In this document: positions 1-64,000 of the stretch, piece after piece | Position numbering within the stretch: position 1 is the first letter of the stretch | How the letters are laid out: each line of letters begins with the position of its first letter | Source: Sarea resinae | Taxonomy: Eukaryota | Direction of reading: 5' to 3' | Assembly: GCA_026026165.1 (NCBI GenBank) | Contig: JAPEUD010000073.1 | Location: 1 to 64,000 of the forward strand | DNA length: 64,000 nt | Position numbers and translations under genes: made by a program | The notes under the pieces: generated by a model | Database searches by the model: none | What the model was told of the DNA's origin: nothing | Seen by the model: only the letters and a program-made list of their open reading frames with translations

Positions 1-788
1 CGAAACACCCCACTCGTCCTAACCTCAGTGTGGTAGACAGCTATCCAATACTGCCGGATCTTGATGCATTTCCCGATTCAGGAGGTTACATGCTGATGAA
101 ATTTGCAACTAACCCCGTTGCACCTTCGGATACCTACGATAGCCGCCTCGAGGTTGGGCTGCTGAAGCCTCTTGACCCTCGACCAGAGGTCTTAGCCGCC
201 TATGAGGCACAACAAGCAGCCCACGAAGCCGACCCCGCTGCCCCGCCCCCACAAGCCCCTCTGTACGATTATGCATACTTCTTGCCCGAAGATATTTCCG
301 CGGCAAAGAAGATCCAGAAAAAATTCAGCGTCGATGACCCAGAGAACGATCTCGCTGAACTCTATACGAATACAAATGAAGACGGTGATCCGACTTTCCG
401 ATATGATCGCGTCCGCGCTTATGAAACCGCTGCGCAAACAAGTGACACTGAACACAAATTGGGAGATCTTGCCGTCGCTCTGCATGATCCGGAGGCAGCC
501 GATGCAGTCGTCATTGACGGCGACGCAGGCCAACCACCGACCAAGCGTCGTCGGTTGCAAAAGGCGGCGTACTTCTATCCAATTCTGCAGAAATCGCAAA
601 TCAGACCGCTTCGGGCAGGCAAATTGGCAGGCTTGACGGGAGTGGCTCCTGGGCGTAGTGGGGGCGATGATGACAGGGACAAAGTTGATGCCTTGAGTAT
701 TATGGTCAGAAGCGCGGACGCTGCCGAAGAAGATAGACGGGCCAGCCATCGGGCCGAGTACGGAGGCGATGTTGGCGCCGAAGCTTGA
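1..788 (+). CDS. PAF1: RNA polymerase II-associated factor Paf1, 3' portion (5' end outside the window)
   Basis: Frame open from the window edge: KHPTRPNLSVVDSYPILPDLDAFPDSGGY...FRYDRVRAYET...KAAYFYPI, recalled as the fungal Paf1 C-terminal half; stop TGA 786-788. Confidence 0.8.
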   Translation, partial: KHPTRPNLSVVDSYPILPDLDAFPDSGGYMLMKFATNPVAPSDTYDSRLEVGLLKPLDPRPEVLAAYEAQQAAHEADPAAPPPQAPLYDYAYFLPEDISAAKKIQKKFSVDDPENDLAELYTNTNEDGDPTFRYDRVRAYETAAQTSDTEHKLGDLAVALHDPEAADAVVIDGDAGQPPTKRRRLQKAAYFYPILQKSQIRPLRAGKLAGLTGVAPGRSGGDDDRDKVDALSIMVRSADAAEEDRRASHRAEYGGDVGAEA

Positions 789-1345
789 TAGGATACCCAT
801 ATGGTATTGAGTCAGGAAGAATTGGGCCTGCAAATCTTCTTTTTTCATGTATCGAAGGACGGACGGCGCATGGCGTTTGCTAGGACGGGAGGGTTACGCT
901 CTCAGTCTGCGTGGCATTGCCGCCGAGGGGCAAAAGCATTTGTGTCTTGCCTTTCTGGCAGGCTGGTGTTACTGGATGCGATATCCTTCCATTTCTGTAT
1001 TATACACCTAGGATTTTTTGCGATAGACATCCTAAGCATGGAGGGATTGTTCTCTTGCCGCATCAGTCCAGACACGCTCCACAGTACATTTTTTGCTGAA
1101 ACAGTGCGCGGTGGCTGTGGCTTAATAGTAGGCATCAGTGGCATCAACATCTGTGGAAGCCGTGGTAAGTAGGCACAGCGAACTAACGAGAACGCAGTGA
1201 TGGCTCAACCGAGCATACGTTCAACCCCTCGTTCGTCGCTGTAGAGGCTTGGAAGTCCCTGCCAGTTTGAACGTTTCACATATTGCAGCGCAAATCCTCA
1301 AAGCAGCCTGTTTCTCCATTATCGCCCATTAGACACTGCCTCAAT

Positions 1346-3004
1346 ATGTCAAGCTCGGAGGTCCGAATTCCTGACTTCTCCGAATTGCCCCTTCATAGAG
1401 GAGATCCGCCGCACTCGGCTTGGGGTCTTTACGGGGATAACGATCAATTAGGAACCCTTAACAGATTGACTGGTGAAATGGTGGCGAAGGCGGCCCAGCT
1501 GGAGATCCAGTCTGGGAAAAGGTGCGTATATATCGTAACGCTATCAGATTGACTGTTTTGAATTGCTTTTGTGCTTCAAAAGGATATCAAAAAGAGCTTT
1601 GTGTTTACTATGATCGCTTTTGCTTGCATCCATTTTACGTTTGATTTATCTAGCCCGCAGTCTGATCTCGATACTCCGCAATCTTGCTTTTGATTGTCTT
1701 CACCTCGTTCTGCCCTCAATGACAATTTACTTTATTCAAATCGTTCCTGTGAGACCCAGAGAAGAGAAATTTACGATTCATCCTCCAGACTCTCACTCAA
1801 CCTGCCTTTGGATGCCATGGGCTCTCGTCCCTATTTCGGCCGCCAGGCATTCCATAAGGAGATATATCAAAAGAAACCACGCGCAGTGAACGATGATAGG
1901 TGGACTTTCAATACGCAAAGCTCAAGTCAATGCACGAAAATTCTCCATCTCAAATGCATCGATTTCGCTACAGAGGAGCTGACCTCGACCAGGGGACGGC
2001 CTCCGCCATTTCGCATATCAAGACGCCCAGTTGTTCTACAATGGCGTTACCATATCTGACATACACGACTCCGCATCCAGCACCGTCAATGGTATTCACA
2101 GTACGGATTATTCAAGCCTTTTGAAATCCCATTCAAGTGATCCTGATCACCGCTTCACTGAAGCTGATTCGTCACAGCTTGGGCAGAAAAGGGAATTGTA
2201 GGCCGTGGGGTCCTCCTCGATTTCGACCGCTGGCGGCGAGCCAATAAGCTCTCATATGACCCTTTCGAAAGAGACACAATTTCACTGGAGCAGCTGAAAG
2301 CGACTGCTGAGTACCAGGGGACGGAGATACAATTCGGCGATATTCTCATTGTTCGAACAGGTAAGAAAGAACGCAAAAGTTTCACACGAGTAGAGTGAGG
2401 CAGCACAAGTCTTTGCTTATAGGGCCATCAGGTTTTTTGGCCGCTTTCAATACAAAGTCAGCCTCGGAGATTGAAGCGAGTGCGAAAGTAGTCCCTCCGA
2501 ACTTATCAGGCGTGGCGCAGAGCAAAGACACCCTAAGATGGATCTGGGAGAACTTCTCAGCTGTCGCTGGAGATCAACCTTCGTTTGAATGCTGGCGTAA
2601 GTCTTCAGCATAGAGCCCCTTCCATTCTTGACCCCTTTCATCGGTCACCTTGGTGTTCTAACAAGCCATGTGCCAGCCTCTCAAACCAACTGGTATATGC
2701 ATGAGGTCCTCCTCGCCGGCTTTGGCTGTCCCATCGGGGAGCTGTTCGATTTAGAAGAGCTAGCTAGGCATTGTGAGAGCATTGGCCGATGGAGCTTCTT
2801 TGTGAGCAGTGAAGTGTGTAATGTGACTGGCGGTGTTGCGAGGTAAGTCGGATTCCTAGCGCCTAAGAATGGAAAGAGCACGGAGAGGAAAAGGGGTGAT
2901 GAATATGATTGCCACGCGCAGAGAGGGCTACTACAATCACTGTAAGTCGATGCTAACGAATGTGGTTTTCTTGCAGTCCTCCGAATATTCTGGCCATTTT
3001 TTGA
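1346..3004 (+). CDS. Putative cyclase / kynurenine formamidase-like family protein, 7 exons
   Basis: Exons 1346-1521, 1789-1931, 1993-2100, 2178-2360, 2432-2596, 2677-2842, 2977-3004. Spliced motifs: AWGLYGDNDQLGTLNRL, NTQSSSQWDGLRHFAYQ, GIVGRGVLLD, GDILIVRTG, HEVLLAGFGCPIGELFDLE, GGVASPPNILAIF*. Intron 2 is GC-AG. Confidence 0.85.
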
Positions 3005-3760
3005 GGATGGCGCAGAGAAGAAAGGGCAAGGAGATAGAGACTGAGACCCCTTGAAGAAGGGCCTTCGGGCGTTCTGACCTTCTGGCCTTCTGCAAGCGGA
3101 AGGATCTGTATTTCGAAACTGTCGCAGAATGGTCATTGAACAAACAAAGAGATGGTGACTCAAGTAATGCGTTTGTTTTAGCAAGTCAACATGCCGCACT
3201 GGGTGCGTACCGTGTATGAGATTGTTCTGTTGTGACTGTGACTGTGTACCACTACACCCGGACCCTTTATGTCATCTTCCATTGTCACTCTTTTAGGCAG
3301 CGGCCGCCGGCTGGTAGACAGGTAGCTACTGCTGTCTAGTCCGATCGATCCATTCATTCATAATTTTGCACACAAGGCCATTTCGCACGAACACAACAAA
3401 CCGCGCCCTTCAGCTCTTCTTCCACCCGCTTCACCCACAACACCCACAATACCCACAACACTCACCTCTCTTCTCTTCTTCTCTTCTCATCATCAACACC
3501 CTCACCAACATCTCACTTTTCATCATCACTTTCCCGTTTTCTATCAAGACCCATCCAACTGCGCATCCAAATCTAAACAGCCATCGACCTCCTATCTCGA
3601 GTTCTTGACGTTCGATTCATCAGACTGATTCTGTCGTCGCAAAGCTGTTTACAGCGTCGCGCATCATCTCAAAGCTGCGTGAGAGACAAATACTCATTGA
3701 TCAAAACATACTCGATTCGAACCCGACCGCTTCAAGCTATAGTCCCCTACCATCCTCATA

Positions 3761-5762
3761 ATGCCTCCTAAGAAGACTGCGGCAGCGAAGGAGACTGCGG
3801 CTAAGAAAGCTGCACCGAAAGCTTCTGCTCGCGCGAAGACTCCAGTCAAGCGCATCAATTCAAACGCTGCTGAACCGAAGCCAGCAACCAAGAAGTCTAC
3901 CTTCACGACCAAGAAAGCCACCGCGCCGAAGAAAGCTGCTGCAGAGGCTGAGACCGCCAAGACTGCTACAGAAAAGGCCACGGCCACCAAGAAGGCCACG
4001 GCTACGAAAGCGACCACTACAACGCGTGTGGCGAAGAAAACACCTACCCCAGCTCCAACCGGTAAGTAAAGGCTTTGCGCATTCTTAAACTATCCCTGGC
4101 TAACGCGTCGACCGAAGAAACGAAACCCGCAGCTGGCAATAAGAAGCGCAAGGCAGCTTCGGAGACTCCGGAAGCAGTGAATGGTGCTGCTAAAAAGCGG
4201 AAGAGCACCGAGGAAGCTTCGCCTCGACCCGTCAAGAAAGCCAAGTCTGCTAAGCCTGCTAAGGTGACGCCCAAAGCTGTTATCAATGCGGTGCCTACCG
4301 AAAAACTCAATGTTTACGTATTCGGGGAGGGGAGCTCTGGAGAGTTGGGTTTGGGGACCGCAAAGAACGCGGTTGACGTAAGGCGTCCACGTCTTAATCC
4401 TCTTCTACTCCCGGACAGCGTTGGCGTTGTCCATGTCGCCACAGGTGGCATGCATGTTGCTGCGCTCACATACGACAATAAAATTCTGACTTGGGGCGTC
4501 AACGATCAAGGCGCTCTTGGGCGCGATACGACTTGGGACGGCGGTTTCAAGGACATCGACGCAAATGATGAAGAGAGCTCGGACAGTGGCAGCGACAGCG
4601 GCATGAACCCGAGAGAGAGCACGCCAACTGCTGTATCTTCAGACGCCTTCCCAGAGGGCACCAAGTTTGTTCAATTGGCTGCTGGCGATTCCACCACGTT
4701 CGCACTGACGGACGATGGACTTGTCTATGGGTGGGGTACATTCAGGGTAGGTCTATCGGGAGCATGACCACGAAAGCAAATACTGACAACATCCAGTCAA
4801 ACGAGGGCATTCTCGGGTTCACAGCAGACATCCGTGTCCAAAGCACACCGATGCTGATCCCCGAGCTCAAAAAGATCAAACGCATCGAAGCTGGTGCTAA
4901 TCATGTTCTCGCTCTTAATGAGAAGGGCGCCGTCTTCGCCTGGGGATCCGGGCAACAGAATCAACTTGGCCGTCGTGTGGTCGAGCGTACGCGCATGAAT
5001 GGCCTGACGCCCCGCGAGTTTGGTCTACCACGCAACAAGATTGTTGCCATTGGCTGCGGCTCATACCATTCCTTTGCTGTCGATAAAGCCGGCAAGGTCT
5101 GGACGTGGGGATTGAATTCGTTTGGCGAGACAGGCATTGACGACAACGCGGGCGAAGATCAAGCTGTTGTTCTGTCGCCTAAGGTGGTGGAGAGTCTGGC
5201 CGGCTACGAAGTCACTCATATTGCGGGTGGTTCTCATCACAGCATTGCTGTTACGAAGACGGGAGAGTGCCTTACTTGGGGCCGTGTCGACGGATATCAG
5301 ATTGGTATTGACGTCAAGGATCTTCCCGAGGAAGATCTCATCATGGATGAGAAGGAGCGTCCCCGTATACTGAAGAAACCTACGCATGTCCCTGGTACGT
5401 TGTCTCCTTCACCTAGCACCTCACGGCAATTGACTAAACGATCGGTATTAGGGTTCAAAGCCACGTATGCCTGTGCTGGTCCTGAGCATAGCATTGCCAT
5501 CACGGATGGAGGCCAAGCTTACTCATGGGGCTTTTCGGTAAACTTTCAGACGGGCCAGGGCAAAGACGATGACGTTGAAGTGGCGACGCTGATTGACAAC
5601 ACCGCTGTGCGTGGCAAGCGACTCAATTGGGCCGGCGCGGGTGGCCAATACAGCATCCTCACTGGTCCTGCCAGCGACACGGCTGGGCCAGTCGTCAATG
5701 GCGTCTCAAGTTCTGCATCCGTGGCGGGAGATGGGGATGGCAGGGCCGGAGTAGCAGCGTGA
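3761..5762 (+). CDS. RCC1: RCC1 / Ran guanine nucleotide exchange factor (Pim1/Srm1 orthologue)
   Basis: Exons 3761-4061, 4118-4746, 4797-5394, 5452-5762. RCC1 repeats (VYVFGEGSSGELGLG, WGVNDQGALGR, WGSGQQNQLGR, WGLNSFGETG) follow a K/A/T/P-rich N-terminal tail with NLS-like KKRK motifs. Confidence 0.93.
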
Positions 5763-8370
5763 GACCAAAGAACAGCAACATTATCCGTGGTGATGGGCGG
5801 TTTTGTGGAACTCGGTTTTGGCTTTCCTGTTTATGTTCTTATCTTTTTCGTTTGCTTCCCCTGGGTTCTTGGATGACATTCCATGTTCTCCGAGGATATG
5901 ATAGGGGAGAGAGAAAATCTGGGGCTGTGAGGAAGGAATACACATAAGGGAAGCTCAAGCATATTTTTCGTCTGCGTGTTTTGTCTCGTCTTGTCTCGTT
6001 TTGTTTTCTACTCTATTCTCGATCCATTCCAACTCTCGTCAACAGAGAGAGAGAAAGGCGCGGGAGCTATGACAGCAGATTCGACGATGGTTATCGATCG
6101 ATCGATCGGTCAATCAATCAATCAATCAATAGATGGACAGACGGAGGGCAGGTCTCTCTTTCTCTATCTCATCTGCAGAGACACGACAGGGTAGATTGAC
6201 GCAAGGCTTTGCATTTCTGTTTTCTTTTCGTCTTTTTCTTTTCTTCTCGTTTTCTCTAACCGTCTTCTCTTTTCAAAACAGCATCGGTCGTTGATGCACT
6301 GTATTGTATCATTCAACAGAGTATTTGAATAGAAAGCACATTTCGTTCCATCATGATCCATCTCATCCCACCCATCCCCGTCCCATGACAAGAGAGAAGG
6401 AGGCTTCATCAACATATCAACATCAAGATCAGATCAGATCCGATCAAGCACGCGTGTGCGTGTGTGACTATGGCACTGCGGGAGACCAAGTCTCCAAGCT
6501 ACTAGTGTAGGTAGGTACCTACCTAACCAGCCAACCAACTGGGCGTCCTCTTTAAGGCCCCCCGGGCTCTGCACTTGTGCTTTGTGCATCGTACCAAGTT
6601 ACGAGTACGAAGTAATACGATGTACTCCATATGAACCGAGACCCGGATTCAGTGACGCTGTTGGGCGACTCTCATCGGCTCAAGTACCTACCGAGTACTT
6701 ACTATGTACCTACCCTGCCGCTTCCTTCCATCATGCCGCCAAATCATGGTGAAGAGCGTGAAGGCGCAGACGCAGCGGCGCTGCAGGTGATTAGTATCTT
6801 GTTGACTCATTCTAATTACTCTCCAATCCGAGTCTTCAGTACATTGGACGCCTGATCCTCTTGGGCCTGTGAAAATCTTCTGTTTTTCTGTTTCACAGTG
6901 TCCAGTGTCGACGTCTCGGCGTCCAGCGAGAAGATCACCAGGCCTTTCCTACCAGAGAAATCACTCGCAGTGTTCATTCGTTCAATTCGCTATTCGCGGT
7001 CTTTTTGGTTGGTCTGCTGTGTTGTCGTTGCCCATCTATCCTTCTTCCTCCTTCACTGGACCGCTGCTGTAGCTCTCTTGGAAACATCGATGCTGCGCGG
7101 TTGCAGCTGTATGCGGATTCATCTGCGCCATCGTGACGTTGGATCCATTTCTACCGGGCAAGCAGACTCAACAGGACCCATTTGAGACGAGAATCCTCAC
7201 GGCTGGACATGAGCTTTTCGAATCTATGACGGAACCCTTGGATGTACCTGTATCGCATGGGTGTCTGGGCAGTCGGGCGTATTTGTTTTCACTCAACTAC
7301 TTTGCTGGTCGTTTACTGACGTCTTACCAGGCTCGAACGGCCCAAGAGAATATCCCGTTTGCTTTGGCTGTCCGGCGACCTCGATCGAGGGATGGGAACC
7401 ATGCGACGGCACTGGACCAATGGACCGGACGTTCTTCGAGAGTCTTGTGTGTCTGTCCACGCAAGATACATGGCATCTTGCCGAGTTCTATCTCCGATTG
7501 CCTCGACGAAAGAGAGCTTTATGAGCGCGCCAGAAAAGGGCCGCGCCCCCCGAGACGCTGCCTCGAATTTCCCGAAGATGTCATCTTCGACATCACTCGC
7601 GAAGAAGAGCGGGTCCTTGGCTATTCTGTGTACTGGCGCATCTACTCTGGGGTCCTCTCAATTGCACTGTCTGCCAACGCTCGACGACGGCCTATGTGGG
7701 CATCTCATAAGGGCGTCTGCGAGCCCAGAACTAAGGATACTTGGGAAAGGCCTTCCGGTAGACCAAAGTCGCCGCCGCTTCGAATATGCTATCACAACTT
7801 TCGCAGCTCTGGACGATCCAGAGAAAAGATATTGGCGTCTCCGCGAACCGCCAGCCAAGAGCGAAACTGAGACTGCGAACAATACATCAGCAAATGTGAC
7901 TAAGGTCCCCGAAAAGTATTCAGCGTTAAGCTCGTTGCTGCCCAGTGATACGCACGAGACTACTCATGGGCCGACCACCGAAATTTGCTCATCAAAGACG
8001 GATCAGCTCTGGAACATTCAGCCCAAGGGATCATCCGTCCACAAATGCTACCCATACCTCTCAGACCCACCATAGAGACGCCTTTCACAGATTGCCATTT
8101 TGAGAACTCAAGTCAAACTGGTAGAACAAAGGCCTCAGCAAGCAGCTTGACTGAAGGTAAACATCGAATATTTGATTCCAAAAAAAACTTCACCACGTGA
8201 ATCAGCACCACAGCAATCAGCACCACAGCAATCAGCATTTTAACAGATATATGCGATACGCAATTGAATTCATTGCGACGCAGACTCCTCACAGAAATCG
8301 TTTACTCATACTTGGGCCTGCTCCAATCGGACGCTTGCTGCCTGCCGAGCGAGATCTCGGCCCCCAAAAA

Positions 8371-9605
8371 ATGTCGACCTCAGCCCCGGTCGTGAGTACA
8401 GCGGACGAACAAGGATCTGTCAATCAGATTCCACACCTCAATAATGCGGCTCCAGCTGCTACCGGTCCGATTCTATTCGATCTCAGGTGGCCCCGGGGCC
8501 TTGAAATTGATAAAGCTGATGGATGTCCATCCGAAAACTTCGGTCCTGATCATTCTCCGTTCATCCCATGTGACCTAGATTACACCACCTTCTTGTCGCA
8601 AGAAGATTTATCATTTCTTCATGGTGAAGAATTTATTGACATTCAAGGCTCTCTAGATTGCACCTCGATAAATCCGTTTCAAGGCAACTTGTCCTACCTG
8701 GAGCCGATTCCCTTCATACTTGGCTCTGATCCATCAAATTCATCTGAGACCCACGGCTCCTCCCCGCAGATGCCAAATATCTTCTCGACCGTGGCGGAAC
8801 GAGCTCTTCAAGGCGACCCGGACGCAATCATGCAGACCTTTACAGAGCCCGGGCGTCAATCTTCGCTCTATTGCTCTACTCCCGAAGTTCTAGCTCACAG
8901 CTATTTCCCTCAATCTCGGGCTTGTTTCCGTCAAGACCAATACTGGGTGCCCACCCACTTTTCTCCAGCTCCTCTGCCTCCACAGCACTTGTCCGCGTCC
9001 GGATACTCTACTCAGTCCAGACCAGCCTCTATCAGTGCATCCTCTACAGATCATCCACAATATCTCTCTCCGCCAGACGCTGCAGCGCGATCACCGGAGT
9101 CTTCCTTGGACGGCTCTTATGCCACGGATTATCAACCGGCGGCGCAATCCGAGGTTTCAGATTCCTCTTCACCCAGTACCAGCGAGCTCCAACAATACGG
9201 CAGTTACATCGGCAGCGGCCGCTGGAAGTGCGCATACCCAGGCTGCCAATCTCCGGCCGAGTTCAAACGAGGCTGTGATCTGCGAAAGCACTTCAAGAGG
9301 CACAGCAAGACGATGTTCTGTCGACACCCAGGCTGTCCACAGGCGACCAAGGGAGGCTTCTCTAGCAAGAAAGATCGTGGTCGCCACGAAGCAAAGCACA
9401 ACCCGACGATCGAATGCGCTTGGGAAGGCTGCGACAGGAAATTCAGCAGAGTTGATAACATGGTATGGAGTCCGCCCTCAATGTTTTTGCAGAGCCGCAA
9501 TCTCTGTTTGGGAGGGTGGCGGTTGCGTACACTAGTGCTCTGCTAACCTTGTCTCTTGAGCTGCAGAGAGATCACGTCAAACGCATCCACAAAAGACCTA
9601 GCTAG
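8371..9605 (+). CDS. C2H2 zinc-finger transcription factor with three C-terminal fingers
   Basis: CAYPGC...HFKRH, CRHPGC...HEAKH, and CAWEGC..FSRVDNM|RDHVKRIH completed across intron 9463-9566; S/P-rich middle. Start uncertain (in-frame ATGs at 8251 and 8371). Confidence 0.85.
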
Positions 9606-10320
9606 ATTGGAAGTGGCCGTGTAATTGCCGGGAAGATTGACGCGTCTCACGTCATCTCGCCCTCTGAATCTAGCCAGCTAGTGGACGCAGACTGGATGCA
9701 TGAAGAAGATAGCAGAGAAATTGAGCTGGCTGACCAAGATTCTTACTAGCGTATCGAAGATAGCGATGCGCACATTTGATCCATCAAAAGCATACGAACC
9801 TACAACGGCGTTTGCGATTCGGTTTCTTTCAGCCGAGTCTTGTAGCTATTTCCTTGTGCCTTTTTAAAAACACGGCTGGGCTCATGGGGGATAAGCGGAT
9901 CATCGGTTGGACAATGCGAGAAGTTCGGGCGAGGGACTTGCTCAGGAAGGATCTCCGTTTCCGTCTTCGAGGGTCCATATACACACGGCGTGGCTCGGCA
10001 TGACTGGGATGATCTTTGCTCTACATAGTGTTTCAAGCTTTCCGAGTAGATTTACCACGGATTCTGTCTTGGATGGTGTGCAATCATGCATGCATGCATG
10101 CATCATGCATGATGGCAGATTGATGTGAGCATTGTGTATGTATGTGCGTGGTGTGCGTGCATGTGTGTGTGTGTGTGTGTGGTAGAAAAGGACGTTGTAG
10201 GAGGGTGGCAGGAATGACTGGATGGTCAGCCTCAGAGCCTCAATCTCTTGCCGAGAGTGCGCCGGGCCCTTGAGTAGTATTCCCTCTCTCCCTGCGGCTT
10301 ACTGTACGAAATACTCTACT

Positions 10321-10398
10321 TTGCCTTGTGTTGCCTTGTCCTGCCTTGCCCTGCCCTGCCTTGCCCTGCCCTGCCTTGCCCTGCCCTGCCTTGCCTGC
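10321..10398. repeat. Pentanucleotide microsatellite (CCTTG/CCCTG)n
   Basis: Tandem ccttg/ccctg units read directly. Confidence 0.9.
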
Positions 10399-11753
10399 AT
10401 AGAGTACTATCGGCCTGCTTGCCTGCCTGCTATTAGGTCCCACCCGGCCCGTCTGTGGCACGAACGAGTGAGTAAGATGATGGACTTACCCCACCTACCA
10501 ATCTCACCTCTAGGCTTACCCCTCCTCCCCCTCCCCCTCCTTCTCCTTTTCCTTCTGCTTCTCCGCCTCGGCCTCTTCCTCTTCCTCCGCTCTCCTCTCT
10601 CGACCACATCCATCACCAGGCAGCAGGCAGTAAGTAAGGTAGATAGGTAGGCCGCACACAGCAAAGCTGGGGATTTCTTCTCCACCTGAGCTAACCCTAC
10701 CGTGTCTATTGTGGCGAAAGTGTGTGTTGAGCTTATCTCAGAACCTCCGGTAGGGCGTAGGCTGTAGGGTGTATCTACTGTAGGCGGGGGGCAGGGGGGC
10801 AGGGACGTCGGGTGCAGGGACTGTTGATAGTATATACATACGGAGTACTGTAGGTAAGCAGTCACTGTGGCTGACTGACTGCCCGAACTTCCCCCAAGCC
10901 AAGCCAATCCAATCCACGCCGCCTGGACCAAGACACCGCTGCTCAGGAAAACCCTCGTCCTGGGAGCCGCGCGGGAACCTGGAAGCCATGAGACAGAAAG
11001 AGGAACAGAGCCGCTCCGCCACGGATGCCTGTGATCTTCCGCCGGGCACGACGACGCCCCCGCCACCCCTTCTCTGAAGCTCATCATCTATCTGCACGGG
11101 AAGAAATGCTTACTTTCCTGACCTCGCCCACCCACGAACCGAGGTCGGTCCGGTAGGTAGGTAGGTCGAAAGGCACTGCACTGTCATACTACCTACTTCG
11201 TACATTACTCTACCTCACGTATGAAGTTCCTCCCTTGGGTAGAGTGCACACACACACACCTCACCGTGAGCCTCACCCCCACCCGTACCTACTTACTTAC
11301 CTACCTCCCACTCCAACCCCACCCACCCCCCAAACTCCCAGAGGAAGAGTACTATCAATCCAGACACCCAGCCAGCCACCCAGCTCAATGGGGCCTTCAG
11401 CTGCTTGACACCAGAGAGCCTAACCCGAGCTATCCTACTATCCTACTATTATACTACCATACCACCATACCACTATACCACACTATTCTCGGCTCAGCCT
11501 TGTGCACTGGTGCCTCGTGCCTCGTGCCTCATGCATGTCATTACTCGGAGGAGTACTACCTAGTAGGCAGTAGGGGAACGTTGGGGGTGGGGGGATTTGG
11601 GGTCCGACTCACGGAACCGATTCTGCTGACCAGGCAGCGAGGAACGGAGGGAAAAAAAAAAAAGAGACATTGGATTGCATGGACGACGTGATCATAACAC
11701 AACACAACACGACACAACGCCTTGGGCCCAGGGAGTCGAGTAAGGCTGAAGAG

Positions 11754-11802
<49 letters not shown>
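11754..11802. repeat. (GTA)16 microsatellite
   Basis: Perfect gtagtagta... run. Confidence 0.95.
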
Positions 11803-12111
11803 AAATGAATCTAGGACAGACACAACACAACACATACAGCGGTGGTGTCCCAACTCTCTCCGAACTACTCAGATGAAAGGACAGCGAGCGCTGCCTCGAG
11901 GGGCGGGGCTATTCGTGTCCGGGGATTTTCTACTCATTGGATCCCGACAGCCAAGGTTACCTAACGTAGGTTAGGTAAGGCGGTCACCTACCTACCTACC
12001 TACCCACCCACAGCGTTCGTTCGATGAGGTGCTAAGTGATTCGTATCTTGCACAGGCACCTTAAGGCACGAAGTACTCCGTGGCTACTCGTAGAGTCAAG
12101 GTAGGTCATTC

Positions 12112-12151
12112 AGGTAAGGTAAGGTAAGGTAAGGTAAGGTAAGGTAAGGTA
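12112..12151. repeat. (AGGTA)8 microsatellite
   Basis: Perfect aggtaaggtaagg... run. Confidence 0.9.
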
Positions 12152-12355
12152 CCTAAGCCAGGTAAGGGAGGGAGGCAGCGGCCTCTACTCTACTGTACGA
12201 AGTACGAAGTACCTACCTAGGTAGACGGCCCGCCGTTGGTGCTGCCGTTGGCGCTGCCGTTGGCGGGCGGGTAGGCGATCGAGGGGGACGGCATGGCCAG
12301 GCACGTTGACAGCCCGGCCCCCAACGCAAGACTGTACATAGTGCGCAGCGCGGCC

Positions 12356-12477
12356 TGTGCTTGTGCTTGTGCGTGTGCTTGTGCTTGTGCTTGTGCGTGT
12401 GCTTGTGCGTGTGCTTGTGCTTGTGCTTGTGCTTGTGCTTGTGCTTGTGCTTGGGCTTGGGCTTGGGCTTGGGCTTG
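12356..12477. repeat. Hexanucleotide microsatellite (TGTGCT / TGTGCG / TGGGCT)n
   Basis: About 20 tandem hexamers, drifting from tgtgct to tgggct. Confidence 0.9.
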
Positions 12478-12879
12478 ATTCGCGCCTGGCTGTTGTGATG
12501 AGGGTTATGTAGACATCTTTCCATCCATCTACCTATCGATCTGACCTCGCGAGAATGTAGTAGAGATGACAAAATGGCGTCGCGACTCGTGTCGGTCTTC
12601 CTCTAGCTAGCTCGGTTATGCTCTGTTATGCTCTGTTATGCTCCGTTCGGTCCTATGGTGTTCTCCTGTGGAGCAACCCTCACTTGCTTTTGAGGGATTC
12701 ATTTCATGATAGAAGGGATGATTGATGCTTGATGCGAGGAGATTGGATCGGCTCGTCTTGGTATCATCCCCAGACACCGCGAGAGGGAGAGAGAGAGAGA
12801 TGCAAGATCCCATCATGAAATGCCATGTCTCAGGAGATAAATGAAAGAATATTTGGTGGCTATGGAATGGTATATTCGC

Positions 12880-12908
12880 TACGCACGCACGCACGCACGC
12901 ACGCACGC
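12880..12908. repeat. (GCAC)n microsatellite
   Basis: acgcacgcacgc... run. Confidence 0.85.
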
Positions 12909-13128
12909 ATGCATGCTATGAGTCAAACGAAACGCTATTGTGCTGGGCCTTTGTGGCACGCAGGCGAATGATTCTGTGATAGGTAGATAGAGAGCTAGGT
13001 CGATAGGTGGTAGGTAGTATGCAGTATGTAGGTGATATTCAGAACTTTCCCTCGGCCAGACAGACCAAACATAGCGACACAACGACACGCCAAAACCCAG
13101 GTAGTGATCCCCATCAAAAGAAAAGAGC

Positions 13129-16100
13129 TTATTGATACTTCCGCAACTGTACACAAATACTGATTAGCCTCGACAAGCCCACAGGAAATACGACTGAGAG
13201 CAGAAGGTAGAAGAATAGAAGTAAAAGGGATCTCACATCCAGCGTCAACGCCCGACTCGAATTCCCCCCCTGGTCCCGATAAATGCCCACGAGCGCTTCG
13301 CTGTTCTGGAACAGGCCCGTCTTTAATGAGATGACGATGAACTGCATGCCCGGCCCCGCGTGCTCATGGATGTACGCCGCAATCTTCGCGACGTTGGCGT
13401 TGTCGAGGGCGGCGTCGACCTCGTCGAGCACGAAGAAGGGCGATGGCTGGTAGGAGTGCACGGCGAAGAGAAGGGCCAGCGCCGCCATGGTCTTCTCGCC
13501 ACCAGAAAGGTGCTCCATATCGCGGAAGCGTTTCAGGGGCGGCATCGCGTGGTATTTGATGCCGTCCAGAAAAGGCTCGTCCGAGTCTTCCAGGTCGAGG
13601 TAGCTGTCGAACCATCGAGTAGAGTTAGTGTTCTTGCTCAGACGAGGGTTATTTGAAATTTGGTATGACGAGATTACAAAAGGAAGACGTACGCTTGCCC
13701 CCCTAGAGGGAAATTAGAGCTCTTAGTTAGGTCCTTGTATACCTGATCAATCTGATCGGAGATATGCGAAAAGGCTTTGGTGAAAAGATCGAGTCTAAGC
13801 TTCTTCACGCCTTGGAAATCGTCGCGCGCTTTCTTGGCTCGTTTCCGCGCGTCTTCGAATTCCTTCTCCGTGCTCTTGAGTCGGCCTTCTACACCTTCCA
13901 GTCGTTCTATTGCGCGCATGTTCGGCGCCATCTTGTCGAGCTCACCGTTGAGCGTGCTGATTTTCTCTTGCAGCTCTTCGTCTAGCTTCTCGTCGGCGTT
14001 CTACATATCACATCATTAGAAACGATATTCGAGAAAAATCTGGGTAGGAACTCATACTTCTCTGAGATCATCTTCGAGTTCATCAAAGTCAATGTCGATG
14101 CCGTAATCTTGGACAGCTGGAACCTGGATATTGCTACTGTCCGGATCCTCGTCGATATCCATAGCGTCTGGGTCTGCCTGCAACAGCTCGTCAACGGGCA
14201 GAGCATCAAGGGTTGCCGAGCCGTCTTCGAGAGGGATGGTGATATCCTCCAACTTGCATCTTCGTAGTAGAGCATATCTGCCAGCCGCATTTCGCTGGAT
14301 CTCTGCCTCCAAACCCGAAATGGTCTTCAAGGTACCCTCCACGTGTTTGCTTCGCCTCTGCACCTCACGCCGCTGCTCCGCAACCTTTTCTGCTCTCTCA
14401 TCATATAGTCCCTTTTGCTCGTCCAGTTGCTCCTTCAATTCATCGAGCTCTGCGCTCAGCGTATCGAGCTCGTTCTGTACCGCCTCCTTTTCTGCCTCGA
14501 GATCAGACACAAGAGCTTCATCCCGTCGAGCCTGATTCTGTAAAGCGGATATCCTATCAATTGTCGTTTGCAGTCGTTGCGTCTCGAAGCTCAGCTGGTT
14601 CTCCAATTTGCTTCGTTGTCTGGTAAACTCTAGTTTCTTCTGGGCACCTTCTTGTTGCAACGAGCCTTGCTGTGCCTCGTAACCTCGTATGCTTTCATAT
14701 CCTAACCTCTCACAGAAGGCGGCAAAAACCTCATCTTCAACCTCACTGATTGCATCTTGAAATCCTTTGAGGCTCGCTCGAAGATTCTCCGCATCTCGAG
14801 ACTTCTGGTGGTACGTAGGGCTGACCTCCGTCAATTGATTTCGAGCAAAGTCGAGCTCCTTCTGCTTGCTAGCGAGGTTTCGCTCCAGTCCATCGAATTC
14901 CTCTCTCGCATAGCTCAGACGCTGCTCTAGGCCTGCCAGCTCGCCTTGAAGACTCTCCTCCTCGGTGTACCGCCTATGCCCTTTCGGTAGAGCAGCGATC
15001 TCCGCCAACATATTCTCTTCTAGCTTTCGGAGATTCTCAACCTCGGCATCTTCCCATCTTCTTCCACCTTGCTGCCCTGGTCCCCTACCGCCAGTGATCA
15101 GTCCGCCTTTATGAATGACAGTTCCATCAAGAGTAACAGCTTTCGTTTCGACACCCTTTTCATAACAGATCCATTTCGCAGTGGCGAGGTCGTCGCAGAC
15201 CACGGAATTACCGCACGCATATGACATCGCCCGTTCAACAGCGCTGTCATATTCGATCGTGTCGATAGCCATTCGCATCCGACTATGCATCCCCTTGAGG
15301 TTCGAATTGACAGCTTTGACTTGAATTGTGTCTAGCGGGATGAACGTGCCTTGTCCTGCTCGCTGATCTCGAAGATACTGTATGCAATCCTTGGCTGTCT
15401 TATCGTTATCGACCACAATTGCATCGAAGTTGCGCCCCAGAACTGTGCTGACAGCATCGCCGTATTTCTTGAGCTTCGGCTTGCAAAGCTCGCTGATCCG
15501 GCCCTTCACACCGGGAAAGATACGCTTGAGGCCGGCAACGGTTTCCTTCATTCGTAGTTCCTTCTCGCTTTGACGTCGTCCGCTCTCTGCTTCGATAAGC
15601 TTCGCATGGACTTCCTGGACCTTCTCGTCCAATTCCGTCCGCTTTTGCTCGGTGCGCAATCGCTCGGACAACAAGTTGTTCAAGGCCTTCTTCTTTTCGT
15701 CCTTCTCTCGCGAAGTTGTTTTTATTTGGTCGTTCATGGCCGCTCTGCGCTCGCTGATATCCTTCATCTCTCTTTCCAGCCTCTGTACTTGCCACTCGAT
15801 GGACTCGACCTTGCTTTTCAGGCTGGAGATGGTTTCCTCTTCGGTTTTTAGCTGCCGCGTGAGATTCCCAGCTTTGGTTTGGTTTGCTGAGCTACGTTTA
15901 TTGACTTCCTCCTTGAGTTTGTTGTACTCTTGTAGATCAGTCTCGTTGAGCTCGCGACCTTCCTGCTTTGCCAACTTCTGCCATTCACGCTCCCACCGAG
16001 TTTGTGCTTTTTCGACTATGCCGAGGTCTCTCTTGAGTTGATCAACAGTACTGGATTGACTGTCCCTTTCCTTTGTAATCTCGGCGATGCGTGCCTTGTA

Positions 16101-17287
16101 CCGCGCAAGGTTCTTGCTGGAAATATCAATCTTCTCATTGATAGGGACGAGGTCATTCTCCTTGTCTTCCATGTCCTTCTCTTTTCTCTTGATGTTCCGC
16201 TCGATTTTGCTAACGTCTCTCCCAACGCGGGCTTGCTCTCGTTTGGCATCATCCAGCGCCTTCTCGTACTTCTCGACCCCACGACGAAACTCCTTCAGCT
16301 CCTCCTGGTGCTTCTGGATCTCGGCGCCAGACTCTTCCATCACGCGCTGGAAATGGAACAACTTCCATAGTACGTGTGCCACAATGGCCTGGTCCCTTTC
16401 GTCGGCCTTCTTCGCGTAATTCTCGGCCTCCCGTTTCTGCTCTTGATATTGTTTGATCTCAGAGTTGATACCCCTTCTTCGATTCAGATGGTAGTTCTGG
16501 TGCTCCAGGGCTTCTTCCTGTGCCTCTTTCAGACTCTCGTATTCGGCTTTGTACTCCAGGCTCCCAGATATCTGCTCGATCAGCCGTGTGAGGTCCTTTG
16601 GTGATTGCGAAGCAATGGCCTCCACATCACCCTGGAAGACAAGAAAGTTTCGCGCCTTGATTAGGATGTTTTCTGCCTCAAGAGCTTCGTTGTACTGTTG
16701 CGCGGAGACGACACGATTGTTGATTCGGTATTCGCTCACACCTTGACCGCCAATGCTTCGCTTCCATTGCTGTTCATCGCCGGCATCGTTCTCGTAGACG
16801 GCCATGACCCACGCAGTCTTCGGATCGTTGCGCTCAGAGTGGCTGCGTTGCGTGCTCTCCTGAGTATCTTGCGCATCGCCTCCCGCCTCACCATTGGCGT
16901 GGCCATTCACGTGGCCATTAGTGGCAGGCGCGGTAGCGGATCCATCATCATTGATGGTCGAAGTCCTCAGGACACGACCGCGATAGACAAGGTCGCGTAA
17001 GTGGGTTGAGCGGAGGTGAGATGATTTGATCCCCAGAACAAAAGAGATGGCATCCATGCTGTTCAGAGTGTTATCATCACCAGCCCACGGGAGTTCGCGT
17101 GGTCGCACTCACGAATTGGACTTTCCCGAGCCATTGGGACCGATGATGGAAGTAAAGTAAGAATCGCCGAACAAGAGGGTGTGATGTCCCTTGTAAGACT
17201 TGAAGTCTGCGGGTTTGCCGTCAGCGAACGCGCATTGGGGAGGGCAAGCACCTTACTAAACAACTCCAGCCGAATGAGTTTCCCCAT
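13129..17287 (-). CDS. SMC1: Cohesin subunit SMC1
   Basis: Exons 17287-17257, 17206-17113, 17058-14058, 14000-13693, 13603-13237, 13146-13129. MGKLIRLELFNFKSY, Walker A GPNGSGKS, KARNFLVFQGDVE, hinge TFIPLD..KGGLITGG, signature LSGGEKT, Walker B FFVLDEVDAALD. Confidence 0.97.
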
Positions 17288-17561
17288 CGTGGGCGGTACG
17301 CTCCAAGTTATCGCGCGCTTTGTGGCAGCGCGTTCGAGGAGAAAGTCTGTCACCGGATATCAGAGGGGCGTATCGCGACAGACGTATTTGGCCCCAATAC
17401 AGATGATGTCCGCCAAATCATAAGACAACGGACACTCATCAAATCGAGAAGCAGATGATCAAGAGCGCTGAGGCTCAAGGGTGAGGGTCAATACCGGCGA
17501 AAGGGGAAGAGAGGGGTGGTGGTGGTGGAGGAGGAGGAGGAGAAGCCTGTTGCTACCAAAG

Positions 17562-17567
17562 ACGCGT
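17562..17567. promoter_or_regulatory. Candidate MCB (MluI cell-cycle box, ACGCGT) upstream of SMC1
   Basis: Exact ACGCGT about 275 bp upstream of the SMC1 ATG; cohesin genes are G1/S MBF targets in yeasts. A 6-mer, so chance is possible. Confidence 0.4.
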
Positions 17568-18448
17568 CTATGCGTCCAGGCGTGTAAGATACGTCCAGCG
17601 AGGTACCTAAGGTACAGGTACCTACCTTATGCAGTGCAATTGATCAAGTACTCCATGCTACGGTACTCGAGTACGTAGTAGTTGCTCTAGACCTGATGTA
17701 CCTGTAGGGTCCATGGAGGTGTACCTGCGGATTTACTTGCCTCCGAATACCTCCAGGTACATGAGGCCACGATGGCTCAGCTGCGAGACATCCGTACCTG
17801 TCAGGTACGCGACTAAAGCTTGGACCTTGAGTCAGTGCAGTCAGTGCCGTCGCGACTAAGGAGGCGGTCAGACCGAAGCTGGTTTTGCTGCCGATATGAC
17901 GTGTACTCTCGCAGTACTTCAAGAGAAGCGTCAGTCATCCTACAAGCGCCAAGTACTTGTCAGGTATTGGATCCTCATCATTACTCGTTTCTCCATCGCT
18001 CTCTACCAACAATAACAGCTTCATCCTCCACGTGTACACACCATCTTCGTCTTCTTCCTCCATCTCCCATCCTCCCCTCCCTTCCCTTCGCACCTCGCAC
18101 GTCCTTCGAAGCTCCATCGCCATTAGTCTTCTTACTCCACAGGTGATCGTTCATGCCCCTCTACCTTCTCTTGTGTTCGGAAGCTAATCGAGTCACCAGA
18201 CTGACGCAGTATGAACCCGTCAATCTGCCTCTCGCTGTAAACTTAATAAAAGCAAGAGCGAGTGAGGAAGAGATAGAGTCAATCTCTCTGATCCGAACGC
18301 CTTTCATCAGGCCTTTCACATCTATCGCATAGAGGGGCCAAGGGAACGATCCTCCTACAGCAACTAGGCCTCTTTATCGCCGTGAGCCAGACCAACACGT
18401 GGCGCTTCAGTGTGAGCTTCTGGATTCCGAAAAGTCGTCCTTTTGAGA

Positions 18449-20105
18449 ATGTCGGATCCTATATCAATACCAAAGGCAAAGTCGGAGGCCCAGTTGAACG
18501 CGGATGACTCGTCGCCTGAGCTCTCCAGGAACGGGACAGGCGGGTTTGCGGCTCAAGAAGGAACCTCACCGCCATTAGGCGTCACATCATCTAGCATGGC
18601 CTCCACCCCCCCGAGTCCTGTTCTCTCAAGAAATGGCTCCTTCTCAAATAGCAGCTCGTATCAGGAAGACTGGGAAGCCTTTCCGCCTTTGGACCGTCTC
18701 ACTGTCTTCGATTTTCTGGACAACCTAGCACTCTCACATCGGCTAGAGAGATTTCAGAACACCATCTCTGCTCAAACCGAAAAGGTCAAGCGCCAGCGCG
18801 AGAAGCTGAAGTTCTCAAGCGCCAAGGACAGAGTCGTTGATGAATGGCGAAAGCGGCTACCTCCACCAGATGAGCAGTTGGAGAAATACAAGAAAAGAGT
18901 CAAGGAGTCCGTGGATCGACTTGGTACCCATTGGAACGACACGAAGGCTGTCACGACAAGGGAGAAGATCTCCTTCATCGCGGGCGTCATGAACATCTTC
19001 ATCAGCGGCTACCTTGTTGGCGCGTTACCGGAGTATTTCTATATCTGGTATACGATACAGCTCCTCTATTTCATGCCCGTCCGATTCTACACCTATCATA
19101 AGAGAGGCTATCATTACTTTCTGGCCGACCTGTGCTATTTTGTCAACCTACTCGCACTAATAACTATCTGGGTGGCACCTAAGTCAAAGAGGCTTTTAAT
19201 CAGCACGTATTGCTTGGCCTTTGGCAATAACGCGGTCGCTATCGCGATGTGGCGGAACTCGTTGGTGTTCCACTCTTTCGACAAGGTCACAAGGTTAGTG
19301 CCACTAGATGGCGTTACAAGATATATCTGTTGACGAAATTAGTCTCTTTATCCACATTATGCCGCCAGTGACGTTCCACTGTATGGTCCATCGAGCGTCT
19401 GAAGAGTTTAAGAAGGAACGTTTCCCTGCCATCTACGATATTCAACACAGTCCCGGAAACAAGGTGTACCATTCACTGACAGCTATGATAATCTGGGCCT
19501 CTCTGCCATACGCAGTCTGGCAGCTGACGTATCATTTCTTTATCACGGTGCGGCGCCGCGAAAAGATTGCAGCTGGTCGCCCCACGAGCTTTACCTGGCT
19601 ACGAAAATCGTACTCGAAGGCTTGGATCGGCAAGATGGTCCTCTCACTGCCCAACTCACTCCAGGAGCCGGCGTTCATGCTCATCCAATATGGTTATGCC
19701 ATCTGTACGATGATACCTTGTCCAATATGGTTCTGGTATCGCTGGGCAAGCGCGGGATTTCTCTTAGCCGTCTTCACATGGAGTGTGTACAATGGAGCAA
19801 CGTTCTATATCGATGTGTTTGGAAACAGGTTCCAGAAAGAGCTCGAGCAGCTGAAGAAAGACGTTGCGAAATGGCAGAATAGCCCGGAGATGTCAACGAG
19901 TCCAAGAATTACTCCAACTGATCTGGCGCCCACGCCCCAACCGCTGAGCATGGCTGCCGCCGGAGGCATTGATGATATTGCTGTCGCGACTGGGCATAAG
20001 AAGCAAGGCAGCATCGACCAGATACCGATGCTCGACTCGAAGGAAGGTGGGAGTACCGGCGTCCAACATGTGGACGGAGGGGTCACGATGAAGGAGCGCA
20101 AGTGA
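18449..20105 (+). CDS. GPC1: Glycerophosphocholine acyltransferase Gpc1-like (DUF2838) multi-pass membrane protein
   Basis: Exons 18449-19293, 19343-20105. Motifs GYHYFLADLCYFVN, WRNSLVFHSFDKVTSLFIHIMPP, WSVYNGATFYIDVFG; several hydrophobic segments. Confidence 0.85.
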
Positions 20106-20472
20106 TCTCATTCGAAGTAATTGGCGTGCAGGGCCGTCCAAATCTTTGGTTAGTGATCAGGTTGGGCGTGAAGAAAACAAGATTTTACTTTCCCCTTTTC
20201 TTGTATCGCATGCGCAGGTGTTCTTCTTCAACGGCGGGGTCCCAGTGATTGATGATCGGAGATGTAAATAAAGCAACTCGATGATAGGAAACGTACCAGG
20301 TCATGGATATAGATATTTTAATTCCAATGTTCATTCAGGACAATGAATCCGTTACTCTCACACTTCTGATGAGCAAGATTGATGACGGATCATGCTGAGT
20401 GAATCAAGGTTGAGGAGTTGGCGGGATTGCTTAAAGGGGGCCGACTATCTAACTCCGAGTACTTGCCGGGAT

Positions 20473-20489
20473 GCGCGTCGCGTCGCGTC
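20473..20489. promoter_or_regulatory. Tandem MCB-like CGCG elements upstream of PRI2
   Basis: gcgcgtcgcgtcgcgtc gives three ACGCG cores on the minus strand, about 130 bp upstream of the primase ATG. Confidence 0.45.
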
Positions 20490-20618
20490 TTCCACTTTTG
20501 TACTTTCGCTTCGTGAACTCTTGACGCTTCCGCCGAGTACATCCATTGTTGCTCCAACGCCCCTCCAGATACGGTATCAGGCTGCTCGAGACGCCCAAGA
20601 TCCAAACAAGAAGCCATC

Positions 20619-22248
20619 ATGATCAGACAGGACTCGGGCCGTATTGATCCCAAGAGGAGAACGACCTTTGACCACCGAAGAAAGCAGTTTGCGAGCCCGA
20701 CTTATAAGCAGCAAGAATACCGCTTTCGCCTCAATTTCTACGACATCCCGCCAACGGCCGAGATCACTCTGGAGGAATTCGAACAATGGGCCATCGATAG
20801 ACTTCGTAGTAGGCATACCGCAACTGCTTTTCAGGCCTCTTGCTGACCCTCTCAGTCCTCGCCGAACTTGAAGCATGTTCGTTTCGCAACAAGACCCCCG
20901 CCGAAACGGCCGCGCACATCACTCCTCTCCTCCACAAATACCTGCCCCTGTCCTCCAACACCTCCGCCTCCTCCGCTCTGCAGGCCGAACGCAAGAAAGA
21001 CCATTACTCGCACTTCATCCTGCGGCTTGCTTTCTCCTCGACGGAAGACCTCCGTCGCCGCTTCGCCCGCGTCGAGACGGCACTCTTCAAGCTGCGCTTC
21101 CAGGACGATGATCTCAGAGAGCGCCAGGCTTTTGTCGAGAACCTGGGCCTGGACTGGGAGGTTGTCGGGGAGCCAGAGAAGAAGGAACTCGGGCCGCAAT
21201 TGCTGGCGGCGACGCCGGGGCTGAGGAGACTGGAAGACGAGGGGTGGTTTAAAGTCGACTGGGAGCGAGTGCCTGAGCTGGTGGAGGGGAGACGCGTCCT
21301 ATTGAAGCGGGGGAAGGCTTACGTGCCTGTTCGCGAGCAGATGAGTATGGTTGTTGCCGAGTTCAGCGCGCGTCTAGAACGCAGTCTCGAGGTGCGTGTT
21401 GCCCGCCGTCCCAAACATCCGTCTCGGACGCAAAGGCCAGCCTCACTGACGCTCCATGTACCCCACAGATGACATCTCGTGCTCTCCCCCGCCTCGACGA
21501 AGACGACCGGCTCACGCCCATCCTCTCGCACCTCTCGAAAAACTTCGCGACGCCTTCCTCGTACGACGCCGACTCGTCCCTGCCGGCCGGCACGACCCCC
21601 GTAACCGCTCAGAGCATCGACGCGCTCTCGACGCACTTCCCGCTCTGCATGCGCAACCTGCACCTCACGCTGCGGCGCAACGCGCACCTCAAGCACTTCG
21701 GACGGCTCCAATACACGCTCTTCCTCAAGGGGCTGGGCCTGACGCTCGAAGACTGCCTCGTCTTCTGGCGTTCCTCGTTCTCCAAGATCACCGACGACGT
21801 CTTCAACAAGGAATACCGCTACAACGTGCGGCACGCGTACGGCGAGGTGGGCGGCGACGCCAACCGGCGCGGCCGCGGCTACTCGCCCTTCTCGTGCCAG
21901 AAGATCCTCACCGAGCACCCGCCCGGCCCCGGCCAGGCCCACGGCTGCCCCTACCGCCACTTCGCCCCGGACAACCTCGCCGCCCTGCTGCAGCAGACGG
22001 GCCTCACCGACCGCGATCTCCTCCGCGCCGTCCGCGACGACGTCGACAAGAAGCGCTTCCACATCGCCTGTAACCGCGTCTTCGAGTTCACGCACAAGCA
22101 GGACATCAAGCGCGCCAAGGACGAGCATGGCTGGGGCGCTAGGGAGCTCGAGACCATTGTCCATCCGAATGAGTATGCGAAGCGGAGCTTGCTTCTGAAG
22201 AGTCTGGGCAGCGGGGCCGGGAGAGGGGATGTGGAGATGGAGGGCTGA
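20619..22248 (+). CDS. PRI2: DNA primase large subunit
   Basis: Exons 20619-20808, 20856-21391, 21469-22248. RLNFYDIPP..ITLEEFE, KDHYSHFILRLAF, Fe-S domain FPLCM, HLKHFGRLQYTLFLKG, YNVRHAYG, YSPFSC, HGCPY, IACNRVF, HPNEY. Confidence 0.96.
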
Positions 22249-22650
22249 TCAATCATCAAGATATGATGGTGGCGCTTGTGGTTCGCGGCTCTGGTTATGT
22301 CGCGGCGGTTTTTCTATCACGTCGTATTATTGGGAGGCGTTTACGTTGGCTGGATGCATGTTTGGAGGGCAGAGGGGGAGGGCATAGGGCTTGAAGGGAT
22401 TGGGATATCTATCATTTTCACTGTTCGGTGAGAGTGCCAATGCGTCAGGGTACTTGGTTATGTGAGCATGTGAAGATATTCAGACACGTCTATGCTCCAA
22501 GACTTCTATTTCTATGATGCCGCTTCTTGGGACCTCTATCCATGTATCCCTCTCCAAGCCCAAGAAAGGTCTCTACAAAAGCACTCTACAGACAGTCACC
22601 CTGCCGTCCATCCATCCATCCATCCATCCGCCCACTACTTACTCACTCAC

Positions 22651-23981
22651 TCACTCGCCAACGAGCAATAAATCCGCCAAACGGTCCACAAAGGCCGCGG
22701 GTCTTACCCCCTCCGTCTTGCCCTCAAAATCCCCCCTCTTACAGACCCCCGTCAGCACAGCCAGCGTGCCCCCCAGGCCGCCCTCAATGCCAAACTGGAT
22801 ATCCGTGTTCAGTCGGTCGCCGATCATACAAGTCCTGCTCTTATCGAAATGGAACTTGCCCTCGACGGCCTGCATCATAGCCTGGGACGGCTTGCCGAGG
22901 GCGACGGGTTCACGGCCGCCGAGGGCCTTGACGAGCGGGGCGGACACGGAGCCCGCGCCCGGGAAGAAGGCGCCCGAGGCCGGGAGGGTGCCGTCGGTGT
23001 TGGTGGCGAGGAAGGTGGCGCCGCGCACGAGATAGGCGTGCGCCAGCGCCAGCTTGAGGTAGTTGATGTGGAAGTCGAGGCCGCAGAGGACGACGCCGAC
23101 TTCGGGGTCGAGGGCGTCGCCCGAGGCAATGGCCGTGTAGTCGGCCGGTGTCATGTCCCGGCGCAGCGAAGGGTCGGTGCCTCCTGTGTAGGGCAGGGAT
23201 TCGGAGGCCAGCTCGGCTTCGATGCCGTATTCGCCGAGGATGAAGGTTTTGTTGCGTGGGGCCGGAGGCTTCAGGATCCGGGAGATGTAAATTGCCGCGC
23301 TGTAGGAGGAGCCGAATATTTCGTCCTATGGGGGAATGACGGAAGGATGGCCAACGTGTCAGTCTTTGATGCAGAGAAAGCCTTGGTGGAGGGTCTTGGG
23401 TGTTAAAGGGGGAAAGGGACGTACAACGCTGCATGGAATGCCCATGTTATCCAGCTTCTTCTTGTATTCGGCACGAGACTTTGTGCTGTTGTTCGTCACA
23501 AACACAATGCGTTTTCCTGCAGGAAGTATGTATCAACCATCTGCACTGCACTGCGGGGATCGCACATGGGGAGCATCGCGAACCTTTCGACCGTAGCAGT
23601 GACAATACCTCGACTGTTCCCTCGAAGACATGATCACCGGACCACAAGACACCTATTTTCCTCCTCTACTCCTCAGCAATTGGACCTGGGCATATACAAC
23701 GCGATTGTTTTGACGACAGGCTCCCCCATACTCCTAGGAGAAGGATACGGGAAGGGGTTTGAGGCTTTACACACCATCGCAATCGAACAAAAAGTCCTGA
23801 TACAGTCATTAGCATTCTGCAGGTCGTATATGCAAAGATATTTACATTGGATGAGGGAATGCTGTGTTCTGAGAATGAAAGACGTGAGGGTCCTTTTAGA
23901 CGTCTGGGAGCTTACATCGAACTGGTCGAGGAATCCCTGGATGGCCTCCTTATTGCCGCTGAGATACTTGGGCGTCGCCAT
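22651..23981 (-). CDS. PHO13: HAD-superfamily 4-nitrophenylphosphatase / phosphoglycolate phosphatase (Pho13-like)
   Basis: Exons 23981-23916, 23796-23775, 23652-23584, 23516-23425, 23325-22651. FLFDCDGVLW, FVTNNSTKSR, ATNTD, GKPS, MIGDRLNTDIQFG, VLTGV. Confidence 0.92.
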
Positions 23982-24283
23982 GGCTCATTGAAGAAATGGC
24001 AGACTCAGAGCTCTAATTCTTAGCAATGAAGCAGACGGTGAGTAAAGGTGAAATCGAGAGGGAGGTGGAGCCGCGAAAGGGAAGAATGGAGGGGTCCGGC
24101 GGGCTGATACAGGTGCCGGGATATCCCGCATAGTCGCGATATCAGATAAGATTCGGGATAAGATCTCGGATGTCCCCCCACGGTCTACACTAACCAGCAC
24201 ACCGTCTGCAAAGATTTTTGATTTAGAGTATATGTATATAAAGAAGCGTTGACAATATTAACATCCTCCATATCCTCCTTCTC

Positions 24284-26297
24284 TTAATCAATCAAGATCT
24301 TGCTTTCCACTTCCGAGAAATGTTCGAAAAAGCTGTCAAAGAGGTTGATTGCGTGCTGGACGTCGTACACGCCTCCAGTCTCGCGAATGCTGTGCATGCT
24401 CAATTGCGGATTTCCTAGGTCCAAGGTTCTGGTCCCCAGCGCGGCAGCGAGCATTGGTCCAATAGTGCTGCCGCAGGACGAGTCGTTTCGCACCACGAAC
24501 AGCTGGAGAGGGACGCCTGAGGACGAGGGGCTCTTGGAGGCAGCACGACGTGCCACTTCCTCCACGAGGACAATACCCGGCGAATTCGTAGCATAACGGG
24601 CATTGGCATTGATCTTGATCACAACACCTGAGGCAGTATCGTCAGCAGGCTAAACACGTGACATCAGATGAGGGGTAAACCTTTGTTCATCTCCGGACGA
24701 TGATCGGACTCGTATTTGGCCGCATAATTTGGATGGACCGAGTGGGCCATATCGGCCGAGATGAGGAACGATGTCGAGAGCGTCTGCTCATATGCTGTCG
24801 TTGTTTCATATTCGGAATTCGCAAACTTATCATAGGAGTGATCTGACTCGGATTCCGAGGACGGAAGGACAGAAAGTCTACGAAGGATTGCTGGTAATAG
24901 ATTTGAATCTGCACCCTGAGCAGTCCGGCTTCCAATCTCCTCATGATCGAAAAGTGAAATGAGTCGAATCGATGATTCGTCGTCAAGAGCAGAAGGGTCA
25001 GATACGGACTCAACCAGACCGACGGTGCTGCAGTAAGACATCATCAGATTATCAAGACGGGCAGAGAAGATGAGCTCATTGTTGATTCCTCCGATGCACG
25101 ATTTTTGCGTGTCATAAAGAACCATCTCAAAATCTTGCACATCCTCGGGCTCGCAGCCTGCTTCGGAAGCTATCAGCTCAACAATGTAAGGGTGATGACG
25201 TTCTGTCAATGCTTTGAGCGGCTGGAAAGTGGCCTTCACTTCCTTCTCCTTGGCGTCTTCGGTCGAGGCCGCGTTGCTCTCTGTATTTCCCTGCCTATCC
25301 AGCTCGGCGGCGACCAGGCCAGCAATTGGGAAAAGTTGTGTTTCTTTGTTGAAGCTGAAGTTCTCCTGTCGGTCCAGATGTATAGCTAGAGTTGGAATTC
25401 GCAGTACTTTAATTGTGAGGTTGGCTGTCAGCGTGTGCTCGTTGAACTTTGAGAATATATCTCCTTACTTGGCCTGTCGACTTTGACCAGCCTCTGGACG
25501 AAGCTACCGTCTGCAGTCTTCACCATGGCTCTGCCAGCGATGCTAAGGTCCCGGTCAAACCCTGAATGGTGATCAGTAGGTGTTTTGTTTCTAAGATGAT
25601 GGCCTCGGATATACAAGTGTGCCATATTCCTCCGCCATACGTCTCGACGCCAACTTGTAAGAACCCGTCACCCTGTTTTTTGCTGACCGGTTTGATACGC
25701 AGGCAAGGAGAGTCCGTATGAGCGCCAACCATGGCCACAGGATTTCCGCTCTAGAACCAAAGAGATGGCAAGTTAGAATAATCATGGTACCGGCACACTC
25801 AGTACGACTCACTTTCCATCTTTTGCCAATGGCGAAAGCGACGATCGAAGACCCATTTCGAGTCAGGTAGTATTTTCCACCCGGACGAAGAGTGGATGAC
25901 CAAGCCTCACGTTCCTGAGCTCTATCAGACCTTGTCACCGGGACTTCACATCAGCTGCTTTTGGACGCACCCTTATCTCCTTGAAGCCCGCTGCGGCCAA
26001 GCGTTCTTTGGCGGAGTTGACGGCATGGAAGGCTGGCGGCGGTCATGTCAATGCGTGGAGAGGCGAAAGCAATCAGGATGGAAGCATACGGGTGGGAGAA
26101 GCGTTAACAAAATCTAGGAAGTCGTTTGCCCTTTGCGTGGAGGGTGCCATGGTGTTGCTCGCGCTCTGCAATGCGAATGATATGCAAGTGGAAAAGCGGC
26201 CTCGCTGTGAGGTTGCAGTGCAAGTTGACGGGAGAGGGAGAACCGGCCTGATGTTCTTTGGGGAGAGGCGAGCGAGGGGGGAAAGGCTGTTTATCAT
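24284..26297 (-). CDS. APE4: Aspartyl aminopeptidase (peptidase M18); alternative start at 26150
   Basis: Exons 26297/26150-26090, 26032-25971, 25914-25813, 25750-25615, 25561-25469, 25406-24681, 24627-24284. [58 protein letters not shown]. Confidence 0.94.
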
Positions 26298-27687
26298 GAG
26301 GTCTGGTCAAGGAGAATGGATCACGATTCCCTCTCGAGGCAGTCTTGAAGCAACTTGGCTCTCTACAGAGTAGTACTACGTAGTGTAGTAGTAATGAGAT
26401 CCATAGATGGCCCAAGCTTCCACTCTGCGCAGATCGGTAGGGTACCTACTGTCCCTATTATGTAGGTAAGGTATGTAGTCATGCGGCGTGGTGACGGGTA
26501 GATACGATGGTAATGGTACCTCATCTCCCATACAGACTCGGTAAGCAAGCCAAGTCACCCGGCCTCGGGCTCGTCCTCACCTCTCCCTGTCGGTGGTTCA
26601 GCGCCAACGTCGACTCCTGGCTTGCTCTTCAGCAAATCAGCATGGGCAGGCTCGTCGCGTCTGGAACAAAACAGAGCGAACCCGAAACACAATAGCATCC
26701 GTACATTCGATCACAACATCCGGACTCAGAAGACCGGAAGAGGCGCGACGATGCCCCCGATGAGCCACCATCATCAGATGGCCACCCGCGACAATGACAC
26801 CCGTTGACATGTGGACGCGAACTCCCGTCCACGACATGAGGCGCGTGCTGAGGTGGGTGAAGGGGTGACCCCATAGAGTACTACAGACAGCGGGAGAGAT
26901 CCTGATGGAGAGGTAGTCTGAAGTAGTCGAGAGGTACCTTTCGTACTCGGCCTCGTTCGATCTACTACTACTTCTGCAGATATGTAATCCGATGAGGACG
27001 GCGCAGTACCTGAGCCATTCAATGGTGCCAGCCTCAATTGATGAATGCATTGTCCGGGAGTGTTCTTCGCCCATGGACTCGAGTCGGGGTCCGCCTCTCC
27101 TCTTCCTCTTCGCACTCGACAATGAAGATGATCCAAATGACCATAAAGCCAGGGCGGGTTGTCGTGGCGGCAGCGGTACCTTCTGGTACAGGCCATGTTG
27201 TATTCGTACCGTCTACCGCCCAATGGGGGTGGTGACACAGCGCGACCGGAAGATCCCCTACTTTCGGTACGGAGTAGTCCCAGGTAGCTTGAAGATCGCA
27301 ACGGCCGTCAACAACCACCTCCCGCCTCCACGACTCTCCTCGAAACCTCCGCCCGTCGTCCTTTGGTGGCGTCTCTGAAGCTGGCACGAGTCCCAGTGGC
27401 TGAGGCGGTCATCTCGCAGATACCAAGTCTCGAGAGATCGAACGAGCTGCCACGGCGATCAGACGAGCCATCTATCACTCACCGTCGAATCCCATCAGCG
27501 ATAACACTACTGATGATCAGATCACCGCGACGGCGAGCGAGGAAAGATTGACAATCCTATGCCTGGAGGCCGACGACATTCTGCGCAACCGATATAGCGA
27601 CAGATCAGACGACCTGGGCCAAAGGCTGGCTGTCCACAGACCCCACTTCGAACCTTCTTCAGCCCCTCACCGACGTCCACATTCATC

Positions 27688-29765
27688 ATGCCCGAGGCCG
27701 AGCTGGACTCGCAGTCAGCGCCGACAGCAGCTGGCCCTCCAAGCGACCGACCACATACGCCTCCATTGGTATCGCCCCCGGGGACGAAGACTCCGCCAGA
27801 CGCAATAGGCAAGCGCATTCACACGAACGGCCATACAACGAATCGCCATGATAGAGGATCCGAAGCAATTGACGCAGACGCTCTGAGCAAGGCCCTCAAG
27901 GAGTTTGAGGAAGCCGGTAGACAAAGGGAACAGACGCCGACAGGAAGTCCTTCCAGGAAACGTCAAAGAGTGTACGGAGATAGGTTAGTTTGGTCTTGGC
28001 TTACTGCTGCGCTGCGCCCTTCGTGTTTGTAATGGCTGGTCTATTCATTGGCCTACATGCGGAAATCCATTTTAGAAGATCTTGCTGCATATCAGCTGGC
28101 ACAACGGCGCCTTTACGTATGAAGGACAATGCTGATTTTCGTTTGATAGATTCATTCCAAATCGAGAAGGGCAAGACCTTCAGGCCAGCTTCAGCTTACT
28201 ACATGAGGATGGTTCGCCAGCAACACCGTCAAGGTCGAAGAAGCGCACTCCTTATGGAGAGCTACACTTTCAGAAGAGTACGCCACCTCACCGTAACGAT
28301 GACTCCATCAAACTCGACTTACTGACATGTGATTTTAGCTGAGGAAGCAAACCGCACATTTTCAACGCTTCTTCGTTCGGAGATCTTTGAATCGTCGATA
28401 CCTCAAGCAACGCCACCAACTTTATCTCCCGACCCAACTTTACCCTCTTCCTCGCACTCGACTACGATCAATGATCCATCACGCACACGCACCCCTCCAA
28501 ACCATAGCTCATCATCATCCCTACCCGCACCGACATTGACCCCCTCTACACCGCATAAAAATCTCTTTACGTACATGTCCCCTCGTCATTACACCAACCT
28601 TTCCGGCCATCCGACTCCAACTAGAACGCCGCAAAGTCGGCATGGGCCAAATTTAAACACCAGATCTGAAATATACAGTCTCTCGCCAGTACGCTTGGAG
28701 AACCAACGGATGCTGCTGAGTCCACGAAAACAGCCTCGAGCAGTCAGCAAGGTCCCGTACAAGGTCCTGGACGCACCTGATCTTGCAGATGATTTCTATC
28801 TCAATCTTGTCGATTGGGGGAGCAGTAATGTATTAGGGGTCGGCCTAGGTTCTTGCGTGTACATGTGGAACTCACAAACTGGGCTTGTAACGAAACTCTG
28901 CGATCTAGGAGATGACACTGTGACCAGTGTCAGCTGGATACAACGTGTAGGTAGCATTTTTTTTTTTGGATCTCATCCCAGTCATGTCCGCTAATTGACT
29001 ATCCAGGGTTCGCATATCTCGATAGGAACGAACAAAGGCTATGTCCAAATTTGGGATGCAGAGCGATGCCGTCGACTTCGAACGATGACAGGCCATACAG
29101 CTCGAGTAGGTGCTTTGGCATGGAACGAACACATCCTTACGTCAGGTTCCCGAGATCGACTGATCTTTCATCGAGACGTGCGTCAACCTGATCAATATCT
29201 TCGGAAACTCGTCGGCCACAAGCAAGAAGTGTGCGGTCTGAGGTGGAACACCGAAGATGGACAACTTGCCAGTGGTGGAAACGACAACAAGCTGATGGTC
29301 TGGGACAAGCTTTCGGAAACACCGTTGTGGAAGTTCAGCGAGCACACTGCAGCTGTCAAGGCAATCGCGTGGTCACCACATCAACATGGCTTGCTCGCGT
29401 CAGGAGGCGGAACTGCAGACCGACGAATCAAATTCTGGAATACCATGACGGGCCAGATGACACAGGAGATTGATACTGGATCTCAGGTCTGTAACCTGGC
29501 CTGGTCAAAGAACAGTAACGAGATCGTTAGCACCCATGGGTACAGTCAGAACCAGATAGTGGTCTGGAAATATCCTAGCATGACGCAGGTCGTGAGCTTA
29601 ACGGGGCACACCTTTAGAGTACTATACCTTGCAATGAGTCCCGATGGTCAGGTTATCGTCACTGGCGCTGGGGATGAGACTCTAAGGTTCTGGAATTGTT
29701 TCCGAAAGAAGGGTGGTGACAGCGGTGGCGGCGGTAGGCTGGACGGATGGGGTATGATTAGGTGA
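27688..29765 (+). CDS. CDH1: APC/C co-activator Cdh1 / Fizzy-related WD40 protein
   Basis: Exons 27688-27983, 28150-28277, 28339-28946, 29007-29765. C-box GDRFIPNR across intron 1, KVPYKVLDAP..DDFYLNLVDW, WD40 repeats, C-terminal IR tail. Confidence 0.95.
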
Positions 29766-30661
29766 CGACTTGAGAGTCGAACGAGTTTCTCTCATTGAAT
29801 ATTTCTCCGCTTCGCAGGACTCATGTTGCACGATGGCGGCCTTGCATCAAACAATCTTGCAAAGCGTGTCTTCTTTGCAAACGCACGGTGGAGTTTCATG
29901 GTTGCTCTCTGGCCAGAGGGCTTGGTGGGGAGGGATCTGGGTAGACGATCTATGAGCTTGATTTCAGCGGTACTAGCGATGCTTCGGGGCTCATTGCACG
30001 GCGTCTTTTGTGAATCTTCTCTCGGGCCTCGCTGCTATGTGATATCCGCCTAGATATTTGACCAAACATGAAGCTCACGATAGTCTGGGGATGCGACTCG
30101 AGAATCTCTAAGGCAGACATGGTCCCTTTGACAACAAAGCGGTTCGTCTGGATTGCTCAACGATGAATAGAAGACTCAAAATACTTCACGATAATCCTCC
30201 ATCTTGATTCACGGGTAGTTGGTTGCTCGGGGTGTGAAGAGATGTGGGTGGTCACGTTGGTCGTGGCTTCCCACATGGTCCATCCAAGGAGTCACCAGAT
30301 ATACTCTATTCATTGCACTTTCCTCTAGATGCCAAGATCTTGATTGATGCAGAATAATGCAAGTTTCTTCGCGCAAATAGGGAACCCCTACTGAGCTATT
30401 ACAACAAGCCCAAAAAGTGCTCCTGTTCTTCTAGTCTTCGTTCTCCGTACAGATCTCAGTATTCATCTTCGTCTGGCCTGCGCGTGCCTGCGCATGCGGC
30501 AAATGGAGAGAAGCGACAGTTTAGCGTCTCCCTGGTCGACGGAGGAAACCGAGCTCAATGGGAGCAAGCAGCCGCAACAACCGTCATCATCACCGCCATG
30601 GTCATTGCAGACTCTCAACAGCTTCACAATGACTTCTAATCTATCACCGTCAATACACAAT

Positions 30662-32744
30662 ATGGACCTCGAGGAGGGCGGATCCCCATGGGGAGGTATG
30701 TTGGACGCTCTCCCGCAGCACAGGCTGCTATCCTCATGCTGTCTCCCCCCGACATGTGAGACTGAACTGACGTGAGTAGATGTGCCGTCGCGTTCCAACT
30801 CAAGCCAGAACCTCGCAAAAGATGCGGAGACAGAGGCTTCCAATGTGCCTGGTACATCCAATTCGTCTTCCTCTTGGACCTGTTCGGTCGCTGATGATGA
30901 CCGCCCTGCAGAAACCCCTTCGAAACCACAGGCGCCAAAACCATCCGCGTCATCTTCACTATCTGCATCGAGATCTCCTGCCGGGAGAGGCCCTCGGACA
31001 CCACGAAAAATTGGGGTTCAAGCAACACGACTTGAAGCAGTGGATGACTCTCTGGGGCCTCTCGGTCCCCTAGGTGACAACTTCCAGGCTTCGACTCCTC
31101 AAGCAGAGCAACCACCACTACCGCCTCAGAAAGAGCAGCCAGTAAATCGCAACACTCGGTCAACGGCATCGACGGCCCAGGACTCACTTAGCTCAAGTAT
31201 GATGGATTCGGTAGACCTGGAGGACTCTGGAGATCATTCGCCAAAAGCGCGCGTGCCACCGCCAGTGCAGCCTGCAGCAAACGAGAGCTTACGAAGGCAG
31301 ACACAACCGAGTATGAGCATTGAGCAGGCTGCAAAACCAACCTTTAATATTACAGTGGGAGATCCACATAAGGTTGGAGATTTGACAAGTTCGCATATTG
31401 TGTACCAGGTTCGAACCAAGGTACGAATACATTCAAGTGATAGCTTTCTCGTGGGATAGAAATTGACGGACCTCCTATTAGACCACGTCAAAAGCTTATC
31501 GCCAACCCGAGTTCTCTGTCGCTCGCCGTTATAGAGATTTTCTTTGGCTATACAACCAATTACATAATAACAACCCCGGCGTCGTGGTTCCACCTCCACC
31601 GGAGAAGCAGGCTGTGGGACGCTTTGATACCAACTTTGTGGAGACTCGGCGAGCAGCATTGGAGCGAATGCTGAACAAAACCGCGGCTCATCCCATCCTA
31701 CAATTAGACGGCGATCTCAAACTGTTTTTGGAGAGCGACGCCTTCAACGTGGATGTCAAGCACAAGGAACGAAAAGAGCCTGGGCTGGGTGAGAGCAAGG
31801 GCATGTTCAGCTCTATGGGCTTCTCCGTTGGCGGTGCTGGTAAATTCATCGAACATGATGATGTTTGTTTATCCTATGCTCCCCCTGATATCTGAATGCT
31901 GATGATGTTGGCAGTGGTTCCATGACCGAAAGGTCTACCTCGACGCGCTAGAAAATCAATTGAAGGCTCTTCTCAAAGCCGTGGATGTTGTCGTTTTACA
32001 GCGGAAGGGCTTGGCTGACGCTGCTGGCGACTTTTCCGCCTCCTTGCATTCCCTTTCTACGGTAGAACTCTCCGCATCCCTCTCCGGACCCCTCGAAGGG
32101 CTCTCGGATCTCCAAGTCCGCGTCCGGGAGCTCTACGAGCGACAGGCCCAGCAAGACGTGCTCACCCTTGGTATCACAATTGACGAGTACATCCGTCTCA
32201 TTGGCAGCATCAAGACGGCCTTTGCACAACGCCAGAAGGCCTTCCATTCGTGGCACGCGGCGGAATCGGAGCTCCAGAAGAGGAAATCGACTCAGGATAA
32301 GCTTCTTCGACAAGGAAAGTCGCAACAAGACCGTCTCAATCAGTTGAGCGCCGATGTTGGCGACGCGGAGCGGAGAGTACATCAAGCGCGATTGTTATTC
32401 GAGGACATGGGCCGGCTGATGAGAGCCGAACTGGAGCGTTTCGAGAGGGAGAAGGTCGAGGATTTCAAATCAGGCGTGGAGACCTTTTTGGAGAGCGCTG
32501 TCGAGGCTCAGAAAGAGGTTTGTCTGATTCTTTAATATCGGCGGGATCCAGCTAACAGTGGACACAGTTGATCGAGCTGTGGGAGACGTACTTGATGCAA
32601 CTGGATGCGGATGACGAAGAGCAGCCTTTTTACAGACCTCCGGCGGTTCCTGCCGCGCCAATGGCAGACGATGGACCAAAGGCGCAAGGGCAGGAGACGG
32701 CTGCCGAAGCAGCGGCTACCACAACGGCCGATCAGGAGGACTGA
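30662..32744 (+). CDS. VPS5: Retromer sorting nexin Vps5 (PX-BAR)
   Basis: Exons 30662-30695, 30780-31420, 31482-31862, 31915-32517, 32568-32744. PX domain VGDPHKVGD..RRYRDFLWL..PPPPEKQAVGRF; BAR end ELERFEREKVEDFK..ELWETY. Confidence 0.93.
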
Positions 32745-33203
32745 GAAGAGCGGCATGGGATGGTTCATCGGGCGTGCGATATCATCAGCCGTCTTGTGTG
32801 CTTGTGTGCTTGTGTGCTTGTGGGATCTTGATGGAGGTTTTATTACAGGACAGTGTAGTTGGGCAGGGCATCACCATTTGCTTCTTTGCTCCCCGTCTGC
32901 AGTCTGGCGATACCAAGAAAGATGATTAGTCTGTACAAAAATCGAAAAGAAAACATGATTCCCCGAGAGTAGTAGTCATCTAGCGCTTGTGATGGAAGGT
33001 GCTTGGAGGGGTAAAGCCGACGGCGTGAGACAACTCCAGATACTGTACAGAAAAGTCTTTCAAACGCTTTCCCACGTTCGACGGGCAAATGACTGGGATA
33101 CTTTTGCGCGCAGAACTGCATGCCCGTCCCAATGTGATAGAAGTCGTCCTCGATGACTGCAACGCCCGAGGAACCCACTCCGCTCGTACTGTGCGCGTGC
33201 TCT

Positions 33204-33731
33204 TCATTTCTTCCCCTTCTTTTTGCCAGCCTTATCGCCAGCAGGCTCATTTCCGTACCCGCTGATCAGATCCAATAGGCTGTCCTCCTCATCCGCCGCC
33301 GCCTCGCCGCCCTCGACACCCTCCTCGGCCGCCGCCGTACTCTCGGCATCCCATCCCCGTCCGAACTTGGCTCGGAAGGCCCTCAGCCGGCCGGCCTCGT
33401 CCTCCTCGACATTCAACAGCTTCTGGCTGCTCGGGTTCCAGAGCGGGCTGTTGCGCGTGTCCTTGGTGCTGCGGAAGATGGGCAGCGGCGACGTGGTGCG
33501 GTGGGTGAAGGTCGAGCCGTCCGAAAGCGTGATCAGTTGCGTGAACGTGTAGGGCCGCTTGGGGCGCCGCAGGAGGGACGCGTGCCGGGTCTGCTGTAGC
33601 GATTGTGATGGCCGGCTGGCGGCGAAGAGGCAGGAGGGTGAGAGCGAGGTGGTGGTCGTTGCTGTTATTGTTGGTATTGTTGTCGCGCGTGGGGAGGCGG
33701 ATGCCCGTCGCAGGGCCAGGGATGCGGACAT
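33204..33731 (-). CDS. MRPL36: Mitochondrial ribosomal protein bL31m (MrpL36-like)
   Basis: R/S/T-rich presequence, then RRPKRPYTFTQLITLSDGSTF..RTTSP..KDTRNSPLWNPS..EDEAGRLRAFRAKFG; single exon. Confidence 0.82.
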   Translation of the reverse strand: MSASLALRRASASPRATTIPTITATTTTSLSPSCLFAASRPSQSLQQTRHASLLRRPKRPYTFTQLITLSDGSTFTHRTTSPLPIFRSTKDTRNSPLWNPSSQKLLNVEEDEAGRLRAFRAKFGRGWDAESTAAAEEGVEGGEAAADEEDSLLDLISGYGNEPAGDKAGKKKGKK

Positions 33732-33963
33732 GGTGGGCGGCGGAGGCAGTTGCTGCTCCCGGTGGTGAGGTAGGATGTCCGACGAGGTTGAGATGATCGA
33801 GTGATTGATGTGGTAGAGTGGAAGAGACTGAGGCTGGCCTCGGTCAATTGTTGTCGAAGGTGGTGTCTGTGGTGATGGCGGTGATGGTGGTGATGGAGAT
33901 TTGAGCTGAGTTGACTTGAGAGAGAGTTTTGCAGGGAAAGCGTAACCGAGGGAGGACGAGAGA

Positions 33964-33999
33964 GACGAAAGTGACGAAAGTGACGAAAGTGACGAAAGT
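33964..33999. repeat. (GACGAAAGT)4 tandem repeat in the divergent promoter
   Basis: Four perfect 9-nt units read directly. Confidence 0.85.
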
Positions 34000-34219
34000 T
34001 GCGAATTCGATGACCCAGTCCAAGTATTCGGCCTCATCTGCTCTCCTCTCGTTCAATTTCCCTTCATTTGTCTGTTGGTGCATCTCGACAAAAGTCTGAT
34101 TCTTCAATTCGTTTGAGCGTCTTGCGTTTTGATCTTCAGTCCGAGCATGCACCCCGTGCGCAAAGACTAAACCATCTCCATCTCCATCTCCATCTCCATC
34201 TTCCCCCGTCACCCTCGAC

Positions 34220-35545
34220 ATGGTGGTTCCCCGCTATAGCAGCGAAATGGCCGCAGCTTTCTCCGCCGCCGCATCACGAAACCAGAAGGTCATCCGCCGG
34301 CCGGCAGCACGACAATTCTTCCAAGCCTTTTACAGCTGGAGCCGGAGGAGTGGCTTCAATCAAGGCCACTGTGGTGTCTTGCCCTCACCACCACCAGCTG
34401 GCCACTCCGCTCTTTCTCACGCCCGTCTTTCAGAAACTCGAAAAGCACGTCTATTCGCCGCGGCTGCAGCAGCAACAGCAGGAAATGCACGCTGCTTTTC
34501 GACGGCTCGATCCTCTTCTGATGCCAGAGCAACAGGGCCGGCGGAAAACCCAGCCACGCCCACCGAGCAAGTCCCAAATGCAGAGAATATTGGATCTCAA
34601 GCGCCAAAGAAAGAGCCATATGCAGCCACGCTCTCTGATCCCCTGCGTACCCTCATGCGCACGATCCCCCACCCAATCGTCGTCGTCACAACAACCTCCC
34701 CCTCTCCCTCCCAACCACCATCGTCCAAGACCCCTATAGAAGACGACCACCACCACCAACAACAGACGCACAACCTACACCCCTCATTCCGAGGCATGAC
34801 GCTCTCCTCCTTCACGACCGTAACGCTCTCCCCCCACCCAACGATCTCATTCAACATCCGCCTGCCCAGCTCCACCTACACGGCTCTCTCGACAAACACA
34901 TCCTTCCTCGTCCACCTGCTGCGCGCCACGTCCTCGGGTGCCGCCATCGCGCACACCTTCACGCAGCCGGGGGACCCGTTCCGCGCGCTCGCCAGCAGCG
35001 GCGTCGACGTAGGCCTGTTACACGGGACCCAAAGGGCGGAAAAGGATGACGGGCCAACAACGCCAGGCCTGCCTCTCCTCGGCGGCGCGGGCGTCAAAAC
35101 CGTGCTCAGGTGCGTGCTTGACCGCCCTGCCATTCCGGTAGGCGACCACGTCATCGTGCTCGGCCGCGTCGTCGGCATCCTCGAACCGCGGCGCCCTCGC
35201 CGAGTCCCCGCCGACCTCGACCCTGGTGTTGATGCAACGATAGACGGGAAAGAAGACGGACGAGAAGGAGGAGGAGGTCTAGCTGCTCATGGCTTGAACC
35301 TCGTATACGCCGATCGCGCCTATAGACATCTGAGCCGTGACGGCGGCAGTAAAATCCTGATCCCACACAGACACGAGGGTCAGCGTCCGAGTCCGCAGGT
35401 AGGCGCACGAGAGACAACAAGAGGACAAGGAGAAACGGGTACAGAGGTCGGGGATGGGAAAGTGCGACGGCCGGAAGCAAAGAAAGACGAAGACGAAAAT
35501 GGAGAGGGCGAGGGCGAGGAAGAGCATCTGGAAGATGATCCATGA
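34220..35545 (+). CDS. Flavin reductase-like domain protein, probably mitochondrial
   Basis: LRTLMRTIPHPIVVVTT..RGMTLSSFTTV..ISFNIRLPS..FLVHLL..GDHVIVLGRV..LVYADRAYR; Arg/Ala/Ser-rich N-terminus; start 34220 or 34247. Confidence 0.8.
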   Translation: MVVPRYSSEMAAAFSAAASRNQKVIRRPAARQFFQAFYSWSRRSGFNQGHCGVLPSPPPAGHSALSHARLSETRKARLFAAAAAATAGNARCFSTARSSSDARATGPAENPATPTEQVPNAENIGSQAPKKEPYAATLSDPLRTLMRTIPHPIVVVTTTSPSPSQPPSSKTPIEDDHHHQQQTHNLHPSFRGMTLSSFTTVTLSPHPTISFNIRLPSSTYTALSTNTSFLVHLLRATSSGAAIAHTFTQPGDPFRALASSGVDVGLLHGTQRAEKDDGPTTPGLPLLGGAGVKTVLRCVLDRPAIPVGDHVIVLGRVVGILEPRRPRRVPADLDPGVDATIDGKEDGREGGGGLAAHGLNLVYADRAYRHLSRDGGSKILIPHRHEGQRPSPQVGARETTRGQGETGTEVGDGKVRRPEAKKDEDENGEGEGEEEHLEDDP

Positions 35546-35993
35546 CTTCCACTCAGTTTCTTCTTTCCTCCCTTTGACTCACGATTTTACCTCTTCCCCT
35601 CCCCGCTCTATATACCTCTCTATATACACGCGATTAAACATACTCTTAGTACGAACAAATACTTTACCATTCGCATCTACTTTCCTTTTACCCTTTTTTT
35701 ATTATCGGTTGAGGGAAAAAGGGGTGGGTGGGTGGCGTTCCAACCTTTCTCAGGGACCTTTGTGATGTACGTGGAAATATCAATGTGAAAGTACTCGACT
35801 CTTCACAGGGGACTTCTCTCTGACTGGACGCTGGACACTGGACGCTGGACGCTGAACACTGGATTCTAGACATGCTTACTCACTCACTCACTCACTCACT
35901 CATTCATTCACTCAACCGATAATAGAGCCATGCCCAACTCTTCTACACACCTAGACGAGTCTCGCAGTCCCCCAGTCCTCCAGTCCTCCAGTT

Positions 35994-35994
<1 letters not shown>

Positions 35995-36030
<36 letters not shown>
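35995..36030. repeat. Poly(C)36 homopolymer
   Basis: Uninterrupted C run; length may be unreliable in the assembly. Confidence 0.9.
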
Positions 36031-36033
<3 letters not shown>

Positions 36034-37211
36034 TCCGGCGGGCGACCATCAACTAGTCATCTCTTCTCATGTACGAATATCCCACACTCTCCACGGGCCA
36101 CGGTCCACGCGTTCACCGGGAGGAAAAGGGGAAAAAGGGGGAAAGAGGAAAAAGGGAAAAGGGAAAGGAGAAAAGGAGAAAGGGACGTCTCAGGCAGGTC
36201 GACCGCGAAGCAGGCAGTCAGGCAGGCAGGCAGGCAGGGCAGGCAGGCAGGGCAGGTACGTCGGTCAGGTAGTCAAGCAAGCAGCCAAGCAAGCAAGCAG
36301 CCAAGCAAGCAATGTAGACATGTCGACTGCACGACACGACACGGCCCTGTACCGTCAAGTTTCATAAATTCCTGAAATCTTTCACTATCTTCACAGATCC
36401 ATGGAGAGGAGTTCTCTCTCTTCTTTCCCTCTTTGTCCTTGTTTACATAAATGAGTTGATGGATGAGTGAATGGGTGAATGGATGAATGAATGAATGAGT
36501 AAATGAGTATATGAGTAAATGAGAAAATGAGTGAATAAAGGAAAGAGGACGTGTGTGTTGATCATCGCCTACACACTTACACACCTACACGTCTACCTAC
36601 ACGTCTATCTACCTGAATACAGAGAGAGAGAGGATCCACATGTGCCGTGCCGTGCCATGCCGTGTCTTACGGAGCCACGGAAGCACGGAGCCACGGAGCC
36701 ATGGAAAAGTGCTGGATTTCGGGATTTCGGGATTTCGGGACGTTTGCCATGGGCCGTACCCTCTAGCCACGTAGGACCGCCATCCATGACATGAGGGATG
36801 GGGGGGTGGAGGCGGCGCGGAGAAGAGAAGAGACATGGTGATGATGACTACGAGGAGGATGTTTACGGAGAGGATGATTACGAGCTTGATGAAAGAAGCA
36901 TAGATGGATAGATTTTTAGATAGGTAGATAGATAGATGCGATGAGAGAAACCCCCGACCGCCTCTCTATTTATCTATCAATCGGAACATCTTGTCCTGCC
37001 TTGTTATGATCAGACGACGAGCAAATCGACATATATCTCACACCCGCCACATCATCCGTCCCACATCCATCCCCACCCGTCGTAGCCTACCATGCATGAC
37101 CACGGCAATCGCCATCCCATCGTAAAATCTTGACAACATAACACACGCCCCGACATTCTTTTCTTTCCAAACCAACCCAGTCGGCGAAGCCCAAGCCAAC
37201 TCGACCCGATC

Positions 37212-40200
37212 CTAAGCCTTCCAGCCCAAGGGACTCGGTCCGCGGACGGCAGTCGCGGTCGTGGGACTGGGCAGAGACAGGGGCAGATCGCGAGTGCTGG
37301 CGCTTCCACTGTTGCTGCCGCTGATGCTCGCACTACCGCTCGCGCTGGCGCTGGCGCTACCCTCGCTCTGGTGTCGGATCTTCTCTCTCTCTCGCTCGGC
37401 CTGCAGGGCTTCGGAGGAAGAATCGTGGAGGGACGTCGAGGGCGAGGGGAGTCGGGGGGCGCCGATCGGGCCGTGGAGTTGGGGCGCCACGGCGGCCGTT
37501 GGGGGGCTGAAGTGGTGGTGATAGTGATGGTTGTTATTGCTGATGGCACTGAAGGGGTTGTGGTGGCTATGGTTGTTACCACCGTTGTGATGGTGGTGAT
37601 GCTCGTGGTGGTGATGATGATGGTGCTGGTGGTGATGGTGAGGCGAGGGTGCGTCGTCTGAGAAATCGGTAAAGCCGCTGACATTCGAGAGCATGGAGCT
37701 CGATCTACCTCTGCTTTCACGGTAAGGCGAGTCTGGTTTCAGCGAGGCCGCAGGAGCTGAAGCCGAGGGTTGGGTCTGAGCCTGAGCCTGAGTCGTCGGA
37801 ACCTGCGAGACTTGTGCCGACGGTAGCGCACCAAATGCTGGGAACTGAAAACCAAAACTCCCCCGCGTGGGTGCAGCGGCGGCAGGAATTCCAACTTCAG
37901 GAGTAGACGTCGTGGGGCTGTGGTTGTTCATCTGCTGCTGTTGGGCGGCAAAGGCGACTTCCAGCTGATGGATATGTTGCCATGCCTGCTGGCTCCGAAA
38001 TTGGGTATCTTGGGTTTGGCGTCCAAAGGTATTGATCTGCTCGATGAATTGCTGCTCCGTCTGTTGGCGCTCGGCTTCCTTAGCGGCCGCCTCGGCGATC
38101 CGGCGTTCCTTCTCGTCCGTACCCTGAGCGTTGGCCGAAGTGATGCGATTGTGCTGCTCGTCGAGTCTCGTGTGGCGCGTCTGAAGACGATCGCGCTTCT
38201 GCTGGGCGGTCGAAGCTTCGGACTGGACAGACGAAACTTGGCGGTCGGCTTGAAGTTTGGCTTCGGTGTATTCGTTGCGGGCGGCGGATTGATGATGCTT
38301 TTCCTGCTCCCAGATCGCCTTACTAGTTTTCCACTCCTCGACATCTTCTTCAGGAACGCTTCCCATGGCTTCAATCTGTGAAGATATAGACGCCGCGGCT
38401 TCTTCGGCCTGACGGATATGCTGTGTGATTTGCAGGACCCGCTGTCTTAATCTATCGTCTCCACTCCCAGAACTACCGAGACGGGAACTGTAATTCTCAA
38501 CTTCGCGCTTCAACGCGGTGCTGGAGGACTTGTGCTCTTTGCGAGAGCGCTTCAGACGAGCGCGGGAATCGTTAAGCCTTGACTCGGCAGCGGCATTGGA
38601 ATTCTTAAGGGTGGTTGTTGGCGAAGACGGTCGAAGGGACTGATGGATGGCAGGTGTCGGGACGGATGTTGCTAATACCATGAGTCAAAAATGATGCATT
38701 CTGAGGGGGGTAAACATACTCTGCTCTGCTGTAGGAGCGGGAGATGTGGTGATACTCGCAGAGTAGATCACCTCGTCATCCGCACTCCTGATAAACTCGC
38801 AACAGTAACTTGTCAATGCCGTCAGACCGAAAATCTCCCCCGCCCACTGATCGGTGGGTATCCGCTTCCCGTCCTCTTGCCCCTGATATTTGCAGATCCT
38901 GGTCGATGCCCAATCCGCCCCGTTAACACGTACGTAAAACGGCTTAGATTTGTCGATACCGGTGCTCACGTTTAGAAAAGAAGCAGTACCATCGCGAAGG
39001 CTCTGGTTGCCCGATGAAAAATAACTTGTGTTGAAATAAACCTCCGTCGAACCGACGTGCGTAACCCAGACACGACCCTCCTCCAAATCAAACGGCGCGC
39101 TTCCAAGATTGTTGACATCTGTTGCTTTGGACCCTGCCGCTTCTGCTGTGGCCTGCGATTGCTCATACTCTTTCAAGACAATCACCTTCGTACTCGCCAG
39201 TGCAGCCCAAAAAGGCTGTTGACTCCTGACATGCGTTGCTTGTTTTCGTTTTTTCTTCCCACTGGACATTTTTTCTTTTCCATCTTTGACCGTAGGGTTC
39301 GGTGCCGAAACTTGCCCGTCAGCGTTCGAGTTGGCCATGTCATTGCTTGAATCGGCCGCAGCATAATTGCCCGATTGACCTTGAGAGGCGGCGGCGGCGG
39401 CGGCCTCTGGATCGGTCCTTTTTCCGGATGAGCTTGGCGGAGCCATTTCGCGCTTCGAGATCCACCGCCTAACCATCCGAACCACACCTTGTGTCAAAAT
39501 ATGAACGGCCAGTATACTCTGAACCCAGCCGCTAGTTGTCCTAATGGCATCGTGATGGAAGTCAGGCAGCCGTGGTAATAACTTGAATGCTGCCGAGGGC
39601 GATCCAGAGGTGAGTGATAATATGAAGCTGAGCCCATAGCGCCGGAAGTCCTTGCGGCGGATAAGATGTGACAGACCAATGATAGCAACACAAAGCACGG
39701 TGCTGTTGGATCCGCCACCTTTACCCGTATATCCACCTCCGAGAGATATCGCAATGACAGCCTGTGCTAGGTCGAGGGCGAAACTTTGCGCTGGCGCCCA
39801 CAAAAACAGCCAGAAGATCAAGAACACGATGTCGGCAATGACTATAGTAGCTAGTGACGGGGTCCCACCGGAGCCTTGAAAGATGTCGTTCAGAGAGGGA
39901 ACAGAAGAGATGGATGAGCCCGACGGTGGAACGAATGTGAGAGTGGTGAAGAGAAAGTGAGTAATGGTGAGGAAGGCCGGAGGGAGTTGAAGAAGGATGA
40001 TCAGGATGGCAATAGTATCCCCCAGCGGACAGGATCTCAGCACAGTAGACGCGAGCGACATGGTTCCAATATCGTGAACGGCAGGGTTCTTGGTCGCGTT
40101 GACATCGATCCTTCGATGGGGCTGTCCCTCGACGCCGTTGGCCATCCTCGAGTCGCCCTGGTAGGCTTCAGCACCGTCCGAGGACCCGTCCGAGCACCTC

Positions 40201-40484
40201 CTCCCACTTCCGTCTGGCCCCAACTTCCCAGCCCCGAGCATGTGCACGTCTGCCAATGATCCGTTCGAACCATCTCCAGACGCATGTTGTATTGGAACGG
40301 GTTGGGTCGAGGCCGGGGTCGAAGGGCGGGAAGCGCAAGAGACCGGTTGCCCGTTCGGGGCCCCATTCAGCAATCCATTCGACTTCTGCTTCCGGATCCG
40401 CTTTCCTGGAGCCGCAAGGCCGTTCTCGTGGCGGGAGCTGTGCTGATTCGCGCTTTGCTTCTTCGCTGCGGAGCTTCGTGTCAT
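37212..40484 (-). CDS. acrB: AcrB-like membrane / coiled-coil protein (Aspergillus 'ubiquitination network signaling protein acrB' family)
   Basis: Exons 40484-38720, 38671-37212. MTRSSAAKK..RHENGL..GKRIRKQKSNG, CPLGDTIAILIILLQLPP, QPFWAALASTK, FYVRVNGADW, then coiled coil; recognised from memory of the Aspergillus protein. Confidence 0.75.
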
Positions 40485-41050
40485 GGGCAGTCCGCGATTC
40501 CCGACGCACGCAGTCCCAAGCCAGCCCGACGAGACGAGGCAAGACGGGCCAACTGTGAGAGGGATGAAGGCGGGGAGGTGGGAGAGAGAGATCCTCGCCG
40601 GAGGATCGAGGAAGAGGTGTTGATACTCACCAGAACGTCTCCTCGGGGTGAGAAGAGTGAGAAGGGTTTGATTGAATGGGGAGATTGTGGGGAAGATCAC
40701 AGATTGGCGCAAATCTTGACGCTGTGTCGAAGTGCAGGAAGTCGAACAACGACGTTGGATGACTAAGCCACTCTAAGCTTCACTCTACTCCGGAGTAGTG
40801 AGAGAGGAGAAAGTACAGCGTGCAACCTTAATTGTCTGAAGGTGAAGCGGGTAAGACGGCGGGGTTGGACCACGAATCTGACGGATCAAGGATCTACGAC
40901 AATATGCATGATTCTACACATGATGAGGGTTGATCTACAGAAGATGGCAAATCAATCAATCAATCGATCAACCACCCCTTCAATCGACCAGAACCGGTCC
41001 ATGATCTGTTCGCCAGGACGACGAATGCATCTCCAGCGCGGTGCAAAGGG

Positions 41051-41132
41051 AAGAGGAGAGAAGAGAAGAGAGAAGAGAAGAGAGAAGAGGAGAGGAGAGG
41101 AGAGGAGAGGAGAGGAGAGGAGAGCAGAGGAG
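41051..41132. repeat. Polypurine (GAGAA/GAGAG)n tract upstream of acrB
   Basis: Tandem pentamers; CT-rich on the acrB sense strand. Confidence 0.85.
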
Positions 41133-41777
41133 AGCGTTGTCGATCATCTTCAATCCCGCTCCTCCCTCTTTCCTCTTTCGTCCTTCCCTCGACAGTAACC
41201 GGGAGAGGCTTCGGCTTCGGTAAAATGATACCAATAAGGCATGCAATCCTCCATATTGACATGCAACCATGACCATTCGAGTAAGCCTCCTGCGTAGAGT
41301 CGGTGTGACAACGAGGGGAATCGACCAAATCGGAATGTGTCACCATTGATGTGCAGCATTCGAGATGGTGACCGTCTACTATGTAGTAGGTCTACAGCGA
41401 GTACAGCGTCAACAATCACGAGGGAACGCCTGCTACCTGCATTCCCTGATGCATCATCTTCTTTTCGCGAGTACCATGTAGAGTGAAAATGCATCATGCA
41501 CGACCTGCCCATTGTCCAATACCTTTCTTTGAGCGTTACCTTGCAAAGCACGGGAGTTCTCGATCACCATCCAATCCCTCCAGCCTGGTGTCTATGTATG
41601 GGTGCCCACGATCCAGAGTCTGATCCAACGCTCGACATGCCGCTTCCTAACCCATGTCCCGGAGAGAATTTGTCATCTTTCGTCGTCGAGAAAAGTGCAC
41701 ACGGTCCATCGTCTGATACCATAACTCATCCATGGCATCATGAGGTTGCGCGGCGGTGCTGCCTTGTGCTCCAGCAC

Positions 41778-42945
41778 TCAAGTGCCAGCGCTGCCAAAAT
41801 CTTCCCTTGCATCCTCTCTGTCCCAAGTCTCCTTCTCCAATACTTCGACGCGTGCCATCAAATCTGCAATCCTCTCCTGTCCGTGCTTCTTGGCTTCTTC
41901 TTGCAACTCAAAGGTCTCCTTGAATCTGTCGACCATGAAAGGCTTCAGAGGTATTTTTTTCATCTGCCGATAATCGTACAAGACATTGTCCTCGACACAT
42001 CTCGCTGCAGCTCGTTGATGGAGTTCCGATAAGATGATAACGTCAAGTATGAACGAATCGTCAGTCGAGGAGGGAGATGAGCGGAGCTTGTGGTAAACGG
42101 AGATATGATCAGGGTAAGTTATTGCCTGCCTTATCCATTACTGATTGGCCCTGTAGCGTTTAGTAGGAGGTAAGATTCGCACAAATTTGAAGTCTGTACG
42201 GATGCTGCGCATTATTAAGCCACTGTCACGAGGAGTCCAGAGTGCGCTCCATTCCCGCTGGTGCTCACGGTCTATGTAGATGGCGAAATTTCGAGCCCAA
42301 TTGACACGTGCCGATTCGGCATAACGCACGTAATTCACGTTGTTGACGTGACCTTTATACCAGAATTAGAGCTTCTTATATCCAGAATCGTCATGGAAAC
42401 GATGTTATACCCTTATATAGAATTTAGCTGATCGAGAAAATGCAGACGCCTTTGTGCGCGCAAACAGGTGGGGTCAGCCTTACCATTGAATCCTAAAATG
42501 TAGTATTGTGAGCATTGTCAGCGGCCAGTTGCTTGAATCTTCAAAAAGCATATCCTCTTTTCGGAGATGCTATAGGTAGTAGGCCTACCATCTCACCCCA
42601 CACGACACTCTGTCTGTATAAACCCTCTCGTCCCTTGCTCGTGAGGAAGCCTTCGCTGCCTGCGACTAACTCTCTCCAATCTCGTGCTATTACTTGAAGT
42701 ACACTCCCCGCCTCTTCGACCTGTTTCGGGTTGAGACCAAACGTGATGCATTTACCTATACGATGCTTCAACTCCGAAAGCCAACGGGGATTCAGATTAG
42801 CGGCCAACGGTTTGGCGGGGCCAGCGTTCAATGGCAGTATGGCGGTTGTGGAGAAGGCGTGCCTGTTCGCAACAGCGGTTCGAAGGGCACCTCTGGTTGG
42901 TGGAGCCAGGCACAGCAGCCTTCGGGACAAGTGCTGTAGTGGCAT
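41778..42945 (-). CDS. Mitochondrial hotdog-fold (4HBT-like) acyl-CoA thioesterase family protein
   Basis: Proposed exons 42945-42589, 42492-42484 (9 nt), 42411 (1 nt), 42352-42183, 42125-41778. This gives presequence + VVWGEMDSMGHVNNVNYVRYAESARVNW..IMRSIRTDFKFAITYPDHISVYHKL. Confidence 0.82.
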
Positions 42946-43346
42946 CGTCAAAGACCCAATCCAAGCAAGTGAAGTAGGCGAATGTGAAGATTGAATGGAG
43001 AGCGGTGAGTATCTCTTTATCGATATATCGAATGGCAGCCTCGGCCTCGGGGCTCGCAGTGTACGCCGGAGCTCGGGTAAACAAAGGCCCCGTCATCGAC
43101 AACATTGGATGCGCCCGACGGAAGACGAAACCGACTCCCGCCCGAGTTCGATACCCGGGCGTGGACCGCGGCGTGAGAAGTGACGCATTCGAGCATCCCG
43201 TCGGGTGCTGTGTTTAGCACCCACTTACCTACCTCCTTGTCTACATAAGGCGTCATTTTTATCCATATTCCTCTGCCGTCAGGCTCAATGCATCATCCTT
43301 CTCGGGATTTCATGTCTGATCTTTCATGATCCGGGCCAGACAAACT

Positions 43347-43791
43347 ATGTCCCAGTCTTCAAGTCTGCGTCATCAGGTCATCAAGATCTATAAAGGTAAT
43401 GGCAATGACCACTTAACCATTATATAGAGCGTTCGCCCAATCTCATATCTGACACCGTTGCCCATAGAGTTATTATACCTGGGCCGCGAATATCCCTTAG
43501 GATATGAATACTTTCGCCCACGGTTGCACAAAGCCTTCGCAAGCCAGGCAAATCTCACAGACGAAGAGAAGATAAAGACGGGCATTCGGCGGGCAGAGTT
43601 TGTCAAAAAAGGTCGGTGCATTTGCTGGCGACGGCCTCACGAAAATATTCTGACGAGAAACTTCAGAGATCGAGGCTCTGTAATCCACTACCGCATCTAC
43701 CGTATGATACAAGGTATAGGACTGAGCAATTGTGTACAGATACTACTTGAAGCGTTATCGGACCCTGCGTCAACGCTATGACAAGCCATAA
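43347..43791 (+). CDS. LYR-motif protein, LYRM5/ETFRF1-like (ETF regulatory factor)
   Basis: Exons 43347-43395, 43468-43611, 43667-43679 (13 nt), 43740-43791: [67 protein letters not shown]. Confidence 0.88.
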
Positions 43792-43895
43792 TTAAGCCTC
43801 TAAAGTCGTGAGATTCCTGGTCTAAACAATCAAATAACGCCATATTCATTACATCCTCTGTGACTGTCGACGTTTTCATCAGATAGTTTTGATCA

Positions 43896-45047
43896 TCACC
43901 AGGCGCGTTTCCGTCCCCACCAAGCGCCAATTTCCAGGCATTCTCCAGCAACGCCTGTCCCGGTATTGCCCCATAAATCGTGCATCATGCCGGACCACCA
44001 TCGATCCCATTCGTCCTGGCTCTTCCCGGCCGCTTCTTTGAGCACTGGCTCCAAGCTCTCGATCATTTGCACAACGGCTAGTAAAGAGGTCCGTCTCAAG
44101 GCAGCTTGATCGGCAGTCAGTCCTTTACCCCCTGCCTGTATACTGTCGCGCTCCCAAGTCATCTGGCCAAGTGGAACCGCTATCCTTCGGTTCCTTAGCT
44201 CCTTGAGTTCGTCCATTTCCTGTAGAAATATAGGCCCAACTAAAGCGCAAGGACAGGACGATAGTCTTCGTTTCTCGAGGGCCTTTTGCATCCAATCGCT
44301 ATATTCTCGTAGAAAGGGATTTTGCGCCGCCGTAAAAGGTGTTTGAGAGGAGATCGTAAAGGTGCCCGTAGCATCGGCATGCCACTGTTCCTCCTCGACC
44401 AGGTTAGGAGCTGGAGACGGCTGTGTCCGAATTGTTCGGATGATATGGTCCGACTCCCACACTTCTAGTACTCCTTCGGGTCTCAAGATGCGCAAAAACT
44501 CATCAATCAACGGTTGCCAGCTTGCTCCCGGCGGCACACATTGGCTAAGACCTTTCACGAAGACCAGATCAAAGTCTTCATCCACAAATGGAAAAGGTAG
44601 ATCTCGCAAGTCATGTTGCACAAATCTCCAATCGATGCCTTGATCTCGCAAGTCTGGTGCCAATGGTGCCATGTCCATGCCGGTGAAGGAGATGTTGGTG
44701 TGTCCCAGCTTTTTGAAGTAGTCGTGACATGCCGAAGTCCACAAGCCAGTCCCACATATCACTTCCAGGACCTTCTTGGGCGGATTGGTCCGTAGAGACG
44801 GTGCACATATGGGGACACCGAAAACGTTCGTCAATAAGATAGTGCGGAGATTCTGCCGGTGTAATTCCACGAGGTCGCAAGGAAGAGGGTAAGGAATGGT
44901 GGAATCGCGGAGAAAGCGACGGCCATTGCGAAGCACGTAGGAGGGGTGATGATGTTCAGGAACAAGACCAAGAACGGTGGTCCTGCTGGAGGATTGACTG
45001 GACGGTGCCGAATTGATCGCACGTGCCGCCGGTTTGTTTTGCATCAT
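43896..45047 (-). CDS. SAM-dependent methyltransferase-like protein (LaeA-like class I fold)
   Basis: NGRRFLRD..YPLPCDLVELHRQ, VLEVICGTGLW, FTGMDMAPL, FVQHDL..PFVDEDFDLVF, RILRPEGVLEVWE. Confidence 0.82.
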   Translation of the reverse strand: MMQNKPAARAINSAPSSQSSSRTTVLGLVPEHHHPSYVLRNGRRFLRDSTIPYPLPCDLVELHRQNLRTILLTNVFGVPICAPSLRTNPPKKVLEVICGTGLWTSACHDYFKKLGHTNISFTGMDMAPLAPDLRDQGIDWRFVQHDLRDLPFPFVDEDFDLVFVKGLSQCVPPGASWQPLIDEFLRILRPEGVLEVWESDHIIRTIRTQPSPAPNLVEEEQWHADATGTFTISSQTPFTAAQNPFLREYSDWMQKALEKRRLSSCPCALVGPIFLQEMDELKELRNRRIAVPLGQMTWERDSIQAGGKGLTADQAALRRTSLLAVVQMIESLEPVLKEAAGKSQDEWDRWWSGMMHDLWGNTGTGVAGECLEIGAWWGRKRAW

Positions 45048-47951
45048 GGTGGCATCCTCGCTCGGCTCTTTCTCTGTTGATGGAAGCTTGGCTCACGAGG
45101 AGGCTCGCTCTTCGCTTTCGCCTTCACAACAGGGGGAGGCAGAGGAGGATGAGTATGGGGGGGGGGGGGGTTTGTGGTTGATGACAGCAGCGATTCTCAC
45201 GGTCTGGGAGTTCCTGGGGAGGGATGGAGCGTGTGGAGGACAGAACGTCCCATCACTTTTACAATTACATTGGGACCGAAACAACAATCATGCCCACTTG
45301 AGACACCATGCCCTAGAATGGCATCCTTTTTTTTCGCTCTCAATTTTTTTTTCCGCCTTTGAGCAGGGAAGGACGGCTCTCTCGGTAACTACCCTCCCTC
45401 AGGAATAGAGCATGCGGGTAGGCGGCTTCAGGAGCAAACGGGGCCCAGGTATGCGGAGTCCCTACCCAGTCATAGCAGGCATAGCGGGCAAAGCGGGCTG
45501 CAGCAGACATCATGCTCCTCGGCACTGGGCGAGAAGAGCTTCGGCATGACAGGAGAGCAAGGCGTGCCGTGGAAGGCGGAGTAAGGCATGGTACCGTCCG
45601 GGTATGCGCACACAACAGCATGAATGGGATGAAACGTCTGATTGTGTAACGGAAATCTTGCGTGTGGTGGTGTTACTCAACAAGATCAGTTCGATTAGTT
45701 CGATTAGTTCGAGACCATGTCGATGAATGGCCGCAACATGCAGGACGGCCTGGGATGTGATCTGGGTGTGATTTGATCGCTTGGCGCCGCAGAAGACCGT
45801 CCCCGCCGGTCCCAGCCATGTACGGCGGACGGTACAAAGGGAAAGTTGACGGCCCTGGAGAGGGCCAAGGAAACCAGTGGAAGCCCTGGAGGCCCAAGGA
45901 TCTCCAGAACCGGCCTAGGAGTCTTGTCCACTCCGTAGAAGCTTGAACTTTGGATGCCTCGGGGCTCCCGCTCCTTTCGTGTCCGCCTAAAAAGACAGCG
46001 ACAGGAGCCAAGAATTGCACTCGACGTCTGGCGGTGGGTGGGAGGTGTGTACCTTACTCTACTCCGTACTGGTACTGCAGCAAGACCCAGCTAGGGCCAA
46101 GGGGACTTGCTGTTCGTTTAATCATCTCTGGGGTGGAGGGGAATTCCGCGCGACGATCTCCGCCGACTCCCCCCCCGAAATGATCCCCCTACTATCCCTG
46201 GCTCGACTCGGCCGAGAGCTACGCAGTACGATGGAGGAGAAGTCCAAGTACCTGCTCTGCCGCTACGAACGGTGTGGAAAGTAAGTTCCAAGGTGCCTAC
46301 GCCGAGTACTCCGTAGTCCTACTACATAGTACGTAGGCGGCATGGATGGTGCGTACCTCCTGGGCCGTCCCATGCTCAGTTCAACCTTGAAAGGCTCGGC
46401 CATTACATGGATTGAGCATGTCGATGCGGCATGAGAACAGGAGAGTCGACATGGTCGGAGTGAAGGGAAGCAAAAGCAATGGAGTATGGAGAAGATTTCC
46501 CCTACTAACCTAGTGCTATCTGGTTTTAACTTCGTGCCAGTTAGCTGTAGTAGATGCAGCTGCAGCCGCACACGCGCGCGGGGAGGCGGGACGGGCAAAT
46601 GTTGTGACAGCAGGTCGAATCGTCCCGCTGACGCACCTTGGTAAATCTGGAGTTGTGATATGCAGACCCATGCCATCTCTAAAACATAACATTTGATGCT
46701 TCTGTATGTTGTTTGCTGTATGCTGTATCCGTGACCGGGTAAGGCTTTTCTGGTGTTTTCCGCTCCTACGGATAAAGAAACGTCATTGAGGCGTGCTTCA
46801 GCTGCCCAGCCCGGCAGCTAAAGTTATCCTTCGGTAGGGTTCTCTCACAACGCGTTTGCGTTCGGGGTTCTTCAATCTCACCTTGTAGCCGCTGAAGAAT
46901 GAACGGGCACTACCGTATGGCCTCAGGGCTCGCTGAACACCGGATGCCGGAATAGAGAAGGGCTGACAGTAGACCCTAAACTGTACCATATTACCATCAG
47001 GAGAAGCAAAATGCAATTGAGAATCGTCCCTCATTGGATCATACCTAATCGTACCTTGCCCATCCATGGATGGGGGACGTGAATGCGTTATCTGAGTCCT
47101 TGGGCGCCCCTACCGATGTGATACGGAGGCCATTCCCGCCCACAGCGCAGCTGAGTCAGAGAGTTTTCTGCCGCGATCACGTGATAGTCATGTGACGGAA
47201 TGCCTTCCACCTCCTTGAGTCGCAACTCGACCTTCACACAGCAATTCCAAGTTGGCCGGAATTCACGTGACATCTCATCCTCCGACTGTTGGACGTTGAA
47301 CACTTGACGAAAGCGTCTTCATGAGGGTACGCTCTTGCCTCATAGCATCTCCAAGGACCACCATAATCTCAATGATATCTCGCGCACGTTGTCAGGTGCT
47401 ATAGGCCGACCAAGCTATTTGCGTTTGGCGCGTTCAATTCTCCTCGGGTCTGCTAGATCGGTGAGTGGGCATCGCGAGTGTTACAGGTTCGGCTGCTGAG
47501 CCGCCTTTGACCAGCCCACTACAACGTATTGCAGACTAGAGACTCTAACACTGGTCTTGCAGGCAGGTCTCAGAGCTTCACTTGATCAAATCCAAGACAC
47601 CGGACCGTTCTCGACCTTTCTAGAGAGCGACGAGAAGCTGGGCGCCTAGTCAGCAATCGCAATTCCCCGCCGCTCAAACAAGCGCTACGTGCCTTTTTCG
47701 GAGCGATCGCCAGCGCTGGGAGAAAACGCTCCCCCATCTCCTCCGCGGGCAGGGCTCTTTGAAAGCCCTTCACGCTCAGGTCTCGTCCATGCCAGGCAGC
47801 CCGCCGTCGATCCATGTTCAAACGAAGAAGACTGCGGCTCTCATACCTCCCACCACAGACTTAATCCGACCATCGGGCCGCTCACGGCCACGTCACCAGG
47901 GAAACACCTGTTCACGAGCAAACTCTCCGGCTTTCACATCTGCATCATTAG

Positions 47952-50380
47952 ATGGCAGATGGTCCCTACCGGTTCCAGCAGCCGGGAGCTGGGCAGTACT
48001 ATTTCACTCAACACAATCAACAGAACCACAATCAACGGCACCTACCGCGCAACGGTTCACCTATCAATACGGGGCGCGTAGGCTTCAATAACGACACTCC
48101 TTCTCCGTCACGCTCGCCCGGTCCCCAATCCCCAGCTCATAATCCATACGGCATGTACAATCAGAATCACCAGTCAGGCCAGCACGTTATGATGAATGGC
48201 GGGCCTAGTCACCAGCGATATGCCATGCAGATGAACTTGGCCCAGAAATACCAGCACCAAGGCCACCAGCAGCACCAGGGTCAGCAGCACCATCCTCAAC
48301 CACAACAGGATCACAATCCTCACCCTGGGAACGTTGGACATCAACACACCTTCTCATCTGGCGTCTTATCAAATGCTACCCCCCACTTCACCCCTAGCAA
48401 CTTACAAAATGGGACACCGAACAATGCGCAAGCCGGACTGAGCAAACCTGTCAGTGAACATTGGGCGCAGCAACTTCAACTCGCGGCAGAGTCCCGACAA
48501 GCAAGCTCACCTCATCATTATGCTCGGACAAATGCCCATGTTAACAAAGGTATTACTTCGACCAATGCCAATGGAGCAAAGAGAGATGGAGATAAGGAGG
48601 AGCGGAACCGGGCGCCTCACGGCAACGATTCGCGGCGGCAAGATTGGATGTCTTTGGACTTTGGTGGCCAGGGTCTTCGCGCATTGTCCGAGCCTTTATT
48701 CCATTACACCTTCCTCGATAAGCTATATCTAAACTTCAACAAGCTCACGCATCTACCTGCGGCCATTGGATCCCTAAGAAGCCTAAGCCATTTAGACATT
48801 TCGAGTAATCAGCTGAGCGAACTTCCTCCGGAAATTGGGATGTTGACGGGTTTAAAGAATCTTTTGCTATTCGATAATAACCTCCACACTCTTCCCGCTG
48901 AAATGGGTTCTCTATATCAGCTGGAAACGTTGGGTATCGAAGGAAATCCCATAGAAGAACCCTTGAAGAATGAAATCATACAAAGTGGGACGAAAGCTCT
49001 GATAACCCACTTACGAGAGCACGCACCTGGTCCGTCATCCCGCACAATCAATTTTTGCTTTCAGTCTACGGTGGCTTGATCCAATGTGAGAAACAGATGC
49101 TAATTTACGCTTAGTTCCGTTACCTCCCTCACAGCGAGACTGGATCGTTCTTGATGACACTCCTCCATCATCCTCTGGGCCGCCACCGGAGAAGTTCTCA
49201 GTGCTGACTTATAACACCTTATGTGACAAGTATGCAACGCAGACCCAATATGGATACACTCCAGCTCTGGCTCTTTCCTGGGATTATCGAAAGGACCTTA
49301 TTTTGCAAGAGATTCGGGAGCAGAATGCCGACTTCTTTTGCCAACAAGAGGTCGACGAACAAAATTTCGCCGAATTCTTCAGACCTCAGTTAGCGTACAA
49401 TGACTACAAAGGTATCTTCTGGCCAAGGCCGAGAGCGCGGACAATGGGAGAAAAGGAGGCCAAGCTGGTTGATGGTTGTGCTACGTTCTATAAGCACAGC
49501 AAGTAAGTGACTCAATTCGGTAGAATCTAAAAGTTCGCCGCTAACTCTTATTTCTAGGTACGTCCTGCTCGACAAGCAGTATGTCGACTTTGCCAATACT
49601 GCCATCAACCGACCAGACATGAGGGGAGAGCACGATATCTTCAATCGAGTGATGCCTCGAGACAATATTGGTGTCATCGCGTTCTTTGAAAATCGACTCA
49701 CCGGATCTAGAATCATCGTTGTCAACGCCCACCTTACCTGGGACCCGGCATTCAACGATGTGAAACTGGTTCAGGTCGCCATTCTAATGGAGCAAATTAC
49801 CAAATTAGCTACTGGATACACAAAAACGCCGCCTTGTACCGATAAGACTGCCTTCCGATTGTCGGACGATAGCGAAGCTAAGCCCGAACCCGAGGAGCCA
49901 CAGCCTGAGCCCGCCCCTTCTATGGAGTATTCGAATGCTTCTGACATACCTCTTGTCATATGCGGCGATTTCAATTCCAGTGTCGATTCTGCTGTCTATA
50001 ACCTTCTCGCTCATGGGTCGCTCCCCAATACGCACTCTGACCTCGCCAACCGAGCCTATGGAAATTTCACACGGGAGGGAATGGCCCATCCTTTTACCCT
50101 CAAATCCAGTTACGGGAATATGGGCGAGCTCACTTTTACCAATCACACTCCGGACTTCACCGATGTCATCGATTACATCTGGTACTCAACCAATAGTTTG
50201 CAAGTGACTGGACTACTTGGAGAAGTCGACAAAGAGTATCTACAGAGAGTGCCAGGGTTTCCGAACTATCATTTCCCGAGTGATCATCTGGCGCTGTTGG
50301 CGGAATTTATGGTTAAAGGGCGGAAAGAGAAGAAGGTTGTAGAGGCGGACTTTGGACCTCAGCGAGATCGACGGAACTAG
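47952..50380 (+). CDS. CCR4: CCR4-NOT deadenylase subunit Ccr4 (LRR + EEP nuclease)
   Basis: Exons 47952-49029, 49115-49502, 49558-50380. Q/H-rich N-terminus, LRRs (LDKLYLNFNKLTHLP), YNTLCDKYAT, CQQEVD, CGDFNS, IDYIWY, FPSDH. Confidence 0.96.
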
Positions 50381-51749
50381 ACGATTGTTAAAGCCTCTCA
50401 TGCGAAAAGACCTTACCATACGCTGATATCTTGCGGTGGTTCGCTATCTTGACCTCTGATTACCAGGCTATCTCAGCACGACATCTCTTGCACATACTCC
50501 GTTGGCTCGTGCACGTGCCTTCTTCGTTCTCGGGTTTCTATCCCTGTCTCGTTGACCCTTTTCCTGTGCTCTGCTTCTAAGTCCGAAGTCTTCGGGATGT
50601 GTTCACGCGATTTGTGATCTTCTTTGGAAAATCATACAGAAGGCGGCGCGGGTGGTTCTGATTATCTCGATATGCTGTTCTAAGGGAAACGGATGGGCAC
50701 GGTGTTTGGGTTCCGCCTCGCTTGCCTCTTAACTTCCAGCTGCCCGCCCGTCCTCCCACGTTCTCTGGTAGGCTGGGGCTGTGTTACTGGATGGAGTTGT
50801 CTGTCGGCAGTATTTTTCTTTCCAGTTATTTCTTTTTTGTTACCTTGTCTCTTTTCTCCCTCCCCCCCCCCCCTTTTCCCTCATCTGGTGCTTTCTAGTA
50901 CGTCTGTTTTTACCTTCTCTCTCACTCGTCGTTGCGTTCGCTGTCTTGTTAGTCTATTCTCTTCGTTCTTAGTAGGTAGTTCTTACAGGCCGTAGTTGGT
51001 CTGTCCGCCTCAAGCTTGAGAGGAACGCAATCATTTGCCTCCCTTCGACCTCGGTTCCACTTGATATTCATGTTGCCTACGATAAATGTGCTAGATCGTA
51101 TCCTACGCAATGCAGGGCTAGGAGAGACTTTAGCTGGCATATACAAAAAGGACCGGATCGCCTTGGCAAAGATGGTCAAGTTGTAAGTACTGTTTAGCTA
51201 CGAGCCAAGGCACCGCCGGCTGTTTCTTTTTTCTTTTTTACCATTTACACGGAAATTCAACAGCGAATTATCCATTAGTTGAAAGTTTGGCCACGTCATC
51301 CATAACTCTAGGCCGCCTTACAACATGAAAGCTAAAGGCGCGTAATATACAAGTCATGTCCTGTTTAGCCGTTGGTCTTGAAGAGACGAACCCAGCGGAT
51401 TGATGATGCCTCTAGAAATTTTCTGAGGAAACATCGAGCTCTAAGCTTGGCTTCTCGGTCGTCATTTGAGGATTGCCACTCTCCTAAGTCTAGCACTCTC
51501 TGTTGCTTGGACGCCTGCAAGGCCTTCTCTTAGTGATCAAAGTCACCAGAAGCGTGATACTGCTGTGTCGGCGCGAGGCCTCTGCACTGGGTCATTGTTC
51601 AGGACCCTTACCGAAAGATCGGCAAGGGGCGTGGAACTCGACTGCTGTAGCAATCTGTGGTGAGCCCCGCTCTTAGCCGTCTGTGGAGGTGCCACGCTCG
51701 AGTTTGGCAGAGCTGTGTACTTTCACTGCTGGCTCAAACGCTGAGGAAT

Positions 51750-52442
51750 TCAACCATCCTTGTCGAGATCCATGTTTTCGAAATCTCCATCCGCGCCGTT
51801 TGCACCGCCGCCTTCCTCTAATTTGCGGAGGAAGTGTCTCGCAGATTGCCATAGTTCTGCTTCCTTCTCCTGGCCCACCACGTCCTTTCTGCTATTTAGC
51901 CATCCCACATCCAAGTTGCCTAGTCCTCCCGCAGCTATAGCGTTTCGGTCTGGTACCGCTTGCGATGCAGACAAGCCTGCGCCAGGATTACCGGTGCTAG
52001 TGAAGCTAGAGAGAGTGCTGGTCAGCCCTTCCTTCGAGGGCGCATCGGCCGAGATGATGTTGGCTTCCTCGAGTGCGTAGATCTGACGCCGCAGTCGAAC
52101 GTTGATTGATGAGAGGAGCGAGAAGTATTCTGCCGTCGCCTTCGTGAAAGAAGCCTTCTGCGTTTCGAGGGTGGCTTGGGAGCTTTCCGTTTCCGTCTCT
52201 GTTCCCGTTTCCATGGCCGTCTGCGAAGACGTAGAGCTCGTGAGCGATTTGATCGCCGTGCCCGCAGACTGGAGCAGTGCGGTGATGTCCTATTGATCGA
52301 ATTTAATCCTGGAATGCCATGCCATCTATCGCGGGTTCACGGGAGACCAGGCGCATACCTTGTCTATGTCATTGAGCTGCTTGATCCGTTCGGCCGAAGT
52401 GAAGCGTTTGGTCTCGGTGGCGTTGAGCTTTTGGGACGCCAT
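51750..52442 (-). CDS. MED11: Mediator subunit Med11
   Basis: Exons 52442-52359, 52289-51750. FTSAERIKQLNDIDKDITALLQSAG..YFSLLSSINVRLRRQIYALEE..GNLDVGWLNSR..EAELW. Confidence 0.85.
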
Positions 52443-52849
52443 TGCAAAGCGATCGATCCCTCGACGATGTCGATGAGCTCGGTGACCTCGACGACTTCGA
52501 CGACTTCAACGACTTCAACGACCTGGATGGGAGCGGAATGAACAATTAGAGTTGCGTCGATCTGCAGCCTTCTGAGCTCTCTTGGGAAGGGAAGAGGTAC
52601 AAGGCCGTAAACGGTCTAGTGCGATATCAAACTCCCCCAGAACATCTGTCGACACCCATCGGGGGAGATGCTCAGACCTCATCTCGATGCAGGAGAGAGC
52701 CGTACGAGATCGTCCAAATGTATGAGATGCACGAGAGGACATGACATGCACGACTGCACTTTTCGTTGATCCATCCCTTTGCACCGCCCCGTCCGTCAAA
52801 CTTGCCGCGCATATTCGCGCCGTCGAGCTGGTCCCCGCCGAGCATCCAG

Positions 52850-55800
52850 ATGTCTGGCCAACCGCCTGGCGGACCGGCGCCGCCAGGCCCACGAAGCGCA
52901 AGTAATGGGCCTCCAAATGCTGCGGGTCCGACGATGCCACCGCAACACCAGCAACACCAGCACCAGCCACAGCCACCGCAATCGCAACCGCAGCATCAGC
53001 AACACCAGCACCAGCAACCGCCGGTGCCGCCACCACCGCAGTCGGCTGGCACTCCCGTCGGGGGTGGCCCGTCGGGAGGGTCCCAGACTGGAAACATCTC
53101 GCAGCAGAATCTAAATAGCATTGTAAGAGCGCTTCTGCCTTATTCAGTCACGAGTCTTGCGTTGTTGTATAGTTTCGTTTGCCTTCCTTCTCCTTATGCA
53201 CCCAGCTCATTATCCTTACTTTCCTCCTGATCATTATTGGGCATTGTAAATGCTGTAAACGTGCTCCACTGCAAGCCTGATCCCACTCTTCACGGTCTTG
53301 GCCAAAAATATGGTATCAATGTTTTACAAAGGAAAGGCTCTACCCGGAGACCAGGATTCCTCGTTGCAAGCAACATGCCTCGAAGATATTACACCCCCTC
53401 AACTATGGCGCCACCCAGGAGCCCCATCAACCGCTCCGAACAGTAACAGCACAGCTGCAAACCTGTGGGGGGGAGGGAAGGGGGCTTGGTTTTTCAGAAG
53501 AAGCCAGACCCGGCCAGAAGGACTCTCCTGAAAATGCCGCAGCATTCACTCTCGACCGCTCGCTCGAAAGCTCTCGCCTCGCTGGGCCGTCCGCAGCTCA
53601 AAAGGACAGCATAGAGGCGGCTTCACACATTGTCTGCGGTGGCCAAGTACGCAGCAATGCTGAGGAGGCTCGAATCAACAGCAACTAGCTGAGGATTCAC
53701 TGATCCCCTCGACTGCGAGCACGAAATCTACGGTCACTCTTACTGGAAGCATTGACATCTATCCACGAGAGGTCTCAGATCATTTCACGAAAGGCAGTCA
53801 TTCTCGTCTGGTCCCACTGGAGCTCAACCACAATTGCCAGAGCCAGATTTCACAGCACCATCCACCTCACATCCGCACGAAGTCGCCGATATGGGGGACC
53901 GGCTTCGTGAACTACGTGCCCAGCACAATGTGCAGGCCCAACAAAGAGCCGTCGTACGGATTGCGAGTTCCATTACACTCAGTTCTTTCCTGCTTCAGCC
54001 TGTATCGTGTTCCATCTTAACTGTTCTTCCGTCTTTCATCTCAACCTCTCACTCATGCGCCGGTTCTTGCTTCCCGGCAATCGTTCATCTCCGAGTCTTG
54101 CTGACTTCTCACGAAACTGAACAGGTGATCGAGTATTTGTCAAAGAAGGGCTACAGCCGCACCGAAGCTATGCTCAGAATGGAATCAGCCAATCAAGATG
54201 CTGAAGGACGGCCGATTCATTCTAGAATTGAGGAAAGCGGTGGTGACAAGTATCTTCGAGCCTTCGGTGAGCGATGCACTTTCCTCTGAGTTCTTACGGC
54301 CAATACCATGACTTCAACAGCGTATCATTTTACATGTCACGAACTAACCTCCATTTTAGGTATCACTCGAAACTGGATCGATGATAACCTTGACATCTAC
54401 AAAGTGAGTGGCTTTGTCGCCCTCGATTATAGACGCTCGCTGACTCTGTCAGCCCGAACTCAAACGATTACTATGGCCACTCTTTGTCTACTCGTTCCTC
54501 AATCTTGCCCTTGACTGCTATCCACGAGAGTGCGAGAGATTTTTCCTGACTTACCGGGACATTTTCACTCGAGAGCATGGTGAAGATGTTCGCGCACTTG
54601 GGCCCATCCGCCTCCCGGAGCACGTCCACAGTAACGAGATTGCGAAGATCTACCGTGGCAACAAGTATAGGCTCACTCTCAGTACCGTGGCCTTCTACAA
54701 CCTCATCACGTTCCTGGAGTCCAAGGAAAAGGAAGGCGGAGCAGTTATTGTCGGTGTTATTCAGAATCACTGCAACGTCATTACAGTTGACCGAGGCGCT
54801 GCTGGCGATGGACGTCTCGCATCACTTCTTAGAAAGGGGCAAGGCGAGGACGATATTCCGGCCGAGGATGAGGGCATTCCGGGTCATAATCCCGGCTCAG
54901 CGAATACCGACAAGAATGCACCTGCTATTCTACCGAAGCTACGGCTGGATGCTTTACCCATGGAACCGGAACTTCTCGGAGACGTGCAGGCTGAACTCGA
55001 AGAAGAGGATGCAAAGAATCCGCCTGTAGAAGGACAGAACTCGCTTGTGCAGGAGTTTGATCGTCATATCAAGCGAGAGGAGAGTGAGGATGCACCACGT
55101 CGCGAGGACGTCCCATTGCCACCATCAGTCGCCCGAGACGTCACCATGGAGGTTCTCAAGGTCAAAGAAAATCGCGACCGATTTCAAATTCCAGGTAGAA
55201 CGGGTGGGGTTGGGCCGGGTGTCAGCATCACAATGTTCACCTTTCACAACACGCATGACAGGTAAGTCTCATCGTCAAAAGATGCGATGGCTCGGCCTGC
55301 GCTCATACTGTGTTCTAGCATCAATTGCCTTGACTTCTCTCAAGACAACGTACTTGTGGCGGCCGGCATGGAGGAATCTTACATACGAGTTTGGAATCTC
55401 GAAGGCAAGCCAATAACTTCGATTGTCCCTACAAGTGCTCTCAACCCGCAGCCATCCGCATCGCGCCGTCTGGTTGGGCACGCCGGCCCTGTCTATGCCG
55501 TGTCCTTCTCCCCGTCAATTGCCAATCCGGACCCGTCCGGCCCCTCTACGGCACCTCGCTTCCTACTTTCCTCATCTGCCGATAAGACAGTCCGCATCTG
55601 GTCACTCGAGACCTGGACCAATGTCGTCGTCTACAAAGGCCATGATCATCCCGTTTGGGACGTCACATGGGGTCCGTACGGGCACTACTTCCTAACGGGC
55701 TCTCACGACAAAACGGCTCGTCTCTGGAGCACGGCTCACATCTCGTCGCTGCGCATCTTCGCCGGCCATGACCAGGACGTCGACACCGTCTGCTTCCACC

Positions 55801-56486
55801 CGAACTCGGCCTACGTCTTCACGGGCAGCTCGGACAAGTCCGTCCGCATGTGGGCCGTCACGACCGGCAACGCGGTCCGCCTCTTCACCGGCCACACGGG
55901 CAACGTCACGTCGATGGCGTGCAGCCCGGACGGCAAGACGCTCGCCTCGGCCGACGACGCCGGCTCCATCTTCCTCTGGGACCTGGCCTCGGGCCGCCGC
56001 ACCAAGCGCATGCGCGGCCACGGCAAAGGCGGCATCTGGAGTCTGAGCTGGAGCGTCGAGTCCACGGCTCTCGTGTCCGGCGGCGCCGATGGCACCGTGC
56101 GCGTTTGGGACGTGCTCGTCGCGACTGAAGGCCAGCCTGCCAACGCTCAGGGCAAGATCATCGCCGAGGGTGGTGCGGGGACCAAAATCGATGGTGGTGG
56201 TGGTGGTGGTGGCGCCGCCGGTGCTGCTAGTGGTGGCGGCAGCGGCAGTGGTGGTGGGGCTGGGAGTGCTGGTGCTGGTGCTGGTGCTACTACTACTAAT
56301 GCGGCTGGGACCCAAGGAGGCGCTGGAGGAGCTGGTGGGGCTGGTGGCGGCGGCAAACGAAAGGGAAAGGAAGTCGTCGTCACTCCGGATCAGATCAGTG
56401 CTTTTCCGACCAAGAAGAGCCCGGTCTATCGCGTGAGATTCACGAGGCAGAATCTGGTATTGGCCGGAGGTGCCTATTTGCCGTGA
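52850..56486 (+). CDS. TAF5: TFIID/SAGA subunit Taf5
   Basis: Exons 52850-53122, 54125-54266, 54360-54403, 54453-55261, 55319-56486. LisH SQQNLNSI|VIEYLSKKGYSRTEAMLR, NTD2 LLWPLFVYSFL, WD40 repeats, C-terminal FPTKKSPVYRVRFTRQNL. Confidence 0.95.
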
Positions 56487-57117
56487 AGGCGGCGCGGGAT
56501 CTGCGCGAAATCTACTTTGCGCTGGGGATTTTTCATGCCGAGGGCGTAGAAGAGTTGGCTATGATGGATTTCGCCTTCAAACTTACGGGGACTGGGGAGT
56601 TTTTTTCGGGGGATGAGTCCACTGTTTGCTATCATGGGGTCAGCTAGCTCTCTCTATCTCACATAATCAAGAGCCTATTGAATCCTCGTTGTGCCTTGAA
56701 TTCTCATTTCTCATCTATGCTAGTTATTGAGAGCTGACCGGCACCTTGACTTGAATGGTAAGAACAATGATTCATGGCTAGTGGTTTCTCATAAGAGGCT
56801 CTTTGATGGGCTACTAAGCAACGTGTCGGCGTAGGGTATGAAAACGGTCCGCTTTACAAATTTCGAGGGTCACTGTTGTGGGTAAGGAGGTTTGACAGCC
56901 TGCTTCGTATTTGCCGCAGTCTCAAACCATCAGTTTCTAGAGCATCTAGGACATCTCCTGACTACGGGCATCGCGTAAACTATCATGATCAGTAGGCTAT
57001 GAGGTTGCCTTGAGGGTGGGGATTCGAAACTCTGCAAATCTATCTTCCATCTACCGAAGCACCTTCCATTAATTCGTAATTCATTTGAGGGAGATGAAAG
57101 TTATCTAAAACTTTCAT

Positions 57118-57828
57118 CTAGAAGACATCCTCCGGGTTGACCTTGTGATCTTCCCCATGCTCCCGAATGTGCTTCAGTGTCTTGTCCCGGGCAAGCGGCT
57201 TGCGCATATCAAAAGCATCCTCCGAGTCTGACTTGCCCGTTGGGTCGTCGCTGTAGTAACCGACTACACGCCGGAAGATGCTGTACCTAGACGTCGAAAT
57301 GCTCAGAACACTGAAGCTGTATTCACGGAAAAGTATGGAATCCTTACCCCATGCCACTATACAGGGTTTGAGCGACCTTGTTGCTCTCACGAACAAACAG
57401 ATCCACAAACCAGGCATTGTACTCATCGCCCGCCCTCTCCAGGCTCACCGAGAGAGTCTTGGCGAGGCCTTGACGGCGGGCAGAAGGTGCGACGGTCAAG
57501 GCGGTGATGTGCGCGTGCCAGGGAAGGGCGTGTTCGGAATGCTGCAGTGCCGGAGGTGAGGATTCCAGTTTGCCCATGACTGTCGGGATGATTGCGTCTT
57601 GTCAGCGGATCAAAAGCAGTGCAGTGGCTAAGGTAATGTAGGTTGGACGAGGGACATACTGTAGCCATTGATTCTGCCATCGGGGCCTTCACTGACGTTG
57701 AAGAGGCGCGGCCAGCGAGCAAGGTAGGAGAAGTAAAAGTCGATGCCATAATTCTCGGTCAGGGTGTCGAGATTCGTGAGGTTGAATTCGAAGAGATCGC
57801 AAGGGTGAAAGGGCCGGATGGCTGACAT
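57118..57828 (-). CDS. NAT3: NatB N-terminal acetyltransferase catalytic subunit (Nat3/Naa20)
   Basis: Exons 57828-57660, 57579-57348, 57286-57118. NLDTLTENY, WHAHITALTVAP, FVDLFVRESN, YSIFRRVVGYY, EDAFDMRK. Confidence 0.94.
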
Positions 57829-58927
57829 GGTGGTGGTGGGCGTGGTGAGAGAGGTGTAGGTAGGTAGGTAGAAGTGGGGGGAGGGAGGGAGGGAGGGAGG
57901 GAGGGAGGGAGGGGATTGTGATGCTTTTCGAGATACTGAGAGCTTCTTCGTCGACGGTGTGAATGAGTGAATGAATGAATAATTGAATTGAACAGTGGCG
58001 CTGTGATGAGAAGAAGAATGACGATAGAATTCACTTGATATTTGGGTATTTGGAGATCTTGATGGGATCCATATCTCAATCAATGCCTTCCTACCATGTA
58101 CCGACTGTTCGGTGTCAGGTACTGGGTACAGTGTATACTGCGTACCAGGTAGGTAAGACCGTCGACCGCAGGCCGTTGACCGTAGACGGCAGACCGTACC
58201 GTAGACGCATACTGCAGACGCAGTACCTGCATCAACACCGCTCTCTCCGCTCTAAATCAACAACAGCCAGCGCAGCTCAACCACCTCATTCTCTCCTTCT
58301 TCCTTCTCTTCTTTTCTCCTTCTCCATTCTCCCTTCTCCCTCCTCCCTTGTCCCTTCTCCTCTTCCTCTTCCTCTTTTGCCTTTCTCCCTTCCGCTCTTC
58401 TTTTGCTGTTCATTCCTTTAGAGATTACCCTCGTCCTCGATCGTCAATCATATCGCATCCAATTGGCCGGCCGTGCAGTCGTCGTTACGAGCTGTGTCCG
58501 TTCTCACGTCATACCCTGCGAAACGTAAAGCCCCGGAGGTGCCTCGTCTACCAAAAGGCCAGCGAATGTCTAGAGACCCCGCGCTATCATCGGCCTCTGT
58601 CTTATAGAGATATCGAGCTCTTTGCTTGATTGAGTTGCGACGTAGTTGATCTCGTGTTGAAAGCGATCATCCAGAACAATTCGCAAACACGATTACACTG
58701 CTACCGAGAGCCCCTGGTCACTCCTTCCGCAGCAGGAGCCCCGACTCGATCGGGAAGACTCGAACAGCAGCCACGGATAGCATCAACGCATACAGAGGAG
58801 GAACTACCCAATAGGGACCATCAACGGTTTTTAGAACTTGGTGGATCTGTGGCCAGATCCCTTCTATCTCGTCTGCCAAGGCGATTCAAGCACGAAAACG
58901 ATACAGTCTCGTCCAATCGCCGACACC

Positions 58928-60241
58928 ATGCCTACATCACCAACCACGCCAACGCACGGGCGACGGCCCTCAAACGTTGACCTCTCTTTCGCCTCCCCGA
59001 GCCACTTTGATTCGCACAGCCGGAAATCGTCCCTACATTCTCCCGTCACGCCTCGCCCAGGCTCGTCACAAGCCATGAGCGGCTTCACAGGAATGCAGAA
59101 TGACTTTGCCAGTCCGAATGACGGAGGAGGTAACGGGCTGGGAAGCCTAGCGGATGAATTGGCAGACGCTTGGGACGAGGATGAAGAAGGCGATGAGGGG
59201 GACGGCGAAGGGGAAGGCGACGAAGCTGATGAAGGAGATCCCCACGGCCTCCAGCGCGACGAGCTAGACGGAATGAACGACAGCGGCGGAGTGGAGACGC
59301 CATCACGACGGGGAATGTTACCGTCTGGCCGAGCGGGCTCCATCTCGTCGCCAACACCGCACAAAGCGCACAGGGAGTCGGTCGACTCGCCCAACGAGCC
59401 CATCCGGGCAAGACATAGTCGGAAAGCTTCGCGTTATGATGGATCCGATTACGGCCACGAGTCCGACCTTGACGAGGCCGCTGATATCCCTTCAACTCTG
59501 GAAGCGCGCATGGCGGCTATTGAGAGTCTGGCAAGGCGCGGCACCGAAGAAAATGGGGGTGAGGCCGATGGGGTGGTAGGACGGCTGGTAGAAGGGCTCA
59601 GGGACCTTGGCGGACAGGCTGGGGTCGAGGGAGGTGCTACGAGGTATTTGTCATTCAGTGCCCACATCATCGACTTCAATCCAACCGCGAAGGTTGTCCG
59701 AACGCTGACACTCATGGCTCTCTTTCACAGGCTCATCACAGCCCATACGGCGTTGTCGACGCATCTGGCCCACCAGACACGTACACTCCACTCTCGCACA
59801 TTTCCCCTCCTCTCCCCACTGTCTATAGGCCCAGATCCAGAGTGCATTGACGAACTCCTCCCTCTCATCACGGCCGCGGCCGCCATGATCCCACAGCCCT
59901 CCACTTCAGCCCTGACTTCGCTCTCACAGCTCTCAAGCTTAACGAGCGATCTCGTCCAGACGCTCAACTACCTGTCCGACTCCTTGCACATGTCGAGGCA
60001 GACGACGACAACGGCAACGCGTCGCTTGCGGAGTGCCAGGGAGCTTGTAGCCGAGATGCGCAAGGAAACAGAGGCTAAAGAGGAGGGCGTGCGGTGGATT
60101 GAGAAGGGCCGGTGGCAGACCCGGTTGGGCGAGAGGGAGTGTGCTGGGGTCTGCAGGGAGGTCGTGGGCGGGTTTGAGGAGGTCTGTCAAGGTTGGAGAG
60201 ACCGACTTGCTTCGGGGGCCGAGTTGAGTGCTGCTCGATAG
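58928..60241 (+). CDS. Hypothetical protein, probably conserved in fungi (disordered acidic N-terminus, helical C-terminus)
   Basis: Exons 58928-59643, 59731-60241 (87-nt in-frame GT-AG intron with GCTGAC branch). Protein-like blocks GLGSLADELADAW, LEARMAAIESLARRG, LVQTLNYLSDSLHMSRQ, CREVVGGFEEVC. No named domain recognised. Confidence 0.75.
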   Translation: MPTSPTTPTHGRRPSNVDLSFASPSHFDSHSRKSSLHSPVTPRPGSSQAMSGFTGMQNDFASPNDGGGNGLGSLADELADAWDEDEEGDEGDGEGEGDEADEGDPHGLQRDELDGMNDSGGVETPSRRGMLPSGRAGSISSPTPHKAHRESVDSPNEPIRARHSRKASRYDGSDYGHESDLDEAADIPSTLEARMAAIESLARRGTEENGGEADGVVGRLVEGLRDLGGQAGVEGGATRYLSFSAHIIDFNPTAKVVRTLTLMALFHRLITAHTALSTHLAHQTRTLHSRTFPLLSPLSIGPDPECIDELLPLITAAAAMIPQPSTSALTSLSQLSSLTSDLVQTLNYLSDSLHMSRQTTTTATRRLRSARELVAEMRKETEAKEEGVRWIEKGRWQTRLGERECAGVCREVVGGFEEVCQGWRDRLASGAELSAAR

Positions 60242-60629
60242 AGCAGTCCATTTCTGCTCGTCTACTTTTTCTATATCTTCTGTCTTCACGCATACATCCT
60301 TTTACGATGGTTTTGGGCCGTGTCATGAGTGGTATCGCTGTTTACTAGCATTTGGGGGGTTTTCATGATTCCTGTTGGCAGTAGCCTCTGCACATTTTTA
60401 CTCGCCCATAGAACGCGATAAGAGCAATTGGAATGTATTAGCGGGAACTCGCAAATCTCCACTGCCCTAAGATAACAGCCTCGAAAACTTCACGACCATA
60501 GTTAAAGATTGTTGCTCGAGAAAAAGAAGATGCGCGCAATAACATGTAGATGGATAGCAGAAAAGCGTATCCCTCTCCAACGCAATAGAAGGGCAGATTC
60601 TGAAATACTCCCACGTAGAAGGTGAAAGC

Positions 60630-63600
60630 CTAGGCACGACGCCCCTTGAACATGCCGGGCCGGTAAGCTCCAGTCGTGGGGGCACTATCAGTTGAGGATG
60701 GCTCTTGAATTGAACCCGCATCTTCTCGCAAAACGCGAGGAGCGTATTTCGGTGTAGTGGTGCCATTGGCAGGAGATTCATCTCGGGGAGTGGCGGCTCG
60801 TTGGGTACTTGGACGCCATCTTGCTGTAGACTCTCTTGGTGATTCGTCGCGGATGGTTGAGGAGGGACGTTCACGAGCAGCAGGCGGGACATAACCAGTT
60901 CGTTTGGGTACTTCCGCTTCCGCTGTGCTCACGTCGGCAGGGGGAGCAGCCGGAGAAACGCCGCCAGCAGCAGCTGCTGCCGCCTTTGCAGCTTCTCGTT
61001 CTCTCCAAGTCGGCTTGCTGCCAGCGAGAGTAAGACGAGGAGGGCCACGCTCGGAGGACTCCGCTTGCTCTGGCGCAGGTCGTTCCGGAATTCGAGAGAT
61101 CCTCTCGGACGTTCCAGCTTTCCGGGCGGCAAGTTTTTCTTCAGCCTCTTGCTCGCGCTGTCGTTGCTTGGCAGCAATCTCGTCCAGTTTCCTACGGCAC
61201 CTGTTAGTAAAAGACTCAAAAAAAAAGATTGTGGTAGTTCGTACTTTCGTTCCTCGTCCTTTTTGGCCTTCTCTTCGGCAAATCTGCGTCTCTGTTCCTC
61301 TTCTTTCGCAGTCCTCTCCTCGGCCTCTCTTGCCAACCGCTCCTCTTCCTCCCTAGCAGCTCTCTCTTGCTCCTCGCGCTCCCGTTTCTCACGTGCCTTT
61401 CTTTCGCGGAACTCTTTTCGTCGCTGGTCCATCTGCGCCTGCAGTTCTTTCTCAGCACTCTTACGTCTCTTCTCGAACTCCTCGTGTCTCCGCTCATGCA
61501 CCTCATCACGGAAAGTCTCATAAACAGGTACGAGGCGACTGAGACGATGTTTTAGAGCGAGGTCTTCTCTGTGCTTCTGTTCAGCCTCCTTTAGCGTTTC
61601 AGCTTTTGTTTTCTCATAAGCAGCGACGTCACGCTCTCTCTGAGCTTCGTAATCCTGAGGCAGCAATTTCACTTCCTCTTTGCGGAAAGCACGCTCAAGA
61701 TGGTCAATACGCTTGCCAGTGACGCGCAGACGCTCGCTGAGCTCGTTCTTCTCCTTCTCCAACTGAGCGAGTTTCATGGCCCTCAAACGGTTGCTGTCAA
61801 GTTCATCAAGATCCATTTCGCTGACATCAATACCCTTACCACCAGTCTTTAGGTCCTCGAGTTGCTTCTTGAGTTCTTCATGACGAATGCGGTCCTGCTC
61901 GGCCTTTATGCGTTTACGCTCCCGCTCCTTTTGCTCCTCGGCGAGTCTCTGGTTTTCTGCATCTTGAAGCTGTTGAGCACGAATCCGCTTCCTCGTAGCC
62001 TCTTCCTTTTCCTTGAGAGCAATAGCGTTGGAAGCTGCTGCCTTCTTCTTATCAATGATGTCACGTCTGGCCAGAGCTTCTTGATGCTCCTTCTCGGCAC
62101 CTGCTTGAGTCCGGGCGAGAGCTGCGGCCTTGGCCTGCTGTTGCACCTGATTGAAAGTTGGATCCACATATTGGCAGGTGAGATAAAGAGATTTCGCCAA
62201 ACGAGTCAGTTGAGAGCGAACTATTTCAGCTGGTGTGCTCTGAAGTCGCTGCACTTTACTCGTCTCGCTCTCGGCGGAGCCAGCCCCAGAACCAGGATGA
62301 AGTGCTTTGGCTGAGGAGAAGACATCAGAGTCAAACGTCAAGACGCCTGAAGCATGGTCGACCCGAATAGCCAGATCGCCCTTCTTGCAGCCGTTCATGA
62401 TGAATTTTTCAATGCCACCGGAAGTAACTTGGAATGATTCCGGGAATTGAGCAAGGTCATAGACATACTTCAGTTCAACGGACTCGTAAACCTGGGATAA
62501 CTGCTGGAAAAGACGTGTAAGGATTACTTGCTGCAAAGGTTCCACATATTTCTTCATTTCCTCGTCTTCCCCAATCTGAGTGAGGATAGGAGAAATCTTC
62601 TTGCAGATTGACAGAGGATGGAAGTCGACTTCAAGAATGTTGTAGAGGTCACGAATTTCTGGCTTCGCACGCATGAGGAGACCCTTGCTCATAGCATCCT
62701 TAAACAGAGCGGCTCGACTAGGAGCTTGAGACATGCCCAAAAGATTAGTAAGCCTAGTGTTCTTGTTTTTCTTGGCTTCATCGACGTCAACGAGGGCGCC
62801 GCGAGAGCGTGAGGTGCTGATGACCGGGATAGACAAAGCGGACAAAAGCACGAACGAAGCGGCCTTGGTGAGGTCTCCCTCGGATACAGCAGGGTTGTCC
62901 TTCTTGGAGCCCTGGCCGGAGGCAACTAAGTTGGCTGATTGACGGAGAAGACTGTAGTATCTGCTCCAGGCAGCGGCGTGGAAAAGATAATTTTCGCTTC
63001 TTAGGAAGATACGTGTGAGTTTTTCGTAATAATTTGCCATCATTGTGTTCTTGGCGGGGCGCTTGCTCAGATTAAGAAGGGTGTGAATGTCTTCTACGCT
63101 GCGGAAGGCTTCTTGCCATAGTTCGAGGTCGACAGCAACATTCAGCTGTTGGAATCGAGTGTCAAGATGGCGCTGAAGAGTGTCGGGGTCATTGAGGTTG
63201 ATTGCATGCATCTGCGATGAGTATTTGGCCGCATTTTGAAGGTGGTTCCTCAAGAGCTCACACAACCTTCGAAATTCAGTCTTTCGAGCGTACTTGAGGC
63301 AGAATTGGAAGGCCTGGAGAGCCGTCGTCTGATACATGACTTCTAGCCGGGCGTTGTTCCTCAAAATGTCGAGAACCGTTCGGTACGTCTCCCAGAGAAA
63401 CTTGAGCCATGGCGTCACGATCGCTCGATCAGTGCGGTCGCGAGACTGCTCCCCAGACACAGTCGAAAGGAGAATCGATTCTGGAGTCTCCGAAGCTTCG
63501 AGGTCGTCGACGTTGGCAGCTGATGCAGCGGATTCCAAGGATGACTGGACTTCATCGGCTTTGGCTTGAGCTTCGGTGACCTTTTGTTCTGCAAGTTCGA

Positions 63601-63940
63601 TGAATTTTTTGAGCACCATCTAAGAAGGGGGCAGAATTAGCATTCGAATCTTGTTGGGCTTTTTTGAATCTATGTGGCAAGAGAGAAGCTAGTGCAGCTG
63701 GGACGAAGACCATACCTCAATCGTGCCAACGTTGGTATTTTGCGCAATGTTTTTGTACTGGTATAGTCCATCCTTGGCCGACTTCCCTTTGCGGAGGTCT
63801 ACGCAGAGTTCGACGAACAGGATCATCACCGGCTCGAGGGCCGTGATGGGGCTGTTCCGGGTGCGTTTGGACGTTACATGTTCGTGAAGTAGGGACAAGG
63901 CAGCTTGAGCTTGCCCGACCCCGATGAGCTCTTGCGCGCG
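60630..63940 (-). CDS. TIF32: Translation initiation factor eIF3 subunit a (first exon outside the window)
   Basis: Exons 63940-63716, 63619-61245, 61191-60630. [39 protein letters not shown] domain, charged helical C-terminus. Confidence 0.96.
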
Positions 63941-64000
63941 CTATTTCGAGGCATACAAATCAGTTCCAGATTCACGAGATAGCAGATCGAAACTCCAACG

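Follow-up and report, generated by a model that had tools for sequence, protein, structure and literature searches.

A fungal thioesterase gene with two probable adjacent micro-exons

The window, i.e. the whole stretch of 64,000 nucleotides that was analysed, contains on its minus strand a gene for which we derived a five-exon model (Table 1). Judged by its predicted product, this gene is a Pezizomycotina hotdog-fold acyl-CoA thioesterase of the Pfam family 4HBT_2 (PF13279). The 294-aa model could be aligned over its full length with orthologs, at identities of 56-62% (57% for the ortholog P0001), exon 1 being alignable to their N-terminal halves and exon 5 sharing 64-67% identity with them; the segment WGEMDSMGHVNNV matched exactly between the five-exon model and P0001. 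Exon 4 alone scored 26.1 bits against PF13279 (E = 1.2e-5), above the curated cut-off of 25.5, and exon 5 alone scored 24.5 bits (E = 4e-5), slightly below it. P0001 scored 88.6 bits over residues 107-237, and of 94 homologs of exon 5, 92 carried a precomputed PF13279 match. All homologs were fungal (Dothideomycetes, lichen-forming classes and Leotiomycetes), and a search of the protein collection found no protein more than 67% identical to exon 5; the source is accordingly an ascomycete with no near relative in that collection.

The five-exon model rebuilds, at the start of the domain, the motif D-x-x-G-H-V-N-N, whose Asp we take to be the catalytic residue. D113, M115, G116, H117, N119 and N120 were invariant in 28 orthologs, and the ortholog motif aligned to WGDMDSxGHVNN of the solved thioesterases 3qy3 and 5byu, in line with the original prediction, which had read DxxGHVNN as a thioesterase motif.

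Introns 1 to 3 (96, 72 and 58 nt) split the 12 bases that code for Asp-Ser-Met-Gly of WGEM-DSMG-HVNN, so that what remains between them are exons of 9 nt and 1 nt. Read along the minus strand, tttag is followed by GATTCAATG, intron 2, a lone G, intron 3 and then GTCACGTCAAC; the letters and coordinates originally given for the 9-nt exon, the 72-nt intron, the G and the 58-nt intron matched exactly. Introns 2 and 3 are two complete GT...AG introns that lie exactly one base apart, and their branch-like motifs CTAAA and CTAAT place the A at 12 nt and 13 nt, respectively, from the 3' end. In the 1-nt exon model the spliced junction would read GATTCAATG-G-GTCACGTC, as had been proposed. Alternative acceptors read in the stretch of intron 4 led to stops.

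Table 1. Coordinates of the five-exon thioesterase gene model within the window.
Feature	Coordinates	Strand	Length	Description
Five-exon gene model	42945-41778	minus	885 nt spliced	294 aa
Exon 1	42589..42945	minus	357 nt	ATG 42945-42943 to ...VVWGEM, then donor GTAGGC
Intron 1	42493..42588	minus	96 nt	phase 0; GTAGGC...CTGAC...TTTTAG
Exon 2	42484..42492	minus	9 nt	microexon GATTCAATG; codes Asp-Ser-Met of the motif
Intron 2	42412..42483	minus	72 nt	phase 0; GTAAGG...CTAAA...TATAAG
Exon 3	42411	minus	1 nt	single G; opens the Gly codon GGT of D-S-M-G-H-V-N-N
Intron 3	42353..42410	minus	58 nt	phase 1; weak donor GTATAA...CTAAT...ATAAAG
Exon 4	42183..42352	minus	170 nt	GT plus 56 codons, HVNNVNYVRYAESARVNW...TDFKF
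Intron 4	42126..42182	minus	57 nt	phase 0; GTGCGA...GGCAG
Exon 5	41778..42125	minus	345 nt + stop	115 codons and stop TGA (41780-41778); C-terminal hotdog half and tail

The open reading frame through the motif depends on the single G

Joining donor 42483 directly to acceptor 42353, which removes a single intron of 131 nt, yielded ...DSMVTSTT followed by a stop at residue 128. The further AGs counted as usable with this donor (intron length of at least 35 nt), with intron ends at 42428, 42412, 42375 and 42372, all four led to stops as well, and all 5 single-intron joins from donor 42483 were thus closed. Both the frameshift caused by a single 131-nt intron and the failure of the other AGs had been foreseen. 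The two-intron path that includes the G restores WGEMDSMGHVNN, a motif invariant in the orthologs; the G is hence needed for the in-frame join and rebuilds the conserved motif. The proposal that two introns, each with its own GT, branch-like motif and AG, restore DSMGHVNN is borne out by the five-exon model.

An exhaustive enumeration of splice paths, with GC donors permitted, introns of at least 35 nt and at most three introns per path, returned 85 in-frame, stop-free paths. Exactly one of these yielded DSMG, via the 1-nt exon, which shows only that a single path reaches the family motif and is no proof of a unique open frame. From the sequence we infer that the G is included in the mRNA.

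The micro-exon layout recurs in other fungal lineages

A scan of metagenome contigs with an ortholog alignment gave 80 loci; the fungal-type loci (L001-L042) were compared between the WGEM and HVNN codons. No intron was present in this interval in 30 of the 42 loci, two had intron 1 only (L030, L031), and two had one phase-0 intron at the position of intron 2 (L027, L042). The complete architecture of the window (intron 1, 9-nt exon, intron 2, G, intron 3) was found in two loci, L024 and L025. Six loci (L018-L022, L039), with 80-93% identity to Aureobasidium proteins, had instead a 2-nt exon GG in the arrangement ATG/gtgagt...caag/GG/gtgagt...acag/ followed by C or T and CAT (slashes mark splice boundaries), i.e. 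AG/GG/GT at the micro-exon. The position of intron 1 is accordingly occupied in L024, L025, L030 and L031, and that of intron 2 in L024, L025, the Aureobasidium-like loci, L027 and L042. Intron 4 is absent from L024 and L025.

In L024 and L025 the 9-nt exon is kept as GATTCCATG, between TAG and GTAGG. Intron 2 is 55 nt long in L024 and 54 nt in L025, and intron 3 starts with GTATTG (51 nt) and GTACTG (59 nt), respectively, and is followed by GT CAT. [quoted passage not shown] In a three-way alignment of the window, L024 and L025, AAG/G/GTA, the splice sites and CTAA were the sole conserved islands in the intervening DNA. All 8 loci with an offset ran into a stop if the micro-exon was skipped and had an open frame if it was included.

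The synonymous distance between L024 and L025 was saturated (dS 1.14 and 1.19), and their flanking introns were 54-68% identical. At this distance dN/dS was 0.037 over the 163 codons downstream of the micro-exons and 0.045 over the 80 codons upstream of them. Purifying selection is thus strong on both coding sides within the L024/L025 lineage, to which this comparison applies, and the low dN/dS at saturated dS indicates that the gene is functional in this lineage, with both halves in one frame. In the search of the protein collection we found no full-length protein from the species of the window or from the L024/L025 lineage; the proteins closest to that lineage were two JGI-sourced fragments, P0095 with 162 aa and 91% identity and P0168 with 91 aa and 100% identity, whose contigs we took to be those of L025 and L024, respectively.

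In a quick gene tree, 21 of whose 48 inner branches were open, the window was not sister to L024/L025, and L018, L019 and L021 grouped with Aureobasidium (support 99). By their placement on this poorly resolved tree, the window and L024/L025 are apparently no close relatives. A fourth relative, 86% identical, was present in X2, an air metagenome; the 30 intron letters visible there end in ...ctgac...aaag/GTCAC, which matches the phase-1 acceptor.

Splice signals and the expectation by chance

Intron features were assessed on the four introns of this gene and on those of its relatives. The 12 sub-introns of six distinct micro-exon loci all carried a CTRAN motif with its A at 9-13 nt from the 3' end. 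A final A, in place of a pyrimidine, is seen in both branch-like motifs found for intron 2 and in one found for intron 3. The donor of intron 3 is weak in the window (GTATAA, without G at +5) and likewise in all three 1-nt lineages (GTATAA, GTATTG, GTACTG), and the removal of intron 2 would leave its exon context as poor as it was before. The Aureobasidium-like 2-nt loci, by comparison, have strong GTGAGT donors at both introns.

The chance occurrence of AGGGT was estimated by dinucleotide shuffling of the 131-nt stretch of the window (20000 rounds). AGGGT with at least 40 nt on each side appeared in 415 of the 20000 shuffles, and AGGGT together with an upstream CTRA motif in 146. Expressed per locus (20000 shuffles each), the frequency of AGGGT with both parts of at least 40 nt was 2.1%, 2.8% and 3.2%, and with a branch-like motif as well it was 0.7-1.1%, which points beyond chance. 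AGGGT as such is no rarity in introns, though: one of 8 control introns contained it (L030 intron 1, twice), the parts being too short for introns. A tandem-duplication origin of intron 3 was considered and rejected: the best local match, a weak one between the 3' end of intron 2 and 14 nt within intron 3, was reached in 84 of 2000 shuffles. Inspection by eye of L024 and L025 revealed no similar likeness between introns 2 and 3.

Public protein models are often broken just upstream of HxNN

We sorted 176 database proteins of the family by the state of the motif. The motif was contiguous in 68, extra or other residues separated WGE from HVNN in 31, and 46 showed no WGE in the preceding 60 residues, many of them beginning at HVNN or shortly ahead of it; the remaining 31 had no HxNN at all. 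Among the 145 proteins containing HxNN, 77 were thus garbled or truncated just before it, which suggests that gene predictors may systematically mis-build this gene. The read-through residues ...KG/TG-HVNN or ...NS-HVNN fit phase-1 and phase-2 acceptors, respectively, and may hint at such sites in the underlying genes. Models of the former type occur in Pleopsidium, Candelaria, Hortaea, Zopfia, Lophiotrema and other genera, those of the latter in Aureobasidium.

Weighing of alternative explanations

Assembly errors typically take the form of a single base lost at a short run (here AAAGG), and with one more real G at the last acceptor the locus would have a single phase-0 intron. Unitigs of run X1 over 41700-43300 nevertheless agreed with the assembly at every base, with 0 other letters and 0 gaps at a word depth of about 322-447. 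X1 possibly represents the source data of the assembly and, being maybe the assembly's own data, does not count as independent. An independent contig from another study (X3, a phyllosphere metagenome; 151 nt, depth 2) spans 42235-42384 and differs there by 1 substitution; being gapless across the site, it gives the acceptor as AAAG/GTCAC without an extra G. No base therefore proved to be missing at the last acceptor, where the original prediction had seen a need to consult the reads. The identical deficit is moreover present in L024 and L025, which come from other assemblies. The X1 match, the X3 contig and the shared deficit together effectively exclude an indel artefact, whose probability we consider negligible. 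A recently frameshifted pseudogene or dead allele, in which a single 131-nt intron is spliced and AGGGT is coincidental, would agree with the weak donor of intron 3, with the occurrence of AGGGT in about 2% of the shuffles and with its presence in one control intron. We hold this to be very unlikely, given that L024 and L025 share both the one-base offset and AAG/G/GTA and evolve with dN/dS of 0.037 and 0.045 on their coding sides at dS >1, that the remaining exons and splice sites of the window are intact and encode a protein alignable end to end with orthologs, and that the 86%-identical relative in X2 has the matching phase-1 acceptor ...aaag/GTCAC.

The same mRNA or protein could be obtained without so extreme an exon if one non-canonical intron were removed (GT...AA ending at 42354, or with the donor shifted to TA), or by ribosomal frameshifting or editing, and the junction G is indeed assignable to either side of such an intron. 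Its implied 3' ends would, however, be AA in the window and CA in L024 and L025, where in each case the next base completes a canonical AG, and to our knowledge there is no such non-canonical intron class. This explanation also fails to account for the lone mid-intron island AAG/G/GTA with a branch-like motif 11-12 nt upstream, and for the Aureobasidium-like loci, which need two bases and have exactly AG/GG/GT; we regard it as highly improbable. The original prediction had further proposed that skipping of a real 1-nt exon is regulated and that the frameshifted mRNA is degraded by NMD, as an off-switch of the enzyme. Skipping would bring in an early stop codon (residue 128) that precedes intron 4, the weak intron-3 donors conserved in three 1-nt lineages could make inclusion tunable, and in potato invertase 33% of the transcripts skipped an artificial 1-nt exon (cited in PMC4674806). 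A premature stop is, however, the automatic outcome of any frameshift, which leaves the proposed switch unsupported; in L024 and L025 no further intron follows, both introns of the Aureobasidium-like loci start with a strong GTGAGT donor, and the published accounts of 1-nt exons describe them as constitutive or accurately spliced. We therefore judge regulated skipping unlikely.

Proposed splicing and evolution of the one-nucleotide exon

The evidence of the letters and of their conservation argues that the G at 42411 is very probably a genuine, and probably constitutive, one-nucleotide exon of a fungal thioesterase gene. The original interpretation of a real 1-nt exon between two canonical introns is thus supported, and its additions, a relation to stwintrons and an NMD switch, are not. 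Each of the two short introns would be recognised separately by intron definition. Introns 2 and 3 would then be removed successively, in a manner resembling recursive splicing with one base kept, because two spliceosomes cannot occupy sites that lie one base apart. Ordered successive splicing is plausible on these steric grounds, as has been argued for the Arabidopsis case discussed below, and either order of removal would give the same mRNA. A join of donor 42483 to acceptor 42353 would shift the frame and give a product of 127 residues without the thioesterase (hotdog) domain.

As regards origin, the 1-nt exon may be ancient and widespread, shared by descent across class-level lineages of Dothideomycetes and lichen-forming ascomycetes, with the GG of Aureobasidium representing this exon once the downstream intron had moved by one base; we advance this tentatively, as possible rather than probable. 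If true, the loci would form a natural series from one phase-0 intron to a 1-nt exon and on to a 2-nt exon, capturing the splitting and sliding of introns around the smallest possible exon, and this would account for the break found at precisely this point in about half of the public models of the thioesterase. Among the loci compared, no stwintron intermediate behind the one-base offset of intron 3 between the 1-nt and 2-nt lineages was seen. What sets this exon apart is its conservation across a deep divergence, its place beside a 9-nt exon and its location inside a putative catalytic motif. Aureobasidium can be cultured, and the 2-nt counterpart in Aureobasidium-like DNA offers a practical route to the use of adjacent 3' and 5' splice sites, to the order of their use and to one-base intron moves.

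Comparison with known systems

The closest published parallel is the 1-nt exon of the CYP621A P450 genes of Fusarium (Nelson & Syed 2026, PMC12940212). There as well, the exon is the G of AGGGT within a Gly codon of a conserved motif in a fungal U2-type gene, the two short flanking introns together resemble one intron of about twice the usual length, and the exon, which gene predictors miss, was found by a mismatch of exon phase and by ortholog conservation. In contrast to that P450 family, the present gene encodes a hotdog thioesterase and the G opens its codon instead of occupying the centre; a 9-nt exon lies directly upstream, so that three introns fall within 12 coding bases, and the layout is common to lineages whose proteins are about 60% identical and is accompanied by a 2-nt variant. 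SRA reads support the 1-nt exon in Fusarium, whereas that of the thioesterase is predicted from DNA.

In Arabidopsis APC11, a constitutive 1-nt exon likewise lies between two spliceosomal introns, and a mechanism of intron definition with successive removal of the two introns was proposed (Guo & Liu 2015, PMC4674806). That case concerns a plant gene and has experimental proof by GFP fusions, in which the identity of the nucleotide was immaterial; in the thioesterase, by contrast, the base is G without exception in the window, L024 and L025, and it belongs to the context of both splice sites. The long-read annotation of Coprinopsis cinerea lists 13 1-nt exons in 13 genes and 57 2-nt exons in 50 genes, and reports that leaving out ultra-short exons creates premature stops (PMC12230235). 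It is a genome-wide catalogue of a basidiomycete. A published report on the thioesterase gene was not found in the literature searched; the supplements of the Fusarium and Coprinopsis papers could list related cases.

Stwintrons, the relation originally suspected here, are known from Pezizomycotina as complex intervening sequences whose excision takes consecutive splicing steps. One intron lies within another and disrupts the donor, the branch point or the acceptor of its host, so that the canonical signal of the external intron is formed only once the internal one has been excised (Fekete et al. 2017, PMC5587772). The thioesterase shares with them the existence of orthologs with discordant introns one base apart, intron 3 following G in some loci and GG in others; in the stwintron work such discordance was explained by stwintron intermediates. 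Its two introns are, however, each complete, the primary sequence containing an intact GT, branch-like motif and AG for both, and the base between them is kept; as neither interrupts a signal of the other, they are not a stwintron.

A recursive splice site resembles the present arrangement in that a 3' splice site adjoins a 5' splice site and two successive reactions take place. At such a ratchet point the exon has zero length, no base is left in the mRNA, and the site serves the removal of very long introns. The thioesterase introns measure 58-72 nt and one base, needed for the frame, is kept at AG/G/GT, so that the site is not a recursive splice site, even if its mode of action is probably similar to stepwise recursive splicing, a model also mentioned in the discussion of the Arabidopsis 1-nt exon (PMC4674806). 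At the level of sequence, the thioesterase locus belongs to the class of 1-nt exons; this class is known but very rare, and the present case is new to it and unusually well conserved.

Many thioesterase models in public databases break between WGEM and HVNN

Among the homologous database proteins P0001-P0176, 77 of the 145 thioesterase models that contain HxNN, about half, break exactly between WGEM and HVNN, where they either carry read-through peptides or start at HVNN. The position of these breaks suggests that micro-exons have been missed in many Dothideomycetes and lichen fungi. The motif is correct in one public protein of Aureobasidium melanogenum (P0010); several other public proteins (P0002, P0009, P0015, P0019 and P0023) are garbled there.

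The motif region in related loci

In Aureobasidium-like metagenome loci, a 2-nt exon (GG) lies at the same codon as the probable 1-nt exon of the window gene (see table; L020, L022 and L039 are likewise Aureobasidium-like and carry it). This exon is flanked by a 53-nt intron on one side and a 62-65-nt intron on the other, both with the strong donor GTGAGT, and the following exon opens with C or T, the final base of the Gly codon. In the two Leotiomycete-like loci with a single intron, the motif Gly is replaced by Asn (DVMN-HVNN). The Gly position is also variable in named Leotiomycetes (A, S, K, E), whereas elsewhere Gly is invariant. A contig of the air-metagenome run X2 (record 7), aligned to window 42297-42355, was 86% identical over exon 4. 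It holds the 3' end of the intron upstream of exon 4, in which a CTGAC branch-like motif is followed by aaag|GTCAC, a phase-1 acceptor identical to that of the window.

Coordinates of features in related loci and near the thioesterase gene
Feature	Location	Strand	Remark
2-nt exon (GG) region	L018:477-606		Aureobasidium-like metagenome locus
2-nt exon (GG) region	L019:1751-1878		Aureobasidium-like metagenome locus
2-nt exon (GG) region	L021:2235-2361		Aureobasidium-like metagenome locus
Single 142-nt phase-0 intron, intron-2 position	L027:263-416		Leotiomycete-like
Single 142-nt phase-0 intron, intron-2 position	L042:1111-1264		Leotiomycete-like
Neighbouring open frame, 398 aa	window 43896-45092	minus	contains VLEVICGTGLW
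GA-rich low-complexity stretch	window 41000-41150		downstream of thioesterase gene

Other features of the window gene and its surroundings

A 14-16-nt motif, ATTCT(GG)(A)TATAA(A)G, occurs in three copies in window 42353-42424 (minus strand): intron 2 has one at its 3' end, and intron 3 has two, one internal and one at its own 3' end. These could be small duplications or merely similar splice signals; 84 of 2000 shuffles reached the level of the best pair of copies.

Translated on one strand, the GA-rich stretch gives repeats of the EERRGEERRGEE type; the opposite strand encodes SSPLLSSPLL. VLEVICGTGLW in the neighbouring frame resembles the glycine-rich SAM-binding motif of methyltransferases. 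The first approximately 35 residues of the thioesterase itself (MPLQHLSRRLLCLAPPTRGALRTAVANRHAFSTT; window 42840-42945, minus strand) are Arg-rich and free of acidic residues, and its orthologs have similar N-termini. This segment of the window protein resembles a mitochondrial targeting peptide.
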